Shown here: piece by piece, positions 1 to 64,000 of the stretch | Numbering within the stretch: the stretch's first letter is position 1 | How the letters are laid out: each line of letters begins with the position of its first letter | Assembly: GCF_964355755.1 (NCBI RefSeq) | Contig: NC_092675.1 | Location: 19,812,912-19,876,911, forward strand | DNA length: 64,000 nucleotides | From: Antedon mediterranea | Lineage: Eukaryota; Animalia; Echinodermata | Reading direction: 5' to 3' | Program-made: the position numbers and the translations under genes | Notes under the pieces: model-generated | The model's input: only the letters and a program-made list of their open reading frames with translations | What the model was told of the DNA's origin: nothing | The model's database searches: none

Positions 1-1526
1 TATAATTGAAAACTATCTAACAATACAAGGTACAGATTTGAACCTTGCACAGAAAAAACCTGGTGATGTACCGACCAACATGCCATGAAAAATCTGAAAG
101 AAAACTAACTTGTTAGTTTTTATTCTGGAAAAAAAAAACACGTCTAAATTGAATTTATAAATAGAGCCTAAACGGCTTGGGGTTAATTTGCGGGAAAAAC
201 GAGCATCAATGATTCTGCGTGCTGCCCGATAATACCGTGCAAATACTACATAAAACCTGCTTAAACAATCATAACAACATTTCTGAAGAAAATATAATTA
301 AACAATTTATCTAATAACTACCAGTATATAACACATCTTAATTTTACAAAAACAAATAGGTATACTATATAAATACAGTAAAGTAAAGAGAACACAAACA
401 AGAATATTATGTAATTTATTTTTAAAATACATACAAAAAAACAATATTTTTAAAAGGAATTAAATACAAACGGTTTTTAATTTCTAGTATAGGTAGAATT
501 TCTAAGGATAGACCTTCTGGCAATCATATTCATACATAAAAAGGGTTGAAATCTACTTATTTTACTTTTTAAAAGTTAAAAATATAGCTGTGTGATTGGG
601 TAATAGCAATGAAATTATCAATTATTTAAAAAGTATTCATAATAAAAAAATAAAGGTTATAAAAGTGAGTTTGCGGTGTAAATAATTATTCTACTCTTCA
701 TGGTCTTTTCCCCAAAAGAACAAGGTGTTTGGATCCAAATTTCAATCAACAATCAAATTAAACTTCATTTTGAAGATATTTAAAATACAACATCATGCAG
801 CAAAAAACACAAAAAAAACAATGATGTCCAACCATTAATGATATTCAAACCAGCCCTCTGACTGGGACTGAGTTTCATATCATTTTCATTTATTTTTTTA
901 TTTGGTAGTGATCAATTGATATATTTATTTAGGTTAAATTAATTAACAATCGATTAAATACAGAAAAAAAAAATTAGCTGTTGTTATGTATGTTAAGTGC
1001 ATGATAATTAAAAATATTCTGATAAAAAACTGAAACCATATTCCAAGATTGTTGCATGCGCCAATGTGCTATTCTTAACTTGCTGCAGAAAATATACAAA
1101 AAGTGACAAACCTCGTCCCATTCAAATGATGGAAGACAATGAGAGAAACAATTTTTTCCAGGATGGACTCAAAATCATGATACCAGTATAACAAACAAGC
1201 AACAATGTTATTGTTTCCATAAAATAAATTAAAAAAACTTTTGCTGATCTTAAAATTAGTGTACGGTACAAAATAAAAGTTTTTATGGTAAAGTAGATTA
1301 AAACAGAATTATCAAATACAAATTTTGATGTTCTTAAATTTTAACGACGAACAATTCATACATGCCAATATGATTGATAAAAGTGCACCATTTTATTCAC
1401 CGCTGACCACCTGACCAGCATGCACCGCAGCAAGCAATGAAGTAAAACCATTTTGTCAATAGTCTGGACTTGCCTGATGCTGCCGAAAAGCTCACATCCA
1501 TTGGAATATGTGAAAGTACTCCGTAC

Positions 1527-1611
1527 CTATATCTTTTCCCGGCAGAGGCGTGACTGCGACCATTTTGTTTATATATACGATCATTTTTTTCTACAGCTTT
1601 TTGTGGCGAAG
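1527..1611 (-). CDS. KCNMA1: Slo1 exon, RCK1-RCK2 linker (probably the constitutive exon after the STREX-equivalent site)
   Basis: cttttctttag|CT TCG...TAT AG|gtacgg; 85 nt, phase 1 in and phase 2 out; ASPQKAVEKNDRIYKQNGRSHASAGKRY(R), reminiscent of vertebrate SPKKKQRNGG...MR. Confidence 0.8.
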
Positions 1612-2916
1612 CTAAAGAAAAGAAGCCACATGATAAAGATGCAACAATAAAGGAGTTTGTATGCTACTTAGTCTGTAAGCGAGAGGTCGAAAGTTTGAAT
1701 CCTACCAGATTTACTTTTCTAAAGATTTTGAGATCAAGAAAATTATTTTATAATCAAGAAAATTATTTTATAATCTGTTATATAGTTAGTTTTATAAATA
1801 TAAAAATATTTTTATAATGAATATGGTTATAAATTTAACTTTCGGTTTTAAAAAGAATAAAATGCGCTCTGCTTTTAAAATGTGTCAGTTATATAATTGT
1901 ATAAAGTAAAAGTTTTTAAAAGTAAATATATTTTTATAATGGTAAGAACATTTGCAAAAGAACCCTATTGGTTGAAAAGCAAAATTGTTAAAAGTATAGT
2001 TCTTAATATATCTTGCAAAACAATTGTAAAAAAACAATTATATTAATAATCTAAAAATAGTACAAAAATAAACTTATTTTCCTATAAAATATATTAATAT
2101 AATAATTGCAATAATATAATGAAATGCAATAAATTATAGAATACTAGATATGCCGCACTTCTTTATTACTAATATTCAATTATTATATCAAATGTGTCTT
2201 TACAGTATCCATTTTATTATTCATTTTAAGACAATTATATACGGTAATTGAAAAAATATAATAATGTCAATGACAAATTACAAAGTCACTAAATACATTA
2301 TAAAATTTCTAGAAGAACACTTTTAAATTCTGTCATCTAATTTTTTCACAAGACCCAAGAACTATCACACAGGATAAAAAACTATTAATAATTTATGTTT
2401 AGAAAACAAAAAACTGATTTATTGTATCATAGAGATATTATAATATCTCTATGATTATATATACAGCATATAGGTTTATGAACATGTCAAAAACACCATG
2501 GATGAGAGGTCTAAAGTTAATGATTAAAGTTAAGGTGCCTGAGTGAATGACTGAATTCCCTCATAGTTTTACCAATGATGTCTATGTTTGTATAAAAGAC
2601 AATAAACCATAACAAATTTTAAAATAAAATTATATACAATTACCATGATATAAAAGAACCTCAATTTAGGATGACTGTGGTAACATGACTCAAGAAAAGG
2701 CTGTCAAACCGAAACAAATGATCTTGAACTAAGAATTATGTTAAATTTATTTCCACCAAAATCCACTTATATATAACAAAAATGTTAGTAAAAACCGACT
2801 TCATATTTACAAATAGATGAAAAAATTGAAAATGAGATTCAATATTTTTATGATTTTTTAAAAATGTATTTATTTTTGTTAGGAATAAAAATGACCGATG
2901 AAGTTAGCGATTTAAC

Positions 2917-2925
2917 CTGAAGTGA
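2917..2925 (-). CDS. Candidate 9-nt phase-1 microexon (VTS)
   Basis: About 40-nt pyrimidine tract ...ttttttgtgtgtgcaccttttcccag|TCACTTCAG|gttaaa; UGC about 14 nt upstream of the exon. Confidence 0.5.
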
Positions 2926-3574
2926 CTGGGAAAAGGTGCACACACAAAAAAAAGAGAACAAAAAAATGTGCATGAAATTAGATGACGCATTGAGATATGA
3001 CTACACTATGGTTTTTAGTATGCATGTGTATGTAGACACATTATATAAATATATATAGACATTTATTACACTACAAGGATGATAAAAACTACTAATAATA
3101 TGTTCACACAGCCTCATGATTTACAGTTTTATAATAATCAAAGTGATTCCGTAAACTAAAAATGATTTTTTGTTTTATAATTTTCAAATAATTTGCATTT
3201 GTATAAATATCTAAAGACAAAAGTTTTCATACAACAATTAACTGAAGAATAGTTAAAATTAAAATAAAATTATCGAAAGCATTTCTTATATTTTATAGCA
3301 TTTATTTCAATAAAATTAAAATAAATTCAATAAAAAAAACCCATACGTATTTGCTATGGAAGATATGCCTTTAATAGTGTGACTGTGCCGGATTTTAACA
3401 TATTAACTTTTTCTTTAAAAATCTGACTTGAAATATCTGTTCATTGTCTGTGTGAACATAAATTTACTCTTAAAAATAGGAGAATAGAAAAATAACAACC
3501 ATGTTAGTATAAAGAAATAAAAAGACATCCATGTTAGGCCAATCATATCACAGCAGTCACTTTAAAAATGTTAC

Positions 3575-3631
3575 CTCGCCGATTTTTTCGTCTTCCCATA
3601 CGGCTGTCGTATGGCCCTGTCTCATGCAAGA
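3575..3631 (-). CDS. Candidate 57-nt phase-1 cassette exon (VLHETGPYDSRMGRRKNRR)
   Basis: tttttgcccactttgccttccatag|TC TTG...CGA G|gtaaca; GC-rich, with good splice sites and UGC motifs in the tract. Confidence 0.7.
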
Positions 3632-5238
3632 CTATGGAAGGCAAAGTGGGCAAAAATCAAGCATTAGTAAACATAGTAGTATAAATAACAAGCAATACCT
3701 TAGTGTATTAGGGGGTGTGTTGTGAAGGATTGTGGGTATTTTGTGGTACTAGGATTGTGTGTGCCTGTTAAAGGCTGTGTAGGTGTAGTTTAAGGTAGGT
3801 GAGTCTTTAAAGCTTTTATACAATTATTAGCCTTGTTATTGGCCTTTCTTGTTCTTGGAAAGAAATTAGTATATATTATATTAAGCTAGGTTTTCAGGTA
3901 GAACATAATTAATTCAGTTGTTAAGGGATTTCCCTTTTAGGTATATAGTTTTACCTCAATAACAATCAATAACAATCAATAATAATAGGCCTAATAATAA
4001 CGGGTATACCATGCATTAAACAGGATGTGAGTTTACAATATTTAAAATTGTAAAAACTAAATATACATTTTGATGTTTTTTACAAAATCCTGACAAACCC
4101 TTTTCAAATCATAATTTCTATTCTTAACTGATGTTATAATTTGACCGTATAAAATAAGGACTTCTCAACAATATCTATAATAATGGGATAATCGATCTGG
4201 TACAATATCAACTTATATATTAGGTTCTAAATACACAAAAAGGTGAAAATATGTTTGCGTTTGCAATTAAAAATATAATATATAAAATAAATACTAAACT
4301 AAACAATCTTAATATGATCCCTAATAATATTAGACCTACTAACATACATGCTTAAAACATCTAACATTCACATAAAAACTGTAATTACTATTTTTAGGCA
4401 TAGCATAAATGGCGTCAAACACATTGTTTGATGTGAGGCTTAAAGGGGGTGATCAACATGGAGAAAATTTTATCTTTAAATTCTACAAAATCATTCAATT
4501 TGACACTGTATCATCATCTACCTATACATATATTTACATGCACTAAAACATGTACTTATCACAATCATTTATTGCAAAATGTGAATAGAATTGATTTTAT
4601 TTTTATACTATTTATAGTTCACAAAATACAGAATAAAGTGAATAATGGCATACCTCTAAATCCATAAAATTACTAAGTTAAATCTTGAGAGGTTGTTTAT
4701 ATGAAAGTTAAAATTTCTTTTTGAGAAATTAATATTAATAAATACAGCAATATTAGCAAATACAGTATTCAAAATTAAATGATTTTATCTGTGCCCGCAT
4801 GACATACAAATTTAATTATTTATTTATGCTGCAAAACTATTTTTTTAATTTGAAGACTTATTATTTTTGTAATTAATTTTACATTTAATAGTTACCATGA
4901 GTACCAGTATATTTTTTGTTTGATGATTTCATAAATATAAATTACCACTTTAAACGGTATTATTATAGTATTTGGAACTTATTAATTTTAAAGAATTTTA
5001 TTATTTTAATGTGAATCCATTCTAACCATGTTAAATGTAGATTTGCAATGTAATAAAAGCTATGAATATGCAAATTACACACATGAATATGCATTGAATT
5101 AATGCAACACATGCAAATTAATTATAGGATTAGCGACCTACAGGGTTACTAGTTAATTTTCTATAAGTACACAGTTAAAATACAACATATTTATCAAGAA
5201 TTCTAGTGTGCTGGTATCAATGGTGACCCCTGACCTAC

Positions 5239-5289
5239 CAATAGTGACCCCAGACTGTCGAAGGTTACATGTGTAAACTGAACAAGAAC
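5239..5289 (-). CDS. Candidate 51-nt phase-1 cassette exon (GSCSVYTCNLRQSGVTI)
   Basis: tttatcaattttatttag|GT TCT...ATT G|gtaggt; stop-free and symmetric. Confidence 0.5.
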
Positions 5290-5654
5290 CTAAATAAAAT
5301 TGATAAATACAATATAAAGTAAAAAATACTTTTAAATGAAATATATGTGAAAAAGAAAATGTTTTTATCACCTTTGAAAGAATTATTTAGGAAATTATTT
5401 TGAGCTTAACAATAATAAAAGACGGTTAAAAAACAACTGAATAAATAAATCATTAATAAAAAAGCAATTGAAATAAAACCAAAAAATCATATACCTTCTT
5501 ATTTCTTATCTTATAATCTTTCTCTTCTTATAACAACAAATTACCAATAAACCCGATTCAAAGATGTTTTATTTAGTAAACATTTTTTTTTTTAAAGTGT
5601 TGGTATATGTATGTTTGTGATAAATTTAGAAATGGTAATTGAAAAAAAAAATAC

Positions 5655-5696
5655 CGATAGTAAAGGGTTTCTTGCGACGTTTTATAACAATCCGAT
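5655..5696 (-). CDS. Candidate 42-nt phase-1 cassette exon (DRIVIKRRKKPFTI)
   Basis: attacacctcttag|AT CGG...ATC G|gtattt; polybasic KRRKK. Confidence 0.5.
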
Positions 5697-7839
5697 CTAA
5701 GAGGTGTAATATAACTAAAAGCATTTTAAGTATTTTGGAATAAGTTTTAGCCATTATGTAAACTTCTTGTACTCATACGTCTTTATTGCAGACAACTGTG
5801 CAAAACGGTTTGCTCTTCGGTATCTTTAATTTATGTAAGAGCTGTAACGGTAGGTTTTTTAGCGTTTGGATATTGGCAAGCTCTTTAATTTACATGTAAG
5901 TTGATGCCAAGTTGCCGAGATGTTCTGAAATGTGAAAGATGTCGATAAGTTGACATGGAAAGTAAAGTTCTGCATATGTAATTAGGACATTACTAAAGGT
6001 CAAAGTTTAAGCCAAAAACGCATTCATACTTCTCATTATGAAAAGAAATAAATTGATAGATAAGAATAACTATAAAAAACATCCATGATGTTTTAAAAAT
6101 AGGCTGTTAGAAAACTTATACCGGTAAATAATTTTTAAATAAAAAATGTTTTAAAAATTTGGAAATTAATTCTTATAATTGCTTTATTAGTTATTATTTT
6201 ATATTTTTTTATCCGATTTATTAAAAAAATAAAAAACACCACACCTACTTGAATAAAGTAACATAAGTTATACATACATAATATATACATACAGGTGGTT
6301 ATGAAAACAAAATTGTTGTGTGTGTGTGTGTGTGTTAATAGTTAGAAATTTATAAATACTGTTAAACAGTATACCAATGTATTTAATCTAATTCACCTAT
6401 GACCTCTGAAAAATAAACCATATACTTTTCTAACACTAGATAATGAAAAAAAAACTTTCAAATAATGCTAAATAACAAAACAGTTATTAGTAACTGTTTA
6501 GTCAAGTAGAGATGGTGGTGGTCCTTTACACATTATTGGAACAGATAACAATTTATTGTAATGAAATGTTCACCAAAAAGAAACTCATTGAATTAAAAAA
6601 AAAACATATGGCATTAAAATAAAACAAAAATCACAAAAGAAACAACAAATAATAATACAACCTGTAAAAGAATACAAGATGGAATAAATTATAATAATTT
6701 TAAATGAATAAATATAACTTACAAACATATCCATAACTAAATATTCACATTGAATAAAACTATTCATAAATACGAATATTCATTATATAATTTACATTCA
6801 TAATTAATATAGATAATAAATGTAAATATTCCTATATACATATCATATTCAACAAACATGTACATACAAAGTAACATACATTAATGATTTTCTTAACATA
6901 AATGAATATTCATAATAATAGTACTAAATATTCATGATAATAGTGAATATGCAAAATAGAAAATGGCAGTGCATGTCACATAATGAATAACATAATCCTG
7001 TAGATGAAATAAGTAAATCACTGTAAATAAAACATAATAATTATGAATAAATATGAATATATGATAACGATGCTACAAATATAAAATGTCATGTGATAGG
7101 CAAAAGCGCATGTGATGGGAAGAGCATAAACCGGAGAGCATGGGAAGACACAGGTTTGGAAACAAACACAGTTATACACACAATGGAATAATCTGCAATG
7201 AAAGCAACTATTAATGTCATAACTTATAAACCAACTACAGATTGATAATGCATATATGTTACAAATAAAAATATTTTTTAATTCTTCAAAAAAATGCGCT
7301 TGAAAACAAGTTAGCAGCAATGTTTTGTAAAGCATGGATCATGTCTTAATAGACCATTTAATTGACTCAAAATATCATCATCTGTCAATGGTTAAAGAAA
7401 ATGAGTAAAAAATTATTAAATCATTGGTTATTTTTGTCATCGTTTTTTTTTTACAAATTTAGTTTTGGATTCAAACAGAAAAAAATAATTAGTATAATAC
7501 TATATAATAATAAATCCAAAGGCAAATTACTGAAAAAAATGACAATGCTGTGGGTACTATATAATAATATATATAATAATAATATTTTGTTTTTTCCATT
7601 GTTACAGATTTATTTTAAGTTCAACAAAAATGGTCTATATTTTTTACATTTTAAAGCAAAACAAAAAAACGGGATGTTTTTAATGCCAAAATAATTGCAT
7701 AATTTCTGGTATGGCGACCAATACCACATGATACAAAAATGATCTGGAGTTCAGGATGCTGACAACTAAAAAAAATTTCAACAAACTCATTCAAGACTTT
7801 AAATAACAAAATAAAAAATCTTCTAAATTTGATACATAC

Positions 7840-7869
7840 GCAGCGATATGCCCGAGACAGATGGGGTGT
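7840..7869 (-). CDS. Candidate 30-nt phase-1 cassette exon (DTPSVSGISL)
   Basis: AG-free pyrimidine-rich stretch, then aaag|AC ACC...CTG C|gtatgt; GC-rich island; the AAG acceptor is suboptimal. Confidence 0.4.
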
Positions 7870-9527
7870 CTTTCATGTCAGGGTAGATAGATGAATAAAA
7901 TGAAGAAACATAGATGGATGAATATTACTAATATCATGCTATGAGGTATAACCTCCAGGTGCAAGGATGATTACTATATTAAGTATGGTAATGATTTTTG
8001 CTTAAAACTTAAGTGCTTGTTTTGATAAGATTTATTTGAATAAATAAAATATTATCTCAAGAAAAAAAAACTGCTGAAAGAAGAAATTCATATAAGAATT
8101 CTTTATTTTCCAAAAAAAACCGGTCAAAACCTTTCGGCCTAAATGCTTGTTATAATGAAATACCATAGAAATAATATATCTATGAATATACTAATTAAAG
8201 TTGATTTCATTTTAAATTCAAGGGGTGTTTTTTCTTTTCTTGAGAAATAATTGTTTATCCCATTAAGTGTTTCTTATACAAAACATGACTTTTAGTTTAT
8301 GCAATTAGAATAACACTTTATACATTTGGAATGAATGAGAGAACTAAATTGACTTCAACTCAGGATAATTTGTAACAAGTCATTATTAACAATTTGCTAG
8401 ACATTTCAACATACTCTTATTGCCATCTTATTTACCGCAATTTCAAATTTTTCCTGACAGTTTAAATAAAAATAATTGAGGCTGGAAATTCACTGTGTCA
8501 GCAAGTAAATTATTATAAAACTGTTAAGGAGTGTTCAATTTATACTTGTTTTCATGTTTTAATGATGTTCAAAAAGAAAAAATGTTTTCTATAAAATAAA
8601 CATATTTATTTACTATAAAACTACACCTTTACACTATTGTAGATATTGTATATTAAGTTATGTTAATTTACCAATGTTATATTTACTATTCTAGATGCTA
8701 TGATTGCCACTAATATAGATTTAGAAATGCCAGATTTAAAGAAATGTCAGAAATTTTGAGAATAAAATTTTTAAATATAGGCCTACAAAAATATATATAT
8801 TTTTTAATAGTAGAAGTAATAATAGTTTAAATTCATGTTTAATTGCATTATGATCTGTAAAATGTTCTTTTCAAGTTTAAATCAATTAAACATGATATTG
8901 AAGAGTTTATACTTTTAGCTTAACATAAGTAAATATGAAGATGTATAGGCAGGGAAAACAATATTAGAATATACTAATAGTACTACATTATGATTTAGAA
9001 TGTAAATCACTATAACTGACATTTATACAATTGAGTTTTTCTCATAATAAAATATCTCCAATTTAAATAAATTCAAATAGGTAGCAATTTAACCATACAC
9101 GCCAGAATGTGTACTTTATATTTTAAGTATAAATTATCTTAAACACTGAATGACAGTTGGTGTCATATTAAGTTGATCTCATTCATAATAATTTACATAA
9201 ACATGTTGATGCACTAATGATGGTGAAGCATGCAGTCAGTGGTATATCTAGTCTGGATGTGAGAGGGGTGGGACAGTAAAGGGAAAGAATAGACTGAAAG
9301 AGAAGATGAACATTTAAAATATCTTATCTTTATGATACCACAGATTTTGAATTCGCAGGAATAACCAAGGGAATTTTGAATGTTTACATCCCTACAGTTA
9401 TCAACACAAACTTTCTCCTAGATATACCACTGTACAATTAGCTGTTAGTTGTCAGAGCTTATTTTTGGAAGTTTATAAAGATAAATTCTGATGATGTGAG
9501 GATGAGTAGAAGTCCAGCAGCACTCAC

Positions 9528-9602
9528 CAGATGAATTCCCGTTTTCTTCCAAGGGTATTGATTCACCAACCTCGCTTTGATTTGTATATTTCAGTCCCTT
9601 CA
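9528..9602 (-). CDS. Candidate 75-nt phase-1 cassette exon (VKGLKYTNQSEVGESIPLEENGNSS)
   Basis: tttttttggtgtttcatcag|TG AAG...TCT G|gtgagt; strong donor; linker-like peptide. Confidence 0.7.
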
Positions 9603-11124
9603 CTGATGAAACACCAAAAAAATGAAGTGAAAAGTAAGCAAATACCAAGAGAAAAGAAGAGAAATTTATAAGATTACAAATGAAAAGATTATAAGAATTA
9701 TCATAACCATGACAACATTTGCAACAGACCAATTATGATCAATAAAAAAATAAACGAAAACATTATTATCAACTACTTTCAGTAGACTTCATTTTTAGAA
9801 ATCAGAGCATGTTAAAACTAAAATAGCAATGATATAATTAATGTTTACAGAATTACTAAAATATTAATTGCAATATATTTTTATTATTATTGATATGAAA
9901 TTTATGTTGTTTAAAAGATTGCATTATAAGTAAACAATAGTAATGTTAGGTTTGCGGTACACCATATGTTTATAATATATGGTTGAAAATGGCTTGAAGT
10001 TTCTCCAGAAGACGGTAGTAGAATAACAACGGAAACATCAAGACATTCTCAAAAATACTCTATTTCCTTTTGAAAACAAATGTTGTATTGCAAACCTTAC
10101 TTTACTAGAAATGTATGTAAATATTATAGATACATTTGTGGAATATTGTTAATGCGATTTATTGATATTAATGATATTAGTACCTATATTAAAGTTTATT
10201 ATCAAATATTTTAAACATTATTCTTATCACAAAAATACCATTAAAACCAAGTTTCATCTATGATGAATGGAGATTCTTAATTTTTACAAAATGGGAACAT
10301 GGTTTGGCAAAGGTGTTTCCCTTGAGGTTATACAGTAACATATCCCTCTTTTGGAACATTTATTCAGGAGAAACTGCTATTAAAGGAACATTTAACTTGA
10401 AATTAATAAGGTGGCAGTGTATTTTTAACACAGTACACACTTTTGATGTCTCCTAAATAGGGGTCCTGCTGTATATATCATTTGAAATATAACATTTGAA
10501 AGATGTCTATTTCTTACTTGCCATTAAAATCACCATTTTCACACCTGAAACAGCATTATGTTTGAGCTAAAGTGGTATTCTTTCTTAGATTTATCAATTC
10601 AGTGATTTAATCGTAAATCTAAACTTTTAAATTCATGTTGGTAATGCTTAAAGATCAATCTTTTCATTACAGACTATTCAATTATTTATTTACATAATTG
10701 AAATTAATACCAATGTGCATATTAATAGAAATCAAATAAATGAAACAAGTGATCATTTATAGTTCTTTTGACAAGAATAATGGGAAATCGATCTTTAAAT
10801 CTATTATGTCAATGAAGTCTAGAAAACTGAACAAAATAATAATCAAAAAATTGGTGATGATTTAAGAAATGAAAAACTAAAAATGAAGACAAAACCGTGA
10901 TGATCTGAGATGATAATGACGATGAGTCTTACAGAACCTAAGCAATCTAAAATGAATTATTGTGAGTGATGAAAATACAACAATAATCTACAGTAGTATG
11001 TGAACAGAAATACAATGAATAACATAAAAGAATGCAGGCATCTTTCACTGCTGAAAACAAATCGTATCATTAAAATGTAGTAGTTCATTACAATAAGCTT
11101 AACCATAATATCATCGCTTTGTTA

Positions 11125-11285
11125 TGCTTGGTTTCAACTAGAGACGCAATGCAAGAACGTAAGCACAATGTAAGTGATTTGACCAATCACAAGCAATGGA
11201 TTATTCATACTGTCGCTTGTCATTGGTCAACTTACTTTACATTGCGTCTACGTCCTTGTGTTGTGTCTCTAGTGGGAACCATGTT
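11125..11285. mobile_element. Palindromic MITE (Harbinger-like)
   Basis: About 70-bp imperfect arms: TGGTTTCAACTAGAGACGCAATGCAAG...GACCAATCACAAGC and GCTTGTCATTGGTC...TGTCTCTAGTGGGAACCA. Confidence 0.75.
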
Positions 11286-12807
11286 TTACTCTTATAGGTA
11301 TTTCAAATTATATTTATAACTAGATTTTAATTTGCATTTTGATTTATAGTAGGTTATTCGCGTCAACGCTGTGCATGTACATTATAATATGTGCACAGGA
11401 ATTGGATGAATGCTATCCTATAAACTGATGTATATATGTATAGTGCTAAATTTGGTCTATTAACGTATTATAGGATATTAATTATGTGCACATTCCACCA
11501 TTGTAGCCAGAATGATGCATTGTGGGTTTAATGTATGCATGTATAGCTACAAACTTTATTGTACATCCCACAATACATCCTCCTTAAAATGGTGGAATTA
11601 TAAATAAATAAGGAGAATTTTTAAATAATATAATACAGTTGCAGTACATATGTTATGGTGGGTTGTTTATGGTGTTTTAGCTATAGAGAAGGCTGTGTAG
11701 TACATTTTTATAATTGCACAAAGCAAGCAATTTATTTTTAAAAGAATTACATTAAAAATATATAATTCAATTATATTTAAGTTAGTGTAGGCATTAAATA
11801 TTGGGGATATTTTTATTTGTCTTTGGTTTAGTGAATCAAAAATAGATTTTAAATTTCAATAGTATGTTTGGAATATAAATATATCATTATTAACGATAAT
11901 TTTAATGGAATGCAAAAGGGTAACAGGTTTCAGAGGTTCAACATCATTCAATTCAGGTTGAAGAATTTTATTAAAATTTTTTTTACAAAATAAGTGTTAA
12001 TATTTATTTAGAATGAAATTATGAATTATGATGATGATATTATTGTTAATAAATCTACTGATGATGATTATATCATTATTATATCATAACGTTCTATACT
12101 ATTTACATTATAATAATGTTGATATTGTGTATGCTGATTTTGATAATAATGATTATAGATAAAATGTTTTTGAAGATTAATGAAGATACCATGATCATGA
12201 TGTTAATACTACTAGTGATTCAATTTTAAATGTATAATAATTATTATTAGGAATAACTATTATCAAATGACAATAAGGACTAAATATTGTCTACTTGAAT
12301 ACGTCAATATTGGACAGGTAATAGTACATTCCAATGTCAAAATGCAAGAGAAAAAGAGTGGTGTAGGGGCTGAGGAAAAGGAACAATAAGGATGACAACA
12401 AAACAAAGGAATACGACGGGAACAAATACAGGAGTAATAAATTGCGACTCCCAACATCAAATAGATACACATAGTTTCTGGATCAAATAACTTCAACATA
12501 ATGGTATATAAAACAATCGTTACTGGTGGATACTATACAACTTCACAATTGAATTCATATTCATTAGGATCATGAATTGTATTTAAATTCTATTGTCTTG
12601 CAAATTCATTAGGTGATTTTGGGCGCATTCATATAGCACATGCAAATTGAATATATCTTAGTCTGGGATAATAATTTGGTTTTGGGGGGAAATCGTGCTG
12701 GTTGTAGGTCACTAAAATACATATTCATATCAAAATTTACATATTCATGTCAAAATTAACATATTCATGCAGCTTTTTGTTATAAATATTGTTATCAATA
12801 AAACAAC

Positions 12808-12873
12808 CTGGAGTTCTAATGCTGGCTCTTGAGAATATTCTTCGATGATAAGTATTACGTCGCCGTTTGTTGG
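12808..12873 (-). CDS. Candidate 66-nt phase-1 cassette exon (ANKRRRNTYHRRIFSRASIRTP)
   Basis: atctttctctcttcactatag|CC AAC...CCA G|gttgtt; long pyrimidine tract; stop-free only in the required phase; donor is weak. Confidence 0.6.
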
Positions 12874-13812
12874 CTATAGTGAAGAGAGAAAGATGAACAA
12901 GAAATACACGTGCGCTTATAGACAAATTAATAAGTAAAAAATTAGAGCAATTGAGGCGTTAATATTAGAAAAAGAACAAAATATGAAACAACATTATCAC
13001 AAAAAAATAAACAAATCATTTGTATATAGTTTACATTCAATAGAAGCAAATTTAACAGTTAGAATGTTAAAAATAACACATATTATTAGCAAACAAAAAA
13101 TAAATAAAATCTAGCTAAAACTGTTAAATAATTATATAATGTAAATACAATATATAATAATAATATTGATAATAACACTGCTACTATATAAAGTATAAAT
13201 TATTTGATATGAAACTATGTGTAAAGCAATAGACAATTTATTGAAATTGTCTGCCTAATTCCACCCCATATATTTTATCAATTTCTATGAATATCTATGA
13301 GCTATATCTGATTTTGTTCAAAATATCTTTTACTAATATATACTAAATATAATATAATATCTTTCAGGTAATTAGCTACTAAGAATAGCAGCCCTTATAA
13401 AAAATATAATGTCTATGTTTTAAATTTGGATTATTACAAGCTTTCATTTTTCTTCACATCTTAAAAAAATAATTAAAAATTGTTGCAAAGAAGATTTCAT
13501 TTTCATACTATCCTATCTTGGGAATAATTAAAATATTATATTTAATAGCAGTATGCCTGGAAAAAATCAAATGTGGTTATTATAAAAAAATATACAAAAC
13601 CAAATAAATGATGATAAAATTATCAACCATGATATCAAAACAATTACTAGAAATATTTATTTAAAGTCAAAAATGTAATTTTACTATATTAACCTAATCT
13701 ACTGATTCATAATTAATCTTAATAATTAATAATCTTTATCAAATAAAAAAAAAGCTTTGTTGAAACATTTGATGGGATATTTTGATATTAATATTTTGTG
13801 TATTATAGTTAC

Positions 13813-13889
13813 CATTGTCACAACTGCACTGTTTGATTTGAGCAACCTCTCTGATATCACCATGGCAAGAACGACAGTAATAGAATGCT
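13813..13889 (-). CDS. KCNMA1: Slo1 exon carrying the CxxCH heme-binding motif
   Basis: cag|A GCA...AAT G|gtaact; 77 nt; AFYYCRSCHGDIREVAQIKQCSCDN (cf. vertebrate [24 protein letters not shown]). Confidence 0.95.
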
Positions 13890-14289
13890 CTGAAGAAAAA
13901 AATAACAACAAAGAAATTTTAAAATATTTGTCATGAGCTAAGCTAATTTACAATTCAAGAAAAAGGGGGCTAATGATTTCAAAATTGATAAATAATATTG
14001 TCAGAAACATGTAAATGAAAATAGTGATGAAGGAATAGTGATAATAAAAACACTGACGATGATGATGACGATGATCATTTTTAGTTGATGTACATAGAGA
14101 AAGTAAAAATGAAAGGAACACAGAAAATGAACTCAGAAACTGAGTGAAGTACTTGGAAAAATATATCAGGGAAAACTATATTCCGAGAGAGAGGGCTCAC
14201 TACTTGATATTTCGGTCCATATTAAAAGAATGCAGAGGGCGTGGTATTTAATATTTCATAAGAAAGATACAGGTAAGTCAGATTTTAAT

Positions 14290-14960
14290 ATAATAAGCTT
14301 TTGTCACGTGACGTGATATATCAATTTTCCTGAAAATCAATAGGCATGTTCTGTAAGTATATACCTGTTAACACTAAAACATTCAGGACGATAACTTAAA
14401 GATGTATTGTCCCTTGAAACACAAAAAAACGAAGGTCAAAATATTCTAAATTTAAATTGGCCATGTCAAAGTAATATTAAAGTTATTCACTTTAAGTCGA
14501 AAATTCGAGCCAAAAAATTGTACGTAATTAACAGCTAAATTAATTTGATTACACTATCTGGAAAATCGTCGTGAGCGAAATTAAACAAAGATTTCAAACC
14601 ACATACATACATTATGCGTGATGCTAATTAGGATTGTTTACAACCTGTCACGGTTGAGAAGGTGTTTTCACACAGATCGCGAGGAAGTTTTATCATTATG
14701 CATACAGAGTAGCCAAATAAACGCGTTGCATTATGAGATATGTTTTGATTGAAAACTTTGACTGGAAGTCAAAGTTATTTTTTGAACCAAAAAACGTCTG
14801 TATTTTAGTTAAATGATATTTTTTTTCTACTAATTTTTGGTGAAAGTTAATAACTATTATGATACTTCAAAATGACCTAACAATTGCAGGACGATAACTT
14901 AACAATTCTGGATGCTATCATGCTAACAAACTGACAAACAAAGAAAGTACTATACTATTA
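14290..14960 (+). mobile_element. Possible Helentron-associated (HINE/DINE-1-like) element
   Basis: CpG-richer block with duplicated CAGGACGATAACTTAA (about 14385 and 14887), ending in CTAACAAACTGACAAACAAAG; borders approximate. Confidence 0.3.
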
Positions 14961-14987
14961 AGCAGGGAAGAGTGAAAATGATCTGAC

Positions 14988-15074
14988 CTCTTGACTTCTA
15001 GTGCAGAGTCAGCAATAAAGAACCCCAAAGTTTGATCTTGTATCTTGACATGCGGTCCTGGATTAATTGCAATG
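14988..15074 (-). CDS. KCNMA1: Slo1 exon, end of RCK1
   Basis: tag|C ATT...AG|gtcaga; 87 nt; [28 protein letters not shown](R). Confidence 0.95.
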
Positions 15075-15309
15075 CTATGGGTAGAATAATATCAATAATA
15101 TTAGTTCAAACAAATATAATAACATGTTTTTCTATTTTTTAATATATAATGATTAATTTCTAGATGATTTTAATGTATATTACATACATATTTTGCATAC
15201 ACCACAGTTACTCATAGATTATGTCCCATTGGTATAGAGTACAGGTGATGTATTTGATGATGCCACATCTGAGACACAGATGATGTCTACTCATAGTTTT
15301 TTGATGATG

Positions 15310-15600
15310 TATCTATTGCAACCTAAGCTAACATGATGACTCTTTTGCAGCCTTATCTGTAGATGACACCCATTTTGTAGCCTTAGTCACACATACATGT
15401 GATAGCTTTTTGCAAACTTAGCTTAGGATGATTCAACCTTAGCTGCAGATGAATCCTCATTTGCAACCTTATGAATGATGTTTCATTTGTAACCTTAACC
15501 ACATATATGGCTCCTTTGTAGAATTTGCAACCTTAGCCAACTGTGATGATGCATTTACAACCTTAGCAGCAGATGTTGCTTCGTTTGCAACCTTATTATC
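15310..15600. repeat. Degenerate 30-bp tandem repeat
   Basis: Recurrent TTTGCAACCTTAGC...GATGA, about 9 units. Confidence 0.8.
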
Positions 15601-15944
15601 ATGGATATGTCAGTAAACAAGTCACTTATTTATTGTTACTGATGTCAGTATAGGTGGCTGCCAATAATACTTCATTTTCATATAAAATGGCTGCTGATGA
15701 CATACAGCAGGTAAATTTTGATCATTTGCATAACACAACTGCTGAATTTGTATTCATGGTCATGAACAATGTCTCCCTATTTAAATTAGTTGAATTTAAC
15801 AACCCTGCTAACAATACATCATTTCCATATAACTATAAAGCTGATAATTAAATTATGTGCTTGGCAGTTAATTTTAAGTAAAAGTCAATTATTTACAATA
15901 AATGACCTAAAAAAACAAAATTAGCAACTGAAATATAAACTTAC

Positions 15945-16013
15945 GTGCTAGTCTCTGAATCCACATTGGTCTCCACTGCTATCAGTAATAGTTTTAATTT
16001 ATCGAAACATAAT
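15945..16013 (-). CDS. KCNMA1: Slo1 exon, RCK1
   Basis: tag|A TTA...AC|gtaagt; 69 nt; LCFDKLKLLLIAVETNVDSETS(T). Confidence 0.94.
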
Positions 16014-16274
16014 CTATAAAAAAATAAAATAGATAACATTAATTAGATATTATGATAATCATAAATTCAATATTCCAGAAAAATAGTTGTAATAAAAATC
16101 ACTTTGCAATCAGCAAACCACCTATTCATTAGCAGGTGAATCAAAAGAAAGTTTTATGTATTAATTTAGGTTTTATTATACGTTTTCCTGAGGTGTTGGA
16201 CAGAGTCTTTTATGCAGATCATGTGGTCATAGTAGAATTTATGTTGATATTATAGTTAGTAGTTGAATTGTAGT

Positions 16275-16560
16275 GGAGCTGTAGCTTGATGATTAACATG
16301 CTTGCCTTCCATTCCCAAGATCTAAGATTCAATCCTAATATCAGGGTTGCAGACTCTTTCTACTCTACTCCCTCAGCATAGCCTCAAATAAGACTTTAAT
16401 TTGATTTTTAGTTCATCCATCCTGTAATTGGCAAGTTTCTCACTGTTGGATGAGTTGGAAATAAAAGAGAGTAACTGATCATCTGATGTGCTGATCATGT
16501 TTAGGCCCTTTATTCTGGGACCTGTGGTGGAACATCTTTAAATGGTGATGGACATTGGCC
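16275..16560 (+). mobile_element. Old degenerate tRNA-headed SINE
   Basis: GGAGCTGTAGCTTGATGATTAACATGCTTGCCTTCC...GATTCAATCCT gives A-box/B-box-like spacing, followed by a GC-richer body; the 3' limit is approximate. Confidence 0.35.
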
Positions 16561-19389
16561 AATTAAGTGTACATCTTCCCTCATGTTTATCAAATGTTCA
16601 AAGTTTTGGGTACAAATGCCAGATAAAGACAAGTGGTGATGTAATATAAGCATGACTCTGAGACAACCCTAAAATTATTAATTCTCATCAAGCACTTTTA
16701 GTAAAAGGAAACTATAAATTAGAAGTTCGTACATATACTCTCACTATACGATTATACAGTACTATGGATGAACTTACAAAATAAATAATAGACTAAAAAA
16801 TTATGATAAATAAGGCATTTTCGAAAGTAAATTACCATATGGTGGCTGTATCTAACACTATTAAATAGTGAAATGAACCTTGTAGTTAACTAAATGTAAA
16901 TTAACCCATTTACAAGAACCATTAGGCTATATAACTTCCTTGTACTTAGACATGCAACTCAAATCAGTAACTTATTGGAAGATATGACATTCCATGATTG
17001 CTGCTAAAGGAAGGACTAAACGTATCTGATTACGGTCTCAGATAAGCCAACGAAAAGTTTGCAATTCATTATCAAAGTTACAAGTTGTTTTCCCACCAGA
17101 ATGTAAAGATAGTCTTGAACATATCCATTTTATGCGTGTTGTTTACGGCGCCACCTACCTTAACCACTCAACCACTTTACTCGACATGATACATTCTAAT
17201 AACTGATCTGTAAACTGTACATTATGTATTACAATTATTTCCTGTCATTTGTTCTTGTGCTCTCTAAAATTATTAATATTTTACATACAATATACACAAA
17301 TCTGATAAGTATACATTGACCAATGTTTTACCTCCCTTGACTATTATAGCAATGATCATCTTTAGGTAATCTAGATTGTACATTTGTAAATAAATGTCAA
17401 AGTTTCAGTTGAATTGCAATATTATTAATTTATAAAGAACCAAAAAAAGTCTTGAAGCGCTGTGAAAATAGAGTAAGATAATATATTTTCAAACAAAAAT
17501 ATTTAAAAAAATAAGATGTTGGAAAAGGAAAATGGAGAAAGTTGAAGCCCATGCCAGAACCCAAACCTAAGTATGGGATGCTGTCGTCGCCAACTAGAGT
17601 TTGAACTAAGGAACCTGCAGTTAGCATCTAAACAATCAGGACTAGGGTGCCTCCTAACCTATAATATATAGAAACTGGCAGCATGAAAACCGAAACTAAA
17701 CAAATAAACAGGTCTTATTGTAATACTCTTTTCTTTCTTTCCATGGTAGTCAAAACATGGGCTTGCAAAACAAGGAAGACCAGCACTCGCATACATTTAT
17801 GTAATAGAGACATATACTGGCTGTCACAATAGAAGATAGGAAATTATGGAGGAATCTAGTCAAATAAGTTTACAGCATATGTCTTGGACTTGAGTAAGTA
17901 ATACTCTTTAAAATTTTGTGGGAAAACATTTTTTGGAGGAGGATAAATTGAACTACACTACAAAACTAAATTATAAAAATAAAAATTGTCAAAATGTTAT
18001 GAAAAAATCACACACATTGATCAACTTGTTATCAGACAAATGCCAACATAAAAAAAAACACAATTTAGAATTTTGACAGATACATCATACCATTAAACGG
18101 ATTTTAGCATTCGTTGACGCCACAACAATCATTACAAACAAATATACCACAAAACATTAGCACTTAGTCTTTGCATAACATAAGCGCCACTTAAAGGAAG
18201 TGGAAATATCTGGATACTTTACTTTTTAAATTGTTATTTGCAGAAGTCCTCTAAGATACCAATAATTCATATTGAAATATTGAAACATAAATTCAAAACT
18301 TTTTCCACCTCTTAAAGTAAATTCAAGTGTTTGTTTCTGTTGAATATGATATATCAGTGTGTCATAAAGAAACCAATTCTCTGTACTGTATCTCGACATA
18401 TGCCATGATACATTCTGTAATATGTGTCACATGTGTATCACATATAATGCTTGATAAGGCTAGGTATATGCCTATGGCCTATGATACCTGGGACTCATGT
18501 GTGTCACTCTATAATTTGACTCTGACACTGACTACAAGAATGATACAAATTATAGATTTGTCAGTACAGAATATAGAATCAGACCAAACCTCTTTTACCT
18601 TCAAGATTAAATAAGAGCCCCAAAACTGCAAAAACAAACTGTAATTTTGAGAATGCCATTTAATCAATTTTTTGGATTGAAATTTGTTTTCTGTTGATTA
18701 CAGCAGTTTATTCACACAACTAACTAAGTTACATCCTCACGGAAAGAAATAGCCCTAACAGAATAATCTAACCTATCAGTCTAATGTCAAAGAAAATATG
18801 CATCATTACCGTAATATAAATGCCACTGGTACAGTATTTAAGGAACTTGTCTGACCGTATAAAATAGTTGAAAATGAAAATGAACATTAAATAATGTCCT
18901 TCGGTCATTAAATGTAATGTTATAGCAAAAAATATATATTTTACATTATAAAAAAAAAAGGGTAAAACAAAACTTCCTGGTGTAAACATTTTCAAACATA
19001 CCTTTTCTATATGTCTCATTACTAATTATGCTGGAGTAGCTATATATATGCATGTTGACAATCACAAGTATAGTACCTGTTAGCTACAATATGTTTTGAA
19101 TCATCTATATATCTTCTATAAATATACTTGTAATTGGCATTCAAATGATAGATAAATTGGCATCTATAAGCCTTGTTGTTGTCTTAATGATGATAGGAAT
19201 GTGTCATTACCAAGTATCATCGTTTTCCCATCTAATCTCAAATATTCTCCTTCAGTAGTTTAGTTTATGTCTGCATTTAAAGTGTACAACATAAATTTAA
19301 TAAGTGGAATGGATACTTGGATTTAATAACAACATTATTACAGTTGGAATCAAGGAGAATTAAGCAAGATGTGGTAAATCTTTCTACAC

Positions 19390-19757
19390 AAAATGTGTGA
19401 CGTAGAAAGGCAGTTTTACCCATACATCTACGGAGGTTGCCCAAACTGCGCATCTGCAAATGTTGTGACACGGATACGTATGAGTCGAGTCAAGTGGTAG
19501 AACAAATCTTCTCGGATAAGGACTTAAACCTTGAGGTCCGGTGTACGCATCTGGCTCGTGTGCACTTTAATAAACCCAGTACATCTTCCGGAAGAGTACT
19601 ACTGGTCTATTCAGCCCATGTCATTGTGGACAGAAAAAAGGGCGCTGTTTGGTGTAGTGGCAGCACTCAACACAAAGTTGTGGTATGTGTCGTCCACACC
19701 TGTGCACAGTTCAGCCCAGAAGTCGCAGGTTATTCCCTCATTTACATTTACATATTT
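19390..19757 (+). mobile_element. SINE with a Nin/Deu-type central domain (head not recognised)
   Basis: 19507-19617 TCTTCTCGGATAAGGACTTAAACC...GAGGTCCGGTGTAC...GCACTTTAATAAACCCAGTACATCTTCCGGAAGAGTA resembles the Nin/Deu core as I recall it; GC-rich; ends in a (TTTACA)n-like tail. Confidence 0.65.
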
Positions 19758-21395
19758 AGAAACAAATCTAAATTTATAATCACACAATCAAACAAAATCT
19801 ACTTTTGAAACTCGTACACAACAATACTCTGGAAACAAAACAGAATACATTAGCTTTCGCGTTACTGATTTTCACAACATGGATAGGCACTATAAAGAGA
19901 AAAGATGAGACCAATAAAGCGCTGAATAATCATTTTTCTTTTAAAAAAACCTACAGACTTGAAATATTAGACATATTTAATGAGCGGAAAATAAGCGATT
20001 GATTGGGACAGCTTTTAGTTAAAGAGAGAATATTATGACGAAATCTGCAGGGAGGTCAAGGTAGAAAAAGGCAATTAAAATGCTAAATAGATAAGAGGTG
20101 ATTAGATAGGTAATACGTTCATGGAACTAGCATAGTCTTGCATGCGTTATGGCTTAAAGCATTGATTTACAACCAGTTGTAGTAATTACGATATTAACAG
20201 CAAAATTGAGAATATGGATGTGGAAAGTTGATGATGATCTGATGATTATGATTAGATTATGATAAGATTAGATTATGATAAGATTAGATAGGAAAGAAGA
20301 CAAAAAACTGTTGATTTGATGACAATAGAAGTGATAACGTTATTATTATTATTGATAATGATAGTATGATGATAAATGGCAGATTAGACAATAAGGAGAA
20401 TCCTGTTAAATGTTGATCTAAAAATGATATTTATTTATGATACAGTATAATAATTTAAGTGATTTTCTGAATAAACTTGAAGGAAAATGAAACATCACAT
20501 CAAAACAAACTATATACACCATGAGTGAAAGCAGACACAATCATCTCTTATTTTTTTATTTCACACATTAGTGAAATTTTAATTATTGTTTAAAAACCAC
20601 AATTTCGATAGGGGTTTTCTGATATATGAAACCTTGTAGTACTCTTACTGCCCAGTATGCATACGTGCATGTAAGACCTTCCTATTAAAAAAATGTCCAT
20701 GCTTTTAAGGCTGCTTTTACATCGCATACAGATTTGGACCGGTGCCCTGAGAAAAATGGGTTCAGTGGTAAAAGCATAGGATTGTTTACACCAAATTTGT
20801 ATGATTCGGATAGATAGTGATAGATCAGTCATTTGTTTGCTGAAATCTTACAAATTTTTTCTTTTTACCAATCAACAGTGAGCATGAATGACCTCACTTG
20901 ACAAGAGATAAACAAATTTGTGCTCAATGTGAAAGCGCGCTTAACACTCACGATATTTTCCTCAGGGTGCTGAACTGAATTCGACCGCAATTTTAAAGCA
21001 GTTTAAACAATGTTATAAGCATACAAATTGATTTTTTTCAATAAAATTAACTATTAAGGGTAGAGTAAATAGGAAGTACTGAATACTGAGTATCAATAAT
21101 CATGGATCAAAAAGTCTTAATAATAGTTTAATAGTGAAATCACATAATTTGTTATGATAATAAATGTAATCCATGTTCTGGAATATCGAAAAGTCCCAAC
21201 CATTACCTGTGAGATTATAACCAAAATGTTATGATAATTGATGGATTATACTAATAATGGAATTTCCGGAAAGTCATAAATCAAAAATGCCCTACCATTT
21301 ACCTGTGAGATCATAATCATTTGTTATTTTAACAACTATGAATAATTCTTTCCATAACTTGCGGAAGTCATGGAAGAAAAAAAATCCTAGCATTT

Positions 21396-21610
21396 CAGGG
21401 CTGGAAATTTTCACTAGCAAACTAGCAAATTTGTTGGTAGATTTTGTTAGTTAAAACATTACTAACAAATGTTTGGTGGTTAATAGTTACTTTTTAATAA
21501 GCAAATGTACCTGAGGTTTGATCTGCCAATTTCTGTAAATTTAACTTACCCTAAAAAAGTTTCTGGCTCAAATTTTGTTAGTTGATAAAAAAGGTAAATT
21601 CCAAGCTCTG
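21396..21610. mobile_element. 215-bp MITE with CAG...CTG ends
   Basis: CATTT|CAGGGCTGGAAATTT...AAATTCCAAGCTCTG|CATTT; interrupts a local CATTTACCWGTGAGAT repeat unit. Confidence 0.6.
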
Positions 21611-21727
21611 CATTTACCAGTGAGATCAAAATATGATAATGAAATTTTACTGTTTGAATTCTGAAAATATCAAGGATTTGATACCCCTGAAATGGCAATT
21701 ACTTGACAATTATTGTATAATTCTTAC

Positions 21728-21837
21728 CGTGTGACTTCCGGAAAGGTCATTCCTGTGAAGGATCGTGATAAATATTCAGTGTACATTTCGTTGCCACAAC
21801 CATTTAGATAGTCTGTTTGCCACAAGTCATTTGAACC
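21728..21837 (-). CDS. KCNMA1: Slo1 exon, RCK1 (NEMY motif)
   Basis: cag|GGT...CG|gtaag; 110 nt; [36 protein letters not shown](R). Confidence 0.96.
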
Positions 21838-23913
21838 CTGTATTCACACAAGATGGTATGAAAAAGAATATTAAGAGTGTTAAAACCTGATTGATGTTCA
21901 CAAAAACATTACTCTACATACGCAAATATTTTAGGAGGCGTTCAGACAAGAGTATAATTTTAGTAGAAGCTAACAAGTTTTATGCGAATTTGTGATGTAT
22001 GTGCTTATTGAAAGTAACGGTATACCTCGCTATCTGTTAATCAACTACTAGGAGTGCAGCGGTATAGTATTTGACTAATTACCTGTCGTTGATATCAACA
22101 CTTCTCATGATACCTACTTCCTAGTTCACATGCTAAATTCACCACTGTCTTTAGCTAAGATACCATTAATACTCATATCTGAACACCTCCTTACTGACAT
22201 TAGAACAATATTATTTCTAAAAATACTAATATTTTTTATTGTTTTTGGTATGTGAATATATATGAAGATATATTTTAGAAGTCAAAATAACATTATGTTT
22301 GCTATTAAATTACTGAAATTGATTGTATCTGTTAAAATACATAATAATTAGTTAATAAATAGGCTGGTTAAAATTCATATTGGTAATATTGTTTGTGATT
22401 TATATATAGTATTTTAATTACAAATTGTTTGTGCTTTATTTTGCTATTAATTCATTTTCTTACCTGTTTCATTACCATAAAACAATAATTAAAATCATAA
22501 ATATGTATAAATATGAAATCATAAAAGCAAAGATAAAAATTTATTTAAATTGGCAATTTGATGATTTTGATAATTGTTTAAAAATGTGTATTTTTATGAA
22601 TATTATGCCATTATATAAATCTATATAATAGTTATGAAATAAAATTATATGTATAATGTTATGTCCAATGTATTATGATTTTCAGATGGCAAATATAATG
22701 CATTGCATTCTTGATACACAAAACTTAACCAAGCAAATATAAATAAAACTGATTAAATCTAATTTTCTTTTAAAATCATGTCATGTAAAAATTCATTGAC
22801 TGAAAATAAAATGCAAAAAAATATGATTTTTGACAAATTCCGTCACCACACATCATTCTAAAAAATGATTCCTCAAAATAATAAAAACAAAATTTATTAA
22901 GACAGCTGGTATCTACAACAACTAAAATAACCAACACTTTTTCACAATGGAATATTAATGGTTGAGATGTGCTTCGTAAACTAATTTGATCCATTTTTCA
23001 CTGGTATAAAAACAACACTTTTATTTCATACATAACTGATTGTAAGTGCTACTCAAGGGCTACAAATAGGGGGATACATGGCCTTCGCTTTATGACTGAA
23101 ATAAAGGCTGTTCTGTTGTGCTGTTGTGAAGGGTATAACGCTGAAATAGTGCCTGTAAAATCACACAACACTGGTGTATAAAAACATTTTGAATGGGAGT
23201 AGGATAATGCGGGAAGACGCATGCATAAATGCAACAACAAAAATGTATTTAAAATACAAACAAGAGAAACATTTTTAATGTACTACATAGTTTTTTGTTT
23301 GGTTGATAATTATTCTTTAACATTACATTATAATTAATGATTTACATGGGTTTTTACTTTACACTTCTTCGATCATGCAACATTATTCCGGAAGAGCAAC
23401 AATCAATAACGAATACCTGATGATGATGATGACCTAACACAAACTTAAGATAGTGTTTTGCAATGTACCTCATTATATCTTTATTAGTATTTTATTATTA
23501 GCATACTGCATATATAAATTTATACTTTGTTAAAAAGAATATAACTAGATGCATTTGTAACTATGACTATTATACCATCTGTAATATTCAAATTATATTC
23601 AAATTATATGAAAATAATTGCTTTATCTAATATGCAAATTTACAAATGAGAACATCAGTTTGACATTGAAAGTATGATATATGCTGAATTTCAATTACCC
23701 ACATTTGTTTTAACATTAAGGTAAATTTTTCTAATTTGCATATTGTCTAATTTGCATATTATCTAATGTGCATATTAGGAAAGATCATCAGGCATTCGTA
23801 ATATGTTAATTAACTCTTCCAACTACTGCTGACCAATGGCTGCAAACTAGGTGTTAGTATATATACATTTAAATATAAAGAAGTACTGGAGCACTGCAGG
23901 TGTCAAGACTTAC

Positions 23914-23967
23914 AACTAATTGCATGTCTTTAAAATCCGAATCACAAGCACCGTCACTTTTATTGGG
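23914..23967 (-). CDS. Candidate 54-nt phase-0 cassette exon (PNKSDGACDSDFKDMQLV)
   Basis: ttttactctctcag|CCC...GTT|gtaagt; strong acceptor and donor; cluster of UGC motifs upstream. Confidence 0.6.
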
Positions 23968-25267
23968 CTGAGAGAGTAAAATTGAACATTTAAGGCAGTG
24001 TTGTAGTAGCAGCAGCGGTAGCAGTATTATTAAATGCAAATATAAACAATAATAAATAACGCATACAAGTTCTTAATACAAGAGAATCTTTCTTTATAAT
24101 GTTAATAATAATATTAAATCTTTATTTAACCATTGAGCTTAATTAACACTATAAGTTGGGTTAAATATGAGATTTTTTTGTTTTGTTTTTAATTTTTAAA
24201 TTAAAATTTCTTATTACTAAGTCGGAATGAAGGAAAAATACCTTGTAAAAAACTAGCAGACCAACATTATAATTTTTTTTTTCTTTAATTTGGTAATATC
24301 AAAATATAAATGTTTCTAATTTTAATAACAAATATTTATAAGGTGATAAAAAATATGGGGACAAGAAAAATATTTTTTTTATATCATACAACGGTAAACC
24401 TGAAATATAAAGTTGACGCAAAATTATAATATTTCTCCAACATTAATTATGTGTAAAAATACCTTACTGAAAAAGAACCAAATACACTTAACCAGAAGTG
24501 ACTCGTTTTTATACCACTTGACATTTTAATCAAGTCACATTGAGACACTCATGAAAAGTCTATAGCACTAAAATTGTCAGTGTCTGTTAAACTATGGATT
24601 TTGAACTGTAGTTTGCACAAAATGACATTCATTAAAAGTGACGCAGTGAAATAGTTGCAAATCTGGAATGCGGCAGAATTCCAAATCAATAATTTCTTAA
24701 CAAAAAAGTATCTGCGGTCTTTCAACAGCGTAACCAATCACCACTCGGGAAAATATGTTATATTGATTTATTAAATAAGTTTTAATATCCGTATACCCAA
24801 AGCTGAAGCAAACCACAACCTCATAATTATAAATATAAAATACATTTTATAACAAATATTTATTATGAATATTAAGTATTAGTACGTTTATGTTACATTA
24901 CTATAAGCATTTGAAATATATTTTAAAATATATTATTTTATGTTAAATTGTGCATACTTTGTGTTTAAGTTGTCTTAAGTACACATTTTATATACTGTAT
25001 TTCATTTAAATAAATGTATTATTTTCTTATTTAGTCTATATTATGTTAAAAAACATTTATTTTAATATTAATAATAAACATAAACTTCCACCTGAAGAAT
25101 TATTAAGACAATGTAAACATCTATAGCAGGTACTCCAGTAAATGTATAGTTTACTGCAGAAACATAATTCTGTGTATATATGACTAAAAAGACAAATCGT
25201 AAAATGTTGGACATTTTATAATGTAGATTGTACATATAAAAGACTATAGAGTATACCACACATTTAC

Positions 25268-25297
25268 TGCAGTAACTGCCGCAGATGATGCCACAGG
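25268..25297 (-). CDS. Candidate 30-nt phase-0 cassette exon (PVASSAAVTA)
   Basis: ccttctttcaaatgtttgtttag|CCT...GCA|gtaaat; GC-rich island in an AT-rich intron. Confidence 0.5.
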
Positions 25298-25869
25298 CTA
25301 AACAAACATTTGAAAGAAGGACTATCAAACCTTGTTATCTGGACTTTCCTATTTAAAAGGTTATGGTTAAAGAAAAGAAAGAAAAAGGGAAGAAACACAA
25401 CAAAAATTAAATAATAGAAATAGGGGAATACATCCACAAACAAATGGAAATGGGCTGGTTCTATGGGTAACAACAAAACATAACAACACTATTTAATATT
25501 TTAAGTTATTTATTGTATCCTTATCTAACCTAATTCATGCTCTGATCCATAATGATAGTGGTGTTTTTAAAGGAATACATTAATTAGTATTACTATTGTC
25601 TTAAAAAAGAGGGTGAGGTTGTGAATGTCTGTAGTACACATACATTATGCTAAATCTTAAAAAAAAATTAACTTTTAACAGAGCTATGAGCCGCTTAATG
25701 AACAAAAGTTTGAAATTCAATTGGTACATCATATTGTTGGGGAATGATAAAAGCCATACAATATATAGAAGCTATGCCATGCAAGGAATGGATATGTAGT
25801 GCCTCCATAGTGTCATTTAAAATTCACAATTACACACTCCACGTTATTACTGCTAACATTATAATTGAT

Positions 25870-26400
25870 AACCAGCATCATTATCACCAACATCATTATC
25901 ACCAACATCATTATCACCAACATCATTATCACCAACATCATTATCACCAACATCATTATCATCAACATCATTATCACCAACATCATTATCACCAACATCA
26001 TTATCACCAACATCATTATCATTATCATCAATATCACCCACATCATTATCACCAACATCATTATCACCAACATCATTATCATCAACATCATTATCATCAA
26101 CATCATTATCACCAACATCATTATCACCAACATCATTATCATTATCATCAATATCATTATCATCAATATCCTTATCATCAATATTATTAAAATCAATATC
26201 ATTATTAGATGCATCATTATCACCGACATCATTATCATCCACAATCATTATAATCAATATCAATATTAGCTGGATCATTATCATCCATATCATTATCCCC
26301 ACATCAAATATGTATCAATATTAATCACCAATATCATTATCATCAATATCATCCCCATCAACTATTATCAATATTATCTGATAATCCGCATCATCATCAC
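25870..26400. repeat. 15-bp minisatellite (CATCATTATCACCAA)n, degenerating to the right
   Basis: About 19 near-perfect units in 25877-26160; source of four low-complexity ORFs. Confidence 0.97.
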
Positions 26401-27370
26401 CCACAAAAAATTATAAAAAAACATTATTAGCATCAATATTATTATCATCAAACTAACCATTATTTTTTCAGTATGCAATTTAGTTTTTTAATATTTATGC
26501 TTCCTTTTTATGCAGAATTATTTCATGCTCATTTTTTCACATGATATCCCAACAATTGTTTACAGGGAAATTTTACTTTCACAAAAACTGTGGGAGCCGA
26601 AAACAAAATTCTTAATATTTTGAGAGTTTGTTTCCCCCTAGCTTTACACACAAAACACACATAATGAAGAGAGAAGATGATTTGGATAAAACAACAACAT
26701 AACGCTGTTGTACATTATATGTTTATATCGTCAAAACAAATGCAGTAGTACAGTAGAATAAAGAATCAGCATAGAGTTAAAAAAATGCTGTAGATATGAA
26801 TGTACAATCCTTCACACAACTGTTTATTCGCTTGTCAAGTCAATTTAACTAAATCACTATGAAGCTATATTTGTTACAGTTAATGTCAGTCATGAAATGA
26901 ATATAAAATGCTTTGTGGAATATTAATGGGGAATTTTTTTAACTATAAAGCATTTTTTATTTTTGCAGCCTTGGAATTGGCAATTCTAAATTAATTCTAA
27001 TTAATCAAGTGGAATTCTATTTACTAAACTATTAATTACTATGTGTTTTTATTAAACAATGCACTTCAACCTGATTAATCTACATTATTATATTAATTTT
27101 ATTAATATTATTATTTACTATCATTATTAATTTCCAAACCAGTGTTCACCCAGTAAATAAATTCTATATTCTTCTTAATATTTAAAAAATAAAAATGTGT
27201 ATAATTTTTTACTTTTGTGTGAATCATAGGCCAATAATATGAGCTTATAATTACACTATATACCAAAGTGTTTAATTTTAATACTTTTTTCCTGGTGAAA
27301 AACTGGGAAAGAACACTGTAAAATATTATTATTATTAATTCACTCATTCATGCTAAGCATGCATCTGTAC

Positions 27371-27439
27371 CTTACAACAAATTTCATGTGATGGGCCTTT
27401 AGGGTGTTTGTAACAATTGTGATGTATTTCGTTCAGCAT
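27371..27439 (-). CDS. Candidate 69-nt phase-0 cassette exon (MLNEIHHNCYKHPKGPSHEICCK)
   Basis: cttctttcttcctctaatctcatcaacgacag|ATG...AAG|gtacag; pyrimidine tract with a CTAAT branch-like motif; 23 stop-free codons. Confidence 0.5.
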
Positions 27440-28864
27440 CTGTCGTTGATGAGATTAGAGGAAGAAAGAAGCTAAAATAAAATACGACATTTTAAAAAGA
27501 AACAAGAAAACAACAATGACAATAGAACAAAACAAGAAAACAATTATGAAAAATACAACAAATAACGCCTTAACAATATAGATTAATGTACATTCTTGCA
27601 AATTGTTTTCAAGATAGTATGGACGTCAAAAGAATAGAAAGGTCAATGACCTGTTTATCATATTATATCAATATATAAATGACCTTACAGCGCGTAATTT
27701 TTAACTAGACCTATTCATTTTACAGTTTGTTTTCCAAATGTTACTTTGATTGCATCTTATATCCTTGTTGTCTGCATCGTTGAAAAATATGTAAAATTGG
27801 CAGAAAATGTCTAAAAAATAATATTATTGCAGTAGCAATTTAAAAAATGTGGATTCATTTGAAAAAGAGGCCGCCCATTTAAGCTTACAAAAAAATCTTG
27901 AAAGAAGCCCATCTTGAAAAGACACTCACACTGGAGTCTTAAAAAAGAAGCCAATGGGCGTCTTTTCAAGGTTTTACGGTAGATTTATAATGCATTTAAT
28001 GTAGAGTCTAAGAAAAAAAAGTCTAAAGAAAAACTACACTGTCTCAGTTACTCCTCAACACCCACTTTTCCCTCCACAACCAAATAAGTAAATTGATCTG
28101 GCGTGAATTTAAATTCAACATTTACCCTCAGATGGCCTAACAGATTCAGCAGTTAAACGCATAAGCCTATCTAATGGCTAATTGATTACAACTAATTAAT
28201 TCATCAGAAGATCTAGTGAATACTGTCAAACAATCAACCAGTGCCAATTCAATATTTCAACTTTGAAATCTATACCTTACTTGAAAATGACTTTACTAGC
28301 TCATATATAAGCCCACTGAACACAATGGGCTTATATCTTCACCAGTAGTATAGTATATATTTAGATTGCAATTATTTTTTGTTGAAAACTAAAAAAATAA
28401 TTACTTTAAAAAAAGTTAATTGAGGATATCTATCTATCTATATTTATTGTTATACAAAAATTTATTTTTTACATACACATGTTACAGTAATGTACATGAA
28501 TATACAAAAAGGTTTAACCATTGTGAAGTTGAATTTGATTACCCAACATAAATTCCTACACACAAATGACTACCGGTTTATGTAAATACCTACACAATAC
28601 TCAAAATTATTCTAAATTTTCGATGAACAATGAATTTAAAATATGCTTTTAGTTTAAAATGTATTCTTTTTATCAAGCCGCATACCTACATCTCACTGAC
28701 AGACATAAGATTCTATATCATAATGAAGTGTAAACAAAATTCCTTCACAAATTATCCTCCCACTGTCCGCATTTATCAAAAATGTTTCATTCTTCCTTTC
28801 CCATTCTAAATTCATATACACTATCACATTTTCAAAATACTATTACATATCAGAATAAGTTTAC

Positions 28865-28900
28865 TTCCCCCATCAAAAATCGCAAACCCCCCACTCGAGT
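28865..28900 (-). CDS. Candidate 36-nt phase-0 cassette exon (TRVGGLRFLMGE)
   Basis: ttttgttgtttgcaatag|ACT...GAA|gtaaac; GC-richer than its flanks; UGC next to the acceptor. Confidence 0.5.
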
Positions 28901-30958
28901 CTATTGCAAACAACAAAAATGACATATATTTATATACTTTCTTGCATCACACTCTATCTCTGTATATCTATGTCGACGTGAATAGCTTATGACAATATTG
29001 ACTCAAGAAATATTGATATATCTTTGTCTAGCTGGAGAAGTCATACTTTTTATTTCTATGTAAGCTACTTAGAAATTCATCTTGTCACATGTAACATTTA
29101 TTATGTAGGGGCCTAAAATGGATGATACACTGTCAAGTAGTTGTTGCAACAATAAATATACAAATCTAGTTAAAAAATTAAAAACATAGTTTATGAAAGA
29201 ATCATCCAACAATACGATCCATTTTAAAATTATTAATCAAATTCTCTAAATTAAATAAGTAATTAATAAATAAATAAAATACTACTTATCCTTAAATTAG
29301 TTTTTTAATTAATATGTGCTTATACCTTAGTAAATTAAAAAGCAACACAATTAATCATAATTATAAAGTATTAATTAACCATTATATAGAAAAATGGATT
29401 AGATAAAAAGAATATATAAAAAATGTTGTTCCTAAAAAATTGAAAATGCTTGTAAATCTAAAGAAATTAAAATAATATTTAAAGAAAAACATTTAAATTT
29501 TCCTATATAAAGCCTGTATATAATTGACTTAATTTAAATAGGGTTTAAATTTCACATGACAACAAAAGATATGGCCCATAAATACTAACCACATTTTGTG
29601 GACAATTTGAAGCTTAGATTTCATTTTTTAGGGAGTTATTTTTTTTAGAGTTAAGAATATTGTATATTTATCAAACTGATATGAACAGAAATCAAATGTA
29701 TTCACAAATTGAATCGATACGATTAATAGTAATTTGCTGGGGTCGTTTTAAAACATACATTGTAAAGGTCATCAAGTCAAATGAGAATCATAGACCTTGC
29801 ATGCTAAATATTGTAGATATTATGAATTCTAGAATTGCTGTTTCTCAACCAGTATTTATGTTAAGTATGAGTATAAGTAAAAGGAGATATAGGTATAATA
29901 ATAATAATATAGTAGTTAAAAATGTCACAAAATTACATCTCATGAAATAATCCGACTAATAACCATAGAATATTGTAGAATTCAAGAATTACTTTTATAT
30001 CTATGGTATATATATAAAATATCTCGGTTGGGGCGACTTTTTTTCATTCTCACACAATTCCTCATCTTAATTATTTCAAATTAATTAATTAAATGTCAGT
30101 ATATCAACGGGCGGTTTAGAATGCATGTTCTATGTCTGATGTATTTATATATATATAAAATATATATTTTTTTATATAACAAACTGCATTTATGTAAGTT
30201 TCCGCATCTTTTATGTTTTCAAACATGAGGGATGGAGGGGAGGATATTGTAGTTGCATATTGCATATTGCACAAGATCAAATGGGATGTGAGGTATCATT
30301 CAATTTTACTCATTTCAGACAATGTCAAAACAAATATAAAGATTCTCCAAATTAAGATGTCCTATGGCAACATAAAGAAAAAGAAATATAAAATAAATTT
30401 TCATTAATTTAAATAAAAATTGCATTTTTAAAAAACAGATTAATCCATTAAATATTGAATTTAATATTTAGTAACTAAACTCAATAAATAATTTCCTATA
30501 ATTTTATGGTATAAATGAGTATTATATGATAAGAGTGCTATTTCTAATGATACGCAAACAAAAATGTGATTGACATATTTGTATGTATGAATTTACATCC
30601 TATTGTTAATTTTATGCTAAATAATGAATTTTGATTCAAGAAGAATAAGCTTTTAAATTTATATACGTGTGAGCATGCATGGAATAATGGAAAGTTAAAG
30701 CATAAACTGTGGGAAATGCAGGGAAGGACATATAAACATTCATATTTTAAAATAGAATCAAGATTAACCTGATTAATTGGGATTACATTTTATTAGTTAT
30801 AATACACCATACAATTTTTTTTAAATAATATTTTGTTTGTTATATTCATAGGTAGCATTTAGTATTAACATTGCTGGAAATTAAGAAATTTGTGAAAAAA
30901 ACAACAATCTACAAGAGTGAAAATGCCACTTTTGGATCAGTTTTTCTAACAGTAGAAT

Positions 30959-31111
30959 TCTACACTATCAAACTTTATGTGACAAAAATGTGATGTGAAC
31001 ACGTATAGACACGCCGTTGTCATATCATTACCATATTTGGGCACATCACTGCAATTTTTGGGCACATCACATATTTTTTAGTCAAACTAGTTTGGTAGTG
31101 TAGACAGAGCT
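30959..31111. mobile_element. MITE family copy 1 (TIR AGCTCTGTCTACACTATCAAACT, PIF/Harbinger-like)
   Basis: Terminal TCTACACTATCAAACT and AGTTTGGTAGTGTAGACAGAGCT; internal ATCACTACCATATTTGGGCA-like units shared with six other copies. Confidence 0.75.
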
Positions 31112-32231
31112 CTATTAAGAGAAAGTGTACCTTAAATAAGGTTTCCCCAAAGATTCTACTGTACCATAAAAACCAAAATGGTAGGTGTTTCCATCAGAGG
31201 AGAGACTGTTGAGGAGCAACATTTTCACACTGCAGATTGTCTCATTTACTCTTTCACAATGTTATCAACTATGAACAGACTATAATTGCAGTATATTTTA
31301 ATTATATATAAATATATATCTTATTGCTTTATGTTATATGTGCCTTCCAATATCACCTTATTACATGTGTACCTTTTCATGAAAAGTGTTAATCTCCAAT
31401 ATTTAAAATAACTTCAAAAGCTTACAAACCAAAAGAGTAATATTATGTTGTTATTTTGTTAGCAAATTATGCCTTTATTATTACAGTAATGCTCCTTGGT
31501 TAGGACAAGAATGTTGTTGCTGACCGTAGTTTACTGTATCGTCTGAATTAGTACAGTAATCAGGCCTAATAAAAAGGACAGTGTTGCTTAACATGATGAA
31601 TTGAATTTGTTCAGTTGTTAAAATGTATCTTGTTTTTAACATTTTTCATCTACGCTTAGTAGGCCTACAGAAAATAAAGTATCTACAAAATGACCAACTA
31701 AAAAACTATTCAACCACAGCCAACTTTCCAACAGGGTGTCTACATCCTGGTTCATGGAACATTCGACTAATCTAAAATTCTGTATTATTTTCCAATCCAA
31801 ATAATCTTGAGAACTTTCTTTAGGTCACAAAAAAGTGGAGGTTTTAATAATATAATTATTTCAAAATGAAGATTCGCATTTTTCATGAAACAGTACAATG
31901 TTATCAAGAGTATAAAGTCCTGTTGACACTTACACAAACTATAGTCCTGCATCACTCTATATTCAATGTGTGGCAATATGTGTGCAAAAATTGTCAACAT
32001 TTTTCTAAATGTTGAACACTTTTGCGAGAAAGGGCACGCAGTTCGCAACAAATACATGCTATTAAATGGCACCCATTTGCCATGCATTGAATTTGGAGTA
32101 TCGCAAACCAAAATATGTGCAAGTGGTAACGGGACATTAGTATGTGATAATTATCACTGAATGAATGAATGAGTGCATTTAGTATTTGTGATGAAATGGA
32201 ATATCATACTATACTTTTTCACCATACGTAC

Positions 32232-32270
32232 ATAACAAATCTGGCCCATAAAATTAGTGGCTGAAACAAT
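32232..32270 (-). CDS. Candidate 39-nt phase-0 cassette exon (IVSATNFMGQICY)
   Basis: ttttcgatcctatttag|ATT...TAT|gtacgt; stop-free and symmetric with the phase-0 host intron. A competing tttcag acceptor lies inside it. Confidence 0.35.
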
Positions 32271-32974
32271 CTAAATAGGATCGAAAACCATGGCAACATA
32301 ACACATTAATACAAAATGATGCATGCAACTATTGGCACATTCACTAGGTTTGTGTGTAAAGGGCAAAGGTTGTGACCTAATGTGGGTCAAAGGGCAAGTG
32401 ATACAATGATATATCTAAAATCATGCAAGATATGGACCAGTTTATAATTTATTTTTAAGCCGGGATAAACAAAATTAAAGCCAACATTAAAATTTATAAA
32501 ATTCATCATTTATATTAAAACAAAAAAAATAAAAAAGAAACAAACATCGAATATACATTTAAAAAAAGATATAGATTTGATGTTTAGCTCTGGTAAAGTA
32601 GACCTACATTATTATGTATTTAAGAACTAAAGCCATATGATAAAAAAAATATGTTTTTTAAAAAGAGCTACATAGACACTGTAAATAAAACATTGAAAAA
32701 GTTATTCACATAAACAGATACTACATATTTGTAGATGACTTACATAAATTTCATAAAACATGTATAAAAAAATTAATACAAAGACATATACTACAGTTAA
32801 GTGAGCAGTATACTGAAATATCAGTTGTATCCTATTAAATTCATAGGATTGGCCTTCAAACAAATTTACATCAATAATTGTTTTAACAATTATCAGTTAT
32901 GTAATTTATATGCAGGGAAAAAATAATATATAAATAGCAAATTCAATTAAAGATTTTATAAAAAATGTCATTAC

Positions 32975-33130
32975 CTCGCTGTTTGACCTCATAGCAAATA
33001 AATTGGCCATTATCGTGGAAAACCCAGGAGCCAGGCAACTCTGAGCAATAAAGCCGAGTTTCAGCTCAGCAACACAGATTACATCGTCACCTTGTTGCCA
33101 GTTCCAGCTTGGGATATTCAGAAGATAGGC
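32975..33130 (-). CDS. KCNMA1: Slo1 exon, RCK1
   Basis: tag|GCC...GAG|gtaat; 156 nt; [52 protein letters not shown]. Confidence 0.97.
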
Positions 33131-33484
33131 CTACAAGATTTGTTTCCAAAACAAGTTAAGATACAACAAATTAAAGTTAAGATACAAAAAATTCAAGTTA
33201 AGATACAAATTAGAACACGTTCGAAATAACAATATTTAGTGCTGTTTAAAGGATGGTGAATAAAAAAGTATAGTGAAAAGTAAGACTTGCAGTAGGCCAT
33301 GTGTAGAAGACGGTTGTACATAACAATGGAAACAACATTCTCAACCTTAATTTACTTCTGGCAACACATGATGTACTGCAAACCTACCGTTACTAATATA
33401 TAGTGAGTTATATCATGGTTCTGAAATTAATGTATAGTGATTCATTCTTTCAGAGAGCACTATAGCATTATGTCCTTTCTTTAA

Positions 33485-33606
33485 ACCTCTGTCTACACTA
33501 TCAAACTTTATTGAGGTCATATCACTACCATATTTAGGTATATCACTACCATATTTGGGTATATCACTACCATATTTGGGCACATCACACTTTTTTTGTA
33601 AACCTA
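33485..33606. mobile_element. MITE family copy 2 (partial)
   Basis: CTCTGTCTACACTATCAAACT followed by three 21-bp ATATCACTACCATATTTGGG units. Confidence 0.75.
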
Positions 33607-33746
33607 TTTTCCATTGTATATCTGAATCATGTTCCCTTATTATTTGTAATACTTACTACCAGAATGACATTTGTTGCAAGTTACATTGCTGCAGTGAGCC
33701 TGTCTGAGTGCAAAACTGAGGTTGGTGCATGAGTAACAACAAATTT

Positions 33747-33897
33747 TGTCTACACTATCAAACTAATTTGACAGTGTGATGTACCGAAATATGCTAGTGA
33801 TATGCCCAAATATGGTAGTGATATGACATCATCATGTCCATATTTGGGCAAAACTACATATTTTTTTCACATAAAGTTTGATAGTGTAGACAGAACT
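33747..33897. mobile_element. MITE family copy 3, inverted relative to copy 2
   Basis: TGTCTACACTATCAAACT...AGTTTGATAGTGTAGACAGAACT. Confidence 0.78.
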
Positions 33898-33935
33898 TTA
33901 CATAGTGCGAACCTTGTGAGTGATGGGTACATTAC

Positions 33936-34088
33936 CTTGTTGTGGTACTGCATTAGTTGAACAATAACCCTGATCCTTGCACAGCAATTTTTGATGGAGA
34001 TAACACGCATGATGTTAGCTGCATCCTCCGCATCTGAGTCTGTGCAGTATTTATCGCAAAGAATGATACAAGCATCTGCCTCAGCAAG
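33936..34088 (-). CDS. KCNMA1: Slo1 exon, RCK1
   Basis: cag|CTT...AAG|gtaat; 153 nt; [51 protein letters not shown]. Confidence 0.97.
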
Positions 34089-34321
34089 CTGTTAAGTATA
34101 ATAAAAAACAAAAACACCTCAGTAGATACATAGTATTTGGTTGTAAAAGATGTAAAAAATAAAAGACAAGAATGTTAGCATTTATAAGTGCACTATCACC
34201 AGAACTAGGAGTGAGTTGGCCTCAAACCCTTGGGTATAACCAATTGACTCGCTAGTCTATTGTTAGGTTGTTGGTGATTCAAAATAAGAATAAAGATTCA
34301 CATCTAGGTCCTACATCATAC

Positions 34322-34427
34322 CTTTATTCTATCCAAGTCTAAACTGTTTAGCACTGACCCCTTAAAGAACTCCAACTGTGTAAAGTAACGCTTAAACAGT
34401 GCTTGGAGCTCAAGATCAGGTTCAACA
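34322..34427 (-). CDS. KCNMA1: Slo1 exon, RCK1
   Basis: tag|T GTT...AAG|gtatga; 106 nt; VEPDLELQALFKRYFTQLEFFKGSVLNSLDLDRIK. Confidence 0.96.
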
Positions 34428-35637
34428 CTAGAAAATATAAAATAAATATTCATAAGTTATTCAACTCAACAAGAACAAGAAGCAAGAGATGGTAAGGAAT
34501 TGCGCAGGCATAAGTTTGAGAACTGCTCATGACATATTGTTTGTGTTCTAGGAAACATATTTTACTTTAGTTTTATTGACTTCTTATACTTGATGCGTGA
34601 TGTTAAGTTTTTGGCGCATGAACAAATAGGGGTCTTGCAGGTGTTTTAATTTTGTTGTCTGTTATGGGTCTAACCAGGGAGATGTAAACAATTATTTTAC
34701 ATCTCTCAGGCCTAATCCAGCACCATGGAATCAATCTAGTTGGCAGATAAACAGATACTGGTAGGATTGTAGATTACATTATATTAATATAAATTCATAA
34801 AAAATATCTAGAAAATGCAAAAAAAAAAAAAAAACTTCATTGCAAAGTATCTGGTTGTGAGAAAATGTACTGTGTTAATTATAATGTATGTAATTTATTA
34901 TTCTGGTTTATGGCTGTTTTATACAATACATGATGCTTTTGTATATAATTATTGACTTTAAGTAGAGATGTGGCTTTTATAATAAAACCTCATAATAATG
35001 TTTATATATTATATTTCAGTATTAGCATATATTTTTCCTAAATCAATACTCTATATACATTACAATTTTACAACAATATGGATACCACTTAACATATGAA
35101 ACAATATGAAAAATTGTATGTTGTTATAACTGTACAAAATACACATTTTACATTACTCTTATTATATTATACATAATCACATCCTTTGATTTTCCCAGGG
35201 GTGTATATACACTGCCCTGGATTTTTTCCCAGGGATACTATCGTAAAGTTACCCTGGGCATTTCCCAGGGGCATCATTAAGTTTTGCAATGGCGACCAAT
35301 GTATGCTACAATAATGTAGTGTGATTAAATAGTAAATAATTTTACTCTCAGATGCATTTTTTACTGATGACTTGTATCCTGGCTAAATTCACAATCAACT
35401 TCACAGCAATTATTACAAACTAAAATTCAATTAAAGAATTTACAATTACTAGTAAGTAATACACAATAAATTAAAAATAATTCTCAGTCTTTTTCAATTT
35501 CAAAATAATTATATTATTCTAATGAATACCAATTTCAATATTTACAAGGCCAATGTCTTTATTGTTGATTTTTACGTTAATTTTCAGCAACATGATGTAC
35601 AGAATTATGCAAACATACAAACCATCCTCCTTATGAT

Positions 35638-36235
35638 TATCAACATTATTCTCATCATCATAATCATACTTATCATTCTCATCATCATCATAATTATCAT
35701 TCTCATCATCATAATCATACTTATCATTCTCATCATCATAATCATACTTATCATTCCCATCATCATTATTATACTTATCATTCTCATCATTTGTTAGATA
35801 GTCCCCCTTTTTATTTATATTTATCTATCTTAGGCAAGCCAAGGTTTATTAGCACTGTAATTTCCATTAATATTTTGGACAATAAATGAATCTGTATCTG
35901 TATCTGTATCATAATTATACTTATCATTCTCATCATCATTATTATACTTATTGTTTTCATCATCATAATCATACTTATCATTCCCATCATCATAATCCTA
36001 ATTATCATTCCCATCATCATAATCATACTTATTCTCATCATCATCATAATCATACTTATCATTCTCATCATCATCATACTTATTATTCTCATCATCATAA
36101 TCCTAATTATCATTCCCATCATAATCATACTTATCATTCTCATCATCATCATAATCATACTTATCAATTTCATCATCATTATACTTATAATTCTCATCAT
36201 CATCATAGTCATACTTATAATTCTCATCATTATTA
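35638..36235. repeat. About 27-bp minisatellite (ATCATTCTCATCATCATAATCATACTT)n in two blocks
   Basis: Blocks at 35638-35790 and 35905-36235, separated by about 115 bp of unique sequence. Confidence 0.95.
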
Positions 36236-37553
36236 ACAAGATAATAATCAATACGATAATTCCATTGGCCTATACAACAACTTTATCTTATCTACCAGAT
36301 TGTACGAAACCAGGCATGGCAACAGCAATAATAACATCTTTTTTTTATGATAGAATATTCTTATTGATGGTAGGCCTGTGATTGGTTACGAAGACCTTCT
36401 TCTTAATGGCAATATCACAATTTTCAAAACCTAAGTGTTCTTAGGCCATTTATTCCCATAGCAACTACTGGCAAATTATCTAGTAATGACTTGACAAATT
36501 ATGAAAATTTATGCTAAAAGTAAAATATGAGAAATGGTTTCCACGAATGTCTATCACCCTGCCAAATCATTAGTACGTTGCTAGACAAGTGACGACCGCC
36601 ACATTATTGAACACGCCACATTATTGAACACATTAGGTTTAAAAGATTCACATAATGTCTTTGTTGTTATTGGTGAACAAATTAGGGAATATATATATAC
36701 TATTAAGTTCCCTGGATTACAAATTCAGTACAAGTTCTAAATAGGGGTGAATGTTCTTTAGATGAGAAGACTAGATTTTTAAAATCATTAAATAAAGAAT
36801 GTAGGCCTGTCCTGTGTGACGATTCCCCCTGTTTCTTTGCAATTAAGTTTACTATCGAAAACCTTCTGCCCTTGCATCTAATTCTAATAATAATAATAAT
36901 CAATTGATCAGACAATTTTTATAAACACAGAACAAGATCCATGGTTATCATGAAAGAAATGCTGAGATATTGCAAAATATTATTAAGTTAGCTTAATAAA
37001 TAACTGAAAAAATCAAAATAAATTGACTGTCTTCTGCGACAGAGTTTGGAAAAATATATGTTCAATTTTTCAAAATTCAATTTGTGATATGGATTTAAAC
37101 ATAAAATGCATAGATCTCATAAATACAACATAAATTCAATAATCCTATGGCTGTCTGTGCAACTGTGTGTGGATTGAATATCTATTTTTTTAAATGGTAA
37201 ATTACAGTGTTGGCAAGAGAAAAGGCAAATGAACTGAAATGGTTTATATAAACTGTAAAGAATATTTAATTACAGGAACAGAGCGAATGGCAAATATATT
37301 GTAATATATGTAAAATGTCCGGTGAATCGGGCATGAAAATTGTGTAATTGTTATGAGAATGTTAATACTGTATAAATTCAATACTTCAGACTGTCCAATG
37401 TATTTAAATTATTTATAAATAATTTTTCATTTATCATTAATGCTATTTTATTCATTTTGGTCATATGGCTAACGCAATGTTAATAGATCAACCTAAAATA
37501 GCTACCTGATAACATTGGTTGATTCATCAAAAAATGTACATAATTTACCCATA

Positions 37554-37696
37554 AGCTCTGTCTACACTATAAAAGTTTATGTGAAAAAAAATGTGATGTG
37601 CCCATATATGGACATGATGATGTCATATCACTACCAGATTTGGGCATATCACAATTTTTGTTGTCAAACTAGTTTGATAGTGTATACACTCGAGCT
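37554..37696. mobile_element. MITE family copy 4
   Basis: TA|AGCTCTGTCTACACTATAAAA...AGTTTGATAGTGTATACACTCGAGCT. Confidence 0.75.
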
Positions 37697-39109
37697 TCAG
37701 TTTATATTCTATAAATCAAAGTTGTATGTTTAAATAAAACTACTATAGGGATCGCAAAACTGTTTATATAATATTATTGCCATCATCCGCATTGTTTGAA
37801 TTTCATGTAACTTCATTAATAAGAGAACGACAATTCTATAAATATAACTGTCAAATTATTTACCATGTGCAGGAAAAAATTTGTATTTTGCTAATAGGCA
37901 TTATGAATATCCAAATTCCACAATACTTTGTGTATACACTATCTATTCAGATTAACACATTAACTTCTATAAATGGCACTATTACTGTCCTAGTGTCAGG
38001 GGCCATGAATGGCATATGCAACTACCTGTATTGGTTTATTGATTAGTAAGGTGTGAAATACCCAGACAGATTACATACAGTATATACAATTCCACTGCTA
38101 AACACTATTTTACAGATATTGTTAAGTTGATGTGTTTCAAAATAAATTCTACGATAAACTGAAACAATTTAATATTTCTTCAGTTGTATATTTACTTAAG
38201 CAACAATTATTACACAGCCATTGACATAGCAAATTTGTATTTGAAACTATTTTTGTATGAGTAAGATACTATTTTTCTAGAGTTTCACACGTAAATTTTT
38301 CAAACAATTTTTAAATGGTAATTTAGAATATAATGAAAAGAATATTTAAGTATACCTTATGTGAAAGAAAATGAACCGTTTAATTGCATGATATGACGGC
38401 AAATATCATGAAGTGACAGATTAGTGTGATACTCTGTCTTAAACCAGTACCATTGTGATAGTTTCAAACTGAATATGGACGCTACAAATGTGGGATACTT
38501 TAGTTTGAATAGCCCTATGAATACAGATATACTAGTAACTTGTGGATTTAGCAAGATATTTAAGCAAGATATTTAAGCAAGATATATGTCAACTTGTCAC
38601 AATACATGCAATACTAGTAACTTGTGGATTAGTTTAGAACACAGCCACCATAATCAGATTGAATTCAGCTTTGAAGTCCGCTATGAATGATGATATCAAG
38701 TAACTAATTGATCATAAAGCAACCTCTACGAGGGTTAGTATTTCAATAGATACCTATCAGGTATGCTGTAGTAATGTCATGTTCTTAATGATCTAATCAA
38801 ATTATTAATTGGCTGAAGCTTCTGACAAATTTAGTAAATATTTATACAGAGGTGATGAGTAATGTTGGTGGACATTGGCGTTAGACAATGTTGTATGACA
38901 TACATGTAAATATGTATATGTTTGTATGATGTAGTATGTTTAAACGGATATTAGCCCTTGATGGCATTTGCAGCAATAAAGAAATTGAATTGAATTGAAT
39001 TGAAGAAAAATGACAGACAATGTCTTCAGTGTTGAATAGTAAAACACTTCATCAGTGTAATCTGGGCCCAAGGTAAGATTAACAGGGCTAGTAATGTATG
39101 ATAAATGAA

Positions 39110-39575
39110 GATAAATGGGGATTATGAGATTGGATAAATTGGGATATTAAAGTAGGATAAATGGGGATTATAACGATTGGATATATAGGATACTAAGGTA
39201 GGATAAATGGAGATTATAAGATTGGATAAATTGGGATATTAAGGTAGGATAAATGGAGATTATAAGATTGGATAAATGTGCATACTAAGATAGGATAAAT
39301 GGGGATTATAAGATTGGATATAGAGGATACTAATGTAGGATAAATAGGGATTATAAGATTGGATAAATGGGCATACTAAGGTAGGATAAATGGGGATTAT
39401 AAGATTGGATATATAGGATACTAAGGTAGGATAAATAGAGATTATAAAATTAGATATATAGGATACTAGGTAGGATAAATGGAAATTATAAGATTGGATA
39501 AATGGGGATACTAAGGTAGGATGAAATGGGGATACTAAAGGTAAGAATAAATAGGGATTATAGAGTAGTAGGATA
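39110..39575. repeat. About 45-bp dimeric minisatellite
   Basis: Alternating GGATAAATGGGGATTATAAGATT and GGATAWATRGGATACTAAGGTA subunits, about 10 pairs. Confidence 0.93.
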
Positions 39576-41939
39576 AAGAAATAAATATAATATATATTAT
39601 GGGAAGTATTTGGTAAGATAATGTATGTGTGCTAAAACATTAACAATTCATTTTTTTTTTACAATTTCTATGGTATTTTTTGTTCATTCTAAAATAAAAG
39701 TAAAATATTCATCCAACAAGAAACATCTCAATATAATTTTTTCTCAGAAGCAGAATAAATTATATAAAATATATATGCTATAAATTTATAGTTTTACAGG
39801 TTTCGTCGCATTTGCTATGTTACACCATGTGACTAAATTGATCCATCACATGACTGAAGAGAACCAATGAGAGCATGTCTTGCATAGCTTGACTCTCATT
39901 TAGTATATAGTTCACTCTTCTAAGCCAAATTTGCTAGAATAATTTCAAGAATAAAATGCCTTTCACCAAATCGAGGAATTTAATGATAAACTACATATAT
40001 TGAAGAAATAGACTTCCTAAGTAAAGATTAATCTGAAAGAATAAAATAATGCAAACTAGATTTTTCTAAAAACATTGTATAAAGACATTTTTTCATTTCA
40101 AGTTTGACTTTTAGATGGAAACAAACTATAATAAAACACACATATCTTGCAGAAATTGCCAAAACATTAAAATTCTACACATTTATTTTATTTGAACAGT
40201 AGGCTGTGTCTCACACAAAGGCAACTATGTGACTTCAACAAAACACTGATGAAAGGAGCTAACATACCTTAAAAATTACAATAAGAAACAGTAATAAGAT
40301 AAAATTATTGCAAATAGTGGCCAAGAAATGTTTTTCATCCATATGGTTTGAAATTACACATGTCTTTTCTAGGACTTGAAAACCCCATGTATATTGAAAG
40401 TAATACGTATTATGACAGGTTAAAGGGGAACACCACCAAATAGTATATAAATAAAGTAAAACCTCTATTAAGGGACCAAAAAGTGTTCCCTGTAATAGGG
40501 ATGTTTGACCATGTGAATATATATATTGCTCCCACATTCATTTCTAATGGAAAGTGTTCCCTTTAACACTTTCACCGCCAGGCATTCAATAAAGGAAGTA
40601 CCCCTCACCGCCAGCCATTTTAGAATACCTGTTGAATTGTTCCCTGCATAGGGGTTGGCCATGGTGTGTTTGACCATAATAGTACTACATACAGTTAATG
40701 AATTGTATTTAATGTTGGTCATGTCTCAACATTATAAATGCAACATTGCTAGTGACGATAGGTCACAAATGTATTTGATGAGAAAATTATTTCCAAACCT
40801 TCAGACATTATTGTGTGAACATTCATTTAAAGTAATGGATTTAAAAAAATTATCAAATGATAATTGTGTCAATTGTATTTTAACATACAGTATGCCTCAT
40901 GTGCAGATAACGCCATATGTTACAAAATTAATATGTGAAAAATACATTACTGTCATGAGAAAACCACCTGTTATAATGGTAGAAAATAATTTGTGTATGG
41001 ATAAAATTGTTGTCGTTTATATGCTCCTGTATGTAAATAAATTATTTTAGGCAGTAGCTATTCAAGTATTTGGGCTATTTTTAAATTAAAATGAATGTTT
41101 AGTAAACTAGGTTCATATATATGGAAAGTACATATTTCAAATGTTATCGAATGTCTGGCGAATTGAGCAGGCAAATGTTGGTATAAGTAATTTCTTAATA
41201 TATATTAAATAGATTTATTGCTACAATTTTACTTATTTTTTTATTTCTGTATCAAAAAATGCCAATTTTGTTTGTTGTATATTGTATATAAAACAATCTT
41301 TCTGAAACTGTGTTCCATTGGTTCAAAATGGCAAATACCGTAAACCAACCACAATATTCATTATAACAATGTTATTTTTTTTTGTTTCAGCACTAAAAGC
41401 AAGATTGACATTTAAAACAGACAGTACTACCTGCTTAAACATACAAAGGTTTCTTAACATAATCATGTAATTATGCATCTTTCTGGATGAGAGAAAGTAA
41501 TGCTTGTGTATGGCAAATACACTCACTGAGCGTGTTCATGCATCCATGCAGCGATATTATTAGGCGCAACCAACATATAAATAACCTATTGTATAGGAAC
41601 TTTTTAATTTTCAGTCTGTACCTAACACTCATCCATACTGGTCTAATGTTATCTGCCTTCTTTGAAATTACTGAAAGCTTGTGTATTTCAGATTTTATAA
41701 TCATTTTGTACATAATAAATATGAAATAATCGTCGATTATGGGTTTTCAAAATGTAAATATAATTTTTTGGATTTGGTTTGCATTCATTAATCTAAAACA
41801 AAAAAATAAATTATAATAAATTGAAATTCTTAAAACACTATAAAGGTCATATGTATATAACACAAATAGATATATCAATATAAATTATGGAAAATCAACT
41901 TTAAACCATCTAACAACATCAATAGTGAAATATGTGTTA

Positions 41940-42033
41940 AGCTCTGTTTACAAACTAGTTTGACAAAAAAAGTGTGATGTGCCTAAATATGGTAGTGATA
42001 TTCCTAAATTTGATAGTGATATAACATCATCAT
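41940..42033. mobile_element. MITE family copy 5 (half element)
   Basis: AGCTCTGTTTACAAACTAGTTTGACAAAAAAAGTGTGATGTGCC...CATCATCAT. Confidence 0.7.
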
Positions 42034-42472
42034 TGTTAATCTTACAAAAGTAATAGTTAACTGAAACTTATGAAACTTAGATTATGATTGTGGTAAAAAG
42101 GAACGTTGTTACAATGTTAGACAAAATATTGGAAGACAAAAGAGGCAATTTGTAATTTATGTATATCACCTAATTTCAGTTACTTAAGTTCATAAAATAA
42201 AGGTTCAGATGGAGTGATGCGAGACGAAAAAGTAATATTTTTAATCACGCTTAATCAGCTTATTAAGTTTATCTAGATAAGAAGGATAGTTAGCAGCCCA
42301 AATTATGTTACAATAATGAAGAGAATTATATAATGAAAGAAGGATAGATACGCTGGGAAAAAGTGTGCGTAAGATTATTTATTATCCCAATTGTTTTAGA
42401 AACTTTATTTGCAATATGATTCTGATGACTGGTTCATCTCAAGTTCGTCTCAATTACAACATCAAGGAACAT

Positions 42473-42578
42473 GGGACATAATGATGTCATATCACTAACA
42501 TAGTTGGGCATATCACTACCATATTAGGGCACATCACACTTTTTTTGTCAATACTAGTTTGATAGTGTAGACAGAGCT
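42473..42578. mobile_element. MITE family copy 6 (half element, inverted relative to copy 5)
   Basis: GGACATAATGATGTCATATCAC...AGTTTGATAGTGTAGACAGAGCT|TTA. Confidence 0.72.
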
Positions 42579-43774
42579 TTAGAAATATGTGCTTTGAACA
42601 TAAATATTTATTTATTTTATTTATTACTCCGGTAATGAAATTTCAATAATCAATCAGGCTGTCCATCAATCAAAAATTGATTATAGGTTCATATTGAAGA
42701 AATGGAAAAATTAATTTCTCTACGATATAAGCACACAACAAAAATGTGTGGTAAAAAGCAACTTAATAAAAAAAAAATCAAATTATTATTATTTAAAATA
42801 TCATTAACTGTATGCTCTTTCTCTGTGAAAGTGTTAAAATAAATTGAAACTAATTTAATATGCCAGACGTTGACTAACCTGCGCTATATGACCATAAAAC
42901 ACAGCAATTCTAGTCCCCTGTTGATCTGATTATCACAGCATTAATAGTCAAAATATGTTAATGCTATGTGTTTTATTATTGTGAATTGTATATTACGAAT
43001 CTATCTAATGCTTTTCTATGTCAATATAAAAACTTGAAAATGATTTGGATATATGAGGGAAAAAAACATGACAGGTGTATATTGGATGTAACAGTATCAT
43101 TATTGTTTCATTCTTATGAATAAATCCAATTTATTAGAACTAAAAATATTTTAATCAAGTCATCTTTATTTATCTAGAGTAGTCCCTGGTTTACAGAGAA
43201 CCCAATGTGGATCTAATACAACAGGGATGTAAGTAATGTCATTGTAAACACACAGAAAATGTAATGATAATGATTTTTTTTTAATCAATAGCTGTTGATT
43301 TGATTTGATTTCCTTCATGTTTTCCCATATTTTGTGCTGTTAAAATGAGCCTGGTAGTATGAAGCCATAACTACGGCTAGCAACATTTATGCATCTTGTA
43401 AAAAATAAAATCAGTGAAATGATCACAAAAACCAATTCTGCAACTCCCTTGAAGCGGTGCTAGTATTTTCCTAGCCCACTGGTTAAAATTAAAGCAGTTT
43501 TGCTCGCTTACTACCAATTATACTAATAGGTGAACAAGATGTCGTAATAATAATAAAACAAAATATGAACAATGTAGCTTGTATGTTGTTAAATTGTATG
43601 TTTTTGTATCACTAACTGTTATATAATTATTTTATTTCGTAGATTGTAAATGTTTATGCCCTCAGTTTTCATATTATTACTTTTGAAATTTTATTTGTGA
43701 AAACACTATTCCTAAGGGTAATTTTGAGCTATGTAAATTCATAGTATGATTTGCATTCACTATCAGCTACTTAC

Positions 43775-43885
43775 GTATGGAAAATCACAATTTCAACATT
43801 CACGTCTTCACGATCTTTATGAAGAAAATCTTTCAAGAAATTTGAGACGCTGTCGTAAGTTATATGTCCACATACGACAATATGC
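43775..43885 (-). CDS. KCNMA1: Slo1 exon, start of RCK1
   Basis: cag|G CAT...AC|gtaagt; 111 nt; [36 protein letters not shown](T). Confidence 0.97.
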
Positions 43886-45147
43886 CTGAAAGTAAGAAAA
43901 ATGACATAAATTACAGATATGGAGCAGGCAACTGAAAAGTAAATAATTTAGCTTGATAGTTATGATTATAGATTACAAGTTGAAACCTGTCAAACATGGT
44001 TAAATAACTAAATGTATATAAATCTTATATAAAACCATTGCGTAGATCAGATTAGATTACATTATATTGACAAATTAGAATGAAATGTACTTAAATCATA
44101 ATTACAATATCAAACAAGTATTAATACATTTAGTGTCATTGACCATTATAACAAAATGTACATTAGCGTATTTGATTGTGTGTATCCAAAGGCTAAACAC
44201 ATGTCCAACAACTGGGCTAGTCAGATAAATTTTATGTGGCGTTTCATTAGCCCAAAAAAGACACATTTATACTTTTTTTTTAATTAAAGTTGTTTACTTG
44301 AACAGAACAGACCTTATCAATAAAAATATTTATTTATATAAATGTATTTTTAATTTTCAACTCAAATGTTTATACTTTTTAGCAGCCTTCCTATAATCTT
44401 ACAACAAAATTCAAAAGTCAAAATTAGCGGGTAGGATTTTTTTAGGAGCATTATTAAATGGTTGAGTATCTTAAAATAGGAGATGATATTATAAGCAAGC
44501 ATGGTATTTACTAGACCAAATAAAATTTTTTAAATAATATTTTAAATTGAAGTTATCCTGCATGCCAGGAAAACTGTAAAAATAGTGCAGTATCCTTTGG
44601 GATCAGAAGACAACTCTATTATATGTATTGCATATGTATAGTGTATTTAACTTTTTAAAACATTTTTTAACTTTAGATGACTTCCACTGCCATAAACGAA
44701 GGAAATATTTTTTATGTCACGTCAAAAATCATAATACGATATATTCATAGAACGTACAATAATTACAATCCTTGCAGAACTGCTGTTGGAATTTAGAAAA
44801 TTTATGTGCAATGCTCGCCGAGTGCTTTTGTACATGAACGATGGATTCTTACGTAAATGCAAATATGACGTTAGTTCAGCTTATGAGTATAAGCTGAAAC
44901 TTACTCAAAACATGTTTCTGAAAGTTTTGTTTAATAATATAACATAGATTTAACATTACCTCTACAGAACAGAATAGTAAAAAGAAATAGGAACCACAAT
45001 GCATATAAAATGAAACAAGAAATACAAATTATAGAAAGTAAAATAAAAACATGATCAGGAAAGAAACTATTGTCCATAACACGATTTACTTTATTTATTG
45101 ATCATGCAGCTAATTTAATTAGGGAAAATAATATGATTTGCACCTAC

Positions 45148-45239
45148 TTTTTCCCACCTTCCTTGGTATATACTCCTCCATAAATATTTCGACTACTAAT
45201 GATTTCAATGATTTCCGGTGTGTAACTTGCAAAGATGGC
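45148..45239 (-). CDS. KCNMA1: Slo1 exon, end of S6 and C-linker
   Basis: tag|GCC...AA|gtaggt; 92 nt; AIFASYTPEIIEIISSRNIYGGVYTKEGGK(K). Confidence 0.95.
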
Positions 45240-47320
45240 CTACAAAATACAAGAATTATTGTACAATATATATAAAAACATGAATTTAAAAAAATTATAT
45301 ATAATATACATTCATTTGTATGTGATTAAATCATTGTGAAAAGTTTTATTTAAAAAAAGGTTATAAAAGCATTGATTTAAAAAATAAAAGAAATGATGAC
45401 GGTAATACGTGGGAATGGTCCCACGAGAGGGCGCTATATCGGACTGTCCCATTCTTTAAGGAGGTGAACTACGGTAAAATTCTTCTTTTCGTAATTGTTT
45501 CGCACTTCGTGGAAAAGGGCTACTGTTGAGGTTTATCCAGGTAAGTAGGCATGTAATAGACTCATATATATACATACATTCATTTGTATGTAATTAAATT
45601 ATAATGAAAAGTGTTATAGGTATATAATATCGTACTTATTTATTTTTTTATTTTATTTCAACAATTTCAAATAATTTCTATTGTTTAACAAATAAGGTAT
45701 GTATTACAATGTATACAAAATATACATTAATTTGTATGTGATTAAACCATAATGAAAAGTGTTATAAGTAGATACTACACCGTATTCAAATAATATGTAA
45801 TGTTTACCAAATAAGGTTTTATAGTACAATGCTTTGCTAGCTAAATATATATAATGGAGAATCACAATGTTTGTCTCAATAGGATATAAAAACTCAGCAT
45901 AGTATGTGAAAGTTAACTTATAAATCAATATTTATCATATTGGATCTTTAAGATGATTCAGGAAACTGTTAAGTGGCCTGTTATTGTTTGATAAAGGATG
46001 TTTATTTATGCCACCACTTGAATGTTTCGGTTGTTATATATTCTGCATACATAGAGATATTCTCTATGATGCAACCAATAGCATATGATTACTTTTTTCA
46101 GACAGGCTGTTTGAACTGTCTACTGTGCAGCCTCTATCAAGCTCTTGAAAGATATCAAAGCTACCTTTAGAACAACCAGAATCCAGGCCCTTCATGGGTT
46201 ATAAGTCTCATGGGCTGTGGGTGCATGGTTGTGGAGATAGTTATCTCTACACAATTTCCAATGCCTGGTTCAACATTCTCTCAAGACAAGTCACTCATTT
46301 TACCCTTATTACTTTCTTGATTTCTGTACTTTATTTCAGCTAATTTTCCCACACATACATTTTTTAAGGCACCATCATCTTCAAAGTCTACTAGCACACT
46401 TTCATGTAACATTACAAATGTATACTATTTCTTATCCGATTTGGGTTGGTTTGGGGTTGTGTCATAAAGGAGACATTTTTTTTGTCCGATATGTCTGCTT
46501 TATAAATAATTAATCTTTATAATTAATGGCCCACAGATTATGAAGCTACAACATCAGGGGTAATAAGCATGGTTAAATTTATTTTTCTTCATCCGTGGTT
46601 TAATATATTTGTTTTCTTGCAAGCAATGATGCATGCAGACCTAAGGATATTGACATTTGATAGTGATGATCTCGTCAGAAGGCATTGTCACAGATGGTAA
46701 TTCCTCCAAGCTTCAAGCATGTGTCCCAATGGGTGATTATTCAAGATTAAGATATCTAATTAAAGCCCAGGTTCAAAAAGCAATGGCAATGTCTGAATAG
46801 GGTTAATTAATGTTAAACGACAAGGGAAAGCACTAATAAGTATTGTTCAGATTAATTAAAGTCAGAAGAGTGCCATTGATGCATTAAACAAAAAATTAGG
46901 TTGGAATTGGTGCTTGGATTTAATAGGTTGAAAAAGGTTATAGAACAGACAATTATTTTCATGCCGATATGTATTGCTGGACTTTGGATTATAATGGTCT
47001 TCACTCAACACTTTATGTGCTAAAGCTCATTGAAAGATTTCAGGTCACATTATGCAAAATAGCCTTCTTGAAAACAATCACAATACTTTTTTTTAATACA
47101 AAATAACATTTCTTAATGTCTGCCATCATTGTCCTTTCTTGCTCAGATCTTTTACATAGACATTCCCAGATAAGATGGCTGCATCTTTTGAAGCTAAGAT
47201 GTTGCATTACATATACAGTATGCACCATGAGCCACATGTGTATAGGCTCTCACTACAGTCAACTCTCTGGGAGACAGATAGACATCTTTGGGCTGGCCAA
47301 TATGTCTGGTTTTCCACAAA

Positions 47321-47468
47321 GTCTGGTATTTTGAAAGTGTTTTAAATGTTAAAAAGGAATTTGGGACCTTTTGGACTCTGAAAAAAGTCTGGTATTGGAA
47401 GAGTTTGTGGTTTTCAGAAAGTCTGGTATTGGGAGAGTTTGTGGTTTTCGGAGATTCCGGTATTGGAA
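47321..47468. repeat. Short 30-bp tandem repeat
   Basis: GTCTGGTATTGGRAGAGTTTGTGGTTTTC, 3-4 units. Confidence 0.75.
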
Positions 47469-47587
47469 GTCAACTGTATTCAGAAGGAATAGAGGAATGT
47501 CTTTCAATGTTCATGCCATCTTGTTGAAGAATTCTCCTATATAAAAATAATACATTATTATTAACTATTTCTTGAGAGAAAACTTAC

Positions 47588-47758
47588 CAGGCCACCAAAG
47601 ATAAAGAACGTCATAAAGCATCTTCCACATGTTGTTTGTGCATAGATGTCTCCATAGCCCACGGTTGACATGGTGACCACGACAACATACAGACATGTAA
47701 AATAACTTAGGTCTTGTGTGTTACTAAAATTCTCCCATGGGTCGCCCGAGTTTTCCAC
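47588..47758 (-). CDS. KCNMA1: Slo1 exon, turret, pore helix, selectivity filter and start of S6
   Basis: tag|GTG...CTG|gtaagt; 171 nt; [57 protein letters not shown]. Confidence 0.98.
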
Positions 47759-48058
47759 CTAGACAGAACAAAAATAAAAGATTTCTAATATTTAAGTTTT
47801 AATAGAGAATTTTTTTAATGTGTGTACTAAAATTGTTAAAGGGGCACGGCCAGAATTTTCCTATAGTTGTTTGTTAGTCAAACTCACTGAGTGAAAGTTC
47901 TTGAAGTAAACTTCTGGTTCTGGTGAAATACCTAGGCCACCAGATCATTGCACATAGCTATTCCAAAACCATGCTGATACTAACAACTTAAAGGTATCAA
48001 TTGATTCAATGATCTAACAAAGAAATATTTAGGTTCTTTAGTAACTTGTGTAACTTAC

Positions 48059-48210
48059 CAAGTGAATGACTCCAGCTGCAGTGAGCATGACCGTTAAGAA
48101 AACAGTCAACATGTTCGTCACTTTGATGGCATTGCTGGTCTTCAAAACTCTCAAAAATTGTAACACTTCAGAAAGCTGCATCAGCCTGAGGGCCCTCAAG
48201 AATCGGAGCC
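48059..48210 (-). CDS. KCNMA1: Slo1 exon, S4-S5
   Basis: cag|GG CTC...TTG|gtaagt; 152 nt; (G)[50 protein letters not shown]. Confidence 0.97.
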
Positions 48211-50313
48211 CTGTAGATAATGTAAGAACAATTTCAAATACATTACAATAACGTATTTTCGAATTACAACTTGATATTTTGAATAACACGTTTAATATTT
48301 AAATCAAGCCATACCCTAAATAGATACCCTAGATAAGTGAGATTTCCTTTTGGGACAAAATGTGATTTATGGATGCGATAGTCCAGTTTGCACTGCTGTT
48401 GATTATCAAGACTATTTAACATTAATTATTGAGACTATTTAACATTCATTATTCATTTACTATCCCAAAACAAAACCTCTCTATTGTAATTTTCATCTAG
48501 TGTATGTAAACCATTGCTTCAACTGTAATATACTTTATCAATAATCAAGTTCACTACTTTTTTTAATAGATTAGTTTTGAAATCAATAAACCTATTAATA
48601 TTCAAATCAATTCAAAGTCTGATGCCACATACGTTTATAGTTTGTAGTAAATATGGTTGTTTAATTATATGTTCACAAAGGTCAAAGGTGAATAATTTTC
48701 ACAACGTTTTTTCCCCAACCTAATTTTGTCACAAAATATTTTTTTAAGTAAAACAGTATAGATTTTTCTAATTTTTTTAATTATTTTTTGTAATTTAAGA
48801 TCTTAAAAACAGATGTCCATTTTTATAATTTGTGTGTACTTAAAGATGATGTTTATAACATCCTGTGTAAAACAAAATGGCTACTAAAACTCTTGTAGAC
48901 ACAACTAATCCCTCTATATATACAAAGTCAAATGTTATTTTGGAAAGAATCTGTAATGAAGGATTCCGATATCTTGTACCTATGATACATCAATTTAATT
49001 CCATGTAAAACATAATTTCAGACATAATTTTTGTTGCTTAATTTACAAACAGCTGTCTACAAATAAAAGATTTTATTATCTTATTATTATTTCTATTGCT
49101 AATATTTTATATTTTATACATTTCAATTGCTGAAAAATAAAATTCAAATTGTATAAAATATTTTTGCACTTTATACAATATTATTAAACTTGTACAAAAA
49201 AAAGTTGTTTCCAAATTAAATAAATTGTTTCTGAAGGATTGAAAACATTTAATACTTTTTTAGTTTAGAAAAATTACACATGCAGTATATTTATCTTAAA
49301 CATAAAAAATCACCCTGTATTGAATTTGAATTAAATCAAAGTTCATTAACTGAATTAAGTTCAAACAAAAAAAAATGTGCTAGGTAATGATTATCAGTAT
49401 TAAACATGAAACCAATATTGTGCATACATACAAATGAAATCCAATTCTCTATCCATAGATAAACGGTAAATTAAAACATCTAACCAAATAGATGTTAAAG
49501 TTACAATAAAAAACTTTGATATCTTTGCACAACTAACTTCAGTTAAACACTACAATTAACAAATATATATTATGGTTTAATACAAGTTAACAAAATACAG
49601 TAACATTAAATTTTCAATGTTTACATATCAAACTTAGTTCTGTATTCTAGGACAGTAATTTCCTATTCCTAAAATATGCTAACATTAACAGCCACCAAGA
49701 TGCAAAACCTGCAAAAAATAGCATAAATATAAATCTCTAAAATTTCATACATTATTGAGCAAATCAATTGCGTATTCCAGTTGAATAAAAAAGATAAATA
49801 AAATCATCTTAAAAGTACTTTTATCAAGAATTGTTTTTATTCCCCCATATAATTTAATGAAGTTCAATTGTAGATTTTCAACATACAAAATTTAAAAAAG
49901 ATACATAATGAAGTTTGAAGCATTATCCACCTTAAAGCAGACTTGAACCAACACCTTACGACTATAAAATAAAGCACCCGAAGCATTTTAGCCTTCATAT
50001 ACACAAACCTTTACCAATAAAAACATATAATTTACATTGAATAAAGAGCTATACTGTAAAAAAAAACAGTTTTATGGACTTAGTTCAATAGATCATAGTT
50101 CAAGATTCATTCATTCTTATTTACTCTTTTAAGATACATACATAATCAATAGTATTTTACAAATTAAAACTTCATCTTATCAATTCTGAAAAGTAATTTT
50201 TTCTAGTTAAGGAATATTTAAGTTTTGATTTATACTCAATATAAAAATCAATTAAATATTTACTAAATGTTCCATATTCACACTAAACTTGCAGTCTTCA
50301 GTTTGTAGTTAAA

Positions 50314-50442
50314 AGTAGACAGTGAAAATCTAATAATTATCTTCTTGTCCATGCTATTTCTAAGTTCCGTTTTTGTAGTCCACAGTTGAACGTGAGAACT
50401 TGATTTAATTTCCATGTTATACCAGACAATGTATTTGTACTG
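50314..50442 (+). repeat. 129-bp target-site duplication, copy 1
   Basis: AGTAGACAGTGAAAATC...GTATTTGTACTG, identical by eye to 51751-51879. Confidence 0.93.
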
Positions 50443-51750
50443 GTACTGGTACTGGTACTGGTTCAAATAACCGTCTCACAGAGACATCTGGTAGCCATTG
50501 ACTTGAAGTTGGCATTTGGATGTGTTACTTTTAAATGTAGGCCTACAGTATGAGAGTGACTACTACCAAATTACACAGTCACAAAACAACTTATAAAACA
50601 GTTCATATATACAGTTAAAACATTGCTGGGAATTATAAATTTCTGTTGAAGCAGGCTCTAATGAAGTTGCATCTAGTAAGTTGACTTTGTTGTACAACTC
50701 TATCAAGTACTGATGGTATCTTCCGACCTCTTCGTTTACTTTGTGTTGTGTGAAAAGTAAGAATTTTTGTAGGATCTTCATTTTCTTTTCTAATTACATG
50801 TCCGATCCAGTTGAATTGTTGCTTGTAGACATATTCTTCTAGCGGTTGACAGCCAGTAATTTTGTAGAGATCGTCATTATCAATTACGTAACGCCAGTCT
50901 ATATAGTTTTCATCTGTTTCAGCATCTGAGGATATGTCTACATGGTTTGGTGGGCAGACTCTTTGAAAGCCATTCACTAGCATTCTTCTTAGGAAGGTTT
51001 TGTATGTTGTGCTAAGTTTGGACATTTCACTTCCTGTTGCCCTCCAAGCATGGCAACCATAGGTGAGTCTACTCCTAACTAGACCATTAAGAAACATCAT
51101 TCTTGTTTGTAGGTGGATCGTTCTGTTGGTAAGCAATGCCCTATTCTCTGCAAATGCTCCTTTGGCTGAATTGATTCTGTATTTTACTTCTTGATCTCCA
51201 ATATGAACATCATTGTAGGTAGCCCATACACCAAGGTATCTAAAGTGTGTTACGTTGTTAATGTGTACGCCGCCAATTTGTATGATGCATCTTGGGTATT
51301 CTTCAACTTCCTCTTTCCAGTTCCATATAATGGTTTCTGTTTTGGGGGCACTAATTCTTAGGCCAAATTCCAGACATACTTTATTCAAGATGTTCACAAT
51401 GGTTTGCAGTTCTTCTTGTGACCAGGAGCTTACAGCAAAGTCGTCAGCATAGCCACTTTCAAAGTCGTCATAGATGCCCCTTGATGGTGCTTTACATCTT
51501 TGAGCACGATTTGTAGCTTCAATAGGAATTAGGTATTGTATCATTAGGCCATCCAAACTAGCATCTTTACAGCGTTGTTTGAACACTCTAATAACGTAAT
51601 CAAAATATTGGTTAAACATGCTGGTACTCTCAATACCACCCTGTCGCACCCCAGAAGATGTTTCGAACTTATCATCACTCGGATCGTCGTCAGCAAGGTA
51701 TGCTTTCGTTGAGCTGTACAGTGATTGTATAATGTCAATCATAGTAGGCC
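50443..51750 (-). mobile_element. 5'-truncated non-LTR retrotransposon (RTE-like LINE), recent insertion
   Basis: Intact 369-aa RT C-terminal ORF, short 3' UTR, (CCAGTA)4 tail at 50438-50461, and identical 129-bp direct repeats on both sides. The clade assignment is an inference. Confidence 0.92.
50633..51742 (-). pseudogene. Reverse transcriptase, C-terminal half of LINE ORF2 (N-terminus lost by truncation)
   Basis: Motifs GVRQGGIES, YADD, FGLRISAPKTE, FRYLG, LTYGCHAW and WIGHVIR; no stops. Confidence 0.93.
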
Positions 51751-51879
51751 AGTAGACAGTGAAAATCTAATAATTATCTTCTTGTCCATGCTATTTCTAA
51801 GTTCCGTTTTTGTAGTCCACAGTTGAACGTGAGAACTTGATTTAATTTCCATGTTATACCAGACAATGTATTTGTACTG
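51751..51879 (+). repeat. 129-bp target-site duplication, copy 2
   Basis: Identical by eye to 50314-50442; abuts the truncated 5' end of the LINE. Confidence 0.93.
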
Positions 51880-54496
51880 AATTCATAAAATAGTTTAAAA
51901 ACTATTTTATATTCAAATGATTCAAACGTTTTTTCTGGTAATACTGTACAAATTACTGCTATAACTAGGAAATCTACACTGTTGCCAAAATTGTTCTCAA
52001 AATGGGATTAACTAACATACAATTGGGTCATAGGATTACTAACTACAATAGATTAACCAACATGAAGGGATTAATCTACATGAGAAAATTAAACCAAATA
52101 AACCAATGTAAAAATACTTATAGCGTTGAAAATAACTAAATTGGATTAATTCAGATGATGAGATAAACTAAAATTAGGATTAGCCTAAATGTGGATTAGC
52201 TTTGAAATACTAGCTAAAAAGGCAATGAAAGAACTAAATTATGTCAAGTTCACATTTGAATTTTCAATGCCATATGCAATATGGACACATAGTTTGTTTG
52301 TTTGTAATTTATAAGATGGCAGTACACACACAGTAAATAAACACTGACGAAGATCTTAAACGATATGCGCTGTTCTTAACTGACATGCACTCGTGCAATT
52401 GTGATGGTAAATTATTCATACTTTTTTGCAGAAGTTGACAATTGTTTGTTTTTTAAAATTGAAAATAGTTAAAAAGTCTTCACAGCTCTAAAATTTGATG
52501 AGGAATTGGATGTGAAACTAACATTTTTACAAATGTGGTCCAAGGTTACTTGTAGGTTCCAAAGAAAGCTAAAATGCGAACTTGACTTGATGATACAAAC
52601 AACTCTCCCAAAACTGGAAATGGCATTCACTAGCCCCAAATTTTGGGCAAATTGACTACAGTTGAATTTTATTTTGATTCTAAAAAGCTGGTGAGTGTTG
52701 AAATATATGATTTTGAAATAATGATATCTGAGCAATAAAAACTATTAACTTAAAATTAGTATGTCCTATAATAAATTCAATTCGTTTAACTTGATAAAGT
52801 GACCTAAATATACAAATCAAGTTTTAGTTTATTTTATTTATTAGCTTGTTTTTAAAATATTGCCATAAATTAGAATTTACTGATTTACATACTAATCAAA
52901 AACAAAATTGTCTTTAATAATATCAGGTTGAACAATACAACAATTTGCAGTTTGTTCATTTTTCTTACTTAATAAATTATAGACATTGTATAGGCCTACT
53001 AGTGGCTATTTTCACCATAGAGTTATTTACAAGTGTAAATGGTGAATACGCCCATAGAAGTACTACATTAAATCAAGCACTGCAAAGTGGTATCTAAAGT
53101 GTGACAAAATATTATTATGATTTAAAGAACCATTGTACAACGCATACACAATCTGCTATTGTCTTATTCTGTGGAACTAGATTCAGTGTACAACATTCTC
53201 ATAAATGCCATGTCAAGTAATATCCTATTCAGATTTGTATTGCATTTGTGATACACCACTGTACCCTATCCCACATAATTATAAAGCATACCACAGGCAC
53301 TGATTGGACGATAATGTGACCTGTGACATGATTTCGGCCAATTTATTATTAGGAGTAAAATTCGTATCTCATTAGCTACCAAAATACACAGCTCCCAATG
53401 CAATGCTTTATGTCTGAATATGATACTATACATACACATCAAATATGTCGGGAAGAATATGTTTTACAATGCAGGTACAATTTCATGGGCCTTTGCTTAT
53501 ATCGTTAAACTAAACACAATATTTATGTTCATCTGGATTATAGAATGCATAGTGGTCTGTATTAGAGGGTATTCTGATGGTTTGTAAATAGAATGAGACC
53601 TGTTTATGACAAAGAAACACAAAAACCTTATGAATTACGTCTAAATTATCCTACTGCAGTTAATATATTTTGTTACTGCAATATATATTTTGTTTCAATG
53701 TAGAAACAGTCACTGGAATACAGTGTGTTTTGATTACTCATAAATAGCAGAATAGTTTTAAACAGTAAACAAAAAGTAGTTTCTGCAGTAGAATCATTTA
53801 GACAGTCCCCATATACTGTAGGCCTATACACATTTCTAGTAGTAGTATGTTGATTAAAAGCAAAATAGATAGCACTAGATGTCATACTCCATTGCTATCT
53901 ACTTTATTATTTTGGAGTTTAGTATTTTCATACGCAATTACAGAGCAGACATATTTCTTTCCGTTGCAGTAATGTTTTAACCACTTTCAACAAAACTTTG
54001 TCAGATATGTCAACATTTGCATTCGTAGTTAATGCACATTATATTAGTAAACAATTTGTTTATTCTTTGCATAAAAACATAAATGAATTAGTGCCATAGT
54101 TTACAGTCATTAACCTGATCATTATTCCAGCAGTTTGACGCAAGGCAATAGATAATGATATACAATATATATTGATTTGTTTTTAACCAAATGAAGGAAT
54201 TAATGAGTTTAATCCAACTGACTGGTGTTTTGTCATTTCAATGGGGTTGATAATTTCACACTATAAATTGCATAATTAAAAATTAATTTGGAGCAAACAG
54301 TTACTTATTGCAACAAACAGATATATATGTCCACGAAAATTGAAAAAAAAATAATCTTGTAAAGATAATTTAGCAAAGTAAGAATTCACAAGCTAAAAAG
54401 AAAATATAAATGAACGGAAAAAATAATTCTGCAAAAATAAGAAGGGATGACTGTTTTGATAAATAAAAAGCATTGGTTTCTTTAATTATAACTTAC

Positions 54497-54517
54497 CAAT
54501 CCACGCCCTATATTGAC
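54497..54517 (-). CDS. KCNMA1: Candidate 21-nt microexon in the Slo1 S3-S4 linker (GQYRAWI)
   Basis: T-rich tract ...ttttgcaattaattgactcag|GTCAATATAGGGCGTGGATTG|gtaagt. Phase 1/1 matches the host intron and the donor is a consensus match. Confidence 0.7.
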
Positions 54518-55313
54518 CTGAGTCAATTAATTGCAAAATAAAAAAAAAATAAATAGTTGTTTTGTGTTTTTACAACAAAAGGATGAATGTTAAAAAGAAG
54601 CATTCTAATCTACTATAAACAATGAGTCCACAGAGGATAGTTTGTGACAAACCTACTGAAGATATATGAAAAAAGGTCTTATACCACTGAGGCAGACAAT
54701 GTGTGATTCGTCCTCTTTTAATGAGTTATACTATTATATAAAATTACACAAACTAACAGTTGTCATGCCTAGATTACATGGATAAACTGACAATAGCCTT
54801 TCTCTCTCTAAAGAGAGAAATACACAACAGTAAAGCACCCCTATCGGATAATTAGTATTATGTAAAATATCTATTTTAGGTTAAAAAAACTAAAAGTTGG
54901 ACTTTTGCCAAAAGTGTGTGTTTAAAATAAAGGATAATTAAAGATACACATTGTACCATTTTAAAGTTTTAAATAACCAATGCCCGATTTATAATAGTGC
55001 TATCCACTCTCTTTATAAAAAAAATATCTTTCTTCAACTGTATTCCTAATGACAACCCATATTGCCTACAAACAGCTACTATAGGTTTAAAGTAAATTAC
55101 TACCGTATGTTAACAAAAACAAATTTAAAGAGTAATATTATAAAAACAATTTAATAATAATAGTAGAAAAGAAATCGTAAGAACAATATAAAGACTTATT
55201 CCTGCTGGACAAAAAGCATATTCTGTTGTTAATTATACCTTGCTGATATAATAATGGGTTTATTATGATATGAATAAAAATTGTATTGGCTACTTTCTAC
55301 CAATATTTCTTAC

Positions 55314-55425
55314 CTATCCACGTACGTCCCAGAACAATTGACACGAAGATCGGTGGAATCGTGAAGAAGTCTACAATAGAAGCTATGGAGACCCAACACC
55401 AAAGCTTTTCCTGGTTAGCAACAAA
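55314..55425 (-). CDS. KCNMA1: Slo1 exon, S3
   Basis: cag|TTT...ATA G|gtaag; 112 nt; FVANQEKLWCWVSIASIVDFFTIPPIFVSIVLGRTWI(G). Confidence 0.96.
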
Positions 55426-55534
55426 CTGAAATAATAATTTGTACACATTTACGCTATAAATACCAATACAACTATAGGTAAATTTTATTTTGTAGGCAAC
55501 AAAATTAGTATGGTCGACAGTTTCAATTACTTAA

Positions 55535-55999
55535 AGCTCATGTACAGGCATGAATTTTAAATATAATATCTGAATAATTATACATAAATCAAATATTTGT
55601 AACAGAAATCAAGACAAAAAAACATGAATTTCCCTTAATATGGTCAAATACAAAATTTGGCAAAATTCTGCCATAAAAACCAGGAAGACTTTTTTCAGTA
55701 GTTAGGTAGTATAACCTAATGTAATAACATGTCTGGTGACTCCCTAGAAAGTGAAAAAAGGTGGTGGATATACGGTGGATTTTTTAAAAATGCCTCTCTA
55801 TTTACAAAATTTGTGTAAAAAAGAATAGAGATTTTACTATGTAATTTGAACTATCCCCCCACTGATAAGAAAGGGCTTATTTTCAGCAAGCTCGTGTAAC
55901 AGAAATAAAATCCCAAAAACTATGAAACATAGGGGAAACTATAGATCAATAATTATTTGAATGTATGATCAATAGAAATTTTTTGCCCGCACCTGACCT
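55535..55999. mobile_element. Non-autonomous TTAA-flanked DNA transposon (Kolobok-like), copy A
   Basis: TTAA|AGCTCATGTACAGGCA...TGCCCGCACCTGACCT|TTAA; imperfect TIRs; reverse complement of 61058-61651. Confidence 0.8.
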
Positions 56000-56026
56000 T
56001 TAAAGCTTCATTCTATTTATACTTAC

Positions 56027-56120
56027 TCTTAAGATGAAATACAGTAAGAAGAAGATGTTGAAGGCAAGATCAGTCTGGAATAGGCGGTCTTCTTTGAGGT
56101 CAAAGCACCATTCTACTGGC
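56027..56120 (-). CDS. KCNMA1: Slo1 exon, S1-S2 loop and S2
   Basis: cag|G CCA...TTA AGA|gtaagt; 94 nt; PVEWCFDLKEDRLFQTDLAFNIFFLLYFILR (cf. vertebrate QIDMAFNVFFLLYFGLR). Confidence 0.95.
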
Positions 56121-58291
56121 CTGAAACATACAAAACAAAACTAATTATTTATCAATTTTTTACATACACATTTCACAAACTTACAGAATAAAAATTTAAT
56201 GATCAGATATTGATAAATTTTCAGAATAGACATTTTTGACAGTTTATTATTTATTATTTATGTACATTATGTTCTTGATTTTAAGGTCAAAGTTGAAATT
56301 AATGATGAGGAAATCCATAAAAGTCAGGATGCCATCTGAATATGCTGTCAAACAAAAGTAATAAATTGTCTTTTTTTCTCCCTCTGTGAGTTTTACCAAT
56401 TACAGAATATAGCAACATAATTTCACCAGAATATCCTTTTCTAGCAAATCTCATTACGTTGATAGAGAAAGAGGATGCTCTTAGCAAATAAAACACGTTT
56501 TATCATTTAAATTTAAAATGCTAACATTTTGAAGGAAAAAATGATATTACAGTATTTGGAATTTTTTAAGGGACTTAATAGGTAATTTTGGCCTATCATT
56601 TGTTTCTATATTAAAAAAAATGTTATAATAAATGTAATCAAATATTCTGTTGTATACAGGAATTAGAAAACATTAAAACAAATAAAAATAACTACTATAT
56701 TACAGTAGTATAATTATCTAATGGTTGTATATGACAAGATCACTAGTTTAATTGACTAATTTAAACACAAAAATAAAAATAAAAAAAAAATAAAATTTGA
56801 CATAAACAGGTGCACTGGTAGGTAGTAATAAGTAAACGCTTACATTCTTTATTTATATTTCATTTTCAAGCTTAGTTGAAAATGAATTCATTCATTTATT
56901 TATTCATACAGTTTTTTTCAGATGAATAACACTATTTGCATTAACAGTGTGTAGTTATGCTGTTGCTATATATTCTTATATACATGCTGAATTTCCTTAC
57001 ACAGAGAATGTACATAATATGACACCCATACTGGATAATGGAATGGTCCATAGAGCAGTAAAATAAATTGCCCTTTTCTGCTTTGCTTTGATTTCATTGT
57101 AAATTTAATGGAGAATTTTTAGCTTTACAATATTTGTTTTGCATTTCAAATTCTGAAATAATAATTCATCAAAAAGGCTGAAAAATAAACATATCAATAG
57201 ACAAGTACAATGGAAACCATTTATAAAATTACTCAAATAAATATTGAATCAAAACAATTGTTCCTTAAATTTATGCAGAAACGTATCAAAATATAGATTA
57301 AATTAATTGTATTTTATCAAATTGATTTCAGAATGTATCAAAAGAACCTACGTTAATTTAAACTAAATATTTTCAAAAGAAATAATTAATTTGTTGCATG
57401 CTCAGAACATCAGATATTATTTTCCAAAAATATCCTTTTAAATAAATCATAATATTTTGTACTGCTACTGTATATTAAATGTAAAATATAAGATTTCTGT
57501 TTAATGCATTCTTTACTAATAATATACACATTTTCTCTGAAATAATTTTGTTTTCCTTTTTTTTTAAATTTGTTTATGGTTTCCTCTTTGAAGAAGCTAC
57601 TAAACAATAATTGACTCAGATTTGAATAAATTACACACAAAAAACAAACATTCAGCCAATAAATGGTGCCAAGTTAATGCTGTATTGGTCTGTACTATAA
57701 TTTGCTTTCTATGTAATCCTATTGTAATGTCTGCAAGGCTTGTGTACTTAAAGTATGATATCTGATTTTGATGCCTACCTATCAAGCTAATCTATATACT
57801 TTTATTAGTAACTATTTGAAGTCTATACAATAACTATATTAAAAGCCAACAGATACACTGATTATGGTTAAATATAACAATTGAAACAGTTATTTTACAA
57901 AAGTGAAAATGCCACCTTAAAGTCATTTCTGTATATATTTAAGTAGGAGAAATGATAATTATTCATGCATAACTTAGAGTCGTATTGGCTGTGAAATCGT
58001 GTCCATTGGGTGCGATAGACCACACTTAGCAACGTGTTCTTATATGTTCTTGTAGTGGCTGTCTAAAGCTGTATACCTACGAACCAATGAGCCACGTCCA
58101 AACTCATTTTCAAGAATCAACACATATGCTTTGAACAGAAATATCTTAAAGGAACGTTGTGCTTTGTTTTTTTGTTTAAATCAGTGCTAGCATTCTGTTG
58201 TAGTATAAAATCTAAAAATGTATCTAAAATTTGGATGTACATTTATTTTTTATTTACATTATATTTTTTTTTAGTATTTTTAATTATTTAA

Positions 58292-58420
58292 AGCCCTATC
58301 TATACTATCAAACTAATTTGACCCACAAAATGTGATGTGTCAAAATTTGGTAGGGATATGCCCAAATATGGTAGTGATAGTCATCATGTCCATATATGTA
58401 TGGGCACATCACATCACTTT
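58292..58420. mobile_element. MITE family copy 7 (degenerate)
   Basis: AGCCCTATCTATACTATCAAACTAATTTGAC...GCCCAAATATGGTAGTGATA. Confidence 0.7.
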
Positions 58421-60061
58421 AGAGTAGCTACAGTATAGTCTTCCATTAAATATATGAAACACAGAAAGTTATCAAGTTCTGGATCATATATTTTGCTATT
58501 GAACTTTATAATTATAGTGTCTATAATCACAATCGCTTTTTATAAATTATGTGTGTTTTGATAATCTCTTTCTAAATATTTTTATGTATTAATTTTATAT
58601 TAATTATGAAATGCTGTATATAGAAAAATAAGACATATAAAGTACTTGTATTTTCTTTTATGATTTAGGCTAAATATTACAGTAGCAATTACTGTACCAT
58701 ACGAGTAGTCGGGAAGATTTTGTGTACACTACTACTACTGTACAATATGAACATAATGCATTGGCCATTTTAATAAACAAAACTGTTTGTTATGTATGTA
58801 TGCATGCTTACTTTAGTATGATAATAAACATTTAAGTGTTTGTAAATATTTACCCCTTTCATTGATTGTTCTCCAAATTTTCAGTTTTTAATTTATTTAC
58901 ACTATACATCCTAATAATTTATGAAAACACTTCTGCTTTTTAAACAGATTAATATTAAATGTAATTGAAATGGACAAGATCTTGTAATCTAGAACCAAAG
59001 AAATATCAAGTGAATTTAATACTGTATATAAAAATGTATGACAAGAATATCAATAAACACTACTTAATGTCAAACAACACAAGAAAAAGAACACATTAAT
59101 GGTGAATAAATCGACACAAAATGTGACACTGAAAATCTATTAAGGCTGCAAACCCTATTATCAAAAGTTGCCAATAATCAATTCAATTCCGCAAGTATTG
59201 TGAAATAATTGTGAATTAATTGAATGAGCTGATGATTGACAAGCGTGTTGATATTTTAATGCCTCAAATCATAGAATCATATTACATCCATTGACATGTG
59301 ACTATACTCTTGGAAATGAGTTTAAAATACTGATTTAGTTGCATTGTTGTTACTATTGAACCATGTCCTAACATGTAAATAGATTCCGTATGATGTTCGG
59401 CCTGCCGCCTCTCACTCCAATTGTGTTGAGTTAAATACAAATCAAAAATGTTTGTGGAATCAAACATATATTTAGCCAACTATACACATGAAAGTGAATG
59501 CATTTCAATGGGCTCATTAATTTCTTGGCAAAACTTTACCACAGATTTTGAAATTACTTTCACATTTTGTAAAATATTTTTACTTCCTCAAGCGATGAAG
59601 ACATACAAATGATTCAGTTTAGAGTGTACAGACATTAATAGATGGTACTACAAAATTATTGATCTATGAATTCAATTCTCTGTTAAAAAATATATGCATA
59701 TTCGGATTGTTAATACTAATAGTAATTGAATAATAAATTTAAAACTATGTTGAGGGGGCGAAAATCTCTAAATAATTGATTAAAAAGATTCATTCGGTTT
59801 GTATTACTAATAAAATATAATAGTTAATTATATTACATAGCCTATGTAAATACGTGAACGTGATTGGTTGAAACTGCGTCACATGACAACCGCTGCGAGG
59901 ATCGTAAATCGTATATATCCTCGAGAACGATGATATTGACTGAGTAATTTTCGCGTAATTATCGTGTCCCCTGTCATTCATCATATAAATTCTCGAGTTC
60001 GATGATATTGACTGTGTAATTTTCGTGTGCAACACTCGCGTTTGACAATAAATAAACAAAA

Positions 60062-60137
60062 GTCATCTACTGGATCTTGAACTCTGAATGGAATTGTCAC
60101 TCCATCACAAGACAACGCTTCAACCGCTGCGCCACGG
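60062..60137 (-). other. Degenerate tRNA-derived segment (pol III A/B boxes), SINE-head-like
   Basis: Minus strand CCGTGGCGCAGCGGTTGAAGCG...GAGTTCAAGATCC; no proper acceptor stem. Confidence 0.4.
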
Positions 60138-60560
60138 AAATTAATCTTTTAAACTATTTAAGCTATGCATACATAGCGCCCTCATTTGTTATTAGTCCTC
60201 CCTAAATGTGATGAAACACCGTTTGTGATTGGTCAAAACTCACGGTAGTAACCTAGTAACTAGTACGCGCTGAACATCCGGCGATTCGGCTCCTCGAAGA
60301 GAAGAAGACGAATTGTTTATTCGGCGTACCTGATTATAATATTATTATTAATAGGCTTATTGATGGAAATTCTTCTGTTAATTTAAACGACCTAGGTCTA
60401 AGTGAATATTTTATTGCCAAGGAATCATTAATTAGTAATTATCTGTATATTATTCTTCGCAAGGTAAGGTGTCTAAGCAGGCTTGTTTACATACAATACA
60501 AATACTATAGGAGGCCTAGCCTACTGTAGCTTCACCCAACCCAGCAGACTTGTTCTTGGC

Positions 60561-60760
60561 TATATAATATAACAGATATCGCCTTTTATATCGGTTAAAT
60601 ATAAGATTTGACATCCCCTCGGGAATGATATTAAGTTCTCGGGGAATATATTTCCCTCAGCTGGCGCTTCGGGAAATATATATTCCCTCGAATTTAATAT
60701 CATTCCCTCGGGGATGTCAAATCTTATATTTAACCTCTAAGCAGTCAATATCTGTATAAT
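60561..60760. repeat. Long imperfect palindrome, probably the end of a non-autonomous element starting near 59830
   Basis: Arms 60593-60656 and 60671-60735 around a 14-nt loop; outer ACAGATAT/ATATCTGT. Confidence 0.85.
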
Positions 60761-60769
60761 ATCTCACCC

Positions 60770-60837
60770 GTAATAGTAATAGTAAATAACGATTATTTTA
60801 TTTACCTAAAATAATCGTTATTTACTATTACTATTAC
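60770..60837. repeat. Near-perfect 30-bp-arm hairpin
   Basis: GTAATAGTAATAGTAAATAACGATTATTTT...AAAATAATCGTTATTTACTATTACTATTAC. Confidence 0.85.
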
Positions 60838-61057
60838 TATTATATTTTATCTCTAAATAATTTATTTTGTAACTATTAATATTCAATTATATAATATTTG
60901 GGAGGGTTTTTAAGGGGAAAATATATTTTATATTCAAAATATTATAATAGCAATTTATTTTAAATTTTAATATTCATTATAAAATAGTAAATTAGAAAGT
61001 AAAAACAAAAGAACATCTGTAACAATTATTGCTAATTATAAATGTGATAAGCTTTAA

Positions 61058-61651
61058 AGGCCAGGTGCGGGCAAAAAATTTCTATTGATCATACATTCCA
61101 ATAATTATCGATCTATAGTTTCCCCTATGTTTCATAATTTTTTGGATTTTATTTGTGTTACACGAGCTTGTTGAAAATAAGCCCTTTCTTATCAGTGGGG
61201 GGATAGTTCAAATTACACAGTAAAATCTCTATTCTTTTGTACACAAATTTTGTAAATAGAGAGGCATTTTAAAAAGCTATGAAAAATAAATGGTGTGGTA
61301 AAAAATGTTATCAGATGACTAAATATAGGTAATATAACTTGAATATTACATTTCTGATATTTTTATTCAACTTCAGATTTTTATTTTCATGCTATAGCAA
61401 AAATTATCCACCGTATATCCACCATCTTTTTTCACCATCTAGGGAGTCACCAGACATGTTATTACATTAGGCTAACTACCTAACTACTGAAAAAAAGTCT
61501 TCCTGGTTTTTATGGAAGAATTTTGCCAAATTTTGTATTTGACCATATTAAGGGAAATTCATGTTTTTTCGTCTCGATTTCTGTTACAAATATTTGATTT
61601 ATGTACAATTAACAAAATATTATATTTAAACTTCATGCCTGTACCTGAGCT
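61058..61651. mobile_element. Non-autonomous TTAA-flanked DNA transposon (Kolobok-like), copy B, inverted relative to A
   Basis: TTAA|AGGCCAGGTGCGGGCA...TGCCTGTACCTGAGCT|TTAA; carries about 130 bp of extra internal sequence (about 61275-61402). Confidence 0.8.
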
Positions 61652-64000
61652 TTAACATATTAACAAATGAAAAAAAAAATTGAAACTGAAATTTAGCTCT
61701 TACGTATACTCTACAGATTTAATCAATTCTTATAACTTATTTGACTAAATAATCTTCAGTAAAAAAGTACATTAATTTTCTTAATTAATTTATAAACCGT
61801 TTCTTCAACTTTATAGTAACTGTATAATAGTACATCAAGAAAGAGAAATTCTAAAAAATCTTATACAAATTTTAGTAACATATTGAATGTTTCAGTAACA
61901 TTAGTTTAATAATGTAGATTGTCTTAGTTAATGTCCTAAATTAGAAAAACAAAAGCTACTATTGATGTCATTACGTCATTCCAATATTACAAATCCATAA
62001 GTAAATTATTTGAAATAAAAAAATAATCAATTTCGATAACTTATTCTGTAATAATTTTCAGTGAAACAGATTATTAATTTTCGCAAGTATATAATATTAA
62101 TTCTCTGAAACTAAAACATATATTTTAATTGCTAAACTTGAGTAGATTTAAGATCTTCAATTATCTTAAGTAAATATTACTTTATTTTATGTTATCAAAA
62201 ATGCTTTTTATGATTATGATATTGAAACTAGGAAATTATTTTTCTGAAAATAAAACTACAGTAATGTATATGTAACGTTCTATTACCAATTTCAGCAGAT
62301 TTAATTTTAGTTTAAATTATAAATAATATTAATTTTATGGAGTCTATGATTAAAACATTGAAAATTGTCTGACACTAAAACTATAATTTATTTTGAGTAA
62401 TTTCAGCAAAAACTAATTCATATTTTAGATAATAAAGGAAGGTGAAAATATAGTTGATCCAAATTTTCAATTAATCTATCACAAATAATAAAGGCACACA
62501 ATAGAAAAATCCATCATCTAAAGGCTTACCTATGTTCCTATAAAAAAATAATAATATTTAAGGTTATTATGAAAAAAAAATATGTAAAACAAATTAAATA
62601 ATGAATGTGTGTACAATAACAGAGGCTTACCTACTGCACACTGGGAGATAATCATACTTCAATTGAACATGAAATTGGGGGTGGGCTTATACATGAAGAC
62701 TACTATAAGAAATATTTTCATTAAAATATGATATTTGCTTGACATTAACACATCAGCAAAGTCAAAGTAAACAAGTACGCCATATGTTATTTTTTAATGG
62801 TCATCGTACGAAATCTATATTCCTAATTTATTTATACGCCCACACTATACGCTATACATACAATCAGTGTACATATAATTACCATTCTTTCTTAGTCTCA
62901 TTCATCCTACTCTTTTTAAGAGCCAATCCACCCTACTGTAGATAATCTAACTGGAAAACCCTAAAATATCAAGAAATATTAATATAACTAGAAATATCAA
63001 TATGCCATAAATTTACACGAATCAGAAAAGGTGTGAGTGCTGCCTACCTCGATAAACCAATTAATAGCCTATTCTCCTAGAAGAGCAAGCTAAAATCTCC
63101 ATAATTGGTACTGTCCACAAACCAATATATACTTTTATAGTTTAAACTTTTATTTATCAATATAGTGAAACAATGCTACATTTAGATCAATCTGGTAAAT
63201 AATTATAAAGTCTGCTGAAAATCCCGCACAGCTGATAAGATTTAATGTAGAAAACAGACAAAACAAACAACCCATTAAGAATTGCCCAAACGAAACAAAA
63301 ATATTCTCATCCAGATATTTAATAATTAACTAGACAAATATTATCAGACTATACTTAAGTACAGGTTTGTTTAAGCTCATAGTAAAATCAAGTGGTCAGT
63401 AAATATACTTTGTAGTGATAAACTGTAAGAAAACCACTTAAGTTCTAGAAAGTAATCAAAATTTACATTGAAGAGATGAACATACATCCTTTGAAAATGG
63501 ATTAAATATAAAGATGTCCAATAAAGAGGCATATACAGGGGAGAATGTTTCATTGCCATGGATGATCCCTCTTTGTGCCATAAATGTTTGCCATAATATA
63601 ACTTTAGTAAGCCATCTTGGTTTGAGTAACTGCTGACGTTATAATACATGAACAAATATCTTAATATTTTATATGTTAATCATGGACAAAAAAATAATAT
63701 TCTTTACACTATGTTATAAATAAGGTACTTATTAGATTGTAAATTATGAGAGCCATAAGGTTATTTCGTTTGAAAAAAGGGGAAAAATTGAATCTAGAAT
63801 CATACACACAGTATACAAGGCTCAGCGAATTCGCGATGGACAGTCTTGCACGCTCAGCCAAATTAATCTAATGCCATAGTAGTACAGTAGTGTCATGATA
63901 TAACTAAACTTAATAGCTGTATACTAATCTAACCGGTCTTATTTTAGGTTAACAATAATAAAAATTATTCAATATTGATTTGGAGTGGACAATAATTTAG

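Follow-up and report, generated by a model that had tools for sequence, protein, structure and literature searches.

Splice variation in the RCK1–RCK2 linker

The linker between the RCK1 and RCK2 domains of BK channels is alternatively spliced in the fly gene slo. Models of the vertebrate C2 site in teleosts include four cassettes in Syngnathus and a 3-residue exon in other fish. Vertebrate site 2 is described as holding no insert, IYF, STREX, both of these or a 28-residue exon (PMC3840924), and STREX as a polybasic/PKA switch (PMC3256903); the vertebrate STREX exon is 58–61 residues long. From differences between RefSeq isoforms, C2 cassettes can also be read in echinoderms and a hemichordate: three in Acanthaster, two each in Patiria, Asterias and Ptychodera, and four in Apostichopus. 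In C. elegans slo-1, alternative linker exons interact functionally with a site in RCK1 (Johnson, 2011, cited by PMC3840924), and the linker is described as not resolved in structures (PMC12346439). We found no paper on BK splicing in echinoderms in the literature searched, which lacks most subscription journals.

The locus described here, from the crinoid Antedon mediterranea, resembles the C2 site of vertebrate KCNMA1 in that several combinable, frame-preserving cassettes lie at the same aligned junction, in phase 1 and after a CxxCH...CxC segment. It differs from it in that the peptides resemble neither STREX nor the exons of fish, there is no Cys-Cys pair, the cassettes number five to six and one of them has a GC donor. 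Alternative linker exons are also shared with C. elegans slo-1 and fly slo, where the likeness is at the level of the linker. The crinoid array is real and represents a lineage-specific set of exons at a known hotspot of splicing. It will not greatly surprise specialists, since textbooks already treat the site as a hotspot and public gene models contain four of the exons.

Gene and splice junction

The window, the whole 64-kb stretch of DNA that was analysed, contains a crinoid Slo1/KCNMA1 gene, as the initial annotation had proposed. The exon translations are identical letter for letter with A. mediterranea RefSeq proteins, isoforms X1–X3 were placed exactly on window coordinates, and residues 130–727 of protein P0143 map to the window exactly. 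This protein lies above all Pfam cut-offs (Ion_trans, BK_channel_a, Slo-like RCK, Slowpoke_C), which identifies it as the Slo1/KCNMA1 BK α subunit. All features discussed below are on the minus strand.

The end of RCK1 (AFYYCRSCH...QCSCDN, which includes the CxxCH motif) is encoded by a constitutive exon at 13813–13889 that is present in 12 of 12 Antedon models and in 18 of 18 models of a second crinoid, Anneissia. Its donor is in phase 1 (...QCSCDN plus one base), as annotated initially, and the intron that follows lies directly 3' of the CxxCH...CxCxx segment, in the RCK1–RCK2 linker, as expected of BK splice site C2. When aligned, QCSCDN ends where fish KCGCKR ends, and among isoforms the first residue past the junction alone varies; by this alignment, the proposed match to the STREX/IYF site holds in both position and phase. 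The other side of the intron had been misread. The segment 1527–1611, taken to be the downstream constitutive exon, is 85 nt in length, which is not a multiple of three, and is part of a 138-nt cassette, H (1474–1611). The constitutive exon G-TLTFPDL, present in all RefSeq isoforms, does not map within the window, so that the true next exon lies beyond it and the intron, first put at 12.2 kb, exceeds 13.8 kb.

Cassettes in gene models and their predicted roles

Seven segments of this intron had been proposed as cassette exons. All seven are bounded by AG and GT, a multiple of three in length and stop-free in phase 1, and their GC content (0.38–0.60) exceeds that of the window (0.29). Four are supported by the RefSeq models of Antedon, in which they are included or skipped with the frame kept: A (12808–12873, 66 nt; eight of 12 models), B (9528–9602, 75 nt; nine of 12), E (5239–5289, 51 nt; six of 12) and F (3575–3631, 57 nt; eight of 12). 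A cassette-exon array at the C2 site therefore exists. G is a likely addition, whereas C and D look like products of chance. With H, the supported cassettes number five, and the 9-nt G is a likely sixth. Models of Anneissia both include and skip A, B, F and H; E occurs in none of the 18 and was seen only in Antedon.

A is polybasic (8 K/R in 22 residues) and contains a kinase-like R-R-N-T motif, B is slightly acidic, and F has a polybasic end. The last two arginines of F set the Thr or Ser of the next exon into an R-R-x-S/T motif, which is R-R-G-T when the constitutive exon follows. A STREX-like polybasic stretch with a PKA-type Ser/Thr is thus present, as a motif only, in A and across F and the next exon.

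We consider it quite probable that the crinoid C2 site comprises the five supported cassettes and the likely sixth, with partly coupled inclusion that is predicted to tune the channel. Inclusion would give the disordered linker a different length, charge and set of phosphorylation sites and, through these, alter gating and the response to kinases. On the model of vertebrate STREX and SRKR, A and F could be polybasic segments switched by phosphorylation, A via R-R-N-T and F via R-R-G-T with the constitutive exon or R-R-A-S with H. Any subset of cassettes keeps the frame, because all begin and end in phase 1, and the unstructured linker tolerates inserts, which likely allows each lineage to gain exons of its own here.

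Alternatively, the cassettes might for the most part be filler that a disordered linker tolerates and that hardly affects the channel. This would fit with exon content that is unrelated between classes, with the lack of outside relatives of H among 1.84 billion representatives, apart from two repeat-like proteins, and with the report that deletion of IYF has little effect on the mouse BK current (PMC3840924), but it sits poorly with the conservation of the noted segments A, B and F in Anneissia. Between the two crinoids 21 of 21 residues are identical in A and 22 of 24 in B, and the changes in F (14 of 18 identical) are conservative only; the insert-less proteins are identical at 1017 of 1100 positions. 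A polybasic first cassette beginning A-D-Y/F is, moreover, common to sea urchins, sea stars, a brittle star and sea cucumbers. In our view mere filler is unlikely, and we retain the interpretation that the cassettes tune the channel.

A probable GC-donor exon and a candidate microexon

H was missed both by the initial annotation and by the Antedon RefSeq models. Its frame continues past 1527 to AG/GCAAGT at 1474, which gives 46 open codons in phase 1-1 and a GC donor (CAG/GCAAGT). An annotated Anneissia cassette is about 51% identical to it (22/42, E 1e-11; 23/45) with a conserved end, and this orthologue, which ends alike, is found in nine of 18 Anneissia models. The splice score of H, 19.1 bits, is the best in the intron, and AGGCAAG occurs only twice on the entire minus strand of the window. 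The contigs of run X1 branch exactly at 1473, a weak hint for the H donor with no joint listed; they show no branch at the H acceptor, and no splice joint is listed for the contigs of four of the five runs over 1300–2800. We infer that H is probably used in Antedon through its GC donor. A search with H against 1.84 billion representatives gave two matches, both to repeat-like unrelated proteins, which were rejected as relatives.

G (2917–2925) would add V-T-S. Its acceptor has a 73-nt AG-free zone, 80% pyrimidine, a UGC and a CTRAY motif, and by thresholds chosen after G had been seen (AG-free zone of at least 40 nt, at least 70% pyrimidine, UGC and YAG) it is unique among 2312 background AGs. 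The acceptor of F likewise combines a long stretch free of AG with a pyrimidine tract, a UGC and a CUAAY-like branch-point motif. The code described for microexons under eMIC/SRRM3-4 consists of an AG-free zone, a pyrimidine tract, a UGC and a branch motif (10.1101/2021.02.24.432780); G has each of these, with its UGC near the 3' site. G and F thus share an acceptor code with eMIC/SRRM3-4-dependent neural microexons, a likeness of sequence features only, which suggests possible neural (eMIC/Srrm-type) control of both. The donor of G is weak (CAG/GTTAAA, score −1.6), and G is absent from all 30 models. Because its acceptor is the most microexon-like of the 2,312, we regard G as a likely microexon on sequence grounds.

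It is improbable that Antedon uses the four RefSeq-modelled exons only, with H decaying and G due to chance. Neither H nor G appears in any of the 12 Antedon models; H is the least conserved cassette, below A, B and F, its donor is non-canonical and the GT at 1527 within it would cause a frameshift. The lack of sequence variants in H (none in 138 nt against 12 in ~1013 nt) is not significant (p ~0.2). A decaying exon is, however, difficult to reconcile with the open frame, conserved end and top splice score of H, with the rarity of AGGCAAG and with the contig branch at 1473, and chance is difficult to reconcile with the acceptor of G. With both retained, the Antedon gene model is corrected by one missed GC-donor exon and one likely microexon.

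Remaining segments and chance background

Open AG..GT segments of 3n length, 3–150 nt, number 344, 401 and 430 in phases 0, 1 and 2, respectively; because these counts are comparable, phase alone is no evidence. By a splice model trained on 16 exons only, which under-rates C-rich tracts, the five exons A, B, E, F and H reach 7.2–19.1 bits, at the top of the list, and the values for C, D and G are −1.6, −0.8 and −0.8. Since the model is small and biased, feature counts on acceptors were added. A filter just admitting C and D, with the five supported exons masked, passed five acceptors in phase 1, five in phase 2 and two in phase 0. Phase-2 candidates at this level thus equal those of phase 1 in number; G stands out by other features. 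For short crinoid linker fragments, none of 31 candidates was found at E ≤ 0.1.

The acceptor of C (7840–7869, 30 nt) is AAG, whereas supported acceptors are CAG or TAG in 21 of 21 cases, and C is open in three frames. D (5655–5696, 42 nt) is open in two frames and has an AG exclusion zone of 16 nt and a weak donor; its acceptor is matched in quality by 129 of 2312 background AGs. Neither segment occurs in the 12 Antedon or 18 Anneissia models, and comparison with 15 linkers gave no significant match for either (lowest shuffle p, 0.017 for C and 0.065 for D; 105 tests). Automatic models easily miss short exons, C forms an island of 60% GC and has an AG-free zone of 56 nt, and D, like A and F, is polybasic. 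Candidates like C and D are also denser in the C2 intron than in other introns (3.6 versus 0.7 per 10 kb), and for this reason either could be real. As exons both rank no higher than chance candidates in the wrong phase, and we conclude that C is probably not an exon and that D probably is not one either.

The proposal of 2^7 independent variants is not supported, as there are not seven real exons and inclusion is coupled in the models. The 12 Antedon models show six of 16 possible combinations and the 18 Anneissia models 12 of 16, although these isoforms are automatic models whose exon combinations may differ from those of true full-length transcripts. B follows A in 16 of 16 models, and E lies between B and F in all six models that contain it. 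Although all seven segments preserve the frame and exceed their flanks in GC, this coupling and the properties of C and D make it very improbable that the seven and H are all real and independently included, with up to 2^8 linker variants.

Comparison with other lineages

Sea stars, a sea cucumber, acorn worms, the ribbon worm Lineus, hagfish and teleosts also have arrays of unrelated cassettes at this phase-1 junction, and in them too the residue that follows it changes. With two to about eight cassettes at this junction elsewhere, a special status for the crinoid array is not supported. The lineage-specific nature of its exon content is, with no match between classes beyond chance (105 tests). 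Shuffle tests agree with the earlier impression that the peptides are unlike STREX: the best p value against fish STREX was 0.027 (B, score 22; 105 tests). The Cys-Cys palmitoylation pair behind a polybasic stretch, on which the STREX switch depends, is also absent; E, the sole cassette with any cysteine, has two that are non-adjacent, and A, F and H have none. Given 105 tests, we did not accept the resemblance of B to linkers of sea urchins (p 0.008 and 0.016) or that of E to hagfish (p 0.0025).

In the other echinoderms the first cassette, at the same junction, is polybasic, and the crinoid peptides match theirs no better than chance (105 tests). Cassette A could be a homologue of the first cassette with A-D-Y/F, or it could be unrelated to it.

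A more speculative interpretation, which we advance tentatively and with some doubt, is that the C2 intron has served since ancient times as a nursery of exons. Multi-cassette arrays would have been built here from unrelated sequence in each of crinoids, sea stars, sea cucumbers, acorn worms, ribbon worms and vertebrates, converging on a polybasic, kinase-switched cassette and, in crinoids and vertebrates, on a 9-nt neural microexon (V-T-S corresponding to IYF). The crinoid array would then hold six exons, one 100% identical and one gated by a GC donor, with F writing a PKA site onto the exon that follows.

Across deuterostomes and in a ribbon worm, unrelated exons have repeatedly come to occupy the site of vertebrate STREX. 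With these arrays as a natural series, one can ask which properties of the linker (its charge, kinase sites or length) tune BK gating.

Identity and composition of the exon array

The gene on the minus strand of the window encodes a Slo1/BK channel. Crinoid proteins match a query of one exon from the window at 100%, the Antedon mediterranea RefSeq isoforms X1–X3 map to the window letter for letter from residue 130 to cassette F, and isoform X1 passes all of the Pfam cut-offs for the BK α-subunit domains. In our view, the array at splice site C2 of this gene, downstream of the QCSCDN exon (13813–13889), is real and comprises five supported cassettes (A, B, E, F and H), one likely microexon (G) and two segments that are likely to be false (C and D). 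A known splice hotspot has here been filled in a lineage-specific way, and most of the array can already be found in public gene models; what is new is the pattern across lineages, candidate G, and the recognition of exon H in Antedon. No paper on echinoderm BK splicing was found in the literature searched.

The initial annotation listed seven segments as candidate exons, all on the minus strand: A (12808–12873), B (9528–9602), C (7840–7869), D (5655–5696), E (5239–5289), F (3575–3631) and G (2917–2925, 9 nt). Each is indeed bounded by AG and GT, a multiple of three in length and open in phase 1, with GC contents of 0.38–0.60 compared with 0.29 for the window, but C and D are probably not exons. 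Isoform models support A, B, E and F. The set compared covers all 12 isoforms numbered for Antedon and, of the 21 from Anneissia japonica, 18 (X1, X12 and X17 being left out); these are automatic gene models, and inclusion counts refer to models and not to reads. C, D and G are present in none of these 30 models.

A, B, E and F are each included in some Antedon models and skipped in others (ABEF in five, AB in two, none in two, and ABF, BEF and F in one each), while A, B, F and H occur in 12 of 16 possible combinations in the Anneissia models. A is followed by B in every model that holds it (eight of eight in each species) and all six models with E place it between B and F, which leaves unsupported a free choice among 2^7 linker variants, the maximum originally given for the case that all seven segments are real and independent. 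Coupled inclusion of A and B is suggested rather than established, because the length rank of Anneissia isoform X17, outside the 18, would fit A alone. Identity between the two crinoids is 21/21 residues for A, 22/24 for B, 14/18 for F and 23/45 for H.

Exon H

The stretch 1527–1611 had been taken as the downstream flanking exon, but at 85 nt it would lose phase 1 and it is really part of cassette H (1474–1611, minus strand, 138 nt), in which the frame is open to a CAG/GCAAGT donor at 1474. The H peptide matches an annotated Anneissia cassette (22 of 42 residues identical, E = 1e-11) and has the same terminal residues. The true next exon, G-TLTFPDL, maps nowhere within the window; the intron is therefore longer than 13.8 kb, not 12.2 kb. 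We note a good internal GT donor in H at 1527 (score 4.7), use of which would produce an 85-nt form with a frameshift downstream of RCK1, so that the transcript might be truncated or degraded.

Among sequencing runs containing the stretch, none is recorded as RNA. Contigs from four runs were compared over 1300–2800, and none of them is listed with a splice joint in this interval. In run X1, which is RNA by guess only, one contig stops at 1473 and the next starts at 1502, with a 30-base overlap; the bin depth allows one more, unlisted 30-base piece at a depth of about 3.3. The contigs of runs X2–X4 are continuous here. The branch in X1 coincides with the predicted GC donor of H, which is a weak hint only: X1 has no branch at the H acceptor, and an allele difference could lie behind it. 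Short multi-copy repeats at about 2420–2465 and 1660–1710 attract many unrelated contigs in all or most runs.

Chance occurrence and the candidate segments

Openness in phase 1 carries little weight, because the intron holds 344, 401 and 430 open AG..GT segments of 3n length in phases 0, 1 and 2, respectively. In a small model of splice signals and composition, for which 16 further exons of the gene served as the training set, H scored 19.1, E 12.4, F 11.9, B 9.7 and A 7.2, with C, D and G below zero. The wrong-phase count proposed in the initial annotation tells against C and D: with supported exons masked and filters relaxed until both passed, five acceptors in phase 2 passed in the intron, as many as in phase 1, and two in phase 0 (3, 5 and 2 in phases 1, 2 and 0 in the other 42 kb). 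The C acceptor is AAG, compared with CAG or TAG at 21 of 21 supported acceptors, and D is equalled by 129 of 2312 background AGs. Against dismissal, this intron is richer in such candidates than the others (3.6 versus 0.7 per 10 kb); in addition, C forms an island of 60% GC, and the D peptide is polybasic. We consider it unlikely that either is a real exon.

A further 42-nt segment (12328–12369, minus strand), present in no model and absent from the original list, is open in phases 1 and 2 and has a strong acceptor at 12369 (AG-free zone of 76 nt, 82% pyrimidine). It is probably a chance occurrence in a pyrimidine-rich tract.

The G acceptor combines an AG-free zone of 73 nt with 80% pyrimidines, a nearby UGC and a branch-point motif. 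Of 2312 background AGs, this one alone passes when an AG-free zone of at least 40 nt, at least 70% pyrimidines and UGC are required, and it stands alone or among at most five passers across a grid of 20 threshold pairs, these thresholds having been chosen after G had been seen. The first GT after the acceptor is 9 nt away and in frame, and the donor is weak. In sequence, G carries the acceptor code described for eMIC-dependent exons (10.1101/2021.02.24.432780), and on balance we favour its being a real exon.

Comparison with other C2 sites

Mouse site 2 is described as either empty or occupied by IYF, by STREX, by the two together or by a 28-residue exon (PMC3840924). STREX is reported to be a polybasic, PKA-switched, palmitoylated segment (PMC3256903; PMC4141542) under developmental regulation (PMC1562363), and C2 variants to vary among muscle types (PMC3393747). 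The linker is placed after the heme motif and is given as unresolved in structures (PMC12346439). A Cys-Cys pair occurs in none of the crinoid cassettes; the array is therefore not STREX, though it may be alike in charge and phosphorylation. A carries eight basic residues and an R-R-N-T motif, the two C-terminal arginines of F create R-R-G-T with the next constitutive exon, and F joined to H would yield R-R-A-S. The SRKR exon at mouse site 1 is reported to act via phosphorylation of an adjoining constitutive serine (PMC3840924). By analogy, the crinoid cassettes may tune BK gating and the response to kinases.

As the initial annotation had judged by eye, no peptide resembles STREX: comparison of the crinoid cassettes with non-crinoid linkers, STREX included, gave nothing above chance once the 105 tests were allowed for. 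Decomposition of protein isoform differences at the same aligned junction, rather than genomes, indicates three C2 cassettes in Acanthaster, two each in Patiria and Asterias, four in Apostichopus, two in the hemichordate Ptychodera, about eight in the ribbon worm Lineus, two in hagfish and four in the pipefish Syngnathus, with a 3-residue exon in other fish. A polybasic first segment starting A-D-Y/F is common to sea urchins, sea stars, a brittle star and sea cucumbers. Nematode slo-1 is described as having conserved and clade-specific splice regions (PMC4270693), which may or may not include C2.

Other features of the gene

A second splice site lies in RCK1 after AMRSNSE, with phase-0 cassettes on the minus strand at 32232–32270 (39 nt), 25331–25348 (18 nt) and 23914–23967 (54 nt). 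These look mutually exclusive, as none of the 12 Antedon and 18 Anneissia models has more than one; the site is also variable in sea stars, a sea cucumber, urchins and Ptychodera. Beyond the window, two crinoid proteins (P0143, the Antedon Slo1 protein tested against Pfam, and P0132) have another optional exon after the TLTFPDL exon, the peptide of which is wholly different in Antedon (22 residues, polybasic end) and Anneissia (28 residues). Within an intron of the channel gene, a 376-codon open frame (50639–51766, minus strand) contains a partial RVT_1 domain (E = 7e-13); from its motifs, we take it to be a likely 5'-truncated non-LTR retroelement.

Follow-up and report, generated by a model that had tools for sequence, protein, structure and literature searches.

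A candidate 21-nt microexon between the S3 and S4 exons of the Slo1 gene of the feather star Antedon mediterranea

The voltage-gated calcium channels CaV2.1 and CaV2.2 have 6-nt microexons in their S3-S4 linkers. In NaV channels, the mutually exclusive exons 5N and 5A, located in the domain I S3-S4 linker, illustrate how tandem exon duplication in the S3-S4 region can be a source of splice choice. An optional exon in the domain IV S3-S4 linker of CaV1 is reported to shift both V-half and activation kinetics (PMC5279877). In BK channels, up to ten splice sites have been described, and the inserts named in the accessible part of that account, such as STREX at site C2, are C-terminal (PMC4141542). 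In mouse BK, the S3-S4 loop is reported to consist of only four residues (199-202) and to pack on the S0 flank, where some cross-links shift V50 in either direction (PMC2391248). The adjoining W203 is placed at the outer tip of S4, and W203V is reported to have shifted V-half by ~40-65 mV in labelled constructs (PMC2995153).

The microexons regulated by the eMIC form the second group of described systems relevant to this locus. Targets of the eMIC are reported to possess a long AG-exclusion zone, a long pyrimidine tract, and UGC near the acceptor (PMC8797185), with UGC positioned between the end of the tract and the AG (10.1101/2024.09.17.613571). Ion channels are reported to be enriched among the eMIC targets of the fly (PMC8797185). 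On the microexon programs of echinoderms, little was found in the literature searched.

The window, which is the whole stretch of 64,000 nt that was analyzed, contains the Slo1/KCNMA1 gene of Antedon mediterranea, a crinoid, on the minus strand and has a GC content of ~28%. Twenty exons of the window are exact letter matches to Antedon RefSeq Slo1 isoforms. The translation of the S4 exon is 100% identical to the RefSeq protein "calcium-activated potassium channel subunit alpha-1-like" of both Antedon mediterranea and Anneissia japonica and finds its best solved structures in human Slo1, while the S3 exon agrees with Antedon and not with Anneissia. The host protein (P0002) carries the Pfam domains Ion_trans, BK_channel_a, RCK, and Slowpoke_C, and the S4 motif is present. 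The S3-S4 intron is ~7.1 kb long, and the candidate is found 796 nt past the S3 exon and 6286 nt ahead of the S4 exon, with phase 1 introns on both sides (Table 1).

Table 1. Positions in the window of the candidate microexon, its splice signals, and the neighboring Slo1 features.
Feature	Position	Strand	Basis or remark
Slo1 S3 exon, 112 nt	55314..55425	-	Likely duplication template; joined to S2 and S4 exons in run X1
Candidate acceptor region: CAG (54520-54518), 85-nt AG-free zone, T tract, UGC, TTAAC	54518..54604	-	Unlike the S3 exon
Candidate 21-nt microexon, phase 1/1, would add GQYRAWI	54497..54517	-	Sequence; canonical AG/GT sites
Variant within candidate, third position of Ala codon, synonymous in the predicted frame, CpG site	54504	-	One DNA contig, depth 25
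Candidate donor GTAAGT, probably copied from the S3 donor	54491..54496	-	Score 10.7
Intron flank behind candidate, modestly similar to the S3 donor flank	54350..54490	-	71% identity (62 aligned nt, 70-nt stretch) versus 60 +/- 6% random
Slo1 S4-S5 exon, 152 nt, starts at 48210	48059..48210	-	Residues 199-248 identical in Antedon and Anneissia RefSeq Slo1

At 21 nt, the candidate lies within the microexon size range of 3-30 nt and is bordered by a CAG acceptor and a GTAAGT donor. Its length is a multiple of three, and translation across the S3 exon, the candidate, and the S4 exon meets no stop codon. The donor score falls in the upper part of the 5.4-11.7 range of the gene's 20 real donors, from which the scoring matrix itself was built. 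On the acceptor side, the T tract has 17 T in its best 20 nt, UGC starts at -18 (54535-54533) at the 3′ end of the tract, and a branch-point-like TTAAC is located at -73, with no strong CUAAY branch point upstream of the candidate. The initial annotation had already listed the GTAAGT donor, T tract, UGC, and phase 1/1, and this description was correct, the UGC now being measured at -18.

Several of these features are shared with neural microexons that depend on the eMIC or SRRM3/4 (PMC8797185; 10.1101/2024.09.17.613571; PMC12992808). The candidate does not exceed 30 nt, preserves the reading frame, and resides in an ion-channel gene; it has an AG-free zone of 85 nt and a pyrimidine tract set back from the AG, the gap between them holding UGC, whose background rate is 19%. 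The donor is strong, as it is in mammalian eMIC targets. In contrast to the targets described in these accounts, the candidate has no alternating UCUC (the 90 nt upstream contain neither TCTC nor CTCT), and TTAAC is the only branch-point-like element. Neural regulation would accordingly be a matter of resemblance to eMIC targets and not of membership among them.

The candidate can also be set against the splice variation described in other voltage sensors. As in the CaV1 S3-S4 linkers (domain IV, PMC5279877; CaV1.1 exon 29), an optional exon is predicted here to change the length of the outer voltage-sensor loop. Unlike the CaV linkers, the BK loop has four residues, packs on S0, and is of fixed length in the sequences examined, and the insert repeats the end of the preceding exon. 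In NaV 5N/5A, a whole exon is swapped, whereas the candidate copies only the last ~4 codons and the donor, has no upstream homology, and would be added in series. The Slo1 gene family is known for optional exons such as STREX at C2, and the Antedon gene has several in its C-terminal region; unlike the STREX-type inserts named in the accessible text, the candidate is situated in the S3-S4 loop. The gating of CaV and NaV channels is known to be tuned by splicing of their S3-S4 linkers, and for BK such splicing would apparently be new if the candidate is spliced. Neither a BK S3-S4 insert nor an origin of a microexon by copying of an exon end was found in the literature searched, which was covered by title and the beginning of the abstract and lay mostly outside subscription papers and supplements; microexon catalogues in supplements or in VastDB may bear on this novelty.

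How unusual the splice signals are depends on the measure used. With a matrix in which one training donor was placed 4 nt off, 3 of 5817 sense AG..GT pairs, of which the candidate alone is in frame, attain the candidate's summed donor and acceptor score, and so do two antisense pairs, both in frame. The summed score alone is neither exceptional nor decisive. UGC alone is likewise a weak signal, preceding 251 of 1290 YAG sites (19%). When a YAG, an AG-free stretch of at least 50 nt, at least 14 T in 20 nt, and UGC are combined, 5 of 2303 sense AGs and 0 of 2500 antisense AGs pass, the thresholds having been chosen after the candidate was seen. The candidate alone passes under stricter thresholds, and of the five sense acceptors passing the relaxed ones, no other is followed by a GTRAG donor in the next 51 nt. 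For any given donor, the probability that an acceptor of this kind stands in frame with it is ~0.002-0.04, depending on the threshold. AG-free zones as long as or longer than that of the candidate are present at 6 of the 20 annotated acceptors of the gene. Among the unannotated acceptors of the window, that of the candidate is the most microexon-like. Two weaker frame-preserving AG..GT candidates of 15 and 12 nt (16792-16778 and 49549-49538, minus strand) also have AG-free zones exceeding 50 nt, with scores near the antisense background.

The candidate would be inserted into a part of the protein in which length is tightly held. The BK S3-S4 linker had been taken as very short and conserved by the initial annotation, and a spacing of 13 residues between the S3 TxPP motif and the start of S4 is indeed present in 343 of the 345 measurable Slo1 sequences (24 of the 369 in the set could not be measured), as well as in 12 of 14 further sequences (140 examined, of which 126, mostly single-exon genomic ORFs, did not match the pattern); both sets were ranked by score, which disfavors inserts. 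The four exceptions look like intron read-through. Across 45 aligned Slo1 sequences, W196, G198, L199, and R200 are invariant. Many genomic Slo1 ORFs stop matching right after W-L/I-G, and for this reason the position of the S3-S4 intron appears to be ancient.

In a model of the skip isoform, used for helix boundaries only (mean pLDDT 56.7, ~79 for residues 181-200), the S3 helix spans residues 174-192, the loop 193-196, and the S4 helix 197-216. Since the modelled S4 helix begins at residue 197, the intron would split G198 in the first turn of S4. An arbitrary insert at this point would probably part the Trp (W203 in human numbering) from the S4 arginines, whereas the candidate insert would rebuild the cap, as, according to the model, the repeated R-x-W-I would leave a Trp in place four residues ahead of the first S4 Arg. 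The proposal that R-x-W-I-G is kept in register with S4, made when the locus was first annotated, therefore holds in this model. Inclusion would lengthen the S3-S4 loop from ~4 to 11 residues.

The end of the candidate is similar to the end of the S3 exon. The last 9 nt, which precede one of 29 cryptic GTAAG sites, are identical to the S3 exon end at 8 of 9 positions, a match expected 1.5e-4 times in the S3-S4 intron and ~0.02 times over all exons and sites. No other exon of the gene reaches 8/9 before a cryptic GTAAG. A looser search allowing two mismatches returned two matches, one of them by construction, and 4 of 100 shuffles also reached two. The likeness of the candidate to the S3 end is clearly beyond chance. 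The similarity continues modestly into the intron behind the donor, where the flank gives p values of 0.005-0.015 against random stretches of the window at four lengths. At three of these lengths, the candidate flank fits the S3 donor flank better than the flanks of the 19 other donors; at the remaining length, another donor's flank scored higher than that of S3.

Upstream of the last ~13 nt, no similarity to the S3 side is detected (p 0.46-0.86); over its first 8 nt, the candidate cannot be aligned with S3, and 11 of 21 positions agree in an ungapped comparison overall. A decayed full-length duplicate exon is rejected on this ground, as is a tandem duplicated mutually exclusive exon, for which full-length homology is lacking. 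An alternative donor inside the S3 exon, with which the candidate would substitute for the S3 end, received no support either, although the internal GT window that was scored stood out of register. Given the 8/9 match at the exon end and the modest similarity of the downstream intron, an old partial duplication that took in the exon end, the donor, and some intron, rather than the whole exon, is likely. The initial annotation had noted that the candidate's end mirrors that of the S3 exon and had explained this by partial exon duplication, and both points are supported by these comparisons. The same exon end seems to have been duplicated independently in P0428, a read-through ORF from the genomic DNA of another animal that encodes a Slo-type channel and in which the 3′ part of the S3 exon is present twice, each copy ending like a read-through donor. 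This suggests that such duplications recur.

The last 13 nt differ from S3 at four positions, three of which are synonymous (Arg CGT/AGG, Ile ATA/ATT) and one of which falls at a variable position. These mostly synonymous differences, together with the synonymous variant within the candidate, are weak hints of function, since a synonymous change may have arisen in S3 itself and the variant sits at a CpG. Survival of a 14-nt core, which was chosen for its similarity, has a probability of 0.2 at 20% divergence (not significant) and 0.05 at 30%. Since duplication by itself supplies both the strong donor and the RxWI repeat, neither speaks for use of the exon. The acceptor side lies outside the copied part and thus counts as independent evidence; together with the rarity of such an acceptor, this independence supports reading the candidate as a microexon.

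We lean, with confidence a little better than even, towards a mostly skipped, probably neuron-biased microexon of crinoid Slo1, likely derived from a duplicated S3 end, that would lengthen the S3-S4 loop by seven residues. It is proposed that the last few S3 codons, the donor, and some of the following intron would have been duplicated 0.8 kb downstream, and that the copy may have been put to use through the acceptor upstream, with its long AG-free, T-rich stretch and its UGC. An eMIC-type factor (Srrm234) might then promote inclusion in some neurons. In the resulting protein, the R-x-W-I ending would restore the Trp cap before S4 and shift the added length into the loop, whose growth to 11 residues would bring an additional Arg, Tyr, and Trp close to the S0 flank, and the insert may change gating. 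Even if the exon is real, its effect may be small; deletions of single microexons in zebrafish are reported to give mostly mild phenotypes or none (PMC12626424).

If spliced, the candidate microexon would make a lengthened S3-S4 loop available in a naturally occurring BK channel, with which it could be tested whether the short loop and its packing on S0 limit the movement of the voltage sensor, and it would represent a traceable birth of a microexon, in an echinoderm, through copying of the end of the preceding exon. A more far-reaching form of the proposal, which is tentative and on balance doubtful, is a crinoid splice switch in the BK voltage sensor, in which the copied exon end and donor rebuild the R-x-W-I-G cap and lengthen the loop while neuron-specific inclusion retunes gating. 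If true, this switch would sit in a region otherwise fixed in length from arthropods to vertebrates, and the copying of an exon's end along with the donor would offer a general way for structure-preserving microexons to arise.

The explanation that competes best with a spliced microexon is a silent pseudoexon, to which we assign a substantial though minority likelihood. Here, an old partial duplication would have left the S3 end and the donor, the T-rich, AG-free stretch upstream would have arisen by chance in a genome of 28% GC, and the site would be spliced at noise level or not at all, making it an ordinary decayed duplicate. The isoform evidence is consistent with this explanation, as only the skipped form was assembled. 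In run X1, which is spliced RNA, a contig covering the S3 exon (depth 53.5) has loose ends that exactly match the end of the S2 exon and the start of the S4 exon. X1 thus joins S3 straight to S4, and inclusion is not the main form in this run (reads were compared over 54420-55470 only, and the S4 side was seen as a loose contig end). Cover of the candidate in X1 is almost nil, an intronic X1 contig of depth 3.6 stops 9 nt short of it and was treated as uninformative, and no inclusion contig is among those listed for X1, which is one RNA run represented by contigs only. Because contigs drop rare variants, rare inclusion could escape assembly, and low or cell-restricted inclusion may be compatible with the X1 data. 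Runs X2, X3, and X5 derive from one DNA sample, possibly the source of the window itself, and are therefore not independent support.

The annotated isoforms point the same way. The candidate is found in none of the 30 crinoid RefSeq isoforms seen, comprising 12 from Antedon and 18 of the 21 numbered for Anneissia. A comparably short exon, of 18 nt, was annotated by RefSeq elsewhere in the gene, at 25348-25331; it weighs against the candidate in that an exon this small did not escape the annotation, and for it in that the gene does use a microexon. The Antedon annotation is nonetheless incomplete, since it is without a 138-nt exon at 1611-1474 whose counterpart is carried by Anneissia isoforms. 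Neither the candidate insert nor a doubled R-x-W-I-G within 14 residues was present among 509 fetched proteins, which were the best 120-150 matches of each search (out of 1368, 7997, and 165 for the protein searches and 187 for the representative one), and such top-ranked matches are biased against inserts. Metagenome contigs scanned with a degenerate pattern yielded no match. A silent pseudoexon would furthermore account for a donor and motif repeat that need no selection; the near-fixed loop length suggests that inserts are poorly tolerated, and in P0428 the same exon end is duplicated with no sign of use. Weighing against this explanation are the rarity of the acceptor, which lies outside the duplicated part and has only a small, threshold-dependent chance of standing in frame with the donor, and the mostly synonymous nature of the differences from S3.

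It is improbable that the likeness to S3 is convergent or due to chance, in which case the exon would have arisen de novo from the intron and been shaped by selection for a Trp cap before S4, or by nothing. The flank similarity is modest, at ~2 SD, with another donor's flank ahead at one of the four lengths, and the first 8 nt are unaligned; however, the rarity of the exon-end match in the S3-S4 intron and flank p values that stay low at all four lengths argue for a common origin. A recursive splice point, at which splicing to the CAG would regenerate an AG|GT donor and the 21 nt would be removed again to give the skipped mRNA, is very improbable, for although the candidate starts with GT directly after AG and the skipped product alone has been seen, the score of the regenerated donor is 2.5, lower than that of any of the 20 real donors and well short of the 10.7 of the donor it would compete with, and the site lies 0.8 kb into an intron of only 7.1 kb while recursive splicing is typical of much longer introns.

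Apart from the candidate microexon, several other features were noted in the gene. The exon at 1611-1474 (minus strand) is in frame over its 138 nt, has a TAG acceptor and a GC donor (GCAAGT), and resembles a 45-residue alternative segment of Anneissia Slo1. Alternative exons of 39, 18, and 54 nt (32270-32232, 25348-25331, and 23967-23914, minus strand) serve one site after residue 511, and Antedon isoforms use one or none of them; the 18-nt annotated microexon in this group has a 104-nt AG-free zone and no UGC at -25 to -6. Within the S3-S4 intron, a 377-codon ORF with a reverse transcriptase domain (PF00078, E 7e-13) at 51766-50633 (minus strand) represents a retroelement fragment. Between the S3 exon and the candidate, this intron also has an insertion allele of 14 nt at 54628 and, at 54763-54807, a short dispersed repeat with high-depth matches to many further contigs in each of the four runs.
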